Notes under the pieces: model-generated
What the model was told of the DNA's origin: nothing
The model's database searches: none
The model's input: the letters and a program-made list of their open reading frames with translations, nothing else
IMG/VR virus record: IMGVR_UViG_2974580128_000001
Direction: 5' to 3' (one strand)
Source of the DNA: a virus
Taxonomy: Duplodnaviria > Heunggongvirae > Uroviricota > Caudoviricetes > Herelleviridae
Length of the DNA: 64,000 bases
In this document: positions 1 through 64,000 of the stretch, in pieces
How the letters are laid out: each line of letters begins with the position of its first letter
Numbering within the stretch: the first letter of the stretch is position 1
Position numbers and translations under genes: made by a program

Positions 1-24
1 TTAAAAATTTTTATGTTTATCTAT

Positions 25-53
25 TGACAAAAAGAAATAAACATTATATAATA
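25..53 (+). promoter_or_regulatory. Early sigma-A-type promoter (TTGACA-17-TATAAT)
   Basis: TTGACA at 25-30, 17-nt spacer, TATAAT at 48-53, then conserved 'tgtaagataaa' box and RBS aaggagggg; same architecture recurs about 15 times in 1-7300. Confidence 0.75.
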
Positions 54-80
54 AATATGTAAGATAAAGGAGGGGAAAAC

Positions 81-212
81 ATGAAAAGCAAAGTAAAAGC
101 CTTTTTCATCGCAAGGAGGGAAAAGAAAGAAGTAAAAGAGATTCTACAGACAAGAAACAAGGCAATAAACGAGCTTAAAAATTTAAATAAAAAACTTATA
201 CAAAACTATTGA
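81..212 (+). CDS. small early protein (43 aa, basic)
   Basis: ATG 9 nt after RBS aaggagggg, downstream of promoter 25-53; below the ORF-track size cutoff. Confidence 0.35.
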   Translation: MKSKVKAFFIARREKKEVKEILQTRNKAINELKNLNKKLIQNY

Positions 213-237
213 CAAAAAGAAATAAACATTATATAAT
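209..237 (+). promoter_or_regulatory. Early sigma-A-type promoter
   Basis: TTGACA 209-214, 17-nt spacer, TATAAT 232-237, conserved downstream box. Confidence 0.75.
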
Positions 238-272
238 AAACATGTAAGATAAAACAAGGAGGAAAAAGAAAC

Positions 273-461
273 ATGCAAAAGAAATTATACAAGAAAAGAG
301 ATTTTTATAAAAAGTTGGCTTCATTCGCTGTTATGTTTTTACTTGGTTCAGTTGTTACGGCGGTATTTTCGTTTACAGTGTCACTTATTATCGGTTTGAC
401 TTTATTCATTTTTGCTTTTATGATTTTCGATGACTTAGATTATACAGTAAGAAATAAATAA
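273..461 (+). CDS. small hydrophobic early protein (2 predicted TM segments)
   Basis: 62-aa ORF after RBS caaggagg; strongly hydrophobic core. Confidence 0.55.
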   Translation: MQKKLYKKRDFYKKLASFAVMFLLGSVVTAVFSFTVSLIIGLTLFIFAFMIFDDLDYTVRNK

Positions 462-480
462 AATTTTTTATTCAAAACTA

Positions 481-509
481 TTGACAATAAACAATATACA
501 TGTTATAGT
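481..509 (+). promoter_or_regulatory. Early sigma-A-type promoter
   Basis: TTGACA 481-486, 17-nt spacer, TATAGT 504-509. Confidence 0.7.
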
Positions 510-545
510 TAACATGTAAGATAAATAAGAAAGAGAGTGATAAAA

Positions 546-953
546 ATGGAAAACACAAAAAAATATACATTAGAGGGCTTGAAACAACTAGCAAAAGAAA
601 GCGGGTTTGAAATTGAGGAGGTAAAACCAAAATTACACGAGGTTAACCGTTATTATTGGAGCGGTAGCATTTACGGCGGTTCAGATTTCATTTTCATTGA
701 CCACGATTTAAAAATTATTGTAACAGGTAACACACGAGCAACAAAAAGCGACATGTATACAAGAAACAATACGGAATGCAAACGAAAAAGAGACTTAAAC
801 GAGGAAAAAGCTTATTATGAGGGGCTAGGGTATCAAGTATTTAATAATGGGGCTTTCTCTTATGAGGCTTTGCGGTTATTACAGAATGGAAGTGTTAACC
901 GTTCATTAAATAAAGAATACAGCTTACAAGAATTGCTTGACATGAAAGACTAA
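546..953 (+). CDS. hypothetical early protein
   Basis: ORF track 537..953; ATG at 546 follows RBS aagagag. Confidence 0.55.
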   Translation: MENTKKYTLEGLKQLAKESGFEIEEVKPKLHEVNRYYWSGSIYGGSDFIFIDHDLKIIVTGNTRATKSDMYTRNNTECKRKRDLNEEKAYYEGLGYQVFNNGAFSYEALRLLQNGSVNRSLNKEYSLQELLDMKD

Positions 954-963
954 CATATAAAAC

Positions 964-982
964 GGCGGGACACGTTCCCGCC
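964..982 (+). terminator. hairpin ggcgggacacgttcccgcc (copy 1 of 2)
   Basis: perfect GC-rich inverted repeat immediately after the stop of 546..953; identical hairpin at 3376-3394. Confidence 0.5.
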
Positions 983-996
983 TTAAAGGGGAAAAC

Positions 997-1254
997 ATGA
1001 AAGTACAAAAAGCACCTCGTAAGGTTTACGGATTTACAAAGAAAGCGGGGGAACAACTCGCAGACCTTATCAGCAAAAAGCATTTTAACCATTATGCAAA
1101 AGTTGGAAAAATTGAGGGGAACACCGCAACAATTAAAATTCATAGATTTAAAGAGGGAAAAGGAAAACCCGCAAAAGATTATAAAGCTAGTGTAAAAGTT
1201 GTTAGGTTGTGGCATGGTAACATTGCAGATTTTACAGACTTTAAAATAATTTAA
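997..1254 (+). CDS. hypothetical basic early protein
   Basis: 85-aa ORF with RBS aaagggga. Confidence 0.55.
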   Translation: MKVQKAPRKVYGFTKKAGEQLADLISKKHFNHYAKVGKIEGNTATIKIHRFKEGKGKPAKDYKASVKVVRLWHGNIADFTDFKII

Positions 1255-1269
1255 AATTTTTTAAAACTA

Positions 1270-1298
1270 TTGACATTAAACAATAAACAAGTTATAAT
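1270..1298 (+). promoter_or_regulatory. Early sigma-A-type promoter
   Basis: TTGACA 1270-1275, 17-nt spacer, TATAAT 1293-1298. Confidence 0.75.
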
Positions 1299-1331
1299 AA
1301 AGGTGTAAGATAAAGAAAGGAAGTAATAAAA

Positions 1332-1568
1332 ATGATTATTGCAGAAAACGAAAAATATTTATTAAAACACCCATTAAATTCTTGGGACATGAATTATCAT
1401 TTAATCGAAAAAGAAACAGGTAAAGACTTCTTAATTGATATTGACGACGTAGCAGGCAACGAGGAAGAAAGAGAAAAATATGATTTAGTTTTATTGTTTT
1501 CAGACTTGCAAAGCCTTAACACTGATTTATTGATTGAAAACAGTTGGAAAACGTTAGAAGACGAATAA
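1332..1568 (+). CDS. hypothetical acidic early protein
   Basis: 78-aa ORF, RBS aaaggaag. Confidence 0.55.
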   Translation: MIIAENEKYLLKHPLNSWDMNYHLIEKETGKDFLIDIDDVAGNEEEREKYDLVLLFSDLQSLNTDLLIENSWKTLEDE

Positions 1569-1588
1569 AAAAAATTTAAACTTTTCTA

Positions 1589-1617
1589 TTGACAAAAGAC
1601 AATAAACACTATATAAT
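1589..1617 (+). promoter_or_regulatory. Early sigma-A-type promoter
   Basis: TTGACA 1589-1594, 17-nt spacer, TATAAT 1612-1617. Confidence 0.75.
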
Positions 1618-1653
1618 AGACTTGTAAGATAAATAAGAAGGGAATTGATAAAA

Positions 1654-1908
1654 ATGAGTAAAAAAGCAAAGGTAAAAAACTATTTAAGAGAAAATGTTGA
1701 TTTTGCAGGTTTTAAAGCAGAAGTAAAAAATTCATGGTTAGCAAACCGACCAATTTCAGAATTAAGATATAACGGCGTAACAAGTAAGTATTTTTATGAA
1801 AAAAGTAAAGAAGCGGTAAAGCTTGCGGGCTATAAACACCCTGAGAGCGACCGAACTTGGTTAACTGTTAATGACGTAATAGCGGAACTAATCGCAGAAA
1901 CATTCTAG
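1654..1908 (+). CDS. hypothetical early protein
   Basis: ORF track 1645..1908; ATG 1654 after RBS aagaaggg. Confidence 0.55.
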   Translation: MSKKAKVKNYLRENVDFAGFKAEVKNSWLANRPISELRYNGVTSKYFYEKSKEAVKLAGYKHPESDRTWLTVNDVIAELIAETF

Positions 1909-1922
1909 GGAGGGACTAAAAA

Positions 1923-2300
1923 ATGACAAATAAAAATTCTAACATTCAACTAGCGTTATCAAACATTACACGTTATAAAGACATGAACGACTATAAACAA
2001 GACTATGAAACACTAGAAGAAGCGCAAGCCGATTTTAACGAAAAAGTGGAAAATGGTTTTATTCAAAATATTACATTAGCAACGTATAACGGCGCTACAC
2101 AAGAAAGCACATTTTACGAGCTAACAGACGAAAATATTTTAGAAGCTATTTATACAGACTTGCACGAAACTGATTCTTATGATATGTTACAAGAAATAGA
2201 AGAAAACACCGACTTAACAAAATGGGACTATATACGAGCTTATACAGAAATTTATAACGTGTTTACACTTGACGGGCTTGTGTACATTGAAAGAGATTAA
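1923..2300 (+). CDS. hypothetical acidic early protein
   Basis: 125-aa ORF, RBS tagggagg. Confidence 0.55.
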   Translation: MTNKNSNIQLALSNITRYKDMNDYKQDYETLEEAQADFNEKVENGFIQNITLATYNGATQESTFYELTDENILEAIYTDLHETDSYDMLQEIEENTDLTKWDYIRAYTEIYNVFTLDGLVYIERD

Positions 2301-2319
2301 GGGGGGACGGTGTGACAAT

Positions 2320-2493
2320 ATGAGACCGAACAAAAAACTAGAAGCATTAAAACGGGCTAGAATGGAAAAACTAGCCCGTGAGACAATCGAAAAGCCTATA
2401 GAGTTTATTTACAACGGTAACTATACACAAGAAGAAATGTATTATTTCATGGAAGAAAGAAAACGACTGAAAGGAATTAAAAAACGAAAATAA
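2320..2493 (+). CDS. hypothetical basic early protein
   Basis: ORF track 2269..2493; ATG 2320 after RBS aagggggg. Confidence 0.5.
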   Translation: MRPNKKLEALKRARMEKLARETIEKPIEFIYNGNYTQEEMYYFMEERKRLKGIKKRK

Positions 2494-2498
2494 AACAG

Positions 2499-2527
2499 TT
2501 GACAAAGAAAAATATACATGGTATATT
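2499..2527 (+). promoter_or_regulatory. Orphan early-type promoter with no ORF downstream (possible small RNA)
   Basis: TTGACA 2499-2504, 17-nt spacer, TATATT 2522-2527; no ORF and no RBS in the next ~70 nt before the next promoter. Confidence 0.5.
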
Positions 2528-2599
2528 ATACATGTAAACAAGGGAAACACCTATTCGGACGAACTCAAAAAAAGAGTATAAAAATTTTAGTCAAAACTA

Positions 2600-2628
2600 T
2601 TGACAAAAAGAAATAAACCTGATACAAT
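2600..2628 (+). promoter_or_regulatory. Early sigma-A-type promoter
   Basis: TTGACA 2600-2605, 17-nt spacer, TACAAT 2623-2628. Confidence 0.7.
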
Positions 2629-2656
2629 AAACTTGTAAGAAAAGAGGTAGTAAAAA

Positions 2657-2896
2657 ATGACGGTTAAAGTTTATAACACCTATCACAAGGAAACAGAGTT
2701 TTTTGATGGTACTATAGAGGAGGCAAGAAAAGAAAAAGAAAGCATGCTTTCTATTAAGGCGTGGGAACTAGCAGAAAATGAGGTAGAGGAAGATTGGAAA
2801 CTTTATTATAAAAGCTATAAAGAAGCTTTACAGGCTACTTATAACGATATATTTTTAACGTTATGTAGTGAAATAGAATACTCAATTGTAGAATAA
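2657..2896 (+). CDS. hypothetical acidic early protein
   Basis: 79-aa ORF, RBS aagaggtag. Confidence 0.55.
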   Translation: MTVKVYNTYHKETEFFDGTIEEARKEKESMLSIKAWELAENEVEEDWKLYYKSYKEALQATYNDIFLTLCSEIEYSIVE

Positions 2897-2915
2897 AAAA
2901 ATTTAAACTTTTCTA

Positions 2916-2944
2916 TTGACATTAAACAATAAACACTATATAAT
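2916..2944 (+). promoter_or_regulatory. Early sigma-A-type promoter
   Basis: TTGACA 2916-2921, 17-nt spacer, TATAAT 2939-2944. Confidence 0.75.
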
Positions 2945-2983
2945 AAACATGTAAGATAAATAAGAGAAAGAGGGAACTTAAAA

Positions 2984-3367
2984 ATGACAACTTTAAAAGA
3001 AGCATACAACGAAATTATTGAAAGCAACCTAAACAACCCAGAAGAACGCAAAACATACTTACAGGACTTAACACAACACGGGGCAATTAGCGGAATGGTT
3101 AGCGGTTTGATTTACTACCACGAAACAACTCAATTTTTTAATGAACACCGTGACGAAATTCTTGCAATGTTACACGAATTAAAAGAAGAAACGGGGCTAG
3201 ACGAAAAAGGGCTATTCGGTGACAAGTGGAACGATTGGGAAGACTTACTAGAAGACGAAGCGGACGACTTAGACCCGTTAGCAGACACAAACAATCAAAA
3301 TTTACTAGCATGGTTTGCGGTGGAAGAACTAGCAAAGAAAGAACTTGACGAACTAGAAGAAGCATAG
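2984..3367 (+). CDS. hypothetical acidic early protein
   Basis: 127-aa ORF, RBS agagggaa. Confidence 0.55.
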   Translation: MTTLKEAYNEIIESNLNNPEERKTYLQDLTQHGAISGMVSGLIYYHETTQFFNEHRDEILAMLHELKEETGLDEKGLFGDKWNDWEDLLEDEADDLDPLADTNNQNLLAWFAVEELAKKELDELEEA

Positions 3368-3374
3368 CAAACAC

Positions 3375-3394
3375 GGCGGGACACGTTCCCGCCT
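3375..3394 (+). terminator. hairpin ggcgggacacgttcccgcc (copy 2 of 2) followed by an A/T run
   Basis: identical to hairpin at 964-982; sits right after the stop of 2984..3367. Confidence 0.5.
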
Positions 3395-3429
3395 TACATA
3401 AAAAAATTAAAAATTTTTATGTTTATCTA

Positions 3430-3459
3430 TTGACATTAAACAATATAGATGATAATATA
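3430..3459 (+). promoter_or_regulatory. Early sigma-A-type promoter (weaker -10)
   Basis: TTGACA 3430-3435, -10-like gaTAATAT 3451-3459. Confidence 0.55.
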
Positions 3460-3485
3460 AGAGTATAGAAAGGAAGCATACAAAA

Positions 3486-3764
3486 ATGTTAGATAAAGAA
3501 TATTTACATCAGCAACTAGAAAGAAGTTTCTACCCTATAAATGATATTAAACGTTTATCGGTGCTACACAAGCAAGAGCTTAACAACTTAAAGAACCATG
3601 TAAGAAAGGGGGCTACACCGGAACACGTAGCCAAACAATTGGAAGAACTAACAAAAGAAATGAACGAGCTTTCTAACCTTGCGTGTTCATTAGAGTTATA
3701 TGTTAGAAGTGTAAAGAACCAACTAGGGAACGAACTAGGCAAAAACGTAAACAAACACGAATAA
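3486..3764 (+). CDS. hypothetical early protein
   Basis: 92-aa ORF, RBS aaaggaag. Confidence 0.55.
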   Translation: MLDKEYLHQQLERSFYPINDIKRLSVLHKQELNNLKNHVRKGATPEHVAKQLEELTKEMNELSNLACSLELYVRSVKNQLGNELGKNVNKHE

Positions 3765-3783
3765 AAAAATTTAAAAAAAGTTA

Positions 3784-3812
3784 TTGACATTAAACAATAA
3801 ACAAGCTATAAT
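3784..3812 (+). promoter_or_regulatory. Early sigma-A-type promoter
   Basis: TTGACA 3784-3789, 17-nt spacer, TATAAT 3807-3812. Confidence 0.75.
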
Positions 3813-3848
3813 AAACATGTAAGATAAATAAGAAAGAGAGTGATAAAA

Positions 3849-4262
3849 ATGAGTAAAACAGTTGAAACAGTTATTACATTGATGAAAAGAGCAGAAAAGA
3901 AAGGCGTAGCAATCAAACGAGCAAGACAACGGGACATGTGGGGCTTAGGAGAATTACAAGAAGTTTATCGAGTAGAAAACAACGGTAAAACAGTAAGCTT
4001 ATACCACTATGAAACACTAACCGCAAAAGTTGACCTCGAAAACATGCAACTAATAGAGATATACGGGGAAAGCCGTTCCGATGGTGATAGCGTGGCAACT
4101 TTCTTATCTGAGTTAGGTTTTAAAAATTTTGACTTTGGTTTTAAACCAGTAAACGGGGGCTTTTGGTTATTCACTAACAAGGACGGGGAAAGACAAGAAA
4201 CCTATCTAGACGAACAAGGGGAAACCGCCGTTATAAATGAATTTAATCGGGTACAGGCATAA
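3849..4262 (+). CDS. hypothetical early protein
   Basis: ORF track 3840..4262; ATG 3849 after RBS aagagagtg. Confidence 0.55.
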   Translation: MSKTVETVITLMKRAEKKGVAIKRARQRDMWGLGELQEVYRVENNGKTVSLYHYETLTAKVDLENMQLIEIYGESRSDGDSVATFLSELGFKNFDFGFKPVNGGFWLFTNKDGERQETYLDEQGETAVINEFNRVQA

Positions 4263-4267
4263 CAAAA

Positions 4268-4295
4268 GAAAGAGGGGGAAACCTCTCTTTCTAAA
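4268..4295 (+). terminator. hairpin agaaagagggggaaacctctctttct
   Basis: perfect inverted repeat right after the stop of 3849..4262. Confidence 0.45.
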
Positions 4296-4345
4296 GTAAA
4301 CTTTTTCAAAACAAGCAAACTTATACTAGAAAGGAAAGAAAACTA

Positions 4346-4537
4346 ATGAATTTAAAAGAGTGGGGCTATACATGGGACGGCATGAAAGAAATTACACGGG
4401 AACAAGCAAAGAAACAATACAAGGAAAAAGAAACATTTATTCTATATAGTGATGACACAGAAAGCCTTATCGAGTCAGAGGAACAATTTAATATAAAGGG
4501 CGTTCGTTACGGTGTGGAAAAGGAGGGGGAACAATGA
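4346..4537 (+). CDS. hypothetical early protein
   Basis: 63-aa ORF, RBS aaaggaaag. Confidence 0.5.
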   Translation: MNLKEWGYTWDGMKEITREQAKKQYKEKETFILYSDDTESLIESEEQFNIKGVRYGVEKEGEQ

Positions 4538-4731
4538 ACAAATTTCTAGAAGAAAGAAAATCAGACTTACTTATTCAACAAAAAGAACAAGCTCAAACCT
4601 TATTGCACTATATAGAGGAAAACAAAGAACCAGACCAAACCATCATACAAAGACAAACAAACAGGCTTAACAGGTTAAGCGCTCAAATATACGAAATTAA
4701 AATGATACAAAGAAAACTAAAAAGAATATAA
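4534..4731 (+). CDS. hypothetical early protein
   Basis: 65-aa ORF translationally coupled (ATGA overlap) to 4346..4537; RBS aaggaggggg. Confidence 0.5.
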   Translation: MNKFLEERKSDLLIQQKEQAQTLLHYIEENKEPDQTIIQRQTNRLNRLSAQIYEIKMIQRKLKRI

Positions 4732-4744
4732 GGAGAAAACAGAC

Positions 4745-4924
4745 ATGGAAACAGTAAAAGACATTAAAAGAATGATAGGAACACTAAAAGAGGATATAAA
4801 GCATAAAGAAAGCTATATAAAGGAATTAGACGAACAAGGAAGAATGATAGAGTCAGAACTATTGAAAGCAGAAGTAAAAGGAATGAGGGACGTTATTCAG
4901 GACATAGAACAAGCTATATATTAG
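4745..4924 (+). CDS. small coiled-coil early protein (59 aa)
   Basis: ATG 4745 after RBS aaggagaaaa; below ORF-track cutoff. Confidence 0.4.
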   Translation: METVKDIKRMIGTLKEDIKHKESYIKELDEQGRMIESELLKAEVKGMRDVIQDIEQAIY

Positions 4925-4938
4925 AAGGAGGGGAAAAC

Positions 4939-5142
4939 ATGAAAGAAGTTAAGCTTATTCAATTAGACAAGAAAGAAATAGATAGTTATCACACATGGGG
5001 CATATTTGACACAACGGAACCAATAGAAGACGGGGACAGAATTTCTATATATGACCATAAAACGGGGGGCGTTTTACTTATAGACGTTATAACAGTAATC
5101 AAGGAAACAGAAGGCTATTTCTTTCTTATTATAGAAGAATAG
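4939..5142 (+). CDS. hypothetical early protein
   Basis: 67-aa ORF, RBS aaggagggg. Confidence 0.5.
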   Translation: MKEVKLIQLDKKEIDSYHTWGIFDTTEPIEDGDRISIYDHKTGGVLLIDVITVIKETEGYFFLIIEE

Positions 5143-5531
5143 AGAGAGGAAAAGAAGGAAAAGAGCAAAGAACCCAAAAACCCAAAAAAAGACCAAAGAG
5201 CCTGAGATTTTCAAAAGTCGAGCTTTTCGGAACCCGCTTATAGGGGCGCACACTGTTTTTCTATAATTCTAGCACAAACAGGAAGCTAGAGGGCACACAA
5301 TAGCCCTAGGAAGCCACAGGAAGCCCTTAGAGCGGTTTTATATAGATTTATATAGAATTATCCATAAATAAACAGAACTATGCTAGAATGCTTTAAAATA
5401 GCTTAAAATAAATTGAAATATTTAAGAGTTTATACTTGCATTTCATCTCTTTACATGGTATAGTATAGATAGTTAAAAGAGAGCTTCATTATTCGGACGA
5501 GAAACAAAATAAAAAAAGTTGAGTTTAATGC

Positions 5532-5560
5532 TTGACAAAGTAAACTATACATGTTAATAT
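5532..5560 (+). promoter_or_regulatory. Orphan early-type promoter; downstream ~60 nt is hairpin-rich with no ORF (possible small RNA)
   Basis: TTGACA 5532-5537, 17-nt spacer, TAATAT 5555-5560; downstream gtgtggttagggttaaaccttacagg...accacac forms an extended stem. Confidence 0.45.
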
Positions 5561-5634
5561 AAAGGTGTGGTTAGGGTTAAACCTTACAGGAAAACGAGCA
5601 CGACCACACAAACAAAAAAATTTAAACAAATCTA

Positions 5635-5663
5635 TTGACATTAAACAATAACTAGTATAGTAT
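5635..5663 (+). promoter_or_regulatory. Early sigma-A-type promoter
   Basis: TTGACA 5635-5640, -10-like TAGTAT 5658-5663. Confidence 0.6.
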
Positions 5664-5696
5664 AAGGGTATAAGATAAAGAGAGGGGACAAGACAC

Positions 5697-5951
5697 ATGC
5701 AAAACGATATTTATTATACAATACAGGACAAAGACGGCTTTGCAGAATCTTATAATGAGTTAGGCTTTTCACACGAACTAGGAAACATGAAAATTATTGA
5801 CTATACCTATATAGCATTAGAGGGAGCAGAAAAAGGGGACACTGTGGAACTAGTGAAAGTACCTATTTTAGAGGGCTACCAATACCCATATGACTTTTTA
5901 GTAATTGATGAAATAGGTAAAGAACACTATATCTATTATGAAGAAAAATAA
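5697..5951 (+). CDS. hypothetical early protein
   Basis: 84-aa ORF, RBS agagagggg. Confidence 0.55.
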   Translation: MQNDIYYTIQDKDGFAESYNELGFSHELGNMKIIDYTYIALEGAEKGDTVELVKVPILEGYQYPYDFLVIDEIGKEHYIYYEEK

Positions 5952-5975
5952 TTTAAAAAAATTTCATCTTATCTA

Positions 5976-6004
5976 TTGACATTAAACAATAAACAAGCTA
6001 TAAT
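5976..6004 (+). promoter_or_regulatory. Early sigma-A-type promoter
   Basis: TTGACA 5976-5981, 17-nt spacer, TATAAT 5999-6004. Confidence 0.75.
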
Positions 6005-6037
6005 AAAGGTGTAAGGTAAAGAGAGGGAGGAAACGAC

Positions 6038-6184
6038 ATGGAATACAACACACTAGACGAATTATTAGACAGTAAAGAATTTAAGGACTTCATGGACGAA
6101 CTAGAGGACGATGGTTTTTTTGACCAATTCGAGGACGAAGAAGACGGGAACACACTAGCAGACACGGGACGTTATCCAGAATAA
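6038..6184 (+). CDS. small very acidic early protein (48 aa)
   Basis: ATG 6038 after RBS gagggagg; D/E-rich; below ORF-track cutoff. Confidence 0.4.
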   Translation: MEYNTLDELLDSKEFKDFMDELEDDGFFDQFEDEEDGNTLADTGRYPE

Positions 6185-6199
6185 GGGAGGGGCTTAACA

Positions 6200-6424
6200 A
6201 TGAAAGCAATTATAATTAAACAGCTTAAGGACGGTTACAACGGCATTATAGCACGTAAGGAAAACGGTTGGACAAAAGAGGAACTAATCAATTTTACAGC
6301 GGGCGTAAGCAATATACTATTTGACCTTATCAACGATTTACAGGGCGGGGGCTTTATCACAGACAAGGAAGCGGAGGAAATAGAGGAAGTATTTTCTAAC
6401 ACTATTGACACACTAGAATTTTAA
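6200..6424 (+). CDS. hypothetical early protein
   Basis: 74-aa ORF, RBS aagggagggg. Confidence 0.5.
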   Translation: MKAIIIKQLKDGYNGIIARKENGWTKEELINFTAGVSNILFDLINDLQGGGFITDKEAEEIEEVFSNTIDTLEF

Positions 6425-6433
6425 ATTAATCTA

Positions 6434-6462
6434 TTGACAATAAACAATAAAAATAATATAAT
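6434..6462 (+). promoter_or_regulatory. Early sigma-A-type promoter with a hairpin at +1
   Basis: TTGACA 6434-6439, 17-nt spacer, TATAAT 6457-6462; hairpin gtgagaggggcttttccctctcac at 6468-6491. Confidence 0.65.
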
Positions 6463-6515
6463 ACTAGTGAGAGGGGCTTTTCCCTCTCACTCACACAAGA
6501 AAGGGACTGACTAAA

Positions 6516-6704
6516 ATGGAAAATGTAAAAATTGCAATGAAAGCTATCCAAGAAGAAATAAACGAAACCACTCTAATTATAACGGCATATAAGAGACCGC
6601 CACAGTGGTTTATTGACCATCTAGACCGATTACAGAAAGCACACCTTTCACTACAAGACGTAGCAAGACAAATGCCAGAAATTACAGAAAGCGAGGTTAA
6701 CTAA
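6516..6704 (+). CDS. hypothetical early protein
   Basis: 62-aa ORF, RBS aagggac. Confidence 0.5.
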   Translation: MENVKIAMKAIQEEINETTLIITAYKRPPQWFIDHLDRLQKAHLSLQDVARQMPEITESEVN

Positions 6705-6706
6705 AA

Positions 6707-6973
6707 ATGAAATTAAAAGACTTTATCAAACTAGCAGAATCCAAAGGGGCTACACTAGAGGCATACAACGAGCTAGGAGGCTATGAACTGACTAGAGGGG
6801 ACATAGTAGACCAGAACCCCGTTTTAATTGCTTACATGCAAGGAGCTTACAGCGTAGAAATATCAAACAAGGAACTAGAAAACAAGGAACTATCGGAATT
6901 AGTATTTGTTTATAAGAATGTAAGTCTTATCTATCCAAATGAAAAAGAGTTATTTTCAGAACTAGGACTATAG
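6707..6973 (+). CDS. hypothetical early protein
   Basis: 88-aa ORF immediately following 6516..6704. Confidence 0.5.
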   Translation: MKLKDFIKLAESKGATLEAYNELGGYELTRGDIVDQNPVLIAYMQGAYSVEISNKELENKELSELVFVYKNVSLIYPNEKELFSELGL

Positions 6974-6989
6974 TATAACGGCATATAAA

Positions 6990-7022
6990 GCCCGTAGAGA
7001 GGTTTTAGCGGGCTTTATATAT
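6990..7022 (+). terminator. hairpin aaagcccgtagagaggttttagcgggcttt followed by an AT run
   Basis: inverted repeat agcccg...cgggct after the stop of 6707..6973. Confidence 0.5.
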
Positions 7023-7045
7023 AAATACCTTAAGGAGGAAACAAG

Positions 7046-7186
7046 GTGCTTACAGTGGAAAACGAGGGCGTTAGGTGGCTAGTGAGTAAAGAAGCATGGC
7101 GGGCGGGCTTTGCTATGGAGGTGCTAGGCTTGCCAGATTGTAAAATTAGTACAGTACTAAAGGCGGGCTATAAAGTTATTATTTAA
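7046..7186 (+). CDS. small early protein (46 aa, GTG start)
   Basis: GTG 7046 after RBS aaggagg; open to TAA at 7184-7186. Confidence 0.3.
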   Translation: MLTVENEGVRWLVSKEAWRAGFAMEVLGLPDCKISTVLKAGYKVII

Positions 7187-7203
7187 TTATTTAGTCTTTT
7201 CTA

Positions 7204-7232
7204 TTGACAATAAGCAATAACTTTGGTATTCT
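7204..7232 (+). promoter_or_regulatory. Early sigma-A-type promoter (weak -10)
   Basis: TTGACA 7204-7209; conserved tgtaagataaa box downstream. Confidence 0.55.
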
Positions 7233-7266
7233 ATATTTGTAAGATAAATGAAGGGAATTGATAAGA

Positions 7267-7533
7267 ATGAAAAATCTAATGAATGAAACTATCTATAGTA
7301 ATATTACATTAAACCTAACTAAGAAGGCGCAAGGCATTATATCCCAATATGTAGACCATAACGAGGGCTACCCAAGACAAAAGAACAGAGGTCACTACTA
7401 CCGCTATACAGTTACATTTATCAATGGTGAAACGTTCGAAAGTAATAGCAAGGCGGACATTGCTCACTATATTTCATCTATGACAGCGGACGAACTAGAA
7501 ACCATCATCAAGGAAGCACAAGCCGAGCAGTAA
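7267..7533 (+). CDS. hypothetical early protein
   Basis: ORF track 7258..7533; ATG 7267 after RBS gaagggaattg. Confidence 0.55.
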   Translation: MKNLMNETIYSNITLNLTKKAQGIISQYVDHNEGYPRQKNRGHYYRYTVTFINGETFESNSKADIAHYISSMTADELETIIKEAQAEQ

Positions 7534-7731
7534 GAAATAGGACTATACCAGTTAACCCCACCCCGTGGTTTTGCGACCGTATTTAGGGGCGGGGCTATCA
7601 GGGCACCCTCGACCCTCAGGCTTATTTTTTTTGGAGCCAGAATTTTTTCTAGAAATTTGGAAAGTCAACACTAAAAGTCAACACCTTATAACTAACCCCA
7701 CCCCGTTGATGAGGATGAGGTCTTTTTGTAG

Positions 7732-7983
7732 TTAGATTCCGTTATTCCAACCACCCACATCTTTATGAGTATCGAAACCACAATCAGGGCAGTAACCTGC
7801 TTGTTCTGCATCTGTTGGGTACATGCTATAGCTATAATAGAAAGCATACATCTCCATGTTTTCATGCGTACACTCTGATTCCTTTTTCTTATACGGGTAA
7901 GGACATGCAGGACAGGTAAATGTATACTCTCCTGTTGAACCAATTAAACGTTCCCCACATTTTGGGCAAATATCCGCAACCAT
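7732..7983 (-). CDS. zinc-ribbon protein (two CxxC pairs)
   Basis: internal ATG at 7983 preceded by RBS aaggagga; CPKCG...CPAC...CPDCG motifs; the longer ORF-track N-terminus overlaps 8000..8317. Confidence 0.55.
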   Translation of the reverse strand: MVADICPKCGERLIGSTGEYTFTCPACPYPYKKKESECTHENMEMYAFYYSYSMYPTDAEQAGYCPDCGFDTHKDVGGWNNGI

Positions 7984-7999
7984 CTTAATCTTCCTCCTT

Positions 8000-8317
8000 T
8001 TAGTTTGAATGTTTAACTTGTTCCGCCATATTCTTTGCGAAGTATGTCCAGTATTTATGAAAGTCTGCGAAGTCAAAGAAATACTCCCCAACAATCTCTC
8101 CTGCTTGATTGCGGTAAAGTGGTACTTTCGTTTTCTCGTCTTTATGGATTTCATACTCTGTGTCATTTAACGAAATCCATACACTACCCGGAGTCACACT
8201 AGTTACTGTTGCCTTATCACAACCTAGTATCGGGTCACGAAGTTCCGGTTTTGTGAAGACTATGTCCCCAACCTCCAATTTGTTTAATCGCTCTTTGTCT
8301 ATTAATGTTGTTTCCAT
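8000..8317 (-). CDS. hypothetical protein
   Basis: 105-aa ORF, RBS aaggaggaag. Confidence 0.55.
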   Translation of the reverse strand: METTLIDKERLNKLEVGDIVFTKPELRDPILGCDKATVTSVTPGSVWISLNDTEYEIHKDEKTKVPLYRNQAGEIVGEYFFDFADFHKYWTYFAKNMAEQVKHSN

Positions 8318-8340
8318 TTGTTCTTCCTCCTTAAAATTTA

Positions 8341-8556
8341 TTACATTCTCTCTATTTGTCTAAAATTGATTATTTGTAGAATAAATGTAGCAATTAGCAC
8401 TAGTATTCCGACTGTGCATAGTATAATAACGAGCCAAGGCGTAGGTCTACTTGCTTCATTTGTTAACTCCCAGTATACCCCATAGCCAAGTGCATAGGAA
8501 GCAAATAAGAGGAGTGCCCCCTCGATTGTTAATAAAACATAGATTAGATACTTCAT
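8341..8556 (-). CDS. small membrane protein (2 TM)
   Basis: 71-aa hydrophobic ORF. Confidence 0.5.
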   Translation of the reverse strand: MKYLIYVLLTIEGALLLFASYALGYGVYWELTNEASRPTPWLVIILCTVGILVLIATFILQIINFRQIERM

Positions 8557-8784
8557 TTAGTCTTCCTCCATACTTAATGGGTCTTGTAGGTAGAAGTCGG
8601 AGATTCCCCATTTGTTTATATAAGTAATTTCTCCTTCTTTACTACCTGTCACTTGCCTTAACTCATATGTGATTTCTTCCCCGTCTTCACGAGAGTTTCC
8701 GTATTTGTCTATTATGAATAATGGAGTCTTCTCTGTGTCTAATAGTTCGTAACGCTCACCTGTTAGCTTGTGTATATAAATCAT
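8557..8784 (-). CDS. hypothetical protein
   Basis: 75-aa ORF, RBS aaggagggat. Confidence 0.5.
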   Translation of the reverse strand: MIYIHKLTGERYELLDTEKTPLFIIDKYGNSREDGEEITYELRQVTGSKEGEITYINKWGISDFYLQDPLSMEED

Positions 8785-8785
8785 G

Positions 8786-9019
8786 TTATCCCTCCTTTAG
8801 AATAATACACATATAGATACAATCACCATAGTTTTCACTGTCATATGTGATATAGTCTACTTCATAGTCTAGTAATTGTTCTGGGAAATCTTTTGAGTAA
8901 AACTCTGTACGCCATGACCGTTCTGCACAATAGGGTTCCCCGTCAAAGTCTTTAATATAGATTCGGAAAGAGTCACCAACTGATAAGATGTCTCTAACTT
9001 GTCTAAGTGTTAATTTCAA
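8786..9019 (-). CDS. hypothetical protein
   Basis: 77-aa ORF, RBS ggaggtgc. Confidence 0.5.
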   Translation of the reverse strand: MKLTLRQVRDILSVGDSFRIYIKDFDGEPYCAERSWRTEFYSKDFPEQLLDYEVDYITYDSENYGDCIYMCIILKEG

Positions 9020-9086
9020 ATGTCTTGCACCTCCGGTTCCGTGATTTCTAGGACAGCTATTATCTGTAGATTACACTTAAAGTGTA

Positions 9087-9605
9087 TTACTCTCCGCTTA
9101 AACAGTCTATGTCTATTCGAACCCTACTAATAGCTTTACCTAATAAGTTTAGCCCCTGCCATTGTTCTGGGTAGTTAATACGTAAGTCATCCGCTTTTAG
9201 ACCAACACCCCAAATCCTATCATAAGGACTAGCTTCAACAAATACTGTATCCTTCGGAAAGCTTAACAGAAAATCTAATAGCTCCTTATTCTGTGTAAAC
9301 TTATAAAAATTTCCATAGTAAACAATGCGTTCTCTAACAAGTTGCCATGCAGATTCATCGAAGTTCTTCACTTTTCTCCCCAATGCCTTTGCTTCTTTAG
9401 GTGTAGCAACTTGTAATATCTTACTTCCTGTCTCAAAATCACCAAAATAAATAGCTTTGTTATACATCATAAAATGTTCGCATGTAGGGAAAGATATGGT
9501 ACCTTCTAAGGCAGTGAATGATGCAGGATACCATTGAGATAAACATTCTTTTCCTATTTTATTTGGATTTTTAGTAGTATGTCCCCAAAAAGGCACAATA
9601 GCCAT
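9087..9605 (-). CDS. NADAR-domain (DUF1768 / YbiA-like) protein
   Basis: FWGH...FP(T/S)CEH(F/Y)...YNKA motifs typical of the NADAR/YbiA fold; 172 aa. Confidence 0.6.
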   Translation of the reverse strand: MAIVPFWGHTTKNPNKIGKECLSQWYPASFTALEGTISFPTCEHFMMYNKAIYFGDFETGSKILQVATPKEAKALGRKVKNFDESAWQLVRERIVYYGNFYKFTQNKELLDFLLSFPKDTVFVEASPYDRIWGVGLKADDLRINYPEQWQGLNLLGKAISRVRIDIDCLSGE

Positions 9606-9617
9606 AATTAATTCCCC

Positions 9618-9815
9618 CTATACCCATGAAATCTTTCTATTTTGTTGCGGACGGAACACCCCTACCTTACGTGTATGAATATCCCTACCTATAATAGCGT
9701 AAGGATTGTAATCTATCACTTCATACAAACGTACAGTGTAGGGGTGTTCTTCTCTTATAAAGCTACTAGCTTCCGCAATACTAAAAACTTTGTTAACAAT
9801 ACGTACTGCTTTCAT
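9618..9815 (-). CDS. hypothetical protein
   Basis: 65-aa ORF, TAATG-coupled to the upstream ORF. Confidence 0.45.
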   Translation of the reverse strand: MKAVRIVNKVFSIAEASSFIREEHPYTVRLYEVIDYNPYAIIGRDIHTRKVGVFRPQQNRKISWV

Positions 9816-9979
9816 TACGCACCACTGTACCTTTCTTGCTCTTCATAAATAGCCATGTCTTCTTGTAGTTCTATGTCTCTGTCTATACAGCTATAGCAGG
9901 TTTCGAAGGTGTAGTCGAAGTCACAGTCTAATTCACTCGCTAGTCTTCCACAACTAGCACAACGTACCTCATTTTCCAT
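9815..9979 (-). CDS. small zinc-ribbon protein (54 aa)
   Basis: ATG at 9979-9977 overlaps the stop of 9979..10365 (TAATG); CxxC...CxxC; below ORF-track cutoff. Confidence 0.4.
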   Translation of the reverse strand: MENEVRCASCGRLASELDCDFDYTFETCYSCIDRDIELQEDMAIYEEQERYSGA

Positions 9980-10365
9980 TACTTTGCACTCCCAATATAT
10001 TGAACAAAGTAATTTGAGCCTTTTTTAGCTAAAGTAAACATAGCTGTAACTTCTCCTTGTTCTATTGCTTCATGAGTAATTAAGTCTACTAAATTAGCAC
10101 TACTCATATTTGCAATGAAATCCTCCCCACAAGGATGACCCTCTACAAGTATATATGCTCCTGATGCTGAACGACCCCTGTAAGAGTCTAGGATACGAAT
10201 GTGTCCTTTAAAATCTACCTTTTCAATTACTTGGTATTCTTCGGGGTAAAGTTTAATATAAGCATCCCCGTTTCCATAGTCAAGTAACCGCCAATCAGTT
10301 AACCCTCTTGCTTTATCTGGTACCCAACGGTTGTTGGTTCTTTCTAAATAATATGTTACTGCCAT
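9979..10365 (-). CDS. hypothetical protein
   Basis: 128-aa ORF, RBS aaggagga. Confidence 0.55.
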   Translation of the reverse strand: MAVTYYLERTNNRWVPDKARGLTDWRLLDYGNGDAYIKLYPEEYQVIEKVDFKGHIRILDSYRGRSASGAYILVEGHPCGEDFIANMSSANLVDLITHEAIEQGEVTAMFTLAKKGSNYFVQYIGSAK

Positions 10366-10387
10366 TATTTCTCCTCCTTGTTAGGTA

Positions 10388-10825
10388 TTACTCCCATAGG
10401 AATATATCGTTTCTTATAACAAAAATGTCTTCTAGCGGAGTATTATAATGCAACTCTACATTATGATTCTCTTTCATGTAGGTTTTTGCATAATCAAATA
10501 AATGCTCTGGACACTTAAAACTAAATGAACCGCCATCTGCATCTTTGCAGGCTATATGCTCTTCCATAGTACTATTGACAAACCAGTTTACACACTTTGG
10601 TGGATAACCTAGCATAATTCCTAGTGCATAATCTTTTCCGTGTTTTCCTGATAATTTAGAAAACTCAGCTAGTTGTTCCAATTTAGAAACAACAAGTATG
10701 TCATTTTTGCCTACAGAAGTTGCAAAATGCTCCCGTACAACACGTTTAAGTTCTGGTGTCCCAATAAAGATGGTATCTCTTAGTCCCAAATTAAATGCCA
10801 CAGTTTCTTCTGCTAAAATAACCAT
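10388..10825 (-). CDS. hypothetical protein
   Basis: 145-aa ORF, RBS agaggagagg. Confidence 0.55.
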   Translation of the reverse strand: MVILAEETVAFNLGLRDTIFIGTPELKRVVREHFATSVGKNDILVVSKLEQLAEFSKLSGKHGKDYALGIMLGYPPKCVNWFVNSTMEEHIACKDADGGSFSFKCPEHLFDYAKTYMKENHNVELHYNTPLEDIFVIRNDIFLWE

Positions 10826-10888
10826 GATAACCTCTCCTCTTATACCTAATTACTCTTTTGATAGTTTGCTTCTTCTAATTGTCCTCCT

Positions 10889-12133
10889 CTATTTCGCTTT
10901 AAAATTGTAAACAGGCTTAACAATCTTTTGAATGTCTACTGTATCCTTGATTATTTCTTTGATTTCGTCAGCATCCTTGTATGCTTTTGGTGCTTCATCT
11001 AGTGTACTTTGAACAACAGATGTTGTATAAATACCAGACATTGTTTGTTTAAACTCGTCTAAGTCAAGTAATTCTTTTGCTTTAGAACGAGACAATACAC
11101 GTCCTGCTCCATGGGGTGCAGAATTATTCCAATCAGTGTTTCCTTTTCCTACACCGATGATAGAGCCTTCTTTCATGTTTAAAGGAATAACAAGTCTAAC
11201 ACCCTCCTGTGCATCTGTGGCACCTTTACGAATAGTGTTGGAATCTACATCAATATAATTATGAATAGAGTCAAATAAGTCAACTACAGTCCAACCCATG
11301 TTAGCAACAATCTTATCAATGATAGTTTTACGATTCATGTAAGCATAACGTTGTGCTAGTTGCATATCGTTTAAATAGTCATCCACTGCGGAACCTTCTA
11401 AGTATGGCAATTGTGGTTTAACATTGACAGCTTTAAAATTCTTAATAGCCTCTTGAATTTCTGACTGTCTGCCTTCTTGCTTAAGTGTTTCAATCATAGT
11501 TGCTAAACCTTTGTCATCACGTTCATGGTATAAATCCGCTTTCTTCTGGTGATATTGGGCTACTTTAAGTCCTAAAGAACGGGAACCTGTGTGAACTAAC
11601 AAGTAGTAATTGTTTTCGTCATCTTTACTTAATTCGATAAAATGATTTCCACCACCTAAAGTACCTAAAGACAAGGTAACACGTTCAATAAATGGTTCTT
11701 CTGTTGCACCTTTAAACGTCATAGATTCTAACATGTGCTTAATCGTATTCGGTACAGTAGGATGAAGTTCGTCCAAATTTTCTCTAATGTTAAACCCAGA
11801 AGGAACCACTTTGTTAATCACTGCATCCAATTTAGCCCATTCGGTATCTGTCGTGTCTTCTGGCTTTTCAATTTGAGCTACCATAATACCACAACCTACA
11901 TCTACGCCAACAATAGAGGGTACAACTCGATTGATACCATCTGGATAATGAATTGTTGTCCCAACTGTAGAACCTTTACCATAGTGTGCATCTGGCATAA
12001 TTCTAACAATGCCACCGTCTGTTACCGGTTCATTAATCATTGTTGTAACCTGACCGATAGTGCCTTCATCCACCGTGTTAATAAACATTTTCGCATCGGT
12101 ATACTTACCATTAAGTTCAATTAAGTTATTCAT
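10889..12133 (-). CDS. rtcB: RtcB-family RNA 3'-phosphate ligase
   Basis: 414 aa; GGGNHFIEL and HGAGR motifs characteristic of RtcB. Confidence 0.85.
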   Translation of the reverse strand: MNNLIELNGKYTDAKMFINTVDEGTIGQVTTMINEPVTDGGIVRIMPDAHYGKGSTVGTTIHYPDGINRVVPSIVGVDVGCGIMVAQIEKPEDTTDTEWAKLDAVINKVVPSGFNIRENLDELHPTVPNTIKHMLESMTFKGATEEPFIERVTLSLGTLGGGNHFIELSKDDENNYYLLVHTGSRSLGLKVAQYHQKKADLYHERDDKGLATMIETLKQEGRQSEIQEAIKNFKAVNVKPQLPYLEGSAVDDYLNDMQLAQRYAYMNRKTIIDKIVANMGWTVVDLFDSIHNYIDVDSNTIRKGATDAQEGVRLVIPLNMKEGSIIGVGKGNTDWNNSAPHGAGRVLSRSKAKELLDLDEFKQTMSGIYTTSVVQSTLDEAPKAYKDADEIKEIIKDTVDIQKIVKPVYNFKAK

Positions 12134-12314
12134 CAGTTTTCTCCCCCACTAATACTTTCTTCATCTTTTCATCTAGTCTCTGTATAATCTCTTGTTGTTC
12201 CTGAGCTAGCTTTGCATGGTGTTCACGCTGTTTTTTATATTTAGCATAAGCAAATAGTTCTTCTGTAGTTAGTTCTTCTAATTTACGTGTAAATGGTGTA
12301 GCTTCAAATTCCAT
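12126..12314 (-). CDS. small coiled-coil protein
   Basis: 62-aa ORF coupled to rtcB (ATG of rtcB overlaps its stop). Confidence 0.45.
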   Translation of the reverse strand: MEFEATPFTRKLEELTTEELFAYAKYKKQREHHAKLAQEQQEIIQRLDEKMKKVLVGEKTDE

Positions 12315-12402
12315 TACAAGTACCTCCTTGTTTTTTATACTTAAAGTATATCATGTAAGATAAAAAGAAGCAAGCAGTTTTTACACTACTTGCTATACTT
12401 TT

Positions 12403-13146
12403 TTAAACAAATTCTTCTCTTACTTCTCCCCAACTTTGGTCTGGGTCTGGTAAGCTAAAAGGTAGCTTATCCTGTTCTTCCTTAGATAAGCTCTGATAGC
12501 ATTTCTCGTGTACTGCAATGGTTCCAGAACTCCCCTGAGCAATAGGTAACATACTAATCAATTCCCGCATGGCTTCCCTAAACTTTTTATAGTCTTCGTC
12601 TTCATCGTTATCGACTAGGGCATACACATCGCATTCTGCTTTACGTGCATTTGCAATGTTTTCCTCGCTAGGAGCATCATAGAAATTTTTTCTTTGTAAT
12701 TCAAGATACTTGACTGCTTTAGTTAGTCTTTTAGCGTAGTTTTTAGCTATCGGGTCAACATCAATACCATTTTGTAAATACTCTACTAATTGATACTTCG
12801 CATCCCCTGATGAGATACCGAATAAAGATAAGTAACTTGTAGATAAAATATCTCCACTTGGAAGTATCCTGTTAGAACCAAAATGGTGAGAATCCACCCT
12901 ACCAAATTCGGAATCACATATTTCAGAATGGCTATTAGGGTTTGGGACACCATCTGTTGTATGGTCTTCCCCTCTATAGTTCTTATCTTCCACAACACCA
13001 CCATATTCATTGTAATGTCCAACCGTTTCTCCAATTAATTTTCCCTGTCTAACATGCTTTAACCGACAAAGTTCCCCACCATTAAAGCAGTCACCCACAA
13101 TCTGTGTATTGCATACTGGACAAATATAACCAAAACATCCCATCAT
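12403..13146 (-). CDS. hypothetical protein with N-terminal zinc ribbon
   Basis: 247 aa; CPVCN...C...C near the N-terminus. Confidence 0.55.
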   Translation of the reverse strand: MMGCFGYICPVCNTQIVGDCFNGGELCRLKHVRQGKLIGETVGHYNEYGGVVEDKNYRGEDHTTDGVPNPNSHSEICDSEFGRVDSHHFGSNRILPSGDILSTSYLSLFGISSGDAKYQLVEYLQNGIDVDPIAKNYAKRLTKAVKYLELQRKNFYDAPSEENIANARKAECDVYALVDNDEDEDYKKFREAMRELISMLPIAQGSSGTIAVHEKCYQSLSKEEQDKLPFSLPDPDQSWGEVREEFV

Positions 13147-13181
13147 TCTTCCTCCATTTTCTCTTTAATCATATCTAGCAC

Positions 13182-13829
13182 TTATTCTTTGTTGCGGTGC
13201 GGTATATTAAACAAATCAAGAATATCTTGTTCGATACGGTCTTGGTGCGCTCGTGCATTAATAACCTTATCATATTCGTTAACTAGTTCTGTGTATTTAA
13301 TCAAATCCTCTGGGCTTAGTTTATTTAAGTCCAAATCCTCTTTAGTAGGTACTGGTCTAAGACTGAAATAGTTTACACAGACAGTAACATCCTTACTTAC
13401 AGAACAGCGAATTTTGTCAAATACATCCAATTTTTCCAATTCGTCTGGTTGGTCAATATAAACATATATAGAAGGGATACCTTCTGGGTTCCATCTTATC
13501 TCATGTTCCGTCTCTGGGTATTTAACTTTCGCAATTACATACTTTCTGCCAACAGACACTACAGCAGAACCCGCAGTAGCATAATCGTTTCCTACCACCC
13601 AATCCTTAAAATCTTCAAGAGAACCTAAACCCGAAGGATAATGCTTAATCGTCAGCATAGGGTCAATTACTTCAACAACATCGCCTTCTCTAAATTTAAA
13701 AACATCAAATGTAATCGGTTCCCGATTAACCTCATAACCAAATTTTTTAGCAAAAAGCAAATCCCGAGAATAATCTTTTGCTTCATAATATCTCACAAAA
13801 TCAAAACAATTTTCAACTGATGCTCTCAT
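13182..13829 (-). CDS. hypothetical protein (coupled to the LarB-like gene)
   Basis: 215 aa; start overlaps the end of 13813..14571. Confidence 0.55.
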   Translation of the reverse strand: MRASVENCFDFVRYYEAKDYSRDLLFAKKFGYEVNREPITFDVFKFREGDVVEVIDPMLTIKHYPSGLGSLEDFKDWVVGNDYATAGSAVVSVGRKYVIAKVKYPETEHEIRWNPEGIPSIYVYIDQPDELEKLDVFDKIRCSVSKDVTVCVNYFSLRPVPTKEDLDLNKLSPEDLIKYTELVNEYDKVINARAHQDRIEQDILDLFNIPHRNKE

Positions 13830-14571
13830 GTCCTAACCCTCCCACAAGTTGAAGCTCTTCATTTTTAAAGAAGACTTCCCTAGCTTTCTCTATTTGTTCT
13901 AGTATACGTACAGCTTGTGATGCGCCACCAAAACCATTATTGATATTCACAACAGAAATACCAGAAGTGCAACTAGTTAGCGCAGTATTTAACGCTGTGT
14001 AACCATCTGCTGAAATACCGTAACCTGTTGAAGTTGGTACAGCAATAATAGGTAAATCAATTAAACCTGCAAGTACTACAGGTAGTGCTCCCTCAAAGCC
14101 TTGTACAGATACTACCGCATTACTCTTTGTAATAGCATCTGTAGAAGCCATTAGTTTTTTCAAGTCATTTACACCAATGTCATGAAACGACACAGGGACA
14201 TATCCATTTAAAAGTACGGTTAAGTAAGCTTCGTCTACGGTGTCTCTATCAGCTACACCCGCAGATGTAATTGCCACAGATAGGTCACTCTCTGTAGGGT
14301 TTGCACGATAAAACGCTGTCTGACTAGACTTGCAATACACAAAAGGGCTTCCTTCTCCCCAATTATCTACCCAATCTGGTTCCTCTAGTTCCTCTGCTTT
14401 TTCTATAATTTCCCCCCAAGAGAGAACCTGTGATGTTTCAAAAGGTAGTGCATAGAACACGTCTAAAGGTAATTTTGTTACCATGATATTTGTATCTGCG
14501 GGTACCTCTGCAATCTGACTGGCTAGTTCCTGTGCGGTTTTATTTCCACCAAATAGTGTACGTAATTTCAT
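13813..14571 (-). CDS. PurE-fold / LarB-like enzyme (AIR-carboxylase superfamily)
   Basis: C-terminal half aligns by eye with PurE (SAGxxD...VQGFEGALPVVLAGL...PIIAVPTSTG...GxxVVNINNGFGGA), plus a ~90-aa N-terminal domain; overall architecture is LarB-like. Confidence 0.5.
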   Translation of the reverse strand: MKLRTLFGGNKTAQELASQIAEVPADTNIMVTKLPLDVFYALPFETSQVLSWGEIIEKAEELEEPDWVDNWGEGSPFVYCKSSQTAFYRANPTESDLSVAITSAGVADRDTVDEAYLTVLLNGYVPVSFHDIGVNDLKKLMASTDAITKSNAVVSVQGFEGALPVVLAGLIDLPIIAVPTSTGYGISADGYTALNTALTSCTSGISVVNINNGFGGASQAVRILEQIEKAREVFFKNEELQLVGGLGHESIS

Positions 14572-14813
14572 TAGTTAATCTCCTCTAAAAATTTAGTTTT
14601 GTCTACTGGTTCTATCGTTCCATCTTCCTCGATTCCTTGAACTTTGAATAGTAAGAACTCTGGCATCGCACAGACAACAGCAGGGTCATATGCTGTTTCC
14701 GGGTCACATGCCATCTCAAACATGTTAGTGTCTTTGTTATAGAAAAAACATAAGTCCCCGATTCTTTCATCTGGGTATAAAAAGTCAGCAATGTAAAAAG
14801 CCATGTATTTCAT
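14571..14813 (-). CDS. hypothetical protein
   Basis: 80-aa ORF, ATGA-coupled. Confidence 0.45.
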   Translation of the reverse strand: MKYMAFYIADFLYPDERIGDLCFFYNKDTNMFEMACDPETAYDPAVVCAMPEFLLFKVQGIEEDGTIEPVDKTKFLEEIN

Positions 14814-14814
14814 A

Positions 14815-15183
14815 CTAGTTCCCTCCTGTTATTTTATTGTATAGTTTAGTAAGAAATCCAATCTTTTTATTGCTAGGTTCAGTTATCAACCATGTTATTG
14901 TTAGTGATTTAATTCGTGGAGCCAAAGCATTTTGCAGATAAGTTACATAGTCATTCTCTTGGACAGATACTGAATAGCCCTTTCCTATTAAAAATCGGTT
15001 AACTGCCTCTACCTCCTGCTTGTTAATATTAATGTCAGAGATAACACACCAGTATTGCCCTAGCTCCACTGCTTCCTTAATACTAGGTAGTACCTTATTT
15101 TTAATAAAGTCTACGGAATTTTGGACTAACATTTCCTGTTCTTTTTCAACAGTCTTATTATAAACCTCCTCTGCTGACATCAT
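14815..15183 (-). CDS. hypothetical protein
   Basis: 122-aa ORF. Confidence 0.5.
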   Translation of the reverse strand: MMSAEEVYNKTVEKEQEMLVQNSVDFIKNKVLPSIKEAVELGQYWCVISDININKQEVEAVNRFLIGKGYSVSVQENDYVTYLQNALAPRIKSLTITWLITEPSNKKIGFLTKLYNKITGGN

Positions 15184-16034
15184 TATGCACCAACTCCAAT
15201 TTCTTCATCTAGCTTTAAGGATTTAATCTTATTACTAAACATGTTAGCTTGCTCATTATAATGTAAAGCTAACAACATCTTAATGTTATTTTCAAACTCA
15301 GATGCTTTTGAATCCACATATGCTTCCCGCACTAGTGAATACATTGTGATGTTATCTTTACAGAATGCCCAAAGAGGCGTATCCAACTCACTTTTTAGCA
15401 CACGAGTTTTAAACAGACAGTCTGGCTCTTTGCTACGGTTCTCAATTTGCTTTTCTGTAATTTTCAAGTCTTCTTCTCGGATTTTCATTACACGAGTGGT
15501 ACATGTAAAGTCTCCTTCGGTTACTTCCGATGGTCTAACATCTACTCGTACACCAACTAAATATAAAGAATCCTCTCTTGAAATGTATACAGGTTCTATG
15601 TCCACAATCTTAGTGAATGGGCACTCGTAACCATTCTTAGCAAACCAATCTGTAATTAAGGACTGTAACTCATCTTGCTTATCCTCTGGAATCTCATCTG
15701 TTAGGTAGTAGTCCTCTGCAACTTCCCCAACTTCTTCATAGACCATCTCTTGTGTACGTTCCAAGAATGAATCAACATCTACAGGGAGATAAACCGGAGC
15801 CACTCTTCCAACTACAAAACTGTTGATTGGTTCTTCTGGTAGAAATCCTAAAATATCCTCTACGTGTTCCCAGATTTCTTCTACAAAAGTTTTCCCATTT
15901 CTAACGGCATCTACGGCTAGTTTACCTGCATGAATAGCCTCTTCCTTGGTATCGAAATAAGCACAAGCTCTCCAAACTTCTACATCTGTATCACTTGCAC
16001 ACATCCATTTTCCTACTAAAGACTCATTACTCAT
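15183..16034 (-). CDS. hypothetical protein
   Basis: 283-aa ORF, coupled. Confidence 0.55.
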   Translation of the reverse strand: MSNESLVGKWMCASDTDVEVWRACAYFDTKEEAIHAGKLAVDAVRNGKTFVEEIWEHVEDILGFLPEEPINSFVVGRVAPVYLPVDVDSFLERTQEMVYEEVGEVAEDYYLTDEIPEDKQDELQSLITDWFAKNGYECPFTKIVDIEPVYISREDSLYLVGVRVDVRPSEVTEGDFTCTTRVMKIREEDLKITEKQIENRSKEPDCLFKTRVLKSELDTPLWAFCKDNITMYSLVREAYVDSKASEFENNIKMLLALHYNEQANMFSNKIKSLKLDEEIGVGA

Positions 16035-16345
16035 TTTTTCTTTCCTCCCATTTTATCCTTATCTAGACCCCATATATGTGCCCATTTACGACAAAAGTGT
16101 TTATCATAATCTAAGTCCATACCGGTAGCACCTTCGAAGTCTTTAAACTCTTCATAAAATTCCGATTCTTTAAACTCATCCCACTTTTTCAATTCAACCA
16201 TCCTATACATGAGTTGGTCAAATTGATAGTCTGGTATTTTAATTGCATCTAATTCATAATACAGATAACTGTGTAGTAGTAAAGCACGCTCTGTCATATT
16301 TATAAAGGACAGGTTATCTAGTATAGTATTATTTACAACGGTCAC
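16031..16345 (-). CDS. hypothetical protein
   Basis: 104-aa ORF. Confidence 0.5.
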   Translation of the reverse strand: MTVVNNTILDNLSFINMTERALLLHSYLYYELDAIKIPDYQFDQLMYRMVELKKWDEFKESEFYEEFKDFEGATGMDLDYDKHFCRKWAHIWGLDKDKMGGKKK

Positions 16346-16348
16346 TTG

Positions 16349-16627
16349 TTACTCCCCCGGAATTGAAATTATTACTTCTATATCTAACACAGCCATAATC
16401 TTAAACAAGGACGGTAAGCTAATTACAGTTAACCCGTTTTCATATGTAGAAATGGCTTTTTGTGTAATGCCTGCCTTTGTAGCTAATGCACGTTGAGATA
16501 GACCTTGTTCTTCTCGTGCACTATGAATATAGCCTCGTAATGTATCAGATAAGGCACGTGTGTATTCTTCTGTATCATCCTTATTAACACCCAGTTCAGC
16601 AACTGTTTCGGTTAAATTGATTTTCAT
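16349..16627 (-). CDS. XRE-family helix-turn-helix transcriptional regulator
   Basis: GLSQRALATKAGITQKAISTYENG HTH motif; first gene after promoter at 16658-16686. Confidence 0.7.
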   Translation of the reverse strand: MKINLTETVAELGVNKDDTEEYTRALSDTLRGYIHSAREEQGLSQRALATKAGITQKAISTYENGLTVISLPSLFKIMAVLDIEVIISIPGE

Positions 16628-16657
16628 GTTTTCTCCTCCTTACCTTTCTATACTCAT

Positions 16658-16686
16658 AGTATATCAGATACCTTTCAGTACGTCAA
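16658..16686 (-). promoter_or_regulatory. minus-strand sigma-A-type promoter (TTGACG-17-TATACT)
   Basis: plus-strand text agtata...cgtcaacaac; member of the conserved (a)agtcaacac promoter family upstream of minus-strand genes. Confidence 0.55.
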
Positions 16687-16716
16687 CAACTTTAAATAAA
16701 AAAATCCTAGTAAATA

Positions 16717-17058
16717 CTAGGATTTTTTCTCTCTTTTTATTGCATCTGCGAGCATCTCACTAAAACAGGTTCCCCCATTATAGAAGGTAAACAAAAAGTT
16801 ATACATGTCTGGTTCACCCTCCACAGGAGTAAGTAAAGACACTTCATCATTATCTAAGATAGTTTGTTCGACCGCATGATAAAGGTCATCCTCTACTTTA
16901 ACGTAGCTATCATAATTCTCTTCTAAAAACCACTCCATGTCACTATCATAATAACTAGGTCGTTCTCCTCTACTTTGTGTAAACAAACTAACTACTTGAT
17001 ACTGTTCTACTTCTGTAAGCTTACGTACCTTGCCTACACGTGTTTCCATTTCTGACAT
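16717..17058 (-). CDS. hypothetical protein
   Basis: 113-aa ORF. Confidence 0.5.
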   Translation of the reverse strand: MSEMETRVGKVRKLTEVEQYQVVSLFTQSRGERPSYYDSDMEWFLEENYDSYVKVEDDLYHAVEQTILDNDEVSLLTPVEGEPDMYNFLFTFYNGGTCFSEMLADAIKREKKS

Positions 17059-17070
17059 TATATTTACTCC

Positions 17071-17301
17071 TTAAATATGGTCTTTGTCTTTAAACGTTTC
17101 GTAAGAATAATGTACCTGCGTGATAACATGGAAGACCTTATCACAATTTGGACAAGTTGTTTCCCAAATTGCCCCTTCCTCCATATTCTCTGAACTATAG
17201 ATTCCAGAATGATACAGGTCTTCCTCGTCTTTCATAGTTTCTTCACAGAATGGACAAGTGGGGTACAGTTCCTTCTCTTCTATAATGTATCCTTTATACA
17301 T
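17071..17301 (-). CDS. zinc-ribbon protein
   Basis: CPFCEE...CPNCDK. Confidence 0.5.
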   Translation of the reverse strand: MYKGYIIEEKELYPTCPFCEETMKDEEDLYHSGIYSSENMEEGAIWETTCPNCDKVFHVITQVHYSYETFKDKDHI

Positions 17302-17312
17302 AATAACTCTCC

Positions 17313-17609
17313 CTACTTAAACGCTTCATCTAAATCAAGTTCACGTTTTGCGATTTCAGTGATTTCTTCAATGGCTTCTTGGTATTCTCGGATAGTTGTA
17401 ATCTCTTTACCATTTCCTCCTAAGACCCAATGACGTTGAATCATGTGTAAAGCTTTTGTAAGGTTCGTTTGGTAACCGATAAGCGCAACATTCTCGTTTC
17501 CTTTTTTGTCGTAAGTGATTTCTCCTCTGTCGTTACGAACCACACGTTTTACGGTTACGTTGTCTGCATCACTAGTAATACGGTAGTCTAATACTTTCAT
17601 GTTTAACAT
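17313..17609 (-). CDS. hypothetical protein
   Basis: 98-aa ORF. Confidence 0.5.
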   Translation of the reverse strand: MLNMKVLDYRITSDADNVTVKRVVRNDRGEITYDKKGNENVALIGYQTNLTKALHMIQRHWVLGGNGKEITTIREYQEAIEEITEIAKRELDLDEAFK

Positions 17610-18079
17610 TATTTGTCTCTTCCTTTCATTCGTTGGTTTCCTGTACGAGGTTTAAATTTACGTGGTAAAACACGGGTATTGCGTTTAGCTTCAGTATATT
17701 TACGTTTAAGCCGAACCTTTCTGTCTGACTGATGTTCAAACATGTCTGCAAGAGCGGAGCAGTAATCAATCTCTGCACGTACTTTTTCTCCCACATATCT
17801 TTCTAAATAGAATACATCAAGAGCTACTTTACTATAGTCAATGTCATATTGACTAATAGTAACAATGCGCTCAACTGTGTATCTATCACAAATAGAGAAT
17901 CGTAAGTAAATTATTAACTGGTCAAATCTTAAGTCATAATAGAGTGGTTTAAGATAGTCCAACTTAATACGGTTATCTATTTCGTATAGGTGTTCTTTTG
18001 TATAGTCTAACAGAGCAATAATTCGATTGTCTGTTTCATTCATTTCTAACGTCATACCTTCGTCCTTTCCGGTGTGCAT
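17609..18079 (-). CDS. hypothetical protein
   Basis: 156-aa ORF, basic C-terminus. Confidence 0.5.
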   Translation of the reverse strand: MHTGKDEGMTLEMNETDNRIIALLDYTKEHLYEIDNRIKLDYLKPLYYDLRFDQLIIYLRFSICDRYTVERIVTISQYDIDYSKVALDVFYLERYVGEKVRAEIDYCSALADMFEHQSDRKVRLKRKYTEAKRNTRVLPRKFKPRTGNQRMKGRDK

Positions 18080-18243
18080 TAATAGAGTCTACGGTTACAT
18101 GTCTTAGCTGAAAGCTTACTTAGTTAGACTCGGATAAAAGCCTCTTACCTAGACCTGTCCGCTAACAGCGGAGGATATTATCTAGGTAAGGGCTAAGGAT
18201 AAACACACCCTATACATACCGTTAATGTGACACGCCCGGTTCG

Positions 18244-18672
18244 TTACTGTCTTAAAATAAGGTCTGTTGGTAGTACTGAGTAGCGTTTTTCATCCACTGG
18301 GTTTAACCCATCTTTGCCGAGAACTGCCACTACAAGTTTGTCTTCATCGTATCCTGTAACTACCAAGTTAGCCCCCATTAGTTGTTCATTTCTTGCATAA
18401 AGTCCTGCCGGTGAATAGAGAACCCAATCCCCAATGTTAAATACCCCTTTAAGGTACTTACCACACATTGGACAGTACTTAATAAATGTTCTAGCTTCTG
18501 CGGTCATTGTCGTACGAACATTCCCATAACTGTGAAAACTAAACTGTGCACGCAATACATTATGGTCTACACCTATACCAATACCGCCTGATTCATCTTC
18601 TAAATTATAAAGTAATGCTCCACCCTCACACCAATTACACATGTTGCTCCTCCTTCGCTTTTTGGATTTCAC
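18244..18672 (-). CDS. zinc-finger protein
   Basis: CNWCEGG...CPMCGKY; 142 aa. Confidence 0.5.
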   Translation of the reverse strand: MKSKKRRRSNMCNWCEGGALLYNLEDESGGIGIGVDHNVLRAQFSFHSYGNVRTTMTAEARTFIKYCPMCGKYLKGVFNIGDWVLYSPAGLYARNEQLMGANLVVTGYDEDKLVVAVLGKDGLNPVDEKRYSVLPTDLILRQ

Positions 18673-18898
18673 TTTGTAAAAAATTAATATACCTTGGATT
18701 TTCTATATTAAACATATCCTGAACATATACGGCTCCTAGTTCTCTACGATACGCATAGTCCACACCAATACGTCTATAGAACTCATGGTTAACATGATAC
18801 ATAAACTGATGGAATCTTGTATGCTGTCCTCTTAAATCATACAGCTCCTGTAATAGGTCACAGATTTGTACAAATTCTTCCTTTGTTCCACTTGCCAT
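18635..18898 (-). CDS. hypothetical protein
   Basis: 87-aa ORF, RBS aaggaggag; preceded by promoter at 18928-18956. Confidence 0.5.
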   Translation of the reverse strand: MASGTKEEFVQICDLLQELYDLRGQHTRFHQFMYHVNHEFYRRIGVDYAYRRELGAVYVQDMFNIENPRYINFLQSEIQKAKEEQHV

Positions 18899-18927
18899 GA
18901 TTTATCTCCTCCTTACCTGTTACCTAA

Positions 18928-18956
18928 AGTATATCAAAACCCAGAGCATCTGTCAA
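18928..18956 (-). promoter_or_regulatory. minus-strand sigma-A-type promoter (TTGACA-17-TATACT)
   Basis: plus text agtata...ctgtcaacac; embedded in hairpin cccagag..ctctggg. Confidence 0.55.
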
Positions 18957-18973
18957 CACTCTGGGTAACTTTT

Positions 18974-20614
18974 TTATTGTACAGATAATAAGGAAGCTAC
19001 GTTAATGTAAGTAATCAAACCTTTTTCTACGTCCTGTACAATTGGGTACTCTGCTTTGTCTTCATACATGATGTTATCCCGTACATATAGCATCTCTGAT
19101 TCAACATAACGGAAGATAGCATCTGAACTACCTGTTGTTGCTAATCGTATCCGTTTCTTATCCGTAGGGTTTGCTATGACTGCCTGATTTTTACTTAGCT
19201 TACATAACAACTTAAACATTCTTGTAATGTTTTCATCTTCTAAAGCCGGAGAAGATGTTGTTTTCTTCTTCAATCGTTGTTCCATATAAATTGGAATTGC
19301 TTGTGCAGATAACTTCATCGTAGTATCACTATTTAAGAAGTACTCTGTAGTAGTTAAAACAACCTTTGATTGTTCTAAAAACTTAAGCTGTAAATAGCAT
19401 CGCAAATCATCTTCTGAGAATGATTTTTGGTATTTTGAATGGTCTGCATTTATCCATTCTACGATGCTACTTAAGAAGGTTACAGGTCTCTTACCAGAAT
19501 AAGAAATACTAATATAGTCAGATGTATTTACTATCTCTTTTGCGCAAGAGATTTCATATATGGTAGCCCCCTCTAGGTCACTGTCTTCACCGATAAAAAT
19601 AGTAGTTAAGAAGCTACTTGGGACAAATCCTACATGGATAAATTCTTGGGTTTCTGGTAGGTGTGACTCAATAAAACTACCTAAAAGTTCTTTCCATAAG
19701 AATTGCTCATCCTTGACTAGTGCTTCCTTCTTTTGAAGTTTATAGAACAAAAGGTCAAACGCAGTATACCAATCTTCGGAAATTTTTAGTTTAGTTAATT
19801 CCTCATCTACTGGAACATCAATAGTAGCAGACGTGTCTTCCTCAACTTCCGTGCTATCTAAATTATTATCCCATAAATCAAATGTTTTACGGAGACAAAA
19901 CTCTCTCCATAATGTATCACTCGGGTCTTCTCCATATTGCAATAACATCTGCTTTCCAATTGAAGTTAATGTAACCTTACCTCGACTATTGGTGCCCTCG
20001 TTATAATCTTGAATACACCCTTTATACCGCAAAGAAAGTAACATAGTGTTCGTTGCTTTATCTTCAATAAGTTTTAATATTTGTTTATAGCCGTACTCCA
20101 TATAGAAAACAGGGAAGTTCTTTTGCTCAACAAAAGCTTCGTGCTCCACCTCTAACCCACGTTTTTGTCTTCCGAGTTTATCAATTATACGAAGCGCCTC
20201 TAATTCTCGTTCCTCAATAGTCACAACATACTGACTAATTTTATTTTCGTAAGCTAAAGCGGTATTCATCTCTTGCAAAATCTGTTTAAATAAATCGTTT
20301 GCATCTTTTGCCTTCTGAGTCTTAAATGTTCTGATTGTCGTATCATAGAAACGTTCATGACTCGAAATAGCAAACTGCCCAATATATCGTTTACCTTTTA
20401 AATTTAAACGGTTTTCGTTACGATTCCCTAGAGTAAACGTTACGTAGACAGACTCACTAGACTTAGAAAAATAAATATCTTGAACAACTATGCCGATAGT
20501 TTCAAGCTCGTTTATACGTTTAGTAAAATCACTCTCATATTGTGGTCTGTTTACATTTTTGCAGTGCTTTCTATAGTGTACTGCAACAGTTTTCGATTCT
20601 TTTGCCACATCCAA
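18974..20614 (-). CDS. large hypothetical protein (546 aa)
   Basis: long ORF with RBS gagaggtaattgg; no motif recognised. Confidence 0.6.
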   Translation of the reverse strand: MDVAKESKTVAVHYRKHCKNVNRPQYESDFTKRINELETIGIVVQDIYFSKSSESVYVTFTLGNRNENRLNLKGKRYIGQFAISSHERFYDTTIRTFKTQKAKDANDLFKQILQEMNTALAYENKISQYVVTIEERELEALRIIDKLGRQKRGLEVEHEAFVEQKNFPVFYMEYGYKQILKLIEDKATNTMLLSLRYKGCIQDYNEGTNSRGKVTLTSIGKQMLLQYGEDPSDTLWREFCLRKTFDLWDNNLDSTEVEEDTSATIDVPVDEELTKLKISEDWYTAFDLLFYKLQKKEALVKDEQFLWKELLGSFIESHLPETQEFIHVGFVPSSFLTTIFIGEDSDLEGATIYEISCAKEIVNTSDYISISYSGKRPVTFLSSIVEWINADHSKYQKSFSEDDLRCYLQLKFLEQSKVVLTTTEYFLNSDTTMKLSAQAIPIYMEQRLKKKTTSSPALEDENITRMFKLLCKLSKNQAVIANPTDKKRIRLATTGSSDAIFRYVESEMLYVRDNIMYEDKAEYPIVQDVEKGLITYINVASLLSVQ

Positions 20615-20623
20615 TTACCTCTC

Positions 20624-20944
20624 TTATCTTTCTTCTTTTGCAACGTATGCTTCTAATACAATAGTTCTAATCGGTGCTTCTTCATGTACTTCATCTTTTA
20701 CCTTCTTGATTACACCTTCTCTTAACAGTCCTTCTCCTAACTTATGTGAAGCTTCTAGCATTCGTAAGTTTACAAGCTCATCACTGTCAAATACACTCAC
20801 ATCTAAGCTTACTCTGTAAGGTAATACTTGTTGGTATACACGGGTGACTGTTAGGGGTTCCCCTATAAGAGGACTCTTCCCAACTCGAGAAAATGCCCAG
20901 TTATCCAACTTTTTATTAAACCGCTTCTTTAATCTGTCTAACAT
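20624..20944 (-). CDS. hypothetical protein
   Basis: 106-aa ORF, RBS ggaggtg. Confidence 0.5.
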   Translation of the reverse strand: MLDRLKKRFNKKLDNWAFSRVGKSPLIGEPLTVTRVYQQVLPYRVSLDVSVFDSDELVNLRMLEASHKLGEGLLREGVIKKVKDEVHEEAPIRTIVLEAYVAKEER

Positions 20945-20964
20945 GTTTTCACCTCCATGTAAAC

Positions 20965-20994
20965 AGTATACATGTTAATCCTTACAAAAGTCAA
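20965..20994 (-). promoter_or_regulatory. minus-strand sigma-A-type promoter (TTGACT-18-TATACT)
   Basis: plus text agtata...aagtcaacaa. Confidence 0.55.
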
Positions 20995-21017
20995 CAATAA
21001 AATAAAAAAACATACAA

Positions 21018-21758
21018 CTAAGTATGTTTTTTCGGTACAAAATATTTCTCTTGGATATTACCGTCTTTATCTACAACAATACCATTTAACTGTCCGCCAT
21101 AGGCGCAAGCACCATCAATGTATATTGTACGGTCTCCTAAATAAATATCACAGTTATTACCTTTATGAAAGTTCACTGTAGGTGTATGTCCTACAATAAT
21201 AGTTTTACTTGTCTCGTTCTTTTGGAATGGATTTGGTCTAGTCCAAAGCATTTCATGTTCCTCTGCTGTTTTCCAGTCTGGCTGTCTCCATCTTGGGATA
21301 CCTCCATGCACAAATAGCACGTTACCGAACTCGTAGTAAGGTTCTAGGAGTTCCAAGGTGTCTTTTACATTAGAATTATTAAGAAGCTCTGTACGCAACG
21401 TTAGGGCGCTAAGAGAAGCTGTCTTAGTTCCTAGAATCGAATTAGCAGTCTCTTGACCTCCTTGATAATACCACACTGAGTATATCTCTTGCAAGTCCTC
21501 ATAATCTGGTTCTAATCTTAATGGGAAACTAAGGAAATCTAATAGCATTTGGTCATGGTTCCCTTTAATTGCTGTGCCACCAGAAGCCATATGTTCGTAA
21601 ACAAAACCTAGAACTTCTTTTGATTGGAGACCTCTGTCTACATAATCTCCTAAAAGAACCAATTCCTGTTCTTCACGATTCCAATTTTTTAATAACTCCA
21701 TAAACTCATCGTACATACCATGTATATCTGATACTACGAACGCTTTCTCTTTGCTCAT
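21018..21758 (-). CDS. calcineurin-like metallophosphoesterase (Ser/Thr phosphatase-like)
   Basis: DIHG...GDYVDRG...GNHD motifs. Confidence 0.75.
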   Translation of the reverse strand: MSKEKAFVVSDIHGMYDEFMELLKNWNREEQELVLLGDYVDRGLQSKEVLGFVYEHMASGGTAIKGNHDQMLLDFLSFPLRLEPDYEDLQEIYSVWYYQGGQETANSILGTKTASLSALTLRTELLNNSNVKDTLELLEPYYEFGNVLFVHGGIPRWRQPDWKTAEEHEMLWTRPNPFQKNETSKTIIVGHTPTVNFHKGNNCDIYLGDRTIYIDGACAYGGQLNGIVVDKDGNIQEKYFVPKKHT

Positions 21759-22015
21759 TAATCGTCCTCTACTTTCTCAAAATATCGAAAGAACGCATAC
21801 CAATCATATCGTTCAGTAACCTGCTTACTCTCGTGCATAAATACAAACTCAACGTATTTGTGTTTAACTGCATGAGGGTCTACTGGTTCCCAAGGAAGCC
21901 TGCGAGGATAATCGTAATAAACTTTTGTTGGAATGACTTCTCGCATTAACAATTTAGGGTACCGCTTTTTAGGACGGTACCTCTTTCCTAAAACATGTTC
22001 GTATGTCGGTCTCAT
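21758..22015 (-). CDS. hypothetical protein
   Basis: 85-aa ORF coupled between two phosphoesterase genes. Confidence 0.45.
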   Translation of the reverse strand: MRPTYEHVLGKRYRPKKRYPKLLMREVIPTKVYYDYPRRLPWEPVDPHAVKHKYVEFVFMHESKQVTERYDWYAFFRYFEKVEDD

Positions 22016-22620
22016 TCTATTGTACCATGTTTCGTATAAGTTAAGCCGGACTCGTTGAAATGCTTTTCCTTTTCTTCAATCAGGTCAATACACTCTTTAA
22101 TTGTGTATGGTGTCCCAAAAGGGTGTAAAGTTAATTCTGGTGAATCGACACCTACATTTAATAAGTTAGGTTCTTGATAAGCTATCTCATGAATATGTCC
22201 ATGTAAGTTTACTCGGTTTCCTCGGCTACCAATAATGAGTGGATAGTGTGTTAAATGGATGATTTTTCTTTCCTGCTTTAGTATTACGCCAACATCACTC
22301 CAGAATACTCGTTCACGTAATTCCTCATCCCGATTAATTGTTTTTAAAAGCTTGGTACTGTCGTGGTTTCCTTTAACCATGATAATGATACCGTTTAGCT
22401 TACGAAGAATCTCTAGAGTATCCTTTGGTTTCTGGTTCATAGCAAAGTCCCCTAGATGGTACACAGTGTCTTCCGGACGAACTCGTTTGTTCCATGTCTT
22501 GATTAAGTAATCGTTCATTTCGTCCACATCAGCAAACCTACGTCTTGTCTCTACAAAGCCATCTTCACCACAAATATTGTGGTGGTTGAAGTGCATGTCT
22601 GAAATTACATATGTTTTCAT
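22012..22620 (-). CDS. calcineurin-like metallophosphoesterase
   Basis: SDMHFNH...HLGDF...GNHD motifs. Confidence 0.7.
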   Translation of the reverse strand: MKTYVISDMHFNHHNICGEDGFVETRRRFADVDEMNDYLIKTWNKRVRPEDTVYHLGDFAMNQKPKDTLEILRKLNGIIIMVKGNHDSTKLLKTINRDEELRERVFWSDVGVILKQERKIIHLTHYPLIIGSRGNRVNLHGHIHEIAYQEPNLLNVGVDSPELTLHPFGTPYTIKECIDLIEEKEKHFNESGLTYTKHGTIE

Positions 22621-23192
22621 TCTAGCAACCCTCCCAATTCAAAGTTATCGAAACACTCTGCATTGTATACATTTTGAATGGCATTCCGATAGAACTCTAC
22701 AGTCTCTAGACTAACTGGGGTGAAGTTGTGTACATCTACTCCTACATTAAGTCCGTCACGTTTCACCTTTTGTTTTTCATGAATATGCCCAAATAAGCCA
22801 AAATAGCCATCTTTGATTTTATCTTCTGAATAACTCATATGGGAAGGCTCATGGACAAGAACTAATTTTTGGTCTACAAGAGTGACAATTTCTCCTTTTC
22901 TAACAAATTCAAAGTATTTTTCTTGTTCCGGAGTAATAAACCCACCTTTACCATCCCGTTCATAGTTACCAAATAATAAATGAATTTTACCTTTAAGCTG
23001 TTTAGCTACTTCGAAGTTACCGAAATCCCCTAAATGGTAAACAGTGTCTTCTTCATCTACAACATCGTTCCACCGTTCTATCATAGCTAAATCAGCATGT
23101 TCTACATTATCAAAATACATACCTCGCATAGAATATTTGAAAGTACGTTCTTGTCCAAAGTGTGTGTCGGACGTAAACCAAATCTTACTCAT
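22617..23192 (-). CDS. calcineurin-like metallophosphoesterase
   Basis: SDTHFG...HLGDFGN...GNYERD...GHIHE motifs. Confidence 0.65.
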   Translation of the reverse strand: MSKIWFTSDTHFGQERTFKYSMRGMYFDNVEHADLAMIERWNDVVDEEDTVYHLGDFGNFEVAKQLKGKIHLLFGNYERDGKGGFITPEQEKYFEFVRKGEIVTLVDQKLVLVHEPSHMSYSEDKIKDGYFGLFGHIHEKQKVKRDGLNVGVDVHNFTPVSLETVEFYRNAIQNVYNAECFDNFELGGLLE

Positions 23193-23669
23193 TTACATCA
23201 TCTCCAAACGTTCATAACATTTTTTAATTACCAAGGCATCCCACATTGCATTATGCTTTACACCTTCCATTGTTTCACCATTACCAAGAAGGAACGCAAA
23301 CTCTTCACGAGAAATATCAGGGTCAACGCCTTTAACCTTAAATAACGTACAGATGTCAAAGGGAATATAGTACATGTTACTGGGTATAGAGAGCGCATCC
23401 CCAAATAGATGGTTGAACAACACCCAGTCGTATGAAAGACAGTCTGACCATACTTCTACAGAATTAAACTGCGCTAGCCATTCCTGTAGTTTTTGTGCGA
23501 TATATTCTGTGTCTCCATAGTACTGATTTTCTTCTTCTCGTAGGTTTTCTTCCCCTACTAAATTATCAAGCACATGCGCCTGTAACCATTCGTCTACTTG
23601 TGTTTCATCGTAATCGTTTAACTCTGCATAGAATGATACACCATTTTCATGTCTTACTCCTCTATGCAA
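23193..23669 (-). CDS. putative DEDDh-family 3'-5' exonuclease
   Basis: C-terminal HNAMWDA resembles the Exo III (H-x4-D) motif; overall call is weak. Confidence 0.35.
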   Translation of the reverse strand: MHRGVRHENGVSFYAELNDYDETQVDEWLQAHVLDNLVGEENLREEENQYYGDTEYIAQKLQEWLAQFNSVEVWSDCLSYDWVLFNHLFGDALSIPSNMYYIPFDICTLFKVKGVDPDISREEFAFLLGNGETMEGVKHNAMWDALVIKKCYERLEMM

Positions 23670-23679
23670 TTAATTATGA

Positions 23680-24030
23680 TTATGTTGTGACTATCAATAG
23701 AACTAACAATTGAAGATAATGAACTGTTTGGTCAATTGTTAATTGTGTTTTGGGGTCTGGTACTATCGAAGGAAACCATGTACTTTGTGCTTTGAGATAA
23801 TCCATTACAAAATGTGGTAACCATAGAACAAGTAAAATGTGTGCTAATGTAATAGACAAACCAATTAGGTAACCTGTCATAGCAATTGTAAAAGTCCAAA
23901 TAGTTGCATGGATAAATAACACATATAGGTCTCTTGTTTTTTCTCTTGCAATATATTCACTTTGTAGTGCGTAATCTCCTACAGCATGTGCCCCTACTAA
24001 CATAACAAACATAGTAATATATGGTGTCAT
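23680..24030 (-). CDS. membrane protein (DUF3307-like)
   Basis: 3-4 TM segments; AHAVGDYALQS motif. Confidence 0.45.
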   Translation of the reverse strand: MTPYITMFVMLVGAHAVGDYALQSEYIAREKTRDLYVLFIHATIWTFTIAMTGYLIGLSITLAHILLVLWLPHFVMDYLKAQSTWFPSIVPDPKTQLTIDQTVHYLQLLVLLIVTT

Positions 24031-24254
24031 TATATTCTACCACCCTCATCTAATAGTTTCTCTAACGGAATGAACTCTGTTGTCCGTCTAAGAACAACAT
24101 CTCCTGATTCCTCAATTGTATCAAGCCAACGTTTACTACCATCACTCATACGAAACAATCTTAACGGGTACCCCATTTCGTCATATTGTATAATATTTGT
24201 TCTTTCGTATACGTAAGGCTCTGGCTTCTTTTTTATAAAGTTAAACCAGTTCAT
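24030..24254 (-). CDS. hypothetical protein
   Basis: 74-aa ORF, ATGA-coupled. Confidence 0.45.
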   Translation of the reverse strand: MNWFNFIKKKPEPYVYERTNIIQYDEMGYPLRLFRMSDGSKRWLDTIEESGDVVLRRTTEFIPLEKLLDEGGRI

Positions 24255-24511
24255 TCCTGCACCTCTTCATAAGTGTCTGCAAAGATGTCTGGTTTACATG
24301 GATAAACTTCACCTTGAACACCTCGAATGATGTAGTCTCCCACAGAAACGTGCATCCAACCTTCAAGTGTTTTAATATAAAGTTCTCCTTCTTCAAAACT
24401 GTAATCTGTATTTAATATCCATTCTGGGACATAGTAGTTTCCTGTGGAATCCATAAAATCTCCATCAAATTTAAATGCCTCAATTACTACTGGTTTCTTT
24501 CTATACTTCAT
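24251..24511 (-). CDS. hypothetical protein
   Basis: 86-aa ORF. Confidence 0.45.
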   Translation of the reverse strand: MKYRKKPVVIEAFKFDGDFMDSTGNYYVPEWILNTDYSFEEGELYIKTLEGWMHVSVGDYIIRGVQGEVYPCKPDIFADTYEEVQE

Positions 24512-24728
24512 ATGTTACCTCCGTATTTACTATATTTTGTAATATAAAAGATACTTCTACACCACGAAAGTCTTTGTGTGGCTTAGTTCGTATACTTTTA
24601 TATTCAACTGCTTGTTCAATACTTTTTAGCATATGTTTGGCATAACTACCTACAAACATATAATATCTACCATCTATTGTATATACACGTAGTATTTTCT
24701 TAGTTTTTGTCATTGATAGCACCTTCAA
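24501..24728 (-). CDS. hypothetical protein
   Basis: 75-aa ORF. Confidence 0.45.
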   Translation of the reverse strand: MKVLSMTKTKKILRVYTIDGRYYMFVGSYAKHMLKSIEQAVEYKSIRTKPHKDFRGVEVSFILQNIVNTEVTYEV

Positions 24729-24933
24729 TGTATTTTAATTCACGCATCAACTTAATAAAAGAATCAGTGTCTAAAATAACTGACATGTCATCGCTTCTAT
24801 CTTGTATAGTAATTTCTACCACTGTATCTTCTTCATCAAGACTACGACGGTCTTCCTCATAAGTTACTTTAACGCTACTGCTAACGCCATCATCACTATA
24901 CAATGCGTAATACCTATTTGTACTTATTTCCAC
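24700..24933 (-). CDS. hypothetical protein
   Basis: 77-aa ORF. Confidence 0.45.
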   Translation of the reverse strand: MEISTNRYYALYSDDGVSSSVKVTYEEDRRSLDEEDTVVEITIQDRSDDMSVILDTDSFIKLMRELKYIEGAINDKN

Positions 24934-24938
24934 TCCAA

Positions 24939-25136
24939 TCAGCCCCTTTCTTTTATTGGTCTAGTTCCGTTTCCTTGCACTTTTGTTCCTCTATATTTAA
25001 CAGCACAGTCAGCGTGCTGTAGTCTCCAATAACCATTATTTCTTTCGAAATGTCCTTGACCTTTTTCTACAAAGGTACCGCACCTGTAGCAATAACCCGG
25101 ATACTTGTTGCGCATAGTAGTCTCCCCTTTACACAA
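24939..25136 (-). CDS. small zinc-binding protein
   Basis: CYRCG...C..H. Confidence 0.45.
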   Translation of the reverse strand: MCKGETTMRNKYPGYCYRCGTFVEKGQGHFERNNGYWRLQHADCAVKYRGTKVQGNGTRPIKERG

Positions 25137-25722
25137 GTTCTAACGAGATACTTAATATACCAGAATATTTATCTTTTACAGCTTCTTCTACTTGATTAAT
25201 TGCTTCTTCCAGTGAAATAGTTGTATTCGTATCCTCGGAATAAGTCTTAGCTAAAATCCGTATTGCATGAACTTGGGAAACCTCTTTTAGTTCAACAGAG
25301 GTATTGTCTTCGTCATCCACATAGGCTTGCTCTTTGTATATCTCTAAAGCTTTGCTAGGACTATAGGCTGATATAAGCGCAAAATAAGGGCTAGTTACTT
25401 CATAGAACTTAATTCCTGTTAAGTTAAAGAAAGGTGTTACGTAGTCCATTACGCCTTTTTTCATGCGTAGTTCATTTGAATGTTTTAAGCTATCATAGTG
25501 CTCTTTTTCTACTACAACAACCTCGACTACTTTACCTTTTTCTACTTCATTTGGGGTACATAGTCTATCTCTAGCTCCAAGATAACTACACATTAGTGCA
25601 TCTTTAACTATCGTTCCAGAAGCAGTATTATACCCTGTTTTATAAAACCCATCTTCCCTTACTGCAACATATAATTTTAACGGCTCACTCATACTAGTTT
25701 TCCTCCTCTGTAATAGTATCAT
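25129..25722 (-). CDS. hypothetical protein
   Basis: 197-aa ORF (likely starts at the internal MSEPLK). Confidence 0.5.
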   Translation of the reverse strand: MILLQRRKTSMSEPLKLYVAVREDGFYKTGYNTASGTIVKDALMCSYLGARDRLCTPNEVEKGKVVEVVVVEKEHYDSLKHSNELRMKKGVMDYVTPFFNLTGIKFYEVTSPYFALISAYSPSKALEIYKEQAYVDDEDNTSVELKEVSQVHAIRILAKTYSEDTNTTISLEEAINQVEEAVKDKYSGILSISLELV

Positions 25723-25916
25723 AGAAAATCATCCCAACCGACTCCCACGCTACGCATAAAACAAGACTTATTACATAGTAAGTATCTTTTATGATACTCA
25801 TTTTTAAAACTCAGAGTGCTTCCGCACTCTGAACAATATAACTTCACTTTTTTGTCTGGGTATCCATCGTTGAGTATCTCCTGCTTAAATCTCTTAATTC
25901 CTTGTCGTCTATTCAT
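25719..25916 (-). CDS. zinc-ribbon protein
   Basis: CSECG...CNKSC. Confidence 0.45.
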   Translation of the reverse strand: MNRRQGIKRFKQEILNDGYPDKKVKLYCSECGSTLSFKNEYHKRYLLCNKSCFMRSVGVGWDDFL

Positions 25917-26474
25917 CTATAACCTCTTTTCCACTGGCACAGCAAACGCCCATAAATCTGCATTAATTTCTTTTATCTCCCGCTCTGTAAAACTATTCTT
26001 CCAAGTTCTACAATGCTTGTTATTTTTAACCACGGAAAGGTGGGTATAAGTCTCCCCGGACATTGTTTTAGTTTGAACGAGATAATATGTTTCATTAACA
26101 ACCGTTAACTTAACATGATACAACGGTTCTTCAACCTTATAACCAAGAATACAAGCCCTCTCAAAATCATAGCGACAATACGCTATTTCAAAATATCTAC
26201 TCAATTTGTCTAATTCCAAAGTATCCGGTAAATTTACTGTATCAGGTGTGTTATTCCGAAATTCTTGGATTGCATCACTAGGTGCCCAATTACGTTTCGT
26301 TACCCAATCAACAAACTCCGCCACAAAATTTGGTATAACTGGTTTATCTACTTCCCCTATCTTTCTCATTATTGTAATTCCGGCATTTATACCCTCGTTA
26401 TAACAAAAGTCTCTTATATCAGTTCCTGACATCCTATGGCTTTCTAATTCCTTAATCGCTTCTTGTTTATTCAT
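25917..26474 (-). CDS. hypothetical protein
   Basis: 185-aa ORF. Confidence 0.55.
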   Translation of the reverse strand: MNKQEAIKELESHRMSGTDIRDFCYNEGINAGITIMRKIGEVDKPVIPNFVAEFVDWVTKRNWAPSDAIQEFRNNTPDTVNLPDTLELDKLSRYFEIAYCRYDFERACILGYKVEEPLYHVKLTVVNETYYLVQTKTMSGETYTHLSVVKNNKHCRTWKNSFTEREIKEINADLWAFAVPVEKRL

Positions 26475-26476
26475 AG

Positions 26477-27235
26477 CTACTCCTTCTCTAAATTCTCTCT
26501 CTTGGCTAACAACCGGAAATTTTCATAAAAATAACCTAAAGTTTCGTCACCGATAGCCCCATCATCTGCATCAGTGTAAAATTCATCTTTAACTCCGTTA
26601 ACTAAAAGTACCCCGTCATCATCTATTCCTTCAACAAAATATACCTTTGCTTCATGTGTACCTTTACGAATAACTAAATCCCCAACATTCACTTCCCATT
26701 TAGGTATTGGCTCTACTTCATCTGGCAATTTAATTATTGTAAAGTGCGTTTTATACTCTGGGAAGTCATCGTCTAATGGAGTACCAGAATATGGTGCTTC
26801 ACTAATAGGAAAATCCCACCAAAGAACATCTCCCATGTCTTCATGCCATTTATCTGCTCGATATGCTATAACCCTCTGAGAGTTGTCCTGATAATCTTTC
26901 ACAGGTTCGATTGATAACCAAGCTCCCATAAACTCTTCTGTATTATTAGCAATCCACTTTAGTGCTACTGTTTCTTGTAGACTTCCGGTAAAAGGTTGGG
27001 ACTTAGTTTTATAACTAACTAGAATTTCCATTATAGTATCAAAGTCTGTATCCGGGCTTTCTTTCCAATAAGTGAGCAAGTCTTGCACTTCTTCTGGCAA
27101 GGAGTAACTTATTATAGCCTGCTGTTTTTTTAACGAACGAATAGCATTTTGTAAGTAAGCTTCTTCGACATCCCGACTTTTATTACCATTTAAAACCCGC
27201 TCAATCTCATCAATTGCATGTTCAATGTGATTCAT
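26477..27235 (-). CDS. hypothetical protein
   Basis: 252-aa ORF. Confidence 0.55.
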   Translation of the reverse strand: MNHIEHAIDEIERVLNGNKSRDVEEAYLQNAIRSLKKQQAIISYSLPEEVQDLLTYWKESPDTDFDTIMEILVSYKTKSQPFTGSLQETVALKWIANNTEEFMGAWLSIEPVKDYQDNSQRVIAYRADKWHEDMGDVLWWDFPISEAPYSGTPLDDDFPEYKTHFTIIKLPDEVEPIPKWEVNVGDLVIRKGTHEAKVYFVEGIDDDGVLLVNGVKDEFYTDADDGAIGDETLGYFYENFRLLAKRENLEKE

Positions 27236-27237
27236 TA

Positions 27238-27582
27238 TTATTCCTCCTTTAAATCCCCAAATTTTCTGTCTAATTCAACACCAAATTCAAATTCATCAGC
27301 TTTCTTCGATAATTTGCACATATCTTCATAATTTTTCTTGAAGTTCTTATGAATAATCGGAGAACAATAACCTGTCTCTATCCGTGCTAATGAATACTTG
27401 ACCAGTCTAGCAATTTTATACTCTAATGTTTGATAATTAACAACAATATTTAATTTATTTTTTGGGTTGTACCACTCATGTGTATATGGAGGCATTGTAA
27501 CCCTATTCTCAAACCCTAAACCTGTCAACAGCTTTTTGACTGCTTCTGTATTAACTTCTAATGTGTCCATGTCTACCTCCAC
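27238..27582 (-). CDS. hypothetical protein
   Basis: 114-aa ORF. Confidence 0.5.
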   Translation of the reverse strand: MEVDMDTLEVNTEAVKKLLTGLGFENRVTMPPYTHEWYNPKNKLNIVVNYQTLEYKIARLVKYSLARIETGYCSPIIHKNFKKNYEDMCKLSKKADEFEFGVELDRKFGDLKEE

Positions 27583-27977
27583 CAGTTAGGTTCTTTAATA
27601 ACTTGCCACGCTCTTTTTAGTTGTTCTTCGTTGAAATGTCCAAAATGACAATCCTCTTTAGGAATACCGAGCTTACAAGCTAACACACTGTACAGCTCTC
27701 CCCTACTTATCTGTCTAGACTTCCATACAGGGTCAAATAAACTGTGACATAGTTTTTTCCATCGTTTCATAGGTGGTGTAGCTAAAATACCTAGTGGTTC
27801 TTTTGGTCTGTTCTTGTGAGTCCCTACACTTGCACCACAACCTGTACAATAATAACATTTACCATTACCGTAAACTTTCCCATATAATACTTCATTACTT
27901 GTCCAAATAACTTTAGCTCCACAGTAAGGACAGTTATCTGGTACTAACATTTTATCCATGATTTGTTCACCTCTCAT
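27573..27977 (-). CDS. zinc-finger protein
   Basis: CPYCG...CYYCTGCG; promoter at 27984-28013 upstream. Confidence 0.55.
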   Translation of the reverse strand: MRGEQIMDKMLVPDNCPYCGAKVIWTSNEVLYGKVYGNGKCYYCTGCGASVGTHKNRPKEPLGILATPPMKRWKKLCHSLFDPVWKSRQISRGELYSVLACKLGIPKEDCHFGHFNEEQLKRAWQVIKEPNWWR

Positions 27978-27983
27978 GTATAC

Positions 27984-28013
27984 AGTATACCCCTATGGTA
28001 TCAGTAAGTCAAC
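27984..28013 (-). promoter_or_regulatory. minus-strand sigma-A-type promoter (TTGACT-17-TATACT)
   Basis: plus text agtata...aagtcaacac. Confidence 0.55.
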
Positions 28014-28049
28014 ACTTTTTTACAAAAAAAGAACAGCATTTCTGCTGTC

Positions 28050-28253
28050 CTAAAAATCACACCAATCATCTTTATCATAAGAATCATCTGTGTATTGTTC
28101 TTTACCTTTAATGTTCTTAACATTAACATGCTCGTCTTCCTCTGGTTGCTCTTCTTTGTTTTTCTTGACGAAGTAGTAACCAATAGAGAAAGCTATACCC
28201 CCAAGCAACAGTATAATAAGAGCGATAAAGAATTTAGCAATGAAGAATCCCAT
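28050..28253 (-). CDS. small membrane protein downstream of the SPFH gene (NfeD-like position)
   Basis: 67 aa, N-terminal TM segment, ATGA-coupled to 28253..29110. Confidence 0.45.
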   Translation of the reverse strand: MGFFIAKFFIALIILLLGGIAFSIGYYFVKKNKEEQPEEDEHVNVKNIKGKEQYTDDSYDKDDWCDF

Positions 28254-29110
28254 TACTTGTCAGTGTCCACGATTGCTTGTCCGTCACCGATTGTAGTAGT
28301 AACCCAACCGTGTTCCTTACGAGCTTGTGCTTCTTCGTAACGAACTAATTCATCCGTAACAGATTCTGCAATTTTCTTGTTAGCTTCTGCTTGTGCATTA
28401 GCTTTATCTCTAATAGCTTGGGCTTCTGCTTGGGCTTTCAAAGTAACTTTTGTAGCCTCAGTTTCTGCTTGTGTTTTTTGAGTTTTAGCATCTAACTCAG
28501 CTTTTTTAGCTTCTTGTCCTGAACGGATGATTGCATCAATTGATTTTTGTGTTTCTGGGTCAACGTCAGGTACACCTACCGTTACGTTTTCAACTAAGAA
28601 ACCTTTACCTTCAACTGAATCAGAGAAACGAGCTAACACTTCTCCCTCAACCTCAGAAGACTTACCTGAAAGAACATCTAGTAAGCTGTACTTAGAGTAA
28701 ACTTCACGAGCAGTCTTTTGTAGACGAGATTTCAACCAACCTTTTTCAATGTCCTCAGATGTTACGTTACCGAACTCTTTGTACATTTTAGTTGCTTGTT
28801 TAGGGTCTACTTTGTAGTCATACTTAATGTTAACTACAGTTTTCTTACCGTCAGATGTAGAAACCGCAACATCTTTAGCTTGGATAGTTTGTAAACGGAT
28901 TGGGTATTGTGTTACTTTATCAATACCTACCCATTTAACACCGGGCTGTAATGCTTCGGATTTAACACCACCGTTAGGTGAGAAACGTACACCTACATAA
29001 CCGTTGTCGATTCGTTCGAAGAAACGGAAAGCACCGATTGTACCTCCAATCAATAAAATAACTGCAACCACTCCGGCTACGACTAGGCGTTTAAACGTCT
29101 TCTCGGTCAT
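28253..29110 (-). CDS. SPFH / band-7 domain membrane protein
   Basis: N-terminal TM segment, then GYVGVRF...core and a long Ala/Glu/Lys/Gln-rich coiled-coil tail typical of prohibitin/HflKC/YqiK-like proteins. Confidence 0.7.
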   Translation of the reverse strand: MTEKTFKRLVVAGVVAVILLIGGTIGAFRFFERIDNGYVGVRFSPNGGVKSEALQPGVKWVGIDKVTQYPIRLQTIQAKDVAVSTSDGKKTVVNIKYDYKVDPKQATKMYKEFGNVTSEDIEKGWLKSRLQKTAREVYSKYSLLDVLSGKSSEVEGEVLARFSDSVEGKGFLVENVTVGVPDVDPETQKSIDAIIRSGQEAKKAELDAKTQKTQAETEATKVTLKAQAEAQAIRDKANAQAEANKKIAESVTDELVRYEEAQARKEHGWVTTTIGDGQAIVDTDK

Positions 29111-29168
29111 AAAAATAATTCCTCCAATATTTAGTTTTTTATGTGTAAGTTTTCCCCTTACAAATAGT

Positions 29169-29197
29169 AGTATACCTTACACTGTATAACAAGTCAA
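29169..29197 (-). promoter_or_regulatory. minus-strand sigma-A-type promoter (TTGACT-17-TATACT)
   Basis: plus text agtata...aagtcaacaa upstream of the SPFH gene. Confidence 0.55.
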
Positions 29198-29207
29198 CAA
29201 CTTTTTT

Positions 29208-29861
29208 TTATTTTCTTGTGGAAAATAATTTAATGGGTGTATGGTCTTCCCCTTCAAGATACTTACCATCTTCCCACAAGACCACTGAGCCTTTCTCTAG
29301 GCTTCTCTGCACATCAAGGATACGTTGATTCCATGAACCGCGGAAAACAAGGTTAGGGTTGAATTTATCCTGCTCAAAACGACCATCTACTAGTACATCT
29401 ACGTAAGATAATAATTCAAGCTTATCTTCCCAGTTTTCAGCGTTAGAATCCGTAAGCTCTTCAAAGGTATAACCTGACCATGACCAGATTGTTTTACCTG
29501 TTAGCTCTGATTTAATACGTTTAGCTAAGGGCAGTAATACTTGCGTGTTTAAAAATGGTTCTCCACCCAATAGTGTGAGTCCTTCGCAATAATCTTGTGC
29601 AATATCTTTAAGAATTTGGTCTTCTACTTCTTGGGTGTAATCTTTACCCCAACTAAAGTTTTGCGCCTTTTTATTGTAACATCCTAAACAATTAAACGGA
29701 CAACCAGAGACGTAGATGCTTCCACGTACCCCGATACCGTCTACCATTACAGGAAATTTATAATCAGCATATTTACCCTTAGACAGTCTTTCTGCTGTCC
29801 ATGTCATTGGGTCTTTACTCATCTGTATTTCCCTCTTTCTTAACATGTAACCCTTCGTCAT
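29208..29861 (-). CDS. nrdG: anaerobic ribonucleotide reductase activating protein (radical SAM)
   Basis: CPFNCLGCYN = CxxxCxxC radical-SAM cluster motif; size and context with nrdD. Confidence 0.75.
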   Translation of the reverse strand: MTKGYMLRKREIQMSKDPMTWTAERLSKGKYADYKFPVMVDGIGVRGSIYVSGCPFNCLGCYNKKAQNFSWGKDYTQEVEDQILKDIAQDYCEGLTLLGGEPFLNTQVLLPLAKRIKSELTGKTIWSWSGYTFEELTDSNAENWEDKLELLSYVDVLVDGRFEQDKFNPNLVFRGSWNQRILDVQRSLEKGSVVLWEDGKYLEGEDHTPIKLFSTRK

Positions 29862-30108
29862 AACCTGATTGAGTGAACTTAGCTTGACAAATTGAACACT
29901 TGTAAGCCTTGTACCCTAAATTATTATAGGGTTTTACTTGGTCTTCACCGTCTTCATCTTGGTGTGTACATGCTTTTTGTAATGCCTTTAATACTTCATT
30001 TCGTTGCTTGATTAATCGCTCTTTCTTTGCTAAATGTCTGTGCTCTTCATGTAAAATCGCAGACTCTGCAATAGCTAAAAGATTTTGTAAAGAGGAAGCT
30101 GTACTCAT
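29815..30108 (-). CDS. hypothetical protein
   Basis: 97-aa ORF coupled between the ThyA-like gene and nrdG. Confidence 0.45.
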   Translation of the reverse strand: MSTASSLQNLLAIAESAILHEEHRHLAKKERLIKQRNEVLKALQKACTHQDEDGEDQVKPYNNLGYKAYKCSICQAKFTQSGYDEGLHVKKEGNTDE

Positions 30109-31070
30109 TAAATTGCCACCTCATAATTAAATCTTCCGTTATGTTTATAATCTTCAACCTTAAGTTTAGATAATGAGCATTCAAAGAAATTAGCCGTATC
30201 GTCTATTTCCCAAGGAAGAACCAATTTAGGTTCCGCATTTAGCACTTCGTCTGACATAGGAGCAGTTACCTGTTTGATTGCTTGTTCTATGTGACGGTCG
30301 TAGATATGTGCATTATCAATATTCCAGAACATTGTACCCAACTCTAAGCCAGATACCTTAGCCATAACTACATGTAACGCATGATACTGCAATACATTGA
30401 ATGGCAATCCTAAGCACACATCCGCACTGCGTTGCTTAACGTGTAAGTTCAACTTACCGCCCTGTACTGTCCAGTGAGTAGCCCATACACAAGGTTCTAA
30501 TGCCATTTCATCTAAGTCTTCCACATCCCATAGAGTTGTCATAATTCTACGAGAACTTCGATTGTATTTTAGTTGATATAGAATAGTTTCTACCTGATTA
30601 AACTTAACGTAGCACTTATAGTCTTTTGTTTCAGGGTTAACATCAACCATAATATCCTCTTCGGGAAAAAAGTCTTCCGGATAAGCTACATAAAATTCAT
30701 TATTCATGTCTAGTTGCACTTTACGTTTTTTATTGCGTAACTGCCAACCATAAGCTTTTCCGATTGTTCCATCTTCTTGTTCCCATTCATCCCAAATAGT
30801 CACTCCACGTTCTTGTAACCACTTGACATCATTAGACATTGCTTGCCAAATCCACTCTAATTCTGTAAATGCCCACTTAGAGCCTACAAATTTACTCTTA
30901 AGAATTGGCAGTCCCATGTCTGGTGTAATTTCAAAGCTTACACCTTCAATTGCATATGCAGGAGCAGGTTCCCCATCTTCATAGTGTGCTCGTACTTCAT
31001 CGGGGTTTTGCAAAATACCTTTTTCTTTGATGGCTAACACAAGGTCAGCATAAATTTTATCAAAACTCAT
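30108..31070 (-). CDS. thymidylate synthase (ThyA) family enzyme; thymidylate synthase or dUMP hydroxymethylase
   Basis: core matches ThyA by eye (LEPCVWATHW catalytic Cys region; QRSADVCLGLPFNVLQYHALHVVMA); substrate/product not decidable from sequence. Confidence 0.75.
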   Translation of the reverse strand: MSFDKIYADLVLAIKEKGILQNPDEVRAHYEDGEPAPAYAIEGVSFEITPDMGLPILKSKFVGSKWAFTELEWIWQAMSNDVKWLQERGVTIWDEWEQEDGTIGKAYGWQLRNKKRKVQLDMNNEFYVAYPEDFFPEEDIMVDVNPETKDYKCYVKFNQVETILYQLKYNRSSRRIMTTLWDVEDLDEMALEPCVWATHWTVQGGKLNLHVKQRSADVCLGLPFNVLQYHALHVVMAKVSGLELGTMFWNIDNAHIYDRHIEQAIKQVTAPMSDEVLNAEPKLVLPWEIDDTANFFECSLSKLKVEDYKHNGRFNYEVAI

Positions 31071-31085
31071 GTGTGTTCTCCTTTT

Positions 31086-31715
31086 CTATGTTCGTCTAAC
31101 TATATTGATAGAGTCTGTATACCCATTTCTTCGTACCCACTCTGTATAACTGTTGTGCTCTTCTTGCGCAATTGCTTTTAAAGAACCGTACCACTTCTTG
31201 ACTTCTTCCCGTTTTTTACGTTTGAATACTAATGATTTGTTTTTATCTATGACATTGATAATCTTACTTACTCCACCAGTATTATCTATAAGCATTAATC
31301 GGGAAATAGTGGGTTTTGGAGGAAATAACTTTTTGCATCCCTTACACAACTCCTCCGGCTCTTTTTTCCTACCCAGTGCACTCAAATCTGGTAGCGTTCT
31401 ACCACAACGTATACACTCAGTTCCATAAGCCTGCTCAAAATATTGTGCATTAATACGAGGAAACTTTTGCGTAAGTCTTAGATTAGTTGGGGGTGTTTTA
31501 ACTCTTTTTCTTAGTACTGTTTTGTTTTTCTTAACCCTAACACTAACTGAGTCATTACCATCAAAATTAAAAGAAAAACTAATTGTTCCAGAGGGGCTAA
31601 TTACCGGAGTAACTACATTGCGTTCTTCTCGGTCTGCTAACACCCGAACATCTGTTATACGTTTACGTCTTTTCTTTGTGAATAAACGTCCTCGTGTGTA
31701 GTCTATACCTTGCAT
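31086..31715 (-). CDS. hypothetical protein with CxxC zinc motifs
   Basis: 209 aa; CIRCG...CKGCKK. Confidence 0.5.
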   Translation of the reverse strand: MQGIDYTRGRLFTKKRRKRITDVRVLADREERNVVTPVISPSGTISFSFNFDGNDSVSVRVKKNKTVLRKRVKTPPTNLRLTQKFPRINAQYFEQAYGTECIRCGRTLPDLSALGRKKEPEELCKGCKKLFPPKPTISRLMLIDNTGGVSKIINVIDKNKSLVFKRKKREEVKKWYGSLKAIAQEEHNSYTEWVRRNGYTDSINIVRRT

Positions 31716-31716
31716 A

Positions 31717-32466
31717 TTACAAACCTAGCCATGAACGCACTTTACTGAAAGGGGGTTTCTTTTCAGGTTCCTTGTACTCAGAGTTTGTACGTTTTAATTT
31801 ATCATTGTAGTTATCTGCAAGTGTTAACAATTCATCAGGATTTACTGTTTCACAATAAAAAGCAATCTCTTCCCCAGTTAGCTCTCTATTTTCTTCAATC
31901 AATTTATCAAGAGTCAAATCGCAATACTCATCTTCCCAGTCAGCTAAGAAGTACATACGTTCCATGACATAATCTGATGTTTCATCTAAGAATATACCAA
32001 ATAGAATTGGGTCTTTATCTCGATTATCTTTTGCTACTTGTTGACCTACTTCATCTGTATAGTCTGTAAACATGATAACTAAGCGGTCAAATTTATCTTG
32101 TACACGTTCGATTACAGGAACAACTTCATCTGGAATTTCACGAGGGAAATCTTTGAGGTCAGCTAGTTTAACTGAACGATTTTCCACATTTTCAATAAAG
32201 TTTTCAATATCTTCTGAATACACAAAAGTTGTAATGCCCATATCTCGAATTTCTTTTTCTAATTGGATTGTTCTAATATGATGGCGTAATAAGGAAATCT
32301 GTCTATCTTGCTTTGTTTTAACTGCCTTTTCTAACATACGTAATGCGTTTGCGTAATAACGGTCTAAGTCGGCATCTTGATTTTCCTTTTTATTTTGCTT
32401 TACTCGTTCGAAAAACTCTGTAGGTGATAGTTCTTCTAATGGTTTCGTTGTTAAGTTTTCAGTCAT
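31717..32466 (-). CDS. hypothetical acidic protein
   Basis: ORF track 31717..32535; internal ATG 32466 preceded by RBS aggagg and promoter at 32504-32532. Confidence 0.5.
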   Translation of the reverse strand: MTENLTTKPLEELSPTEFFERVKQNKKENQDADLDRYYANALRMLEKAVKTKQDRQISLLRHHIRTIQLEKEIRDMGITTFVYSEDIENFIENVENRSVKLADLKDFPREIPDEVVPVIERVQDKFDRLVIMFTDYTDEVGQQVAKDNRDKDPILFGIFLDETSDYVMERMYFLADWEDEYCDLTLDKLIEENRELTGEEIAFYCETVNPDELLTLADNYNDKLKRTNSEYKEPEKKPPFSKVRSWLGL

Positions 32467-32503
32467 GATACATCCTCCTAAAAAAATATTCCTTACAGGA
32501 AAT

Positions 32504-32532
32504 AATATATCACCTGTAAGGAATAAAGTCAA
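32504..32532 (-). promoter_or_regulatory. minus-strand sigma-A-type promoter (TTGACT-17-TATATT)
   Basis: plus text aatata...aagtcaacac. Confidence 0.5.
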
Positions 32533-32539
32533 CACTATA

Positions 32540-33007
32540 TTAAAAAATTGTTGTAAGCATTTGACTGTGGTCTAACGCTAGAACAGCATCCCCAGTAACA
32601 CGCCCATCACGGTATAGAATAATTGTAGTATCATCGGTTGAGATGTCTACTTTAGCCTCGTGAGAGGTGATGGTAAACCATACGTAATCACTGTCAGATT
32701 CGTCTTCCTTACGTTCAGCATCTGACCGCATTTGAGCTATATACATTTGTGCAAGATTATGCCCAGAAGGGTCTCTATTAGGGTCTCCAAACACTGTAGA
32801 TGGACTAATACCTTCTTCTTGTCCGTCTAATGAAACTGTTTCTAAAATACTCTCAGCAAGCATATTAGGGGTATCTGTGGCTCCTAAAAAAGCGTTAGGT
32901 AACTCATATACACCTTCTTGAACTCGGTGTAGTAAAATAGTAGCACCTACTTCTAATTGGTTTCTTAATACAACTAAAGAAACGTTAAATCCTACTTTTT
33001 CAATCAT
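32540..33007 (-). CDS. hypothetical protein with degenerate Nudix-like segment
   Basis: G.Y.LPNA...AESILETVSL loosely resembles a Nudix box but lacks the conserved Glu residues; start at internal ATG 33007 after RBS ggagga. Confidence 0.3.
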   Translation of the reverse strand: MIEKVGFNVSLVVLRNQLEVGATILLHRVQEGVYELPNAFLGATDTPNMLAESILETVSLDGQEEGISPSTVFGDPNRDPSGHNLAQMYIAQMRSDAERKEDESDSDYVWFTITSHEAKVDISTDDTTIILYRDGRVTGDAVLALDHSQMLTTIF

Positions 33008-33269
33008 GTTCTTTCCTCCATTTTTCCATTTCATTTATTTTATCAGGCAATATTCTTCTTGTTAAACAACCTGTAGTACTTACATGAAGCCTTTGAACTC
33101 CATTATTTTTGCCTAGAACTTCGTCTGCTTTCTTATAGAGCATGTCTGTATGTTTTGGACAAGCTATCTCATTAAAAGATGCTCCGTTATCTGCTACACT
33201 TACAATCCCGTTTGCACAGAATCGACTACGACAACCTATACATTCATTCGCTAGTTTCTTCATGAGCAA
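33000..33269 (-). CDS. cysteine-rich small protein
   Basis: CIGCRSRFC...C...C. Confidence 0.45.
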   Translation of the reverse strand: MLMKKLANECIGCRSRFCANGIVSVADNGASFNEIACPKHTDMLYKKADEVLGKNNGVQRLHVSTTGCLTRRILPDKINEMEKWRKEHD

Positions 33270-33573
33270 CCTCCCACTCTGTGGCTTCCCTTAACTGTAG
33301 CTGTCTAGCTTCTTCTAAAGGACTGATGTAATCAGGTAGCTCATCTACCGGTGTAAAACGTTTTGTCCCGTCTTCAAGTATACCATAAAAATGGTCTGCC
33401 GGACGTGCAAAAACTGTGTTAGCATTTGGTGAATAAGGGTTAGGATACATTCTTCGATACAATACTAACTGCTCCCCAGTCTCTGTATGAAGTACATCAT
33501 CATATTCTAGTGTAGCATAATAAGCACCCTTATAATGACGAAACCACGTTCCGGCTCTATGCTTATATTCCAT
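33244..33573 (-). CDS. DUF1653-like protein
   Basis: RHYKGAYY motif typical of DUF1653. Confidence 0.45.
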   Translation of the reverse strand: MEYKHRAGTWFRHYKGAYYATLEYDDVLHTETGEQLVLYRRMYPNPYSPNANTVFARPADHFYGILEDGTKRFTPVDELPDYISPLEEARQLQLREATEWEVAHEETSE

Positions 33574-33577
33574 TCCT

Positions 33578-33605
33578 CTTCCCCCTCCCTAAAGAAAAGC
33601 TAGCA
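33578..33605 (-). terminator. minus-strand intrinsic terminator after the pnuC-like gene
   Basis: minus-strand agagctagcctagtgctagct hairpin followed by tttcttt. Confidence 0.5.
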
Positions 33606-34349
33606 CTAGGCTAGCTCTTTATTTTTACCTTTGGTTAATTTACCACTTTCATCATACCACGCATAGATGGCAGTTACAACATTTGTTTGATATAAAACAT
33701 CTCTAATTGCAAACCAGTAGTTACCAGAACCGAAATCTAGTAAGAACCAGAAGAAGTTACTTGCAAACCATCCCCACCATGAAAAGTCAATTCGCATAAT
33801 CATTAAGAATTGAGATACGATTCCTAGCAAGTAAGCAATAATGTTACCCCAATACATGATGTTACCCATTAGGGAACCATCTGTAGTAAAGCCAATTTTA
33901 TCTCCGTACATAATTAAGACAATTAAACCTACAATTGTAAATGCTAAAGTAAATACTACCCAAAAAGCGTTCATCTTACCTACTTTAATACGCCCATCTT
34001 CATCTTGATTGGATTCTTTTGTCCACTCTTTTAACCCGATAATGTGTGTAATACCGTAGTAAATACCTGCAAAAGCCAAACCGAAATTCCCAAACATAGT
34101 ATTAATAATAATTTCACCAACGTTAGAACTAATACCTAAGATATTCCCCATTTTAGGATAACGGTCTGCTAAAGATACCACACAAGGTACACCTAAACAG
34201 TACGCTGTGATATAAAATAACCAGTTAGTTTTATCTGACCAGTCAGTGACAAACACCCCCACAACCAGTCCCAGTACCACCAAAGTGATTGCGTACTGTT
34301 TGCGCCACTTCCCATTAGCTAGTGAAATATTGTCCATAAATGTTTTCAT
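33606..34349 (-). CDS. pnuC: PnuC-like nicotinamide riboside transporter (copy 2)
   Basis: polytopic membrane protein with two PnuC-like repeats rich in W/Y (..SWWGWFASNFFW..AIYAWYDE); internal ATG chosen at 34349, overlapping the nadR-like stop. Confidence 0.5.
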   Translation of the reverse strand: MKTFMDNISLANGKWRKQYAITLVVLGLVVGVFVTDWSDKTNWLFYITAYCLGVPCVVSLADRYPKMGNILGISSNVGEIIINTMFGNFGLAFAGIYYGITHIIGLKEWTKESNQDEDGRIKVGKMNAFWVVFTLAFTIVGLIVLIMYGDKIGFTTDGSLMGNIMYWGNIIAYLLGIVSQFLMIMRIDFSWWGWFASNFFWFLLDFGSGNYWFAIRDVLYQTNVVTAIYAWYDESGKLTKGKNKELA

Positions 34350-34350
34350 A

Positions 34351-35478
34351 TTATTTCTCCTCCTTGTTAGTCCAAATTTCGTCCACATATAATTGCAATG
34401 TATCAACTGTAGTTCCTTCTAGGTACTTTTCGATAATTTTCTTGCAAAGTTCATAACGAGTTTCATAATCACTCGCAGTTACTTCCACATATGGGATATG
34501 ATTCTCTGCGTATAATTTCTTCAACAGGTTTTGGAAGTCTTGTCTACGTTTTTCATCACCGATTAAACGCATACCATCATCTACCCATTTAGTCGAATTA
34601 TCTAGCAAAATAACCAAGTCAAAGCGGTCATTGTCAATCTTATCTTGTACAGATGGATGGGGTTTTCCTTCATACGTAATACAAAAGGCTTGTGTAGCTA
34701 CGTAGTCTGTATCTGAAATAGTAAATCTATTAGCATTACGTCTTGCAAATCTAACATCTTGATAGTGACCATTAGCAATTGCTTGGTAGTCACTGTACTG
34801 TAACGCACTCTCATCTCCGCCTAATTCAAGTTCACAGTAGTTACGACCGTATTCCCAAACAGTCGTAGTAGCAAAGTAGTTACCTAGCTTATCTACCATC
34901 AAAGTTTTACCACTAGACTCTCCTCCTGCAATTACAATTGTAGGAGCCAATGCTTCCCGGCTAGCACGAGGTAGATAGTCCCAGTACTTAATAGGGTTGT
35001 TACGTACTTTTGTTGCACTAATGTTAACATTAGAACGCTCTGGGTCTACTAACGTAGTAGGACAGCCAAAGTATTTTTGGTACCCTTCCGCATCCTGTGG
35101 TTCACTTGAAAAGAAGGTTGCTTCTTCCCAATCAAAACCTCTTTCAGCCAACACACGATTACCTGTTACAGTCTCTTTCACAAGGTTTGCCCATGCTTCC
35201 CATCCGTTAGGATACTCTGGAATGCTTGATTCATCTACGAGTACAGGAATGATAATATCTCGTTGAACTTGAAAAGTCTTTTGAACAATTCGTAGTTTGT
35301 CTCGTGCTGTTAGTGGACGTTTCATGTTAGAATCCATGTATAAACGGTCATCTCTACTGTCTGAGTGGCTTACCACTACAACAAGAGTCTCTACTTGTGT
35401 GCTTGCTTTTTGAATCATATCTACATGTCCTTTGTGTAAGGGATAGAATTTCCCAACTACTACTCCGAACTTTTTCAT
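34351..35478 (-). CDS. nadR: bifunctional NMN adenylyltransferase / ribosylnicotinamide kinase (NadR-like)
   Basis: N-terminal GKFYPLHKGH (HxGH nucleotidyltransferase motif) and C-terminal P-loop GGESSGKT kinase domain. Confidence 0.75.
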   Translation of the reverse strand: MKKFGVVVGKFYPLHKGHVDMIQKASTQVETLVVVVSHSDSRDDRLYMDSNMKRPLTARDKLRIVQKTFQVQRDIIIPVLVDESSIPEYPNGWEAWANLVKETVTGNRVLAERGFDWEEATFFSSEPQDAEGYQKYFGCPTTLVDPERSNVNISATKVRNNPIKYWDYLPRASREALAPTIVIAGGESSGKTLMVDKLGNYFATTTVWEYGRNYCELELGGDESALQYSDYQAIANGHYQDVRFARRNANRFTISDTDYVATQAFCITYEGKPHPSVQDKIDNDRFDLVILLDNSTKWVDDGMRLIGDEKRRQDFQNLLKKLYAENHIPYVEVTASDYETRYELCKKIIEKYLEGTTVDTLQLYVDEIWTNKEEK

Positions 35479-35532
35479 ACCTTATTCCTCCTTTTAGGTA
35501 TTTTTTACTATAATTAATTATACCACACTTTA

Positions 35533-36270
35533 CTAGTTATTTTCAATATAAAAATAGCCATAAATTAAACCAATTGTTAGTGCAATCCACCCGATAACAA
35601 TTAATATCGTAGAAAGGATTCCTTTAGACAATTTGGACTCAACAAATTTATCATATGCAGTATAAGAAACGTTAATAGCGCTGTCTTTACCTCTAACTGA
35701 CTGTAACCCATTTTCACTAGCATCCGCAAGGAAAGTTAAATGTAACTTCTTAGGTACGCCATAGTAGGTAATACGTACATCTGATGATAAGTACTTAGTA
35801 GTTATATACTTGCCATCGAACCCAGTAAACTTGTTAAAATCGTATATATGGTCGTGTACTTTAACTTTATCAACCTGTTTAGTTTTAGAACCATAGTACA
35901 CCCATTCCCAGTAAGTTTCTGTTTTAGTTTTTGTGTTACCTTTCTCGTCTACATAACTAACTGTTCTAGTCCGCATCTCATAGTGTTCCTCTTCTGCAAC
36001 AACTTTCATGTATTCTCCACCAATACGAGGAAACGTTACTGGTTTTATTGCTATGAAATCACTATGCGTATAAAAGATACCTTGTTGTGTATCTAACACG
36101 TAATCATACGTTTCTTTATCATCTGCCGGAATAGCGGTTTCGTACATTTGATTCGATTTTATCCGGTTCTCTTCTACTTTTCCATGTACCCATATTCCTA
36201 GTAAACTAGTTAAGGTAACAATTAGCATAGGAATAATGATGAACCGGATTCTACCGTCCACCCGTATCAT
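35533..36270 (-). CDS. membrane-anchored protein (N- and C-terminal TM segments)
   Basis: 245 aa; hydrophobic ends. Confidence 0.5.
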   Translation of the reverse strand: MIRVDGRIRFIIIPMLIVTLTSLLGIWVHGKVEENRIKSNQMYETAIPADDKETYDYVLDTQQGIFYTHSDFIAIKPVTFPRIGGEYMKVVAEEEHYEMRTRTVSYVDEKGNTKTKTETYWEWVYYGSKTKQVDKVKVHDHIYDFNKFTGFDGKYITTKYLSSDVRITYYGVPKKLHLTFLADASENGLQSVRGKDSAINVSYTAYDKFVESKLSKGILSTILIVIGWIALTIGLIYGYFYIENN

Positions 36271-36815
36271 TTGCTAAACAGGTCTGTATGACCTTTAGGC
36301 TCCACAGGGATTGTTAACAATTCATAATCTTGTACTTCATACCCTTGCAGTGCAAGTAACTTACGATTTAAGAAAGTTCTAGTAAATCGTTTATAGTCTG
36401 AAATTTGTCGGTTATAAGCTTTACGATGACTAGCAACTCGATTCTCTGTAATACTGAACTCCTTCATTGCTTGTTTGTAATTATCCTGTGATTTAAGTTC
36501 TGGATACTTTTCGACTACTGCATTTAAAGTCGTTTTAGCTGAGTCTACTTTACCAGTTTCTGCTTGTTGTCTTGCTTTAACAATAAGCTCTAATGTACTC
36601 TTTTCGTAGTTATTATAGCTCTCAATAGCATCTACTAAATTTTGAAACAAATCTACTCGTCTGTTTTCCTCAGTATTTAAATCACCATAGGCTTGCTCAA
36701 TAGATACTTCGTAACTGATAGCTCTATTTTCTACATGTTTTACTCCAAAAAATGTAACAATACCTAATAATAAAACCCCTACTAGTGAAATAATAATTGT
36801 ATTCGCTTTACCCAT
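36267..36815 (-). CDS. LemA-family membrane protein
   Basis: N-terminal TM segment, then a helical domain with the LemA-like pattern. Confidence 0.6.
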   Translation of the reverse strand: MGKANTIIISLVGVLLLGIVTFFGVKHVENRAISYEVSIEQAYGDLNTEENRRVDLFQNLVDAIESYNNYEKSTLELIVKARQQAETGKVDSAKTTLNAVVEKYPELKSQDNYKQAMKEFSITENRVASHRKAYNRQISDYKRFTRTFLNRKLLALQGYEVQDYELLTIPVEPKGHTDLFSK

Positions 36816-37185
36816 GTGCTTTTCCTCCTAAGAACTGTTTAAGAATTTCTCTCCAATTGACATATTCTGTTGTATGTCCTTTGTCATCAATGTAAACATC
36901 TGCACCAAGCTTACGGCTGTTATTACCATATGCTTTCATCAAATCTGGATGATTCTCATTGATGTAGTGATAGTTAATACCACATTCTGCCAAAAACCTT
37001 TTTGCTTGTTCTAACTCTTCGCCTTCACGACATGTCCATATAAGAATTTGTTTTCCTGACTTGTATAGGCTGTTAATCACTTCTTTTGCATGTGGTTGTA
37101 GCCCTACAATATTTGGAAATTCACTTCTTACAATAGTGTCATCAAAGTCGATAGCTATGTATTTGCACTTTGATAAATCTTTCAT
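36808..37185 (-). CDS. HAD-superfamily phosphatase (5'-nucleotidase-like)
   Basis: motif I IAIDFDDTIV and a distal DD motif. Confidence 0.6.
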   Translation of the reverse strand: MKDLSKCKYIAIDFDDTIVRSEFPNIVGLQPHAKEVINSLYKSGKQILIWTCREGEELEQAKRFLAECGINYHYINENHPDLMKAYGNNSRKLGADVYIDDKGHTTEYVNWREILKQFLGGKAHG

Positions 37186-37236
37186 TTGTTTCTCCTTTCA
37201 AATAAAAAAGGTATACCCTTCTTTGCTACAAGAAGA

Positions 37237-37265
37237 AGTATACCTTATGAGTATCACTAAGTCAA
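37237..37265 (-). promoter_or_regulatory. minus-strand sigma-A-type promoter (TTGACT-17-TATACT)
   Basis: plus text agtata...aagtcaacac upstream of the HAD phosphatase gene. Confidence 0.55.
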
Positions 37266-37279
37266 CACTATCTTACAAA

Positions 37280-37519
37280 TTATTTGTAAGAATTTTTTAT
37301 TTCTTTGATTTTTCCCATTTGTACGCCCGTAAAACTAATACCTGTAGATGTTTCTACGTAAGGTAATGAAGTTACGGACTTACTAACTAAATAATCTCTG
37401 GCTGTTGGGTCTTCATCAATGTTTCGTTCTTCAAAGAGAATTTTCTCCCCTTCAAGCATACGTTTCACGAATGTACACTGACCACAACCATTTTTTGAGT
37501 AGACTGTTACTTTAGGCAT
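37280..37519 (-). CDS. nrdH: NrdH/glutaredoxin-like redoxin
   Basis: 79 aa; CGQC active-site motif in a thioredoxin-fold context. Confidence 0.7.
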   Translation of the reverse strand: MPKVTVYSKNGCGQCTFVKRMLEGEKILFEERNIDEDPTARDYLVSKSVTSLPYVETSTGISFTGVQMGKIKEIKNSYK

Positions 37520-38276
37520 GAGGAACCTCCTTTTTAAACCATTTAGAGTTTGTAAATGCTAATACATCATTTGCTAGGTATAACATGTAAGTCAGCATTA
37601 GTACATAAACTGCATGTCCATGTAAAGCTGTTTGAATCCATAGAGCTACTGACATTAGTCCTTGGAAAGTCCAGAAGTAATATTGTGCTCTAAAGCCTTT
37701 CACACACAGTACAGCTCCAACTAAACCAATCATTGCACTTGTTGCATCTAAGAAAGCCTGCGGTGAATGTAAAACAACCGTATCTAATAAGTATAAAGCA
37801 ACCCAGAAAACAACAATAAGACCTAATGTTTTAAGCATGTGTACAGGTTGCATTTTACGAGGTTTCAAACCCTCATTCCATTGTTTAGAGAAGATGATAG
37901 GAATATCTAACAAAACAATATAAGCAGTTTGCATAATAATATCACTGTAGTTACCTGTTACAGTTGCTACACCGATTAATAGAATAGCAGAAATAAATCC
38001 TAAAATACCATTAATTGATTTACCCATTGTAATTGTTACAGTACATGTAAATCCAATAATTCCTGCAATTGTAGCAGTAAACCCTGTCATTGTTAACCCT
38101 TGACCTTGTAGCATAGGTAGAATAATACCGGTAAATACTTGGACTGCCATTCCGACAAACCATAATACACGAGCTGATTTATTCCAACCAGTTAAACCAT
38201 CTTTATAATATTCGTAAGTGAATAATTTTTCAATATTTCCTTTGTTATCTTTCCAAAACTTTTTTAACTTGTCCAT
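37512..38276 (-). CDS. pnuC: PnuC-like nicotinamide riboside transporter (copy 1)
   Basis: polytopic membrane protein; duplicated motif ..TGNYSDIIMQ...IFSKQW.. and ..NDVLAFTNSKWFKK resembling PnuC repeats. Confidence 0.5.
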   Translation of the reverse strand: MDKLKKFWKDNKGNIEKLFTYEYYKDGLTGWNKSARVLWFVGMAVQVFTGIILPMLQGQGLTMTGFTATIAGIIGFTCTVTITMGKSINGILGFISAILLIGVATVTGNYSDIIMQTAYIVLLDIPIIFSKQWNEGLKPRKMQPVHMLKTLGLIVVFWVALYLLDTVVLHSPQAFLDATSAMIGLVGAVLCVKGFRAQYYFWTFQGLMSVALWIQTALHGHAVYVLMLTYMLYLANDVLAFTNSKWFKKEVPHA

Positions 38277-38293
38277 TTGTTATTTTTCCTCCA

Positions 38294-39115
38294 TTAAATA
38301 GCTTTCTCTAGTGTGTATAAGTCTTGATTGTCAGTAAACTTGCTTAATTCATGGAAAGGTAGTTTACCCTCTAATCTATTATATAGCTTCAATGCAACTT
38401 GTGTAGCGTGGTCTTTACACCAAGGTAAGCCGTTTAACTCACATAAACATTTAACTGTATCTACAGTAGATAGTGCCCCGACTTCACACAACTTACTCAA
38501 AATAATTGTTAACAAGTAAACACGGTCTCCCTTATCATTCACAAAGTCTTTATCTGTTACATCTAAAACAATTTTAGGGAATCCCATATCTTTTTGTAAC
38601 CAATTTTGATAGTTCTCATGATGGCGTTTAAAGTATTCGTATAATTCAGTACCCTCTTCTACTTTCTCAAACTCACGGGCACGTGCATTGATTCGTTTGA
38701 TTTCTTCTTCAAAAGAACAATTTAATACAATCATTAAATCGGGAGTCTTTTTAGGTAATGGTTCTAATTCTTTTAACATACGATTAAGCAATCGGTGATA
38801 AACTCCCTGTTCCATTTCTGTAACATGACCCTCTTGTACTAGTTGGTCTAAGAAGATACTGTCTTCAAAAATAGAACGGTCTAAAATACCGTTATCTACA
38901 CTCATAGCTTCTTGAATCATTTCGAAGCGTTTAGATAGCATATCTATTTGGAAAAGTAGTCCATACTTTGCTTTATCTTGGTAGAACAATTCAAGCATTG
39001 GATTTTCCTCTACCGGTTCATAAACTGCTTTTGTGTTTAAAAGATTTGCTAATATTTCTGTCATTGATGATTTACCTACACCAATAACTCCGGCTAATGT
39101 AATTATCATAACCAT
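38294..39115 (-). CDS. deoxynucleoside / deoxynucleotide kinase (dNK family)
   Basis: P-loop GVIGVGKSS at the N-terminus; ERS-like motif. Confidence 0.65.
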   Translation of the reverse strand: MVMIITLAGVIGVGKSSMTEILANLLNTKAVYEPVEENPMLELFYQDKAKYGLLFQIDMLSKRFEMIQEAMSVDNGILDRSIFEDSIFLDQLVQEGHVTEMEQGVYHRLLNRMLKELEPLPKKTPDLMIVLNCSFEEEIKRINARAREFEKVEEGTELYEYFKRHHENYQNWLQKDMGFPKIVLDVTDKDFVNDKGDRVYLLTIILSKLCEVGALSTVDTVKCLCELNGLPWCKDHATQVALKLYNRLEGKLPFHELSKFTDNQDLYTLEKAI

Positions 39116-39178
39116 CTCCTCTAACTTTTTCTTATTTTTGACAATATTAAGAGCCTGCTAGTCAGGCTCTAATAAACC

Positions 39179-41350
39179 TTACATATGTTTCACACGTGCA
39201 TCTATTTCTTTTTTACGTCCGTGTGCATTAGGACGAGCTTGTGGTTGACCCAAATATCCACATTGCCTTTTAACGACATCGCATGTTGCGGGGTCATTAT
39301 TCCCACATTGTGGACATTCGTAGCCGTCTGATGTGGGGTTAAACTCTCCGTCAAAACCACATTCATGACATTTATCAATCGGGGTGTTTGTTCCTAAATA
39401 ACCAACTTTATCATAGCTGTAGTCCCAAACAGCTTCTAACGCCTTAAGGTTATGAACTAATTTAGGGTACTCTACATAGTGAATAAAACCACCAGAAGCA
39501 TATTTTGGAAACTCTTTCTCAAAGTCAATCTTTTCAAAAGGTGTTGGAGCTTTACGAACATCATAGTGGAAACTATTTGTATAGTATTCTTTGTCTGTAA
39601 TGTTCTCGATGATTCCATATTTTTCTGTGTCCATACGACAGAATCTATCGGTTAGACTTTCACTTGGTGTTGAGTAGATAGAAAACCAGATACCTGTCTC
39701 TTTTGTCCATTCATCCTTTTTATCATAAAGCTTACGTAAAACATCTAAAGCAAACTCTTTTGCCTCTTCATGATGTGGGTCTGTTTTATCTTGCCAGTCA
39801 CCACCGTAGAACATGCTAGCAACCTCGTACAGCCCAATATAACCCATAGAAACCGTTGCACGGTTATTTATGAACAATTGTTTTACATCGTCATCATCGG
39901 TTAAATTAGCTCCAAAAGCACCATGTTTGTACAAGATAGGAGCATTCTTTGGTTGAGCTTCATAAGTACGTTCAATTCGATAAGCCAAAGCATCATGTAA
40001 TACCTTAGCTCGTTCTTCAAAAATTTCCCAGAAGACTTCTTTATCCCCTTCTGATTCAATAGCAATACGTGGTAAGTTAAGGGTTACTACTCCTAAATTC
40101 ATACGACCAGAGTTTACTTCGTTTCCATGTTCATCTTTCCATCCTTGTAAGAATGAACGACAACCCATAGGACATTTAAATGAGCCTGTTAGCTCAACAA
40201 TTTTGTCATAGTTCAAAATATCAGGGTACATACGTTTAGCTGAACATTCTAATGCTAACTGTTTTACTTCATAGTTAGGGTCTTCTGGTTTACGGTTAAC
40301 TCCGTCTTTAATAGTGAACAATAATTTAGGGAAGATTGCTGTACGTCCTTCTGTACCTAGACCTTGGATACGTACTTTAAAAATAGCTTTTTGGATTTCT
40401 CTTTCCCAACGTCCAGTACCTAAACCAAAACCAATAGACGTGAAAGGAGTCTGACCATTCGATGTAAATAACGTATTAATTTCATACTCTAGGCTTTGCA
40501 TTGCATCGTAAATATCTTTGTTTGTTTTCTCGATTGCATATGTTTCTGGCTCAGGAATACGATAACGTTTAGCATCTGTCATATGTTTTTGATAATTCAT
40601 TTCAGCATAAGGTGCTAATACTTCATCAATACGGTCAAACGAACAACCACCATATTGACTGGAAGCCACATTCGCAATAATTTGTGCTGTTTGTGCTGTA
40701 GCTGTTTGAATGGAATGTGGTGAACCTATTTCTGCGTTACCCATTTTAAACCCATTCTTCAACATATATTCAAAGTCAATCAAACAACAATTTGTCATTG
40801 GACGATAAGGTTGATAGTCTAAATCGTGATAATGAATATCTCCACGTAAATGTGCGTTAGCTACATGAGGAGGGAGCATTTTAAGACCCTCAACTTTGTT
40901 AACTGTACCTGCTGTAAGGTCTCGTTCTGTTGCAAATGTATTTGAGTCCTTATTTGCATTCTCATTGACAATAGTTTTGTCCTTTTCTTGTAGCTTACGT
41001 AATCTTACATTAATATCTGTATCACCTGCACGTTCAGCATCACGTAAAGAACGAAACTCAATATAGTTTCTAGCTACGTTTTTAGCAAAAGATTTCATTA
41101 ATTCCTGCTCTACAATACTTTGGAGTTTTGCAATATCGACACGTCCTGTATCGCTGTAATGCTTCACTACAAAGCGTTTAACACGTTCAGCTATAATCTC
41201 TCCTAAATCTGTTTTAGCGCCCGTAGCATCCTTCTCAGCTCGTCCTACGGCACGTACAATCCTTCCTTCATTAAACTTGACAGTTCTTCCGTCTCGTTTA
41301 ACTACAAAAATCTGTTTTGTCTTAACATCTACATCTTGTGTTGCTTGCAC
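39179..41350 (-). CDS. nrdD: anaerobic ribonucleoside-triphosphate reductase (class III RNR)
   Basis: 723 aa; C-terminal glycyl-radical motif ..RQCGYLGQ and CxxC zinc motifs. Confidence 0.85.
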   Translation of the reverse strand: MQATQDVDVKTKQIFVVKRDGRTVKFNEGRIVRAVGRAEKDATGAKTDLGEIIAERVKRFVVKHYSDTGRVDIAKLQSIVEQELMKSFAKNVARNYIEFRSLRDAERAGDTDINVRLRKLQEKDKTIVNENANKDSNTFATERDLTAGTVNKVEGLKMLPPHVANAHLRGDIHYHDLDYQPYRPMTNCCLIDFEYMLKNGFKMGNAEIGSPHSIQTATAQTAQIIANVASSQYGGCSFDRIDEVLAPYAEMNYQKHMTDAKRYRIPEPETYAIEKTNKDIYDAMQSLEYEINTLFTSNGQTPFTSIGFGLGTGRWEREIQKAIFKVRIQGLGTEGRTAIFPKLLFTIKDGVNRKPEDPNYEVKQLALECSAKRMYPDILNYDKIVELTGSFKCPMGCRSFLQGWKDEHGNEVNSGRMNLGVVTLNLPRIAIESEGDKEVFWEIFEERAKVLHDALAYRIERTYEAQPKNAPILYKHGAFGANLTDDDDVKQLFINNRATVSMGYIGLYEVASMFYGGDWQDKTDPHHEEAKEFALDVLRKLYDKKDEWTKETGIWFSIYSTPSESLTDRFCRMDTEKYGIIENITDKEYYTNSFHYDVRKAPTPFEKIDFEKEFPKYASGGFIHYVEYPKLVHNLKALEAVWDYSYDKVGYLGTNTPIDKCHECGFDGEFNPTSDGYECPQCGNNDPATCDVVKRQCGYLGQPQARPNAHGRKKEIDARVKHM

Positions 41351-41439
41351 TCAAAGTTCCACCTTTCTTACAATATCTAGTATACTTAGTATAGCATAAC
41401 AATACTTACAGTGCAAGATGTAATTGCCAACAAAAAATA

Positions 41440-41472
41440 AAAGACTACAAACTAAGTTGTAGTCTTTTTCAA
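41440..41472. terminator. bidirectional terminator hairpin
   Basis: aaaagactacaaactaagttgtagtcttttt: perfect 9-bp stem flanked by A and T runs. Confidence 0.55.
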
Positions 41473-41500
41473 CAAATATTACAAATTGATTAATTTTTTC

Positions 41501-41770
41501 TCAGATTAGCTCACCTAAGAAATCTTCACCATCATCTGGTTTCTTGTGCTTATACTCATCCGTTTTGAGCATTAGGTACTTGTTACCTGTTTCTACTTGT
41601 AACCTCTCAAAAGCTCTACGGTACTCCTCAGCACTAGATGTAGCATCTAGTAGGAACTTAGCATTAAGGATGGCTAAAACCGCTAGTAGCTCTTCTCGAC
41701 TACCAGACATCTGTACCTTAACTTTACCATCCTCAGTCGTATAAGCTCCGATTTTATTCTTGATTGCCAC
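41501..41770 (-). CDS. hypothetical protein
   Basis: 89-aa ORF. Confidence 0.5.
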   Translation of the reverse strand: MAIKNKIGAYTTEDGKVKVQMSGSREELLAVLAILNAKFLLDATSSAEEYRRAFERLQVETGNKYLMLKTDEYKHKKPDDGEDFLGELI

Positions 41771-41781
41771 AGTTACACCTC

Positions 41782-42612
41782 TTAATCTTTTAATTTAATT
41801 TTAGGCATAGCTTCAAGAAGTTTATTATTGAACTTTCCAGAAATAACAGCTTCCCCAAGTTCATTTGTTACCACGGAAATCCAGTAAGGAGACTTCGGTT
41901 TCAAACGATTGTTATTAACATCTAGGAATGCTCTAAACAATCGAGGGAAAGAGGTTACTCCTACTAATTTACTAGCAAGGTCATGCGCAATAACTTTCTT
42001 AGTGAAACGCTCTGCATTGAATGAGTCTAGCGTATACAACAAGAAATAAACTCCCTGCAACTGTGTGTTTGACCTAAAATCTGTTGAATCAATAAACTTT
42101 TGATATGACTGAGCAAACTTGACATATTCTTTATAGTTACGGAAACGGAACGCACCATCACGTACAACATCTGTTTTTCTTCCTGCTGTACTACTATAAC
42201 CTAACGCAGTAGAAATAGTAGAGGACACCCGTAATGCCGGATACGTAGACATCAAGTTCAACAGTTGTTTATAACTTTGGTATCCTGATTCGGCATACTT
42301 ATGGATGTAGTCTTCGACCTTCCATGATTTACTTGTACTATTCAATTCTGCAACATCAATGTCACTGTCATCGAACGTATAAGTAATGGGTAACCCAAGT
42401 TCACGAGCTACAGCTAAACGGTGTTGTCCGTCAATAACTTCCATCTTTCGATTTACTTTAATCTCAGTAAGAACCCCACGTTTCGAAATTGAGTCCCGTA
42501 AAGCCTTAGAAATTTTAACTGGTCTGTTTCCTTTTAGTTGTTTGAATTTAGACAGGTCTGCTGTTTCATAGACCTGTTTTACTGCTTTATCTTGCTTCTT
42601 TTCTTTAGACAC
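41782..42612 (-). CDS. ParB/Srx-like nuclease-domain protein
   Basis: N-terminal ..LKGNRPV...VIDGQHRLAVARELG ParB-box-like motif. Confidence 0.55.
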   Translation of the reverse strand: MSKEKKQDKAVKQVYETADLSKFKQLKGNRPVKISKALRDSISKRGVLTEIKVNRKMEVIDGQHRLAVARELGLPITYTFDDSDIDVAELNSTSKSWKVEDYIHKYAESGYQSYKQLLNLMSTYPALRVSSTISTALGYSSTAGRKTDVVRDGAFRFRNYKEYVKFAQSYQKFIDSTDFRSNTQLQGVYFLLYTLDSFNAERFTKKVIAHDLASKLVGVTSFPRLFRAFLDVNNNRLKPKSPYWISVVTNELGEAVISGKFNNKLLEAMPKIKLKD

Positions 42613-42630
42613 CTGTCATCTCTCCCTTAA

Positions 42631-42942
42631 TTATTTTTTGTATTGAATGCTTTGACTTACCTCAGTGATTTTCTTAACCTTTTTAAATACATTAGGATAA
42701 CATTTTTCCAAGGTATTTCGGTCTACACCAATGCGTTCATAGGCGCTAATAAGTTTGAAAGTTCCGTATTGAGATTCAACTTTTGTTTTCTTAAGTTGAA
42801 TCATTTGTTCAAGAATTTCTTTTCTAAGTTCATCTCTTTGCTCGTTTAAAGAATCAAGCAACTCCTGAACACGTTTGTATTCCTTAAAGTTGCGCTCTAA
42901 TTCTTTTTCTTTTACTTCTGTAGTTGTTAGTCTCATGACCAT
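42631..42942 (-). CDS. coiled-coil protein
   Basis: 103-aa ORF; promoter at 42968-42996. Confidence 0.5.
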   Translation of the reverse strand: MVMRLTTTEVKEKELERNFKEYKRVQELLDSLNEQRDELRKEILEQMIQLKKTKVESQYGTFKLISAYERIGVDRNTLEKCYPNVFKKVKKITEVSQSIQYKK

Positions 42943-42967
42943 CTCTCCCTTTCTTTACTATACTCAA

Positions 42968-42996
42968 AGTATATCATTACATATTATAAAAGTCAA
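42968..42996 (-). promoter_or_regulatory. minus-strand sigma-A-type promoter (TTGACT-17-TATACT)
   Basis: plus text agtata...aagtcaacac. Confidence 0.55.
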
Positions 42997-43036
42997 CACC
43001 TATCTTACAAAAAATTGCCAAAAAAATATTTGGCAA

Positions 43037-43267
43037 TCAGTTTTTGTCATCAGGTTCTAATAGCTTGTCCGCAGGCATATCAAAAATCCGAGCTAGTTTA
43101 GCTTGATTATTTGCTCTGGGTTTTTTGATTCCATGCTCCCAATAGGATACGGTTGACCAATGTACACCTAGTTTTTTAGCTACAGAACGCAAGGATTCAT
43201 GCTTTTCTTCACGAACACGTTTCAGCACCAAGGGTTTTGGCTTGCTTTCCACGATTCTCCCCTCCAT
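43037..43267 (-). CDS. XRE-family HTH regulator
   Basis: LRSVAKKLGVHWSTVSYWEHG helix-turn-helix. Confidence 0.65.
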   Translation of the reverse strand: MEGRIVESKPKPLVLKRVREEKHESLRSVAKKLGVHWSTVSYWEHGIKKPRANNQAKLARIFDMPADKLLEPDDKN

Positions 43268-43310
43268 TCTATATATAACTACAGCCCTAGGAAAACCTAG
43301 GGCAAGTAGA

Positions 43311-44843
43311 TTATTTAAGTGCTTCTTTTACAAAGTCGTATTCTGGTTTATTTAACACAGACAACATCATTTCTTCTGGGGAAGTAATTTCTCCGCCTAA
43401 CACTTGTGTTAAGATGTTTGTGGAGAACCCAGATACTAAAGCTGTTCCTTTTTCGTCAAAACGTACAGGTGTATTATCATGACGAGAGTTTACATTCCAG
43501 AATACTACAGATGGTAACTCGTAACCTGCCTGTTCGAACTTAAGTTTTGCTTGTTCATAGTTAGTGTAACCTGCCACACCTTGGTCAAATTCCATATCGG
43601 AAATAATAACGATTTTTGAAGGTAAATCATTTTGTGGTGTGTGGTTTTTCACCGCAGTAGATAAAATCAAGTCGAATACTTTTTGTAAATTTGTATTTCT
43701 AGCATTGTATGAACATTTATCGTAAGCTTTCATCTTATCCATAAGTGTACCTGACAATGGTAAGTTTACTAAACGAGGTTGTTCAGAAAATACGATGAAA
43801 TGACCTTTGAATGCACCACTTAAGCGTTCAGCAGTGTAGATAGCTAAACCTTCTGCAACTTCCCAAGGGGTAACATTTTCTGTACCACCCCATGTCATAG
43901 AACCAGAAGTATCCGCAACTACAATTGCATTATCTTCAATATCTTTCAACACATCGTCCATAGATTTCCATGTTGCTTCTAGTGAACGGTCTAATGTTCT
44001 GTAGTAACTTCTGCTACCATAAGCCCGAATTACTTCATGAGGTAACATGTTCTTTGCGTTCATTGTTACTTCCCCAGATTCTACTTTAGAAAGTAAATCT
44101 TCATATTCGTCTGGCATGTGTAATTGCAAAGCTTTACGGTATTTGAACAATGCTTTAGAGGATACTTGGTTCAAATCAATCTTATGGTATTCCTTGCTTG
44201 CTAACCGAACTTCAATTACATTTAAATAATCACGTAATTTAGCAATCATTTTACGATAACGAGTTAGACCTGCTTTACCTTCAAAACCTAAATAGTTAGC
44301 AATACGAGCACCTTGATTACGTTTCTTGCTATTTGGAGAACTTACATTAGCTAACCATTTACCTAGTAATGATACAGGCTCACCTTCTGACATGTTTTTA
44401 ATATCAGATGTTAGTTGGTTACCGATGATACGTGCACCTTCTGTATCCACAAAGTGAATACTACGTTTGTGTGCGTACTCCATAGTTTCAAATAAGTCTG
44501 TCCAACGACCAACATATGCCATGTACTCCATTAAAGTAACGATTACTTGCTTGTTTTGGTTACGACCATCCACTAAGTATTTGATTGCTTCTAGGTAAGC
44601 GGAACGTTCACCCAATCCACCTAAACGGATATTACGTAAGTGTACCAAATTGCGTAATGCTAACTCTGGGTTTTCATCGTAGGCTTTAGCAAACATGTTT
44701 CGTACATCTCCTAAACGACCACGCATAGCCCCTGCTTGTGCAAAGAAGTCTAAGTTAGCGTTTAAAGTTGATGTATAAGTTTTAGCTCCATTTTCTGTAG
44801 AACCAACAGTTGTTTCTTCTTTTAGGTTGTCTAAAAATGACAT
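43311..44843 (-). CDS. rsr: Ro60-like protein (Rsr ortholog: TROVE domain plus vWA/MIDAS)
   Basis: 510 aa; N-terminal TROVE-like helical region and C-terminal vWA domain with MIDAS motif DTSGSM; same architecture as bacterial Rsr. Confidence 0.7.
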   Translation of the reverse strand: MSFLDNLKEETTVGSTENGAKTYTSTLNANLDFFAQAGAMRGRLGDVRNMFAKAYDENPELALRNLVHLRNIRLGGLGERSAYLEAIKYLVDGRNQNKQVIVTLMEYMAYVGRWTDLFETMEYAHKRSIHFVDTEGARIIGNQLTSDIKNMSEGEPVSLLGKWLANVSSPNSKKRNQGARIANYLGFEGKAGLTRYRKMIAKLRDYLNVIEVRLASKEYHKIDLNQVSSKALFKYRKALQLHMPDEYEDLLSKVESGEVTMNAKNMLPHEVIRAYGSRSYYRTLDRSLEATWKSMDDVLKDIEDNAIVVADTSGSMTWGGTENVTPWEVAEGLAIYTAERLSGAFKGHFIVFSEQPRLVNLPLSGTLMDKMKAYDKCSYNARNTNLQKVFDLILSTAVKNHTPQNDLPSKIVIISDMEFDQGVAGYTNYEQAKLKFEQAGYELPSVVFWNVNSRHDNTPVRFDEKGTALVSGFSTNILTQVLGGEITSPEEMMLSVLNKPEYDFVKEALK

Positions 44844-44883
44844 CTGACATCTCTCCTTTGTATGGTAATGTTTTATCTAACAC

Positions 44884-44913
44884 CACTATAACATGTAATA
44901 TTATGTAAGTCAA
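44884..44913 (-). promoter_or_regulatory. minus-strand sigma-A-type promoter for rsr (TTGACT-18-TATAGT)
   Basis: plus text actata...aagtcaacac. Confidence 0.5.
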
Positions 44914-45029
44914 CACTTTTTGTAAATAAAAAACTCATCCGATTAAGAATGAGTTTGTATGTAATATCAAGAACCACAGGCTTAATTAAATTCAATAGTT
45001 TTAATTTGTTAGTTGATTGCTGTAGGGTT

Positions 45030-45615
45030 CTTTATGCTCTGGCAACCTAAGAGGTTAGAGCTATGGCAAAATACCAAAACCTTTTTGATATGTAACAAGA
45101 ATCTATTTTATACGTTGCTCTACCAACTGAGCTACAGGGGGAATCATCCTCCCGGCAGGACTCGAACCTGCGACCAACGGCTCCATAGGCAATAAAAATC
45201 GCTGTTAGATTCTTTATGTTCCGGCACCCATCAAGGATGGAACTATAGCTATGCTAAAACCGTTTTATTTATGTATCAAGAAGCAGTTATGCCACCAATC
45301 GGCATCCTCATAATTTGGGTTGAGAATATAGGAGTTGAACCTAAGTAAGGGTTTGCTGTATGCTTCTTTATGCTTCGGCGCCCATTAAGGGTGAAGCTAT
45401 GACCTAAGCCAAAACCGTTTTATTTATGTAACAAGAACGCATTAACTTTAAGCTTTACCAATTAAGCTATACCACCAATGGTGGCAGTTGGATTCGAACC
45501 AACAACTCACATTTTTCAGATGTATTAGTTTTAAAAGTTTGCTGTGGCGTTCTTTATGTTCCGGCTACCTGTTAGGTTGGAACTATGACATATGTCAAAA
45601 CCTTTTTATCTTGTC
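45030..45615 (-). ncRNA. three tandem circularly permuted tRNA-like modules (Y-RNA/YrlA-like tRNA mimics) separated by four copies of a ~75-nt repeat
   Basis: minus-strand order in each module is T-arm (e.g. GGTCGCAGGTTCGAGTCCTGCC), closed acceptor-like hairpin, D-arm (e.g. GTAGCTCAGTTGGTAGAGC), all bracketed by an imperfect closing stem; repeat units A 45031-45108, B 45196-45270, C 45352-45428, D 45540-45612 show compensatory changes in an internal hairpin. Confidence 0.55.
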
Positions 45616-45671
45616 TTTATAATAGCATAAACTATTCAAACTGTCAACTATTAATTTAAATATATTGAAAC

Positions 45672-45896
45672 TTATTTAAAAGCTCCAATATATTTAACAG
45701 TACCCTTGCATTTACGTGCAAAAGCTTCTAGCTCTTTACGAGCACCTAAACGGTCTGGTTGAGAAGACTGTACTGTAACTTCTTTTGGTACAGTAATTTC
45801 ACGAGTTTTCTTAACTGTCTTTCCGTTTTTTAACTTTTGTTCGTACTCTTCTGTACGAGTAGAAGTTGTTGAAATAATTCCGTAAAATTTAGACAT
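45672..45896 (-). CDS. small basic protein
   Basis: 74-aa ORF, RBS ggaggtcac. Confidence 0.5.
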   Translation of the reverse strand: MSKFYGIISTTSTRTEEYEQKLKNGKTVKKTREITVPKEVTVQSSQPDRLGARKELEAFARKCKGTVKYIGAFK

Positions 45897-45926
45897 GTTA
45901 TGTGACCTCCGGTCATTTTATTTTAA

Positions 45927-46008
45927 TGGGGAGTGATGGAGTTGCACCACCCGAGCTTTCGCAACTGATTTACAGTCAGCCCCGCTACTACTTACGGTAT
46001 AACTCCCC
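45927..46008 (-). tRNA. tRNA-Tyr(GTA) candidate, type II, atypical T-loop TGCAACT
   Basis: acceptor GGGGAGT/ACTCCCC, anticodon stem GCTGA/TCAGT with loop CTGTAAA, long variable arm. Confidence 0.35.
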
Positions 46009-46204
46009 GCATAGGTATGTATATATCAATACAATGTACAAGAACTTTTAGTGAGGTAGCTCTCATAGTGTATTAATGGGGTACATTGTGTAACTTCAAC
46101 TAGTATTGCCTCACACGTGACTAGTCTTATATACACAATGCCTACATACAACCCGATAGACCACCCTTGGTACGCATATTAAGAGGCGCAGGGTGATACG
46201 AATA

Positions 46205-46275
46205 TATGGATTGCAGGATTCGAACCCGCACCCTTTGGTTGGAAGCCAAAGATACTACCCTTATACTAAATCCAC
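46205..46275 (-). tRNA. tRNA-Gly(TCC)
   Basis: acceptor GTGGATT/AATCCAT, anticodon loop CTTCCAA, T-arm GCGGGTTCGAATCCTGC. Confidence 0.65.
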
Positions 46276-46395
46276 ATAATGTTAATAGGCGGGTACCCGA
46301 CAGCGAAGTATCATTCCTGTCTTGTCATTCTCCTATTAACTCCATAATACCTTGCCTAGAGTTGAGCTAGGTCTCACATTTATCGAAGGTATTAA

Positions 46396-46468
46396 TCGGG
46401 AAAGCAGGACTTGAACCTACGACCCCACGCTCCCAAAACGTGTGCGCTACCAACTGCGCTATTTCCCG
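46396..46468 (-). tRNA. tRNA-Pro(TGG)
   Basis: acceptor CGGGAAA/TTTCCCG, D-arm GCGCAGTTGGTAGCGC, anticodon loop TTTGGGA, T-loop TTCAAGT. Confidence 0.75.
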
Positions 46469-46547
46469 TTAACTTATACATATATTATAACACAAACTTA
46501 CATGATGTCAACAACTATTTGTAAGTTTTTTTAATTTATCCATTCGG

Positions 46548-46634
46548 GACAGTGTGCTTTAACCATTCAGCCACCCGCAGGGGTAACCCGCAGGACGGGA
46601 TTCGAACCCGTATACCACTGTCCTATTGGATAGG
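46548..46634 (-). ncRNA. fourth permuted tRNA-like module (T-arm ACGGGTTCGAATCCCGT, then D-arm-like GCTGAATGGTTAAAGC) closed by 8-bp stem GGACAGTG/CACTGTCC
   Basis: T-arm precedes D-arm on the transcribed strand; no complementary acceptor strands at the ends; outer inverted repeat at 46548-46555 and 46627-46634. Confidence 0.45.
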
Positions 46635-46789
46635 CTTGTGTACCTGTCATCTTCCGATTACACACACCTAGTCTAGTTACCGTACCAATAGATTTGACAG
46701 GAATCTAGGGTAACGCCCAATATGGTGTTAATTTACCTTGTATTCTGTTACAGGTTTGCAACCCTGAACAAGGATGACCAATCCTAATG

Positions 46790-46859
46790 ATATGCGAGGG
46801 GATTTGAACCCCTATCTACTTCATAGGTCACTTTATCCACTTAAGCTACGCATACCTAT
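46790..46859 (-). tRNA. tRNA-like gene, anticodon undetermined (short D/anticodon region)
   Basis: acceptor GTATGCG/CGCATAT and T-arm AGGGGTTCAAATCCCCT are clear; body is ~6 nt shorter than canonical. Confidence 0.35.
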
Positions 46860-46912
46860 TTAATTTCTAGCTAGGTAACTAAATTCACTGCACCTTGCGC
46901 AGAGTACAGCTA

Positions 46913-46985
46913 TGGAGCATAGCGGACTTGAACCGCTGACATCTACCTTGCAAGGGTAGCGCTCTCCCAACTGAGCTAATGCCTC
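46913..46985 (-). tRNA. tRNA-Ala(TGC) with G3:U70
   Basis: D-arm GCTCAGTTGGGAGAGC, anticodon loop CTTGCAA, T-arm AGCGGTTCAAGTCCGCT, G3-U70 wobble in acceptor. Confidence 0.75.
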
Positions 46986-46993
46986 GTATAAAA

Positions 46994-47066
46994 CACCTCC
47001 GCTGAGATTCGAACTCAGAATGCGGGATTAGAAATCCTGTGGTTTATCCAATTAGCCTACGGAGAT
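46994..47066 (-). tRNA. tRNA-Arg(TCT)
   Basis: anticodon loop TTTCTAA, T-arm CTGAGTTCGAATCTCAG; acceptor with one mismatch. Confidence 0.55.
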
Positions 47067-47265
47067 ATACTTACTTAAACGGAAGATAAATTGTTTGACC
47101 AATTCTAAGTTTATTAGGGTCTTTAATACTTCTATTCTGACCATGCAACCTAATTAGTCTCCATAACCAAGGCTTGCCATAATATTTTCTAGCAATAGAA
47201 TACATTGTGTCACCTTTTTCAACTGTGTATCTCATAACAATTACCCTCCTAAGTTATAAATATGG

Positions 47266-47634
47266 CTATATATAGGATACTCCTGTAAACAATTCAATTG
47301 CTTCAATTTCAGTATGGAAGTTTTCCCATTCTAAACATTCATAGAAATCTTGTAAGATATGCTTGTCTTTCCTGTAAACAGTCTCACCTTTATGGGCTTT
47401 CTCACAGATTTCTCTAACAGCATCCACATTATACTTACCACCAGTTTTATACTGCTCTAAACCAGAATTTAATAAAGCTCGTTGTACTTCTTCACTTTTA
47501 TCCCCTGCTTTCCAAGAGTCAAAAGCTTTATCATACAATGTATCTTCCATGTGTTCACCTTCTACTTCCATGATTGATTGAATAAATCTTTGCCACTTAG
47601 AAGGCTCCTTGTGTTTAACTTTACGAAAACTCAT
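47266..47634 (-). CDS. hypothetical protein inside the tRNA array
   Basis: 122-aa ORF, RBS ggaggctaatc. Confidence 0.5.
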   Translation of the reverse strand: MSFRKVKHKEPSKWQRFIQSIMEVEGEHMEDTLYDKAFDSWKAGDKSEEVQRALLNSGLEQYKTGGKYNVDAVREICEKAHKGETVYRKDKHILQDFYECLEWENFHTEIEAIELFTGVSYI

Positions 47635-47659
47635 GATTAGCCTCCATTATCTTTAATGA

Positions 47660-47747
47660 ACCGAGGAGGAGGGACTCGAACCCCCAAACGCTTTTACACG
47701 TCTATGACTTTTCAAGAGTCAATTTTTTCCAGTTATGATACTCCTCG
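47660..47747 (-). tRNA. tRNA-Ser(TGA), type II
   Basis: acceptor CGAGGAG/CTCCTCG, anticodon stem TGACT/AGTCA with loop CTTGAAA, long variable arm ACGTGTAAAAGCGT. Confidence 0.7.
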
Positions 47748-47858
47748 AAAAAGAAATTGATTGACTAGTACTGTTAGTTGACTAGCCAACCGGAACTACT
47801 TAAACCGAACTCTTTAAACAGCTTTAGTAGTTATTATTTAGGTTTTTAGATAAACAAC

Positions 47859-48119
47859 TTACCAAAACCAAACTAGATTTAATGCTAGTCGTTTACTAAT
47901 AATAGGTGATTTTCTATGTCTAACCGATTTAAACTTGCGTACATTCCCCTTATATGGTGTAAAGTCAATCTTACAGGGTTCAACATAATTAAATTTACGG
48001 TTAGCTCGTTTAATTACTGCTTGCTTTTGTTTAGAAGCTTTAATTTCTTTTTCAAATGCTTCTTTTTCAATGTTGTTAGCTATAGTTGCTAAATGTTCAG
48101 TCATAAAGCTCATATCCAT
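47859..48119 (-). CDS. hypothetical protein inside the tRNA array
   Basis: 86-aa ORF, RBS aaggagagatgg. Confidence 0.45.
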   Translation of the reverse strand: MDMSFMTEHLATIANNIEKEAFEKEIKASKQKQAVIKRANRKFNYVEPCKIDFTPYKGNVRKFKSVRHRKSPIISKRLALNLVWFW

Positions 48120-48137
48120 CTCTCCTTACATGTTCTA

Positions 48138-48224
48138 TGGAAGGCATGGGATTCGAACCCACACATGCTGTTACACATCTACTTGGTTTCCAACCAAGCC
48201 TCTTTACCGTTTGAGTAACCTTCC
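48138..48224 (-). tRNA. tRNA-Ser(GGA), type II
   Basis: acceptor GGAAGGT/GCCTTCC, anticodon stem CTTGG/CCAAG with loop TTGGAAA, long variable arm, T-arm GTGGGTTCGAATCCCAT. Confidence 0.75.
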
Positions 48225-48318
48225 GTCTCGGGAGCAGGCGTGTTTGTCCAAAGGGGACAATACATAATCTTCTGTGCATATTGTTCCCTAGGCTTTATGC
48301 ACACCCGTTATCTGCATA

Positions 48319-48504
48319 CTAACAGACCCGCCAATTTTCTAACACTTTTTCTAATGCTTCGTACGGACACATTACTGTCTTACCGTGAACACCATGTATT
48401 CTCAAAATAATATAATGTTCATTTATCTCGGAGGTAACAAAGTATATCTTATCCTTCACTAAACCTAAACTTCCGTTTAAACCAATGAATTTTAAATACA
48501 TCAT
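48319..48504 (-). CDS. small hypothetical protein
   Basis: 61-aa ORF, RBS ggaggtaac. Confidence 0.4.
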   Translation of the reverse strand: MMYLKFIGLNGSLGLVKDKIYFVTSEINEHYIILRIHGVHGKTVMCPYEALEKVLENWRVC

Positions 48505-48786
48505 GTTACCTCCTAACTATGTATAACCCATAAAGCATCATGGGGGGACTGTAGTATGCCCAACCTGCGGGGATGCTCCGCTCTGAATCCGTAGAAATCA
48601 GCCACAATTCGATATTTATTTAGTGAAAAAATTAGTTAAGATTCGACTGCTTGACAAAGGCAGTCTATGTCACTGGCAAGGATTTGCACCTTGCAGTCGG
48701 GAACGAGCCGTCGCCTATCTATCCCTCAAATAAGCTCCAAATACCCTACGTTTTTAGTATTGGCTACTTATACGTCTACCTATTCC

Positions 48787-48812
48787 GCCACAGTGACTAT
48801 GGAGCTGACGGG
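48787..48812 (-). ncRNA. tRNA/tmRNA-like 3' fragment (GGGTTCAATTCCCGTCAGCTCCA)
   Basis: minus-strand sequence resembles the T-arm plus 3' acceptor strand of tmRNA (..GGGUUCAAcUCCCGcCAGCUCCAcca) but no partner 5' acceptor strand within 100 nt; lies 70 nt from the GIY-YIG gene. Confidence 0.3.
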
Positions 48813-48878
48813 AATTGAACCCTACAACTCCACTTGTGCTATATTGTAAGTATAACATATAAAAAGGAGACTTACAAC

Positions 48879-49601
48879 ATGACACAAGGAATTTACTTAA
48901 TTACAAATATTGTTAACAATAGACACTACGTAGGACAATCAAAAGATATTGAACGTAGGTGGAACGAACACAGACATAGTACTTTTAATACTAATGCTAC
49001 TGATTACGAAACTCCCCTACACCGTGCATTTAGAAAACACGGAATGGAAAACTTCATATTTGAAATCCTAGAAGTTGTACCGAACCATTCGGAACTTAAT
49101 TCTATCGAGAACAAGTATATTGCAAAGTATAACTCTATTGGTAATGGTTACAACCAGATAATCACTTCACGCAATGGTCTTTCAAAAGAAGAAATTAATA
49201 AGAAACGTGAATTAAAATATGGTGTAACTAGAGACAAGCTTTACAATCAGCTAATGCTTGATTCTTTTAGTAAAGTCGCTAGCTACTATGGTGTATCCTC
49301 AAACGCTATTAAAAAATGGTGTAAAGACTATGACCTACCTACATCTGCTAAAGCTTATGACAATCCCGAAAAGTCTAAAAGATATAGTGAACTTATGAGA
49401 AAGTTAGCTACAGAGTCATCAACCAAAAAGAAACGAATAGCTATGATTGATAAGGACACCTCTGTTGTTATAAAAGAATTTGATTCTGTTAGAGAAGCCT
49501 CAGAATACATCGGAACTTCTACTAGTAATATAACAAGAGCAGTACATGGTTATGAGGGCAGAACCACTTCATGTGGCTACCGTTGGTCATATATAAAATA
49601 A
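48879..49601 (+). CDS. GIY-YIG homing endonuclease (free-standing, opposite strand to the tRNA array)
   Basis: N-terminal GIYLITN...YVGQS (GIY-YIG motif), conserved R and E downstream, C-terminal basic DNA-binding region; ATG 48879 after RBS aaggag. Confidence 0.75.
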   Translation: MTQGIYLITNIVNNRHYVGQSKDIERRWNEHRHSTFNTNATDYETPLHRAFRKHGMENFIFEILEVVPNHSELNSIENKYIAKYNSIGNGYNQIITSRNGLSKEEINKKRELKYGVTRDKLYNQLMLDSFSKVASYYGVSSNAIKKWCKDYDLPTSAKAYDNPEKSKRYSELMRKLATESSTKKKRIAMIDKDTSVVIKEFDSVREASEYIGTSTSNITRAVHGYEGRTTSCGYRWSYIK

Positions 49602-49603
49602 CA

Positions 49604-49680
49604 AAATGGAACTGAGGGGAATCGAACCCCTGTGTTGACGTAGAACCATACAAAATTCTACGGGCGTAGTTACTAGTTTT
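49604..49680 (-). ncRNA. tRNA-like 3' fragment (T-arm AGGGGTTCGATTCCCCT plus CAGTTCCA) with no identifiable 5' half
   Basis: clear T-arm and acceptor-like 3' strand; upstream is a 6-bp stem CGTAGA/TCTACG with a 12-nt loop instead of canonical anticodon/D arms. Confidence 0.3.
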
Positions 49681-50186
49681 AATCTACATTAAGGCTACAA
49701 CTAATAACTGAAATTACCTTAACTGAGTGGTAAAGCCTCTCCTGAGTTATCCACTTTTACCTCAGCGTTGTCGGTTAATGAATCCTCTAGGTAGAACCGA
49801 CCCTAATCTAGAGGGGTAAGTGTGTAGCTAGTCTAAAACTAGGCTACAGCTAGTAATTCTTCGTTTTTAGCAGTTATATTTACTGCGATGATTAAGTCAT
49901 CACTCTGCCCGCTATTCATATACTTCTTACGCCAGTCGAAACCAAAACAGCCCCAACATAAGAATTTCTTTTGACTAACCCTACCCTTCCGGCAGGGTCT
50001 AATCAAAAGTATACAATTAAAAAATGAAAATGAGTTACGGAAAATGTAACGTCTCCACCACCGGACTATAAGGGTAAGTTGTTCCGGTCTTTAACCTAAG
50101 TACTTTACTTAAATCTAACAGGACAGTCTTCATTACGTAAACTACTTAACCATGTAAAACGTAAAGGTCAATTTCCGTTGACCTAA

Positions 50187-50272
50187 TACAAGAGGAGGGA
50201 TTCGAACCCTCACGCCTATCACAGGCATGGCATTCTAAGTGCCACATGTCTACCAATTCCAACACTCTCGCA
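50187..50272 (-). tRNA. tRNA-Leu(TAG), type II
   Basis: anticodon stem TGGCA/TGCCA with loop CTTAGAA, long variable arm GCCTGTGATAGGC, T-arm GAGGGTTCGAATCCCTC. Confidence 0.7.
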
Positions 50273-50448
50273 TAATCACTTTTTAAACTAGATTACTTAT
50301 GGTTTCTCACTTCTGAAAAAATACCACTTTATATATCAACATTTTTCTTATGAATGGGTTAAGATATGTTTTAACGAAAAAGAGGCTAAAAGAGTATTTC
50401 CTCAAAATTTTCGGTCAAGTTAATCTAGTAAGGAAAAGTGTAACCTTA

Positions 50449-50520
50449 TGTGACTGCTCAGAATCGAACTGAGATTCATGTTTCCACAGAACACTGCCTT
50501 ACCATTAGGCTACAGTCACC
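50449..50520 (-). tRNA. tRNA-His(GTG) with encoded G-1
   Basis: acceptor GTGACTG/CAGTCAC preceded by extra G, D-arm GCCTAATGGTAAGGC, anticodon loop CTGTGGA. Confidence 0.7.
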
Positions 50521-50591
50521 ATCATGTGTTCCTTACAAGAATTACTATACAGCATCTTGTAAGGAAAGTCAACACTTACATATAAATTTAT

Positions 50592-50813
50592 TTAAAAAAG
50601 TTTTGATGAATCTAATTGAGAGAAACTTTCGGGTAGAGAACCTAGCTCTTCCATGTACTCTTGGTCAATCTCGTAAACAGTTAACTCCGTTACTTCATTT
50701 TCAATGGTAAGTTTCATTGCTTCTGCTGTTTGTATACTGTGTCCTTCTACTTGAAGCTTATCATCAAGATAAATGCCTTCCCAGTCTCCTGCAACTACAT
50801 AATCTGCTTTCAA
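50592..50813 (-). CDS. hypothetical acidic protein
   Basis: 73-aa ORF. Confidence 0.45.
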   Translation of the reverse strand: MKADYVVAGDWEGIYLDDKLQVEGHSIQTAEAMKLTIENEVTELTVYEIDQEYMEELGSLPESFSQLDSSKLF

Positions 50814-50821
50814 GATATTAC

Positions 50822-51073
50822 CTACTTTCTCCTCAATTTCTGATAAAAATTATTATCCTTGTAATCTTCCTCGTGGGCATAAAATTTTTTCATATCATAT
50901 GTCCAACAAGTTTCTTCTAATCGTTTATGATGTGTCAATGTTACTTCATCATCAAAACGACCTTGATTTAATTTATGCCTGTAATTTCTGTTAACCATTC
51001 TTTTTATGTCTCGAACAGTTGAATCCTTCATACAAACATAACGGTAATAGGGTTTTCTGTAACTTCTACTCAT
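50822..51073 (-). CDS. hypothetical basic protein
   Basis: 83-aa ORF, RBS aaggaggac. Confidence 0.5.
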   Translation of the reverse strand: MSRSYRKPYYRYVCMKDSTVRDIKRMVNRNYRHKLNQGRFDDEVTLTHHKRLEETCWTYDMKKFYAHEEDYKDNNFYQKLRRK

Positions 51074-51129
51074 TGTAAGTCCTCCTTAATAGGTACTTAC
51101 AATTTATTTAACCTTTTTTTCATTTTTTA

Positions 51130-51372
51130 TAGCCCTCTTTCGAACAGACGTCTTAAAGTCTTACCCTCATTATTTAAAACATATACCGAGTTAACATAAG
51201 CCTTTGTCTCTCCTTTGTTGTCAACTCTATATTCATAGGGTTCATTTGGAACACGGGTAATCTCTTCATGTTTAGAATTAAGTAAAGAAAAAGCATTTTC
51301 TTGTTCTAAAAGAAATTGTACCCCATCAATAAGTTCGATAAAAGGTTTAGACGTAAACTAACGACAGGTCAT
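51130..51372 (-). CDS. candidate ORF with in-frame TAG at codon 5 (ATG ACC TGT CGT TAG + 76 sense codons)
   Basis: 76-codon open frame with no ATG/GTG/TTG start other than the ATG located 4 codons upstream of an in-frame TAG; could be a pseudogene or evidence of amber read-through. Confidence 0.25.
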
Positions 51373-51392
51373 AGTTTTCCAATTAAGGCAAA

Positions 51393-51466
51393 TACCAGTG
51401 AGAGGATTTGAACCTCTGACACCCGCCTTATCAAGACGATGCTCTAACCAACTGAGCTACACTGGT
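51393..51466 (-). tRNA. tRNA-Ile(GAT)
   Basis: D-arm GCTCAGTTGGTTAGAGC, anticodon loop TTGATAA, T-arm AGAGGTTCAAATCCTCT. Confidence 0.75.
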
Positions 51467-51619
51467 GTGACCCATGTGTCAGGACTTTCACCTGTTCTCG
51501 GGGTGCCCCGCCTCTCTACTAATCTCCTCATTCGGTGCCCCTAATAGAGTGACTAGAGATAGTTAGCAGTAAAAATTATATATCATGAATCAAATTTTTA
51601 CTGCATCCTATATACACGA

Positions 51620-51691
51620 TACCGTCTACAGGATTTGAACCTGTGACATCCACCTTGTAAGGGTGGCGTTCTCCCACTGAACTAAGACGGT
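51620..51691 (-). tRNA. tRNA-Val(TAC)
   Basis: D-arm GTTCAGTGGGAGAAC, anticodon stem CCACC/GGTGG with loop CTTACAA, T-arm ACAGGTTCAAATCCTGT. Confidence 0.75.
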
Positions 51692-51698
51692 GAAAAAT

Positions 51699-51793
51699 AC
51701 GGAAGACAGGATTTGAACCTGCGATATAGGAGTTTTAGTGCACTCATTGTCTCCCACGGTATCCGTTGCGTATTGCCATCACGCCACTCCCGT
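51699..51793 (-). tRNA. tRNA-like gene, unassigned (possible type II)
   Basis: T-arm GCAGGTTCAAATCCTGT and 3' acceptor CTTCCGT are clear; candidate 5' acceptor ACGGGAG lies 95 nt away; anticodon arm not resolved. Confidence 0.3.
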
Positions 51794-51800
51794 ATGCTAA

Positions 51801-51873
51801 CCGACAGTAAAGGAATCGAACCTCTATCACTAGATTCGTAGTCTAGCATCCTATCCAATTGAACGAACTGTCG
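51801..51873 (-). tRNA. tRNA-Arg(ACG)
   Basis: perfect acceptor CGACAGT/ACTGTCG, anticodon stem CTAGA/TCTAG with loop CTACGAA. Confidence 0.7.
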
Positions 51874-51975
51874 CTATAGGCTAGCAATTACGCAGACTGA
51901 CTATAGGCACCTTCGTCCCGTCACCTGTAAGTGCCATCCTACAGGTTGTCCGTGGCACCGCAATGTACTAACCGA

Positions 51976-52049
51976 TGTCCCCACAGGGATTTGAACCCCG
52001 AACCCCCCGATTAAAAGTCGGGTGCTCTAGCCGATTGAGCTATGAAGAC
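51976..52049 (-). tRNA. tRNA-Lys(TTT)
   Basis: D-arm GCTCAATCGGCTAGAGC, anticodon stem CCCGA/TCGGG with loop CTTTTAA, T-arm CGGGGTTCAAATCCCTG. Confidence 0.75.
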
Positions 52050-52099
52050 AGTTGTGTTTTTCAAGATAACCCTCTTGAAAAACCGTTACTAATAGAAAA

Positions 52100-52175
52100 A
52101 CTAAGGGTCTCGACTGACAGATTTGAACTGTCTGCTCCTCCTAAGAGGCGTGTTACCAAAGCCATACACCAACTC
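52100..52175 (-). tRNA. tRNA-like gene, unassigned (non-canonical anticodon region)
   Basis: T-arm GACAGTTCAAATCTGTC and a 5-of-7 acceptor; central region has only a CCTC/GAGG stem with a 4-nt loop. Confidence 0.3.
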
Positions 52176-52183
52176 TTCGAGAA

Positions 52184-52257
52184 TATCCCCTACAGGATTC
52201 GAACCTGTGACCCCCTGATTAAGAGTCAGGTGCTACCACCAACTGAGCTAAGGAGAT
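52184..52257 (-). tRNA. tRNA-Lys(CTT) candidate
   Basis: acceptor ATCTCCT/AGGGGAT (one G-U), D-arm GCTCAGTTGGTGGTAGC, anticodon stem CCTGA/TCAGG with loop CTCTTAA, T-arm ACAGGTTCGAATCCTGT. Confidence 0.55.
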
Positions 52258-52272
52258 AAGATTACCAATAGC

Positions 52273-52346
52273 TAGTTAAGCCTTACGGAATCGAACCGCC
52301 ATGAGGTTATGAAGCTCACATAGACCACTAGACACAAAACTAGCTT
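52273..52346 (-). tRNA. tRNA-like gene with CAT anticodon loop (TTCATAA) and atypical T-arm/acceptor junction
   Basis: perfect 7-bp acceptor GCTAGTT/AACTAGC; T-loop TTCGATT present but 5 extra nt between T-stem and acceptor. Confidence 0.3.
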
Positions 52347-52449
52347 ATTGATAAAATTCTATATAGATAATTGTATGCAATGTTCGCACTAACTAACCAG
52401 ATAACCAGTCAATCATTCAAAACATTAATTTGTGAGTTTCCGCTCACAA

Positions 52450-52521
52450 TGCTGATTGAGAGAATCGAACTCCCATTCCCGGGTTACAAAGCCGGAGTAA
52501 TAGCCGTTATACTAAATCAGC
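52450..52521 (-). tRNA. tRNA-Thr(TGT)
   Basis: perfect acceptor GCTGATT/AATCAGC, anticodon loop TTTGTAA (C-C mismatch closing pair), T-arm GGGAGTTCGATTCTCTC. Confidence 0.6.
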
Positions 52522-52560
52522 GTAACCCCTCAATAGAGGGGAATTATTATACTAAGTTAC

Positions 52561-52858
52561 CATACCCGTAGGTATTTGTTTGAGCTTGTTTAAACATAAT
52601 GCTCTTGATAGTTAAGTCGTTGTACTTTTCATCGTCTTCATCATCAAGGTACACATCAACGTTAACGTTCTTACCGGAAATACCGATTGTTTCGTCTTTA
52701 CCAACTGTTAAGTCTTTACTGTTGAAGGATACATCAAAGTAAATGCTATCTTCTTTTGTACGACTACCGAACGAAACTCTGTCACCGAATAAATCTAAGC
52801 TTCGAGAGTTGATTACAACAGGTTGTAACCCACCTTCAAATTGAATAGTTACTGTGTA
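52561..52858 (-). other. 100-codon open coding-like frame directly in frame after the TAG stop of the AAA ATPase gene (possible read-through extension or pseudogene fragment)
   Basis: ...ENQ TAG YTVTIQFEGGLQPVVINSRSLDLFGDRVSFGSRTKEDSIYFDVSFNSKDLTVGK... TAA; no plausible start codon in the first ~85 codons. Confidence 0.35.
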
Positions 52859-53638
52859 CTATTGATTTTCAATATTAAGGATGTTTAAGTCAGCAATAGC
52901 TTCACCAAATGGGATACCAAAGCTTAATTCCAATGCAATTGCTCGTAAGCAGTCATAGTTTAACTTAATTCTACGGCTAAACTTAACAACACTGTCAATT
53001 TCACCATAGTAAGCTTCGTCTAACTTATCTTGCAAGTAAGTGCGAATTTCATCTGCATCAGGATATTCGAAACGTAAATGATAATGGAAACGTCCCGGAC
53101 GGTTAAGCATAAAGTCATTTACACGACTTAAGCTATTAACAGTAAGAGCGTAGATACGTTTACGTTGTGATAAACCATCGAATAAGCTCAATAGTTTTTC
53201 TTGTGGTTCACGACCGTCACGGTCATTGAATACTTTTTCAAATTCATCGAACAGGATAAGAGACTCTTGGTCAATACTGTCAATAAATTCTGCAATCCCC
53301 GGATAAGCTTCTGTAATTAAGATAACAGGCATATCCTCTTCAATAGCTCGTTGAGATAAGATTTGAGTAAATAGTGATTTACCAATCCCTTTGTCTCCAC
53401 TTAAAATGATTCCTAAGCTACGATTAATTGTTTTAAATGTGTGTAGCACTTTTTCAATTTTAGCTAAACGGTCACCGTAAACTTTAGGTTCTTTCAATTC
53501 AAAATCGTCTGTTACTACTAGTGAGAACCCAGACATTGGATTGAATCGGACTTTATAAGTTTGCGCAGGCAACTTATCATAAGTTTTAAGGTCGTTTGCA
53601 TAAATTTCATAGTTACTACCATAGTTGATTACTTTCAT
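52859..53638 (-). CDS. AAA-family ATPase
   Basis: Walker A GDKGIGKS and Walker B LILFDEFEK; ATG 53638 after RBS aagggga; the ORF-track N-terminus would overlap tRNA-Phe. Confidence 0.7.
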   Translation of the reverse strand: MKVINYGSNYEIYANDLKTYDKLPAQTYKVRFNPMSGFSLVVTDDFELKEPKVYGDRLAKIEKVLHTFKTINRSLGIILSGDKGIGKSLFTQILSQRAIEEDMPVILITEAYPGIAEFIDSIDQESLILFDEFEKVFNDRDGREPQEKLLSLFDGLSQRKRIYALTVNSLSRVNDFMLNRPGRFHYHLRFEYPDADEIRTYLQDKLDEAYYGEIDSVVKFSRRIKLNYDCLRAIALELSFGIPFGEAIADLNILNIENQ

Positions 53639-53677
53639 AAATATTCCCCTTATTCGTGTTTTATTAGCATTTGCTAA

Positions 53678-53751
53678 TGGAGAGGGGTGGAATTGAACCA
53701 CCGACCCCTAGGGTTTCAATCTAGTGCTCTAACCTACTGAGCTACCTCTCC
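53678..53751 (-). tRNA. tRNA-Phe(GAA)
   Basis: perfect acceptor GGAGAGG/CCTCTCC, D-arm GCTCAGTAGGTTAGAGC, anticodon loop TTGAAAC, T-arm GGTGGTTCAATTCCACC. Confidence 0.7.
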
Positions 53752-53873
53752 GTGTCAATTTGGACTTATCCCCCACGTGGTTACTAAGATAAGTCCTATG
53801 CCTTTGAAGTGTGGATACTCAAAAAATGAGTACAGGTACTAAAAATCTGATGACAAGTCAGATTTATGTCATA

Positions 53874-53947
53874 AGCAGAAGGTGAGATTCGAACTCACGT
53901 TCAGGGGTTTGCAATCCCTAGCCTTAACCCACTTGGCTACTCCCGCA
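53874..53947 (-). tRNA. tRNA-Cys(GCA)
   Basis: anticodon stem AGGGA/CCCCT with loop TTGCAAA, T-arm GTGAGTTCGAATCTCAC. Confidence 0.6.
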
Positions 53948-54186
53948 TTGGCATCCCTCTAGGTTTTTATCTGCATCGGGACTCACATAAACTGATAAGT
54001 GAAAACAGGGCACTAGTCTGCTTTACACCTGCGCTATCAGAACCTAGACTCGGCAACACTGCCTTAGATGACTTTAATCTTGTAAACACGTCACATTCTT
54101 CAACAATTACCAGTAGAGTGCTACATACCAGTAATTCGTTCCTGTGAAGGATAGTACACTATAACTATCACCGCTGTCCAAGAATA

Positions 54187-54258
54187 CACGCCGTGAAGGA
54201 TTCGAACCCCCGTCTTCCGGGTTGGAGCCGGAAATGATAGCCACTACACCAACAGCGC
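54187..54258 (-). tRNA. tRNA-Trp(CCA)
   Basis: anticodon stem TCCGG/CCGGA with loop CTCCAAC, T-arm GGGGGTTCGAATCCTTC. Confidence 0.7.
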
Positions 54259-54468
54259 AAGATTCGGAGGGGAGGGACTAGCAACCCTCCGAAAAATGTA
54301 AGATAATGAGAGATTAAAACATGCCACTATTAAAAGTGGAATAGGTAATTAAGGATTCGAACCTTACAAGCCCTTACTGCTTACCTTGTAAACTTATAGT
54401 ATCATGTGTTGTACCGAAAGTCAACACTTTTTATAAAAATAATAGGGAGAAATATTTCTCCCTAAAAA

Positions 54469-54542
54469 TGGACTATACCGGAATTGAACCGATGACCTGT
54501 CAGTTATGAGCTGACGGCTCTGACCCACTGAGCTAATAGTCC
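54469..54542 (-). tRNA. tRNA-Met(CAT)
   Basis: perfect acceptor GGACTAT/ATAGTCC, D-arm GCTCAGTGGGTCAGAGC, anticodon stem GTCAG/CTGAC with loop CTCATAA. Confidence 0.75.
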
Positions 54543-54749
54543 GTGTAATAATACCACGAAATAAACCTTAGTAAGTCATATAGTCCCAGAAAGGGAGACA
54601 TATGAAACTAGTGTTGAATGCCATAATCGTTTAATAAATGTGACTGAGAGAGTAATAAATTTCTTAGGCATGTCCATATGCCTCCTTTCCAATAATGATA
54701 GTTTTAAGATATAAACAGAATAAATAAAAGAGAAAATAATAATGAATAA

Positions 54750-54821
54750 TAGCGCATGAGAGAGTCGAACTCTCGATTCCGGTTCGAAAGACCGGTGTCT
54801 TGACCGCTTGACCAATGCGCC
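54750..54821 (-). tRNA. tRNA-Glu(TTC)
   Basis: anticodon stem CCGGT/ACCGG with loop CTTTCGA, T-arm GAGAGTTCGACTCTCTC. Confidence 0.7.
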
Positions 54822-54826
54822 ATAAA

Positions 54827-54901
54827 CGAGCTATATGGGACTTGAACCCATGACCTTCTCCGTGACAGGGAGACGAGCACTCCTGACTGCTCCAATAGCC
54901 C
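54827..54901 (-). tRNA. tRNA-Asp(GTC)
   Basis: D-arm GAGCAGTCAGGAGTGCTC, anticodon stem TCTCC/GGAGA with loop CTGTCAC, T-arm ATGGGTTCAAGTCCCAT. Confidence 0.7.
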
Positions 54902-55026
54902 ACTGTTTCCCCAACCACCGCCACCTAGGGGATTCGTACGTCTACGTGAGTTTTCTGGTTATACATTATTGTTCAAGACAATAGTTGTACGAGTGGAATA
55001 CCAATTTACCACTCTGCGGTTCCTAT

Positions 55027-55098
55027 TGCGGTAGGTGGGAGTCGAACCCACTAAAGCTTGGTTATGAGCCAAGTGCCTAAACCGTTCGGCATCTCCGC
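55027..55098 (-). tRNA. tRNA with CAT anticodon (second Met or tRNA-Ile2/lysidine type)
   Basis: anticodon stem CTTGG/CCAAG with loop CTCATAA, T-arm GTGGGTTCGACTCCCAC; acceptor has one mismatch. Confidence 0.55.
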
Positions 55099-55801
55099 AG
55101 TAATACAAGTCTGGTTAAAAACTCAAAACTTAATAGATTAAGGGCTTTTCTTCCTGCTTCATATACACTCACTGCATTCGGTCACATACTCAGAGAGGCT
55201 GAACCATCGGGAGCTACCCAATAGCTTCTCTCTGCCTTTAATGTATGGTCTAGCACGGTGGCTAACAACGTTCACCTAAACATTCAGCATTAAAAGTATT
55301 ATTTTACATATAACCCATATGTCTTCTGTAATATTTTCATCCAACGCTGACTTAAGCTACTTGTACCAAGGTCTCTTGTTAAACCTGTATTTCTACAGTT
55401 CTCGTCAAAGGGAGTCTTTTGAGTTTTCCAAGGTCTGCCAAGCTTCTCACACTTCCACCTAACTTGGATTCTTTTCCACAGGAACGTCTATTGTATCCCC
55501 CAAGAGTCTTGTACCTTACAATCCATGTATACTCCACATAACGCTTAACTGATATTAGCTTTTACTAATAGTTACTCCTATGTTACCATAAGACCTACCT
55601 GCAACCCAAAGCACTATCGCACCTTCGGTTACATCCAGATTCACGCCACGTTATCCTAGCAAGCTGTTCAAACTTTCTGCACTAGGTTCAAAATCTATTA
55701 AGTTTTCAATTTTTAACCACTAACTTGTGGTGTAATACTAATATAGCATAACATTACAAAGTTGTAAACACCTTTTTGTAAGTTTTTTTGATTTTTTTTG
55801 A

Positions 55802-55890
55802 TGGAAGGTAAGGGGGTCGAACCCTTACACCGGATTTCTCCGACCTAACTGATTAGCAATCAGCCCTCTTAACCATTTGAGTAACCTTCC
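55802..55890 (-). tRNA. tRNA-Ser(GCT), type II
   Basis: acceptor GGAAGGT/ACCTTCC, anticodon loop TTGCTAA, long variable arm, T-loop TTCGACC. Confidence 0.7.
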
Positions 55891-55999
55891 AAAAGCAAAA
55901 AGGGAACCCCTGTAATTAAACAGGGGTAAGAGAGATGTCTCTAAAAGCCTACAACCATTATAACATAGAAACATAGTTTGTACAGCCGTAACTGTACAA

Positions 56000-56071
56000 C
56001 TGTCAGGACAGGGTTCGAACCTGTATCGCAACCTTCAAAGGGTCGTGTCCTACCTGTTAGACGACCTGACA
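56000..56071 (-). tRNA. tRNA-Gln(TTG) (U1:A72)
   Basis: perfect acceptor TGTCAGG/CCTGACA, anticodon stem CGACC/GGTTG with loop CTTTGAA, T-arm ACAGGTTCGAACCCTGT. Confidence 0.7.
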
Positions 56072-56163
56072 AAAAGGTGGAACCTCCCTAAATTTGGGGA
56101 AGAGGGAGGTTCTCATGCTATTAACAAACACGAATTTGCTAACCAAGTAATCTTGACTAGCAA

Positions 56164-56234
56164 CTCACCTAGCAGGACTTGAACCTACAAGAACTGGTTA
56201 ACAGCCAGTCATGATACCGTTTCATCATAGGTGA
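56164..56234 (-). tRNA. tRNA-Asn(GTT)
   Basis: perfect acceptor TCACCTA/TAGGTGA, anticodon stem ACTGG/CCAGT with loop CTGTTAA, T-arm TAGGTTCAAGTCCTG. Confidence 0.65.
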
Positions 56235-56461
56235 ATTTTAGTTCTATCAACATTATAACACAAAAGCTGATAGAACTAGCAACTTTTTTACAAACTTAAC
56301 AACTTTTTTCTTAACTACTGATTCAGCAACTTACTCAATAGTTAAAGACTTAAAGAAAGAGGAAGTAATTGAGGTATGTCAATCACTAACTAAAGTATAC
56401 AACATTTTTATTATCCTGACAACAACTAAATGCAAAAAAGTTCAAAAAAGATTATAAATAG

Positions 56462-56626
56462 TTAAATTATCAGAATATTCAAATTAATGTCCTATTTTAA
56501 ATTTTTGACCTCCTTATATACTTAATACTATATATTAAATCTATATATCTAAATTATATAAATATTAGACCATATATTATTAATATATATAAGACTTACA
56601 AAAAATTAAAATAGGACATTTTTCTG
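56462..56626. repeat. ~165-bp AT-rich element with 20-bp terminal inverted repeats (copy 1)
   Basis: aatgtcctattttaaattttt ... [AT-rich core with atactatatat] ... aaaaattaaaataggacatttt; a second copy lies at 61970-62094. Confidence 0.6.
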
Positions 56627-56669
56627 ACAATTCACTTTTAGATAAAAAGAAAGAGAGCAAAATGCCCTC

Positions 56670-57008
56670 TTACCGTGTTTCAAAGTATTCCTTGATTGTA
56701 TACTCTCTAGCTTCTTTAGCTTCCTCAGTTTCATCTTTAGGAGCTAAATACAATTTAGTAATTGTAGCGGGTACCTCTACCATCTTATAGTCAATAAAAG
56801 TAGCTTGACGTAGATTTAAGTATCGGATACCTGTTGTTCTATCAGTACCTGTATGAACAGGCAAGAAAGTTAATTCTTTACCTCTGACAGAGCCATTAGC
56901 TTGCGTTAGTGCATCAACTACAGTTCCGCCCATATAGCGTGGAAATAGGTAAACCTTGTCAGTACCTACTGTAATTTCTGCGACCTTTTCGTGTGTTGGA
57001 TAGTTCAC
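56670..57008 (-). CDS. hypothetical protein
   Basis: 112-aa ORF, RBS gaaaggagaaatt. Confidence 0.5.
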   Translation of the reverse strand: MNYPTHEKVAEITVGTDKVYLFPRYMGGTVVDALTQANGSVRGKELTFLPVHTGTDRTTGIRYLNLRQATFIDYKMVEVPATITKLYLAPKDETEEAKEAREYTIKEYFETR

Positions 57009-57062
57009 TTATAATTTCTCCTTTCAGAATATGCTATAATTACAGTATAAGTATAACACATT

Positions 57063-57410
57063 CTATGGTTTAAAAATGCTGAACACGTAAGTCACAACCG
57101 CACCGAGAACAATCATGAAGATGTTTTCCACGATGTCTCTTTTATGGTCAAACTCTTTGTCGTTTACACCTTCGAGAGCATCAATGGTTTCTTCCAGTTT
57201 TGTAATCTGGTACGTAAGATGTGAATATTTCTCTTCATGAACAGCTAACCTTTTATCAAGACTGTTAACGATGTCCTTCAATTCACTAACTGCATTATTC
57301 AGTTCTGTGTTGTCCTGTTTAATGCCCTTCTCAGTTAGTTCTCCATGTTGGAGCTTGTCTTCCAATCGTTGCAGTCTTAATACTAGGTCACCTACTTGGT
57401 AATCGTTCAT
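57063..57410 (-). CDS. XhlA-like coiled-coil protein with C-terminal TM anchor (lysis-associated)
   Basis: long coiled coil then ..IFMIVLGAVVTYVFSIFKP hydrophobic tail, resembling the XhlA family. Confidence 0.45.
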   Translation of the reverse strand: MNDYQVGDLVLRLQRLEDKLQHGELTEKGIKQDNTELNNAVSELKDIVNSLDKRLAVHEEKYSHLTYQITKLEETIDALEGVNDKEFDHKRDIVENIFMIVLGAVVTYVFSIFKP

Positions 57411-57449
57411 TTGTGCTCCCCCTCTCGGTTGTATAGCTCAATCTCCCGG

Positions 57450-57707
57450 TCAGTTAGAAAACCACATGTAACCGCCTATGCCCAGAATACATCCGACAAG
57501 GTAAATAATTGGAGTATACAGCCCAATGAAGAGCATAACCACGCTACCAACACTAAGTCCGTATAGTATCAAAAGATACTTATACGATGCCAAAGGACTT
57601 AAATCTGCTTGCAGTTTTTTGTACTGTATAGCTCGGGTGACATAGTAGGATGCTGAGTAAACGAACAACTGTAGCAATAACATAGCAATAAATGCTAGTC
57701 GGTACAT
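57450..57707 (-). CDS. small 3-TM membrane protein (holin-like)
   Basis: 85 aa with three hydrophobic helices; adjacent to XhlA-like gene. Confidence 0.4.
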   Translation of the reverse strand: MYRLAFIAMLLLQLFVYSASYYVTRAIQYKKLQADLSPLASYKYLLILYGLSVGSVVMLFIGLYTPIIYLVGCILGIGGYMWFSN

Positions 57708-57825
57708 TCTATCGCCTCTCTTCTTTCCTAGAGCTATCTTTAATATAGTACACCAAAGCCTTTATAATCAGGTGTGCTAGATTAGATATGTAGGCTAAAA
57801 AATATAAACGGAAGAGTGAGAAAAA

Positions 57826-58095
57826 GTGAAGGTACGGAAAAAATTATTATACAAATCAATTTTTATCACCATCTCTGTTATCATCATGATTTGTGCAAGC
57901 AAGCTGATTGCAGATGTGCTAGGCTTAGAACAACATTTTACAGCAACAATGCTTGTAGGAGGTTCTTTGTGGGCTTGGATAGCTAGTATTGTCTTTGATT
58001 CTTCTGAGAAGAGAAAAAAGAAGGATAATCTACAGCAACAGCTTAATGAAGCACTGCGTGATTTAAAAGAGATAAAAGCGTTAATCAAAAAATAA
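57826..58095 (+). CDS. small membrane protein with basic coiled-coil tail
   Basis: 89 aa; two TM segments then a K/R-rich helix. Confidence 0.45.
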   Translation: MKVRKKLLYKSIFITISVIIMICASKLIADVLGLEQHFTATMLVGGSLWAWIASIVFDSSEKRKKKDNLQQQLNEALRDLKEIKALIKK

Positions 58096-58105
58096 TTAAT
58101 AAGGG

Positions 58106-58393
58106 GTGGAGGATATGTCCCTTACAAGAGAAGAAATAAAGCAAAAAAGGCAGTATATTTTTAGCAAAGCTCAAAAGACGACAAATATACGAAAAGGGGA
58201 TAAACGCATAGCAAGTGCTACACGGATGTGTGCAGTATGTGGAAGACCGTTGTCCAGACTTGTTCTTACTAATGGTTCTGCAATAGTTACTACAGCACAT
58301 GTAAGCTGTAAGATGTCAGATTTAGTACGATTGAACATGTGCGAAGACATACGGTCTTGCTATGCGTATACAAGTAAAAAGGGGGAGGAATAG
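58106..58393 (+). CDS. hypothetical basic protein
   Basis: 95-aa ORF, RBS aaggggtggagg. Confidence 0.5.
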   Translation: MEDMSLTREEIKQKRQYIFSKAQKTTNIRKGDKRIASATRMCAVCGRPLSRLVLTNGSAIVTTAHVSCKMSDLVRLNMCEDIRSCYAYTSKKGEE

Positions 58394-58826
58394 CCACATG
58401 AGTATGGCAGACCGTATTAAAGAAAATGCTGAACAAAAGAAAATGGAACGTACATCCGAACAACGATTACGTGACACATTTAATAATGCTTCTCTCACGT
58501 TAATTAACCAGTTCATGGCTAAAGTTATGGCAGGTTCAATAGACATAGATGACGTTGGGGATTTAACCCGTCTATTCCAAATCTACATGCAGATTAATAA
58601 TATCAATGCAGGAATGCAAGAGGGAACTGGTCAATTACCTGCTCTTAGTGCTACACAAAAAGATATTATTGCAGACAAGGTAAGCACTGAAAAGGCTACC
58701 ATAGACGGAGAGGAGGAGGAAGTTGTTTCGTTGGAGGAATTAGCTAAATTATCGGATGAAGAGATTGATAAGATGCTATTGGATAAGGAAATCCAAATGA
58801 ACAAAGAAAACGAAGCAACGTTTTAA
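58362..58826 (+). CDS. hypothetical protein (position suggests terminase small subunit)
   Basis: 154 aa; TAATG-coupled to the terminase large-subunit exon 1. Confidence 0.4.
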   Translation: MRIQVKRGRNSHMSMADRIKENAEQKKMERTSEQRLRDTFNNASLTLINQFMAKVMAGSIDIDDVGDLTRLFQIYMQINNINAGMQEGTGQLPALSATQKDIIADKVSTEKATIDGEEEEVVSLEELAKLSDEEIDKMLLDKEIQMNKENEATF

Positions 58827-59887
58827 TGACAAATAAAGCACAACATATTGCTAAAATGGCAAAAGAAATGTATGGGACGGACAAAATAACAACTGCACAG
58901 CTTGCCTACATCACAGACATGTTAACTCCGTCCACATATTTACTAAGAAACCACTCCGTTCGTAATCATCCGATTACATTTATGATTTCCGGACGTGACC
59001 AACAAAAAGCCCAAGCGCATAGACCTTGGCAAGTAAAAATTATTAATGACCAACATCGAACAAAGGCAGTTATTAAATCACGGCAATTAGGGCTTTCAGA
59101 AATGGGTGTAGGAACCATGCTACACTTTGCAGATACACATAGTTATGATGCAGTTAAGTGTTTGTATACCTTCCCAACAAACGAACAAATGACTAAATTC
59201 GTACAAACACGTCTTGACCCCGTATTGCAACGTGGTTATTACAGTACGATTATTGACCCAGAAGTAGACTCATTAAAGGCTAAGAAGATTCGTAATAGCT
59301 TTTTATACTTCCGTTCAAGTTCTAAACCGGGAGCTGTAGAGGGGGTCGATATTGATTACCTATCTATGGATGAGTACGACCGTGTTCCTGCATTAGCCGA
59401 AGCTTCTGCGTTGGAATCTATGTCATCTTCTCCATATAAGATTGTTACTCGTTGGTCTACCCCATCAGCTCCTGATGTAGGTATCCATGCTTTGTTTGAA
59501 CAGTCTGACCAATACTGGTACCTACACAAATGTGATAAGTGTAACCATTATAACCAAATGAACTATGAAGATTATGTACCAGAGGCACCAGTGGAACGTA
59601 GAGGGAACATCCTTTGTGTAAATCCTAAAGGGGTAGACCCAATTGCTAAAACAGTTGTGGATGGCTCCTTCCAATTCGTTTGTCAAAAATGTGGAGAGCC
59701 ATTAGACCGTTGGTACAATGGTATATGGGTTCCTAAATATCCAGACCGTACTAAAAATGGTCTAGGTATTCGAGGATACATGATTTCTCAAATGAATGCT
59801 GTTTGGGTATCTGCTGACCAATTAAAAACAAAAGAGCTTACATCACTATCGAAACAAGCGTTCTATAACTATACGTTGGGTGAATAA
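58826..59887 (+). CDS. terL: terminase large subunit, ATPase portion (exon 1 of an apparently split gene)
   Basis: deviant Walker A KSRQLGLSE resembling T4 gp17 SRQLGKT; ...DIDYLSMDEYDRV Walker-B-like; ORF ends abruptly before the nuclease domain. Confidence 0.6.
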   Translation: MTNKAQHIAKMAKEMYGTDKITTAQLAYITDMLTPSTYLLRNHSVRNHPITFMISGRDQQKAQAHRPWQVKIINDQHRTKAVIKSRQLGLSEMGVGTMLHFADTHSYDAVKCLYTFPTNEQMTKFVQTRLDPVLQRGYYSTIIDPEVDSLKAKKIRNSFLYFRSSSKPGAVEGVDIDYLSMDEYDRVPALAEASALESMSSSPYKIVTRWSTPSAPDVGIHALFEQSDQYWYLHKCDKCNHYNQMNYEDYVPEAPVERRGNILCVNPKGVDPIAKTVVDGSFQFVCQKCGEPLDRWYNGIWVPKYPDRTKNGLGIRGYMISQMNAVWVSADQLKTKELTSLSKQAFYNYTLGE

Positions 59888-61150
59888 CGCCCCTTCAATT
59901 GGCAACAATTGTCGAAAACTCTGTTAAACGGGCATAGGAAAATAACCAATATCCTGATAAGAGACCCTGCCTCCTGAAAAGGAAAGAGGGAATCCCGTGC
60001 TAAATCACTTGGTAACAAGTGTAAATGCCTAACGACTAAACTTCTAGGTAGCTAACCAAATGGGGTTAGTGAGAACTAGATAAGAACTACAAGACATTCT
60101 AAGTATGCTATTATAATTACTGAGAGGTGATTAGATGGCAAAGAAACAAACCACTGAAACATTTACAGCTCGGGTAGCTGAACTTACTAACAATGAATAT
60201 ACAGTTGTTGGTGAATATGTAAATAACAAAACAAAAATAGCTATAACTCACACAACGTGTAACACTACTTATCTAGTTAAACCAAAAGGTTTTTTGGATG
60301 GTAACCGATGCCCTCATTGTAGAAATAAGCTACGAGGAGCTAAGCAAAAGACACAAGAGCAGTTCGCAGAAGAGGTTGCAAACTTAACGGATAACGAGTA
60401 CATCGTTGTAGGGGAGTATACAGGAGCTACTAACAAAGTAGCAGTCCAACATAGAATATGTGGTAACTCATGGAGAGTTTCTCCGAATAGTTTTTTATCC
60501 CGAGGAACACGATGCCCTACGTGCGCAAGGAACATGACAGCACAGGAGCAGAGATACTCTACAGAGCAGTTTATCAAAAAATTAGAGGAACGCTTTCCGA
60601 AAGAATACACATTATTGTCTGAGTACATGGGTAGCAAGAAAAAAGTTTTGGTACGTCACAACCGCTGTGGTAATGAGTGGGAAATCAAAGCAAGTCATTT
60701 GCTACACCATAATATGTGTCCTAGGTGTAAGTCATCGAGAGGTGAAGCATTGATTCGGAAGTATCTAACAAATATAGGTTTGGGATTTACAGAACAGAAA
60801 ACCTTCCCTAATTTAGAACTTAAAAAACCATTATCCTATGATTTCTATATACCTAGTAAGCAATTGCTGATTGAATATCAAGGTATACAACACTATGAAC
60901 CAATAGCTCACTTCGGTGGAGCTGAACGGTTTAAACTCCAACAGGAGAGCGATGAAAGAAAACGAAAATACGCAGGTGAGCATGGGTTACTATTAGTGGA
61001 AGTACCTTACTCACTCGATACAATAGAAAAGGTATCGGCATACTTAGAAAAGGAAATAAAACTTGTAGTGTAAAGCAGAGCAACCTAAACCAAAAAAAAG
61101 TAGGTTGATGATATAGTCTAGTCCGACTGCCAAGAGCAGTAACAAAATAC
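59888..61150 (+). mobile_element. intron-like insertion within terL carrying a homing-endonuclease ORF
   Basis: ~1.26 kb between the two terL reading frames; structured non-coding flanks (59888-60134, 61074-61150) around the endonuclease ORF. Confidence 0.45.
60135..61073 (+). CDS. endonuclease with three zinc-ribbon DNA-binding repeats and a C-terminal DUF559 / Vsr-like (PD-(D/E)xK) nuclease domain
   Basis: three repeats of ..NEY(T/I)VVGEY...C..C..; C-terminal YDFYIP...LIEYQG..H matches the DUF559/Vsr-like pattern. Confidence 0.6.
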   Translation: MAKKQTTETFTARVAELTNNEYTVVGEYVNNKTKIAITHTTCNTTYLVKPKGFLDGNRCPHCRNKLRGAKQKTQEQFAEEVANLTDNEYIVVGEYTGATNKVAVQHRICGNSWRVSPNSFLSRGTRCPTCARNMTAQEQRYSTEQFIKKLEERFPKEYTLLSEYMGSKKKVLVRHNRCGNEWEIKASHLLHHNMCPRCKSSRGEALIRKYLTNIGLGFTEQKTFPNLELKKPLSYDFYIPSKQLLIEYQGIQHYEPIAHFGGAERFKLQQESDERKRKYAGEHGLLLVEVPYSLDTIEKVSAYLEKEIKLVV

Positions 61151-61951
61151 TACGAAAGTAGCGGTAGTTCGTATCCTTACGCAGACCAAAAACTTACTGT
61201 TAATGCCGGTGACGTAGAACGTAACAGACGTGGAGACCTCCCAGAGTCCCCTAGAGACCGTGGAGATTACAAGTTTATCTCTGTAGGCATTGACTGGGGA
61301 AACAGACATTGGGTGTCCATTCATGGCGTTAGAACGAATGGTCAAGTGGATTTAATTAAATTGTTCTCTGTAGGTAAAGCTAACCCATTAAACCCTGATG
61401 CGATTGATACAGATATTCAGTCAATTCGATTACAATTAGCACCATATGAACCTGATATTATCGTTGCCGATGTTGGTGACTCTGGTGATAAAGTTGCTAA
61501 ACTGATTCAGATTTATGGCAAAGACCGTGTATTTGGTTGTGTATATCCATCTACACCTAAATCTACAGGTAACTTAGTACCAAGTTGGAATGTTCAAGGT
61601 AACAAGGTGTCTGCTGATAAGTTAATGCAGAATAAACGATACATTTCAAATATGAAAGATGGAGTTATTGGTTTCTACCACAAAATGGATAGTGAGCTAA
61701 TGCTTTACATTGAACACTGGGGAAATGTAGTAATTCGTGATGAGGAGGATGAAAAATCCCCTACAGGATTCCGACAAACCATCGGACGTAAAGGTGATGA
61801 CCACTATTCACAAGCTAGTGTTTATTCCATGTTAGGTTATGAACATTTGATGAACGTATTTACAGGGGCAGATGACTATGGGTTTAACTCTGATTGGATT
61901 TCTACTCAATTAAACCCTACACCTCCTGATATTTTTACTCAGTTTACTTAA
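61150..61951 (+). CDS. terL: terminase large subunit, nuclease portion (exon 2; 5' boundary approximate)
   Basis: frame open from ~61150; ..YKFISVGIDWGNRHW.. matches the first catalytic-Asp motif of terminase RNase-H-like nuclease domains; ORF-track start 61313 is a GTG inside this frame. Confidence 0.5.
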
Positions 61952-61969
61952 AAAAGCAAAATGTCCTAT

Positions 61970-62094
61970 TTTAATTTTTCTACGTCCTTATATATTAATA
62001 CTATATATCTATATACCTATATCTAGTTATTAAGTATATATAGTATAATATATTATATAAGGGAGACAAAAATTTAAAATAGGACATTTTTATT
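61970..62094. repeat. ~165-bp AT-rich element with terminal inverted repeats (copy 2)
   Basis: aaatgtcctattttaatttttc ... gacaaaaatttaaaataggacatttt; same termini and atactatatat core as 56462-56626. Confidence 0.6.
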
Positions 62095-62106
62095 AAATTA
62101 GCTATT

Positions 62107-62135
62107 GATTGACAAAAAATAATATGCTATTATAC
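62107..62135 (+). promoter_or_regulatory. sigma-A-type promoter upstream of 62195..63040
   Basis: TTGACA followed ~17 nt later by TATACT in tagctattgattgacaaaaaataatatgctattatactact. Confidence 0.45.
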
Positions 62136-62194
62136 TACTTGTCAATAATAGCAATAGTTATTTTTCTTGTCATAACAATAAAGGAGACGTTTAC

Positions 62195-63040
62195 ATGAAT
62201 GACAATCAAGAATACCAAGCTCTTGTTGATAATCTTCTTAGCTCTGTTCCAGAATTTAAACCTGTAGAAGCTACAGTCAGTAAATCCTTTTTAGAAGGTA
62301 TGCTAGGCAAGAAGCTAGACTACGGGTACGTTATATCAGAAAATGAAAAATTATCAAAAGACTATTCACATATTGTGAAGGCTTATGGTTTCAACTCCTT
62401 TTATGACCTATACTGCTATGCTGATAGTTGTGATTCACTAAATGACTATTTAATTAAAGGCGGTCAAAAAGATTTATCAAAGTTGAAGCCAGTTAAAAGA
62501 CGAGTAATGAGAAATGGTAAAATGATGACGACTACTATCTACGAAGACAGTTCCGGAGAAGATGATGATAAAAACCCATTAGATAAGGACACTCAAACAG
62601 AGGAAAATGTTGAGCCAAGAAATGCTAGAGATTTAAGCAAAACAATTATTGGAAATGACCATAATGGTATAGACCCAAAACAAATTGCTAAACTTAAAAC
62701 TGAGGCAGGTAATCTAAATGGGACATTTTCAACTGATTGTTCTTCATACTTAGTTCTTCAAGGAGAAACCGGAGAACTTGGTGGTGTGGCAGGTTATCGT
62801 AAAGAGGGTAGCTATTTATATTTAGCTTTCTACCAATCAGACGACCTTACAAGTGGAGTGGCTTATGTAGCATTTACACAACTATTGTTACGTGCTCGTA
62901 AACTTGGCTTAGGTGCTAAGATTGATGCTACTGACGACCCGTTAGCACTAGAATTATTTAAAGAATACGGACTTAAAAAAAGTGGTAGTTGTTATATAAT
63001 TTCCAAGAGTTCCCTACTGGAAGCGCTTGGGGAGCCATGA
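62195..63040 (+). CDS. hypothetical late protein
   Basis: 281-aa ORF, RBS aaaggagacg. Confidence 0.55.
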   Translation: MNDNQEYQALVDNLLSSVPEFKPVEATVSKSFLEGMLGKKLDYGYVISENEKLSKDYSHIVKAYGFNSFYDLYCYADSCDSLNDYLIKGGQKDLSKLKPVKRRVMRNGKMMTTTIYEDSSGEDDDKNPLDKDTQTEENVEPRNARDLSKTIIGNDHNGIDPKQIAKLKTEAGNLNGTFSTDCSSYLVLQGETGELGGVAGYRKEGSYLYLAFYQSDDLTSGVAYVAFTQLLLRARKLGLGAKIDATDDPLALELFKEYGLKKSGSCYIISKSSLLEALGEP

Positions 63041-63864
63041 TTTCAACTTTTGAGTTATTTTTAATTTTAGCCTTCTCAACAACCGTGTTTATATGCTATA
63101 ATCTTTTTGTAGCTCAAACAGTCAAGACAATTTTTGATTTGAGAAAAAAGGCACAAGTTGTGCTAACTGAAAGAGCAACTGAGCTAACGAAGAAGTTAAC
63201 AAACATACTGAAAGGGGATGTACAGGAGTTGCCAGAGAAAGAAAATGTAATTATTAACGAACAAACACTCTCTGACTTGTTAGTCGAAAAAGCAAGCGAT
63301 GCCGACTACAAATTGTTCATTGAGAAACTGACAGAGATTGTAAAGGATTTATATTCAAATTATCAATTCCTTCGTCAAGACCCACAACCCGATGATTTCA
63401 TGTCAGGTTATTTTTTAGGGTTCCAAGTTTTTAGAGAGGAATACCCTGTCGAATATGAGTATTTATTCCGATTAGCTATTGACCGTGGGTTAGACGATAT
63501 TAAAATCAATAAACTCTTTGTCGAAGCTTTACAAAACGGAGAGGTATTACCATTAGGAGATGCCATTGTAGACCCTAACTTGTCCGGATGCAGTTCTATC
63601 CTTCAAGCACAAGAAGTACGTGTAAACATTGTATTCGCACCTAAAGCATACATGGAGCGTAAAGAAGAGCTGATTGAAGAAAAAACTGCTGAAATGGAAA
63701 AGCAGAAGAAAGAGCAACAAGAACTAGCAATCCAAAAAGACAACGTGGTTAAATCTGCACGTCTTGCTGAGGCTGTCATTAACGAATTAGTGGATGAAGT
63801 CGCAGAAAAACACGAACTACAAGAACTCGTTAAACAAATTAAAGAAAGCATGAGGTATTTCTAA
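63036..63864 (+). CDS. coiled-coil late protein (possible scaffold-like)
   Basis: ORF track 62989..63864; ATG 63036 overlaps upstream TGA (ATGA); long Glu/Lys/Gln-rich helices. Confidence 0.45.
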
Positions 63865-64000
63865 ATGGCAAACCCTACAACCAAAGTAACATTAAACCAA
63901 GCATTAATCAAAGAATTGCGTGCACTTCAAGGAAAAAGAGAGTCCTTGATTGCAAGCAATCTACATGTACCAGAACCTCAATCAGTTATGATTCCAATTC
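63865..64000 (+). CDS. partial CDS (N-terminus only, runs off the window)
   Basis: ATG 63865 immediately after the upstream stop; open to the window end. Confidence 0.4.
   Translation, partial: MANPTTKVTLNQALIKELRALQGKRESLIASNLHVPEPQSVMIPI

Follow-up and report, generated by a model that had tools for sequence, protein, structure and literature searches.

The window analyzed here, a 64,000-nt stretch of DNA that is Enterococcus phage EfV12-phi1, carries on its minus strand a tRNA-like RNA element (module M4, positions 46533 to 46634; hereafter, the module), whose standing as a new structured RNA is well supported. We think it probable that the module is a functional RNA domain under selection, a Y-RNA-like mimic of tRNA that forms the 3′ part of a composite RNA of about 260 nt. 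Y RNAs with a tRNA-like domain are known from bacteria and from a few phages that encode a recognizable Ro60. Here, the Y-RNA architecture is found, unannotated, in Schiekvirus, a genus of therapeutic phages, and it is located beside a DUF protein that has the predicted fold of Ro60.

The module is predicted to form a four-way junction of a closing rod, a T arm, a capped acceptor hairpin, and a D arm, on the basis of the MFE fold, covariance models, covariation among orthologs, and RNAalifold. Its strands follow one another in the order rod 5′ strand, T arm, acceptor, D arm, and rod 3′ strand. This order bears out the “permuted” connectivity proposed in an earlier reading made from the letters of the DNA (the sequence-only reading), which had also correctly listed a T arm, two strands around TTAC, and a D-arm-like segment on the minus strand. 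The rod has 14 bp in two parts, stands in the place of the anticodon arm, and bears the entry and exit strands of the RNA. Its outer helix, which had been overlooked, pairs UAUCCA (46627 to 46632) with UGGAUA (46537 to 46542; TATCCA/TGGATA in DNA letters) in the MFE fold, and 78% of the alignment cells pair at these positions. Between the outer helix and the 8-bp inner helix, the MFE fold leaves an internal loop of AUA (46624 to 46626) on the 5′ side and CGAA (46543 to 46546) on the 3′ side. The U-AGG adjacent to AUA is nearly invariant among orthologs, while CGAA is represented in them by CGUA, UGUA, or UGCAA. Inspected by eye, this loop was also read as a K-turn or a loop E, but neither reading persists across the orthologs, and both were abandoned.

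The inner helix pairs GGACAGUG (46616 to 46623), which stands where an anticodon stem would have its 3′ strand, with CACUGUCC (46547 to 46554), and 98.6% of the cells pair. This helix corresponds to the inverted repeat GGACAGTG/CACTGTCC, which is perfect over 8 nt and, on its own, unremarkable (about 0.9 chance matches of GGACAGTG per window). An 8-bp closing stem had been recognized earlier from this repeat, but its first arm had been placed 1 nt and its second arm 11 nt away from the true positions (the latter at 46627 to 46634). The inner helix is followed by a 4-nt equivalent of the variable loop, GUAU (46612 to 46615), read from the sequence, whose last base, U, would pair with A15 in the manner of a Levitt pair. 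In the T arm, ACGGG-UUCGAAU-CCCGU (ACGGGTTCGAATCCCGT in DNA; 46595 to 46611), 3 of the 5 pairs show compensatory changes and 100% of the cells pair. The acceptor-like hairpin, CCTGCGGG-TTACC-CCTGCGGG (46574 to 46594), had been described as lacking complementary acceptor strands; however, its two CCUGCGGG strands form an 8-bp helix between them, including two G·U pairs, and are capped by the 5-nt loop UUACC (4 of 8 pairs compensatory, 96.7% of cells pairing). The D arm, GCU-GAAUGGUUAA-AGC (GCTGAATGGTTAAAGC in DNA; 46556 to 46571), holds a conserved GG, and 2 of its 3 pairs are compensatory. The module is not an ordinary tRNA, as the sequence-only reading had maintained: ARAGORN calls no gene, the Rfam tRNA model has no match at 46533 to 46634 even at E ≤ 10, and there is neither an anticodon loop nor a pair of outer acceptor strands. 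No canonical 5′ acceptor strand, which would have made the element an ordinary tRNA gene, was found.

The minus-strand sequence folds at −43.3 kcal/mol (z = −3.17), and none of 200 shuffled sequences is equally stable. Because the plus-strand fold is weaker (−38.1 kcal/mol, z = −2.0) and the G·U pairs of the acceptor hairpin turn into A·C on that strand, we assigned the RNA to the minus strand and rejected a plus-strand RNA. Covariation was evaluated in a MAFFT alignment of nine sequences, which spans diverged orthologs from four uncultured relatives (L009, L090, L091, and L092), with slid partners and 500 shuffles as controls; across lineages, the proteins neighboring the orthologs are only 59 to 74% identical. 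Pairing is seen in 93.8% of the cells, as opposed to 30 to 52% with the partners slid. Both sides have changed in 18 of the 30 pairs, with compensatory changes in all five helices, and none of the 500 shuffles attains any of the five measures. The sequence-only reading had proposed a covariance search and a comparison of the closing stem among related phages as its check, and the rod does covary, with 6 of 8 pairs compensatory in the inner helix and 3 of 6 changed on both sides in the outer one. RNAalifold, applied to a longer alignment with no structure supplied, yields the same fold of the module, and the L009, L091, and L090 orthologs each fold alike when folded singly. Invariant among the orthologs are the T-arm core GGUUC.A.UCC and the D-loop residues GGU.A, which form the elbow in tRNAs. 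The putative Levitt pair 15:48, a tertiary contact that YrlA maintains by compensatory change (Chen et al. 2014, PMC4201824), reads as A15:U48 in EfV12 and L090 and as G15:C48 in L009 in the alignments; L091 (A:C) and L092 are ambiguous.

Covariance models R1 and R2, built from the module alone, give it 129 and 107 bits, respectively, and R2 has no matches in 688 kb of unrelated viral DNA. Given the fold stability, the covariation among orthologs, and this covariance-model control, the module is more than a product of chance. Because its orthologs keep the helices, with 18 of 30 pairs compensatory and none of 500 shuffles comparable, the module is, as judged from comparative sequence data, a selected and evolutionarily conserved RNA structure and not a tRNA relic.

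YrlA (RF02553) is the sole non-tRNA Rfam family that matches the module over its full length (28.4 bits, E = 4e−4 to 2e−3, against a gathering score of 69). It also matches the L009 ortholog (21.8 bits) and both related modules in the array described below; no YrlA reaches the gathering threshold within the window. The layout of YrlA is V, T, AS, and D, enclosed by a 5′-3′ stem (Chen et al. 2014, PMC4201824). Similar to YrlA, the module presents, from 5′ to 3′, a T arm, an acceptor-like stem capped by a loop, and a D arm, enclosed by pairing of its 5′ and 3′ strands, and it has the residues of the tRNA elbow. Unlike YrlA, it has a 4-nt linker and no V stem-loop and carries a fused, pseudoknotted domain of 155 nt. 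The motif GNCGAAN0-1G near the 5′ end of YrlA is the presumed contact with Ro60 (Chen et al. 2014, PMC4201824). This motif is absent near the 5′ end of the module, where the strand reads CCUAUCCAAUAGG; CCCGAAUGG is limited to the 3′ strand, at the position of the variable ortholog tetramers and pentamer given above. In the YrlA of Mycobacterium smegmatis, the acceptor-like stem is also long, with 7 bp as compared to 8 bp in the module and three diverged orthologs, and it permits RNase P cleavage in the cap and addition of CCA (Chen et al. 2014, PMC4201824). Since the L092 ortholog is without the acceptor hairpin, cleavage of the RNase P type cannot be a conserved function of the module.

The genes for YrlA RNAs are found on the strand that encodes a Ro60 ortholog, within 4 kb of it (Chen et al. 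2014, PMC4201824). The module is located 1.69 kb upstream of, and on the same strand as, the gene for gp087 (43311 to 44843, minus strand), which is Ro60-like by predicted fold only and which we regard as the candidate protein partner; module orthologs are 1.5 to 2.7 kb upstream of their DUF2828 genes. The gp087 protein, which combines DUF2828 and vWA domains, matches DUF7788 (2e−45) and DUF2828 (3e−26) in Pfam and has no Pfam TROVE match. Its AF2 model has a pLDDT of 92, and the best eight Foldseek matches of this model in the PDB are all Ro60, Rsr, or TROVE structures (E = 6e−7 to 2e−5, TM 0.44 to 0.60, about 14% identity), with the Ro60 structures of phage phiLo (PDB 9L5Y and 9KOP) among the top ones. 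A DUF2828-family profile searched against PDB sequences gave nothing useful, and the likeness to Ro60 surfaced only in the fold search. The neighbor of the module differs from that of YrlA in being a DUF2828 protein, recognizable by its fold alone. The DxSxS motif of its vWA domain is invariant. As in the rsr-yrlBA-rtcBA operon of Salmonella, RtcB is also encoded in the EfV12-phi1 genome, and in one relative RtcB and an RNA ligase adjoin the DUF2828 gene. Neither the precedent of YrlA-type bacterial Y RNAs nor the Ro60-like gene 1.7 kb downstream had figured in the sequence-only reading.

In Thermus phage phiLo, small RNAs (Yrl1 and Yrl2) are likewise located upstream of a gene for a Ro60-fold protein (PMC12135203). 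In the portion of that report drawn on here, the mark used to recognize these Y-like RNAs was a CGAA in the bulge of a stem, and their description rests on stem-bulge-stem plus CGAA, with no mention of a tRNA-like domain. The module shares with them a stem-bulge-stem with CGAA in the bulge. However, the CGAA of the module lies in the 3′ strand of the loop, and its orthologs do not conserve it.

The window also holds an array of four units with the motif ACAGCRA (44957 to 45615, minus strand; motifs at 45545, 45359, 45205, and 45023), flanked by a promoter (45647 to 45619) and a terminator (44956 to 44931). Two of the units, A and C, have tRNA-shaped cores similar to YrlA (45.2 and 34.3 bits with Rfam YrlA; 34.8 and 27.4 bits with R2) and are paralogs of the module that belong to another subfamily. 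The sequence-only reading had suggested one family, with a common topology, for the module and the three units it saw at 45030 to 45615. The common topology is confirmed for modules at about 45100 to 45190 and 45436 to 45524 (21 to 35 bits with module-only models), but the family is not uniform: the module is without the ACAGCRA motif of the array units and is fused to a separate domain of about 155 nt. We define the ACAGCRA RNAs by the presence of this motif next to a helix of the arm that stands in for the anticodon arm. Those of the window and of L033 (5575 to 5927) resemble the module in their tRNA-shaped core, their locus and strand, and their cross-matches with covariance models; the module, in contrast, is without their conserved AUAAAGAA/UUCUUGWUACAUA rod. 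In many phages, ACAGCRA RNAs have standard tRNA connectivity and an encoded CCA end, and none has the domain that is fused to the module.

RNAs with the ACAGCRA motif precede the DUF2828 gene in 58 of 70 other phage loci, with the motif about 15-fold enriched there. Because so many of these loci are preceded by such tRNA-shaped RNAs, our analysis suggests that Ro-like RNPs are much more common in phages than annotation indicates. At the gathering threshold, Rfam finds no YrlA in 10 other DUF2828 loci; the only matches there are “tRNAs” of 114 to 123 nt, which are tRNA-like RNAs of standard topology with a long arm. Given that the module is without ACAGCRA, nothing specific ties it to binding by gp087.

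Directly 5′ of the module is a conserved, multihelix, pseudoknotted domain of about 155 nt (the X-domain; 46636 to 46790, minus strand), in which RNAalifold finds 32 of 53 pairs compensatory. Its pseudoknot, in which CCUGUCA would pair with UGACAGG, covaries among orthologs, and the domain has no Rfam match. Covariance model R3, built for the X-domain, scores 111 to 165 bits in exactly the seven sources that bear the module and matches nothing else in 1.19 Mb. The two domains are thus together in 7 of 7 sources, and neither is found elsewhere among the 91 sources; ACAGCRA is absent from the minus strand of the whole interval from 46533 to 46790 and from the orthologs. A 16-mer of the X-domain, AAGGTRAATTRACACC, proved too unspecific in IMG/VR (more than 120 stretches, one of them real), and the loci that it matched served as the negative control for model R2. 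We lean, with some confidence, toward the module being the 3′ domain of an undescribed composite noncoding RNA of about 260 nt (46533 to 46790), with the X-domain as its 5′ domain. Upstream is a tRNA-like gene annotated as tRNA-Pseudo-ATG (46789 to 46855, minus strand; 41.7 bits with Rfam tRNA), and at the orthologous loci a tRNA abuts the X-domain. We suggest that the composite RNA is transcribed inside the phage tRNA array and that 3′ processing of the abutting tRNA probably generates its 5′ end. In EfV12-phi1, a consensus sigma-70 promoter and tRNA-Pro come after the module. Searches of the literature on DUF2828, and on Schiekvirus together with tRNA and tmRNA, turned up no account of such RNAs.

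Both the module and the X-domain are limited to one narrow clade. Close relatives, among them L089 (78% protein identity), L094, and L095, have the DUF2828 gene without either domain. In phage EFP01, the module survives although most of the DUF2828 gene, along with the array and the X-domain, has been deleted. One metagenome that was scanned holds only near-identical Schiekvirus-like contigs, and blastn of the diverged X-domain and module of L092 against cultured phages gave no match.

If folded as predicted, the module would resemble a tRNA with a loop-capped acceptor stem and a rod for its anticodon arm, which is the architecture of the YrlA type. Because its acceptor end is capped and it has no anticodon, the RNA as transcribed would be neither charged nor decoded. 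It would display the elbow formed by the T-loop and D-loop, together with the rod. Its most likely action, by analogy with Y RNAs, would be to dock proteins that recognize tRNAs, the phage's own Ro60-like gp087, or both. We propose that the setting of this action is a toolkit for RNA surveillance and repair, which would comprise the Ro60-like protein, RtcB, a standard tmRNA (49604 to 49954), and more than 20 tRNAs.

A different interpretation of the same RNA deserves to be taken seriously, although we hold it to be possible rather than likely: the X-domain and module may be an undescribed class of composite RNA with a function of its own, not another Y RNA of the Ro60 type, within a broader and unreported set of tRNA-shaped RNAs. 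Such an RNA would be produced from the tRNA array by the enzymes that process tRNAs and might, for example, hijack or block a host factor that binds the tRNA elbow or a tRNA-directed defense; the broader set would consist of standard and circularly permuted RNAs beside Ro60-fold DUF2828 genes in hundreds of phages. Slightly more doubtful is the version in which the class is independent of the Ro60-like protein altogether. There, the RNA could be a decoy or sponge that cannot be charged and that targets host tRNA-directed enzymes or defense nucleases, or the X-domain could bind a ligand or be catalytic, with the tRNA-like part as a stabilizing or recruiting handle. The strict co-occurrence of X-domain and module, with ACAGCRA in neither, is in line with independence, as are the several DUF2828 phages without the RNA, the retention of the module without gp087 in EFP01, the covarying pseudoknot of an X-domain that is foreign to Rfam, and a conserved elbow combined with an acceptor hairpin that is dispensable in L092. 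On the other hand, the RNA was found only in genomes with a DUF2828 locus and on the same strand, in a search that was itself seeded from DUF2828 loci. Moreover, with no anticodon loop, the RNA cannot act as a decoy for anticodon nucleases, and no signature of a ligand-binding RNA or ribozyme was recognized.

The position of some orthologs raises the question of a cis-acting role. In L009, L090, L091, and L092, the ortholog ends 14 to 18 nt before the RBS and start codon of an ORF with a WDGH domain, and the RNA could accordingly be a leader, processing, or stability element of the downstream gene, either as punctuation for RNase P and RNase Z or as a 5′ stabilizer of the WDGH mRNA. We judge this improbable. 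EfV12 and about 30 other Schiekvirus genomes have no ORF at this position, which the promoter and tRNA-Pro occupy instead; the window contains no WDGH homolog; L089 has the WDGH ORF without the RNA; and the capped acceptor leaves RNase P unable to part the upstream from the downstream RNA.

Permuted tRNA genes are known in Cyanidioschyzon, and the order of the module (T arm, acceptor 3′ strand, linker, acceptor 5′ strand, and D arm) is that of a permuted tmRNA or tRNA. Like the tRNA-like domain of tmRNA, whose permuted ssrA genes have the same order, the module has a T arm and an acceptor stem near a pseudoknot, here in the upstream domain. A translation RNA encoded in circularly permuted form, with its function restored by processing, is nevertheless a very unlikely identity for the module, whether as a permuted tRNA or as the tRNA-like portion of a two-piece tmRNA, because an open 14-bp rod with no anticodon loop stands where the anticodon would be, the acceptor is capped and is missing in L092, the alanine identity pair G3:U70 is replaced by G-C, there is no tag reading frame, the D arm is complete, and a standard tmRNA is already present elsewhere in the window. 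The Rfam model tmRNA_permuted gives 10 bits, from the T arm only, against a threshold of 47. Equally far-fetched is a decaying, functionless remnant, either a fusion of one tRNA gene's 3′ half with the 5′ half of its neighbor or the junction of two tandem tRNAs that happens to resemble YrlA: although tRNA dimers can score as YrlA (a warning given by Chen et al. 2014, PMC4201824), the element is located within a tRNA array beside a pseudo-tRNA, and the real tRNA-Asp/Glu junction at 54773 to 54873 scores 15 to 21 bits with module-built models, the module itself scores 107 to 129 bits as opposed to about 20 for that true junction, has no flanking tRNA halves, and shows compensatory changes in all five helices, including a closing rod that a junction would not have.

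Together with their relatives, these RNAs provide a natural series for probing the purpose of tRNA mimicry, whose members differ in connectivity (standard or permuted) and in the presence or absence of the acceptor hairpin and of the X-domain. Phage EFP01 adds a natural multi-deletion phage to the same series.

The genes and tRNAs around the module in Enterococcus phage EfV12-phi1 (NC_048087.1; Schiekvirus, Herelleviridae; the window is its first 64 kb, and record coordinates are the same as window coordinates) are carried on the minus strand, and the EfV12 annotation has no feature at 46533-46634. The module sequence is present at an identity of at least 95.7% in 31 related phage records and is unannotated in 30 of them. 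Neither ARAGORN nor the Rfam tRNA model (even at E ≤ 10) calls the module, in agreement with the sequence-only reading that it is not a normal tRNA gene. All sequence elements described in that reading were found on the minus strand. The 8-bp inverted repeat GGACAGTG/CACTGTCC, proposed as the closing stem, exists with its arms at 46547-46554 and 46616-46623; the second arm had been placed at 46627-46634, 11 nt away. In addition to this stem, there is an outer closing helix (UAUCCA, 46627-46632, with UGGAUA, 46537-46542), and an asymmetric internal loop (AUA/CGAA) lies between the two helices. The two copies of CCTGCGGG, interpreted earlier as a non-complementary direct repeat, instead pair with each other via two G.U pairs into an 8-bp hairpin with a 5-nt loop. 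In its minimum free energy structure, the minus strand forms a clean four-way junction of a rod, a T arm, a capped acceptor-like hairpin, and a D arm (−43.3 kcal/mol, z = −3.17; 0 of 200 shuffles as stable), while the plus-strand fold is weaker (z = −2.0).

With tRNA numbering read from the sequence, the minus-strand module consists of GGACAGUG, which stands in for the 3′ strand of an extended anticodon stem; a 4-nt variable loop (GUAU); a canonical T arm (ACGGG-UUCGAAU-CCCGU); a capped acceptor, in which CCUGCGG (66-72) and G73 pair with C(-1) and CUGCGGG (1-7) across a UUACC cap; U8 and G9, next after this hairpin; a D arm (GCU-GAAUGGUUAA-AGC) with A14, A15, G18, and G19; and A26 followed by CACUGUCC, the 5′ strand of the anticodon-stem equivalent. 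The module has no anticodon loop, and the RNA chain enters and exits at the position of that loop. Because the acceptor is capped and the anticodon loop is missing, the RNA, as transcribed, can be neither aminoacylated nor decoded.

A covariance model (R1) of the module and variants nearly identical to it was searched in loci encoding relatives of gp087, the DUF2828 protein encoded nearby. The search retrieved diverged orthologs in four uncultured phage lineages, L009, L091, L090, and L092/L093 (neighboring-protein identity of 74%, 70%, 63%, and 59%, respectively); the ortholog search started only from DUF2828 protein loci or from sequence similarity, which in part builds the co-occurrence with DUF2828 into the result. 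In a plain MAFFT alignment made without fitting to structure, which represents a small set of five independent lineages, 93.8% of cells are paired under the proposed structure versus 30-52% with partners slid by 1-3 columns, 18 of the 30 module pairs have changes on both sides, and the covariation score is 0.431 versus ≤0.114 for the slid versions. None of 500 shuffles attains any of five measures. Conservation of the closing stem, a point raised by the sequence-only reading, extends across related phages, with six of the eight pairs compensatory. RNAalifold predicts the same module fold unprompted on longer sequences, and the L009, L091, and L090 orthologs each adopt it in single-sequence folding. 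The invariant alignment columns are the T-loop GGUUC.A.UCC and the D-loop GGU.A, whose residues build the tRNA elbow. At the Levitt-type pair 15:48, EfV12 and L090 have A:U and L009 has G:C; L091 and L092 are ambiguous. In the L092 ortholog (6260-6340, equal to L093 42-122), the acceptor hairpin is wholly lost, and the D arm comes almost straight after the T arm; the two-part rod, T arm, and D arm are kept, so the hairpin is dispensable. A broadened model (R2), run on 688 kb of contigs from unrelated viruses, found nothing besides one true ortholog at E < 1e−3, a rough value, as are all E-values from the covariance models built here. A tandem-tRNA junction was rejected as an explanation: a real tRNA-Asp/Glu junction in the window scores 15-21 bits versus 107-129 for the module. 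It is near certain that the module is a real structure, and selection acts on its minus-strand fold, which has the shape of a tRNA with a capped acceptor and an open rod.

The module is immediately preceded on its 5′ side by an X-domain of ~155 nt (46636-46790, minus strand), which is conserved in every lineage with the module (orthologs at L009 3018-3172, L090 6226-6378, L091 3454-3603, and L092 6110-6259). The domain has a long-range closing helix, a hairpin that ends in a UUGCAA loop, and a GGUG-AAUURA-CACC hairpin. A further helix is GUUACC/GGUAAC in some lineages and ACUACC/GGUAGU in others. A hairpin loop of the domain pairs with downstream sequence to form a covarying pseudoknot, which occurs in three complementary versions depending on lineage (CCUGUCA/UGACAGG, CUUGCC/GGCAAG, and ACCUAUC/GAUAGGU). 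Across X-domain and module together, RNAalifold finds 32 of 53 pairs to be compensatory. The X-domain model (R3) matches all seven module-bearing sources at 111-165 bits (co-occurrence in 7 of 7) and has no match beyond them in 1.19 Mb of DUF2828 loci; an Rfam search of the domain gave no match. Since the X-domain is conserved and fused in all module lineages, the module is best seen as the 3′ domain of a composite RNA of ~260 nt. A tRNA or pseudo-tRNA always abuts the 5′ end of the X-domain, and tRNA 3′ processing would make the 5′ end of the composite RNA.

The sole non-tRNA Rfam family that aligns across the whole module is YrlA, a bacterial Y RNA that mimics tRNA (Rfam RF02553; PMC4201824). 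The module scores 28.4 bits (E = 4e−4 to 2e−3; gathering score, 69), and two modules of the ACAGCRA-motif array score 45.2 and 34.3 bits. In YrlA, a T arm, a loop-capped "acceptor stem," and a D arm lie inside the 5′ and 3′ parts, a GNCGAAN0-1G motif is found close to the 5′ end, and the gene is located <4 kb from a Ro60 orthologue on the same strand (Chen et al. 2014, PMC4201824). The module shares the arm architecture of YrlA but lacks the GNCGAAN0-1G motif, falls below the curated threshold, neighbors a protein family not annotated as Ro60, and is fused to an undescribed domain. tRNA-mimicking Y RNAs beside Ro60 genes, some of them in phages, are already known (PMC4201824, PMC12135203, and PMC7824862). 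The literature searched gave no description of the module or of RNA partners of DUF2828 proteins, and the module is unannotated in all carrier genomes but one.

The gp087 gene (43311-44843, minus strand) is located 1.69 kb downstream of the module on the same strand and carries no annotation beyond "RNA-binding protein." In Pfam, it matches DUF2828 and DUF7788/vWA. Its AlphaFold2 model (pLDDT 92, pTM 0.91) matches Ro60/Rsr/TROVE structures full-length in a fold search against the PDB; the eight best matches (E = 6e−7 to 2e−5, TM up to 0.60, ~14% identity) include Xenopus Ro60, Deinococcus Rsr, and Thermus phage phiLo Ro60. A Ro60-like fold, a helical-repeat ring plus vWA, is confidently predicted. 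The DxSxS motif in the vWA domain is invariant across the DUF2828 family, which is very large (7,465 matches at E ≤ 1e−5 among 8,000 candidates scored; at least 586 loci in IMG/VR). EfV12 also encodes RtcB (10889-12133, minus strand; Pfam 1e−59), so that RtcB, a gene of predicted Ro60 fold, and a YrlA-like RNA in one genome parallel the bacterial rsr-yrlBA-rtcBA arrangement. In the relative L095, an unusually long RtcB (717 aa; 10607-12760) and an RNA ligase (14135-15082) are encoded just downstream of the DUF2828 gene. Together, these RtcB and ligase genes support an RNA-repair context.

A single predicted transcription unit (44957-45615, minus strand; promoter 45647-45619, terminator 44956-44931) carries the array of four repeat units. 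Every unit has a conserved leader hairpin of ~50 nt, AUAAAGAA, and then ACAGCRA, which adjoins a conserved rod, AUAAAGAA.../...UUCUUGWUACAUA. The module had been said to share its topology with three modules at 45030-45615. This holds for units A (~45436-45524) and C (~45099-45190), whose cores are clearly tRNA-like with a capped acceptor; unit B is degenerate, and unit D (~44960-45060) has the rod and motif without a tRNA-like core. However, ACAGCRA is absent from the module and from every module ortholog, which makes the module a paralogous, distinct subfamily. Across 70 diverse IMG/VR phage loci (L008-L085), ACAGCRA density is 2.74/kb in the 1 kb upstream of DUF2828 genes versus 0.19/kb elsewhere (~15-fold, same strand), and one or more copies lie upstream in 58 of the 70 loci. 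In many DUF2828 phages, the motif resides within 114- to 123-nt RNAs of standard tRNA connectivity with an encoded ACCA end; in L033 (5575-5927), for example, each of three 115-nt units has an open acceptor stem, an encoded ACCA, and a long arm with UAACAGCAA in place of the anticodon arm. Compared with these RNAs, the array units of EfV12 appear to be circularly permuted versions of a common design. We found no description of this upstream RNA system in the literature.

The module is fused to a pseudoknotted domain, syntenic with the gene of predicted Ro60 fold, and accompanied by RtcB in the same genome. We propose that this selected, tRNA-shaped RNA probably acts in a Y-RNA-like manner as a tRNA mimic. 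As in YrlA Y RNAs, its elbow and rod would be presented to tRNA-recognizing proteins, to the Ro60-like gp087, or to both, as part of a system for RNA surveillance and repair. A specific interaction with gp087 is a tentative suggestion, because the module lacks the ACAGCRA signature.

Among cultured phages, the composite RNA was found only in ~30 Enterococcus Schiekvirus genomes, and some close relatives (L089, L094, L095, and L220-L222) have the DUF2828 gene without it. Phage EFP01 (L005; KY549443.1 110788-115901) retains the module and has four clean deletions relative to EfV12, corresponding to window positions 47050-46634, with the X-domain, the pseudo-tRNA, tRNA-Ala, and part of tRNA-Arg; 46479-46027, with tRNA-Pro and tRNA-Gly; 45604-44957, which takes out the entire ACAGCRA array; and 44784-43443, which encodes residues 21-460 of the DUF2828 protein. 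It is a natural knockout of the DUF2828/array/X-domain system, and its record is that of a complete phage genome, so isolation and growth of the phage evidently do not need the DUF2828 locus. Since most of the DUF2828 gene is gone, retention of the module is independent of the protein. The main rival to a Y-RNA-like tRNA mimic, a composite RNA with its own function independent of gp087, is less likely in our assessment. A cis-acting leader is far less probable: it fits four diverged lineages, where an ORF with a WDGH domain (PF25311, ~120-130 aa) starts 14-18 nt after the module ortholog (L009 ~3283, L090 6499-6870, L091 3717-4103, and L092 6358-6723), but not EfV12, where no such ORF was found in the window and the module is followed by a consensus promoter and then tRNA-Pro. 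L089 has the WDGH ORF (2280-2672) and no composite RNA. The evidence contradicts both a relic origin and a permuted tRNA or tmRNA.

ARAGORN predicts 23 tRNAs and one tmRNA in the window, to which the Rfam search adds a ROOL RNA. The full-length ROOL RNA (55124-55710, minus strand; 260 bits) and the standard tmRNA (49604-49954, minus strand; tag AKNEELLAVA) are located within one tRNA region, and EfV12 therefore has several large structured RNAs. Four further minus-strand tRNA-like sequences are absent from the ARAGORN output. The gene annotated as tRNA-Pseudo-ATG (46789-46855; Rfam tRNA model, 41.7 bits) lacks a variable loop, and its anticodon arm is truncated or odd; the stem of this arm (CCUAU/AUAGG) is found again, as CCUAU-CCA-AUAGG, at the module's 5′ edge. 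At 45929-46006, a sequence resembling tRNA-Tyr(GTA) has a long variable arm and scores 27.7 bits with the Rfam tRNA model, against a threshold of 29; its counterpart in phage 113 (L004 3153-3234) is annotated as tRNA-Tyr. The other two match the Rfam tRNA model at 55027-55098 (43.4 bits) and 51698-51793 (33.3 bits); the 96-nt length of the latter suggests an insertion or intron.
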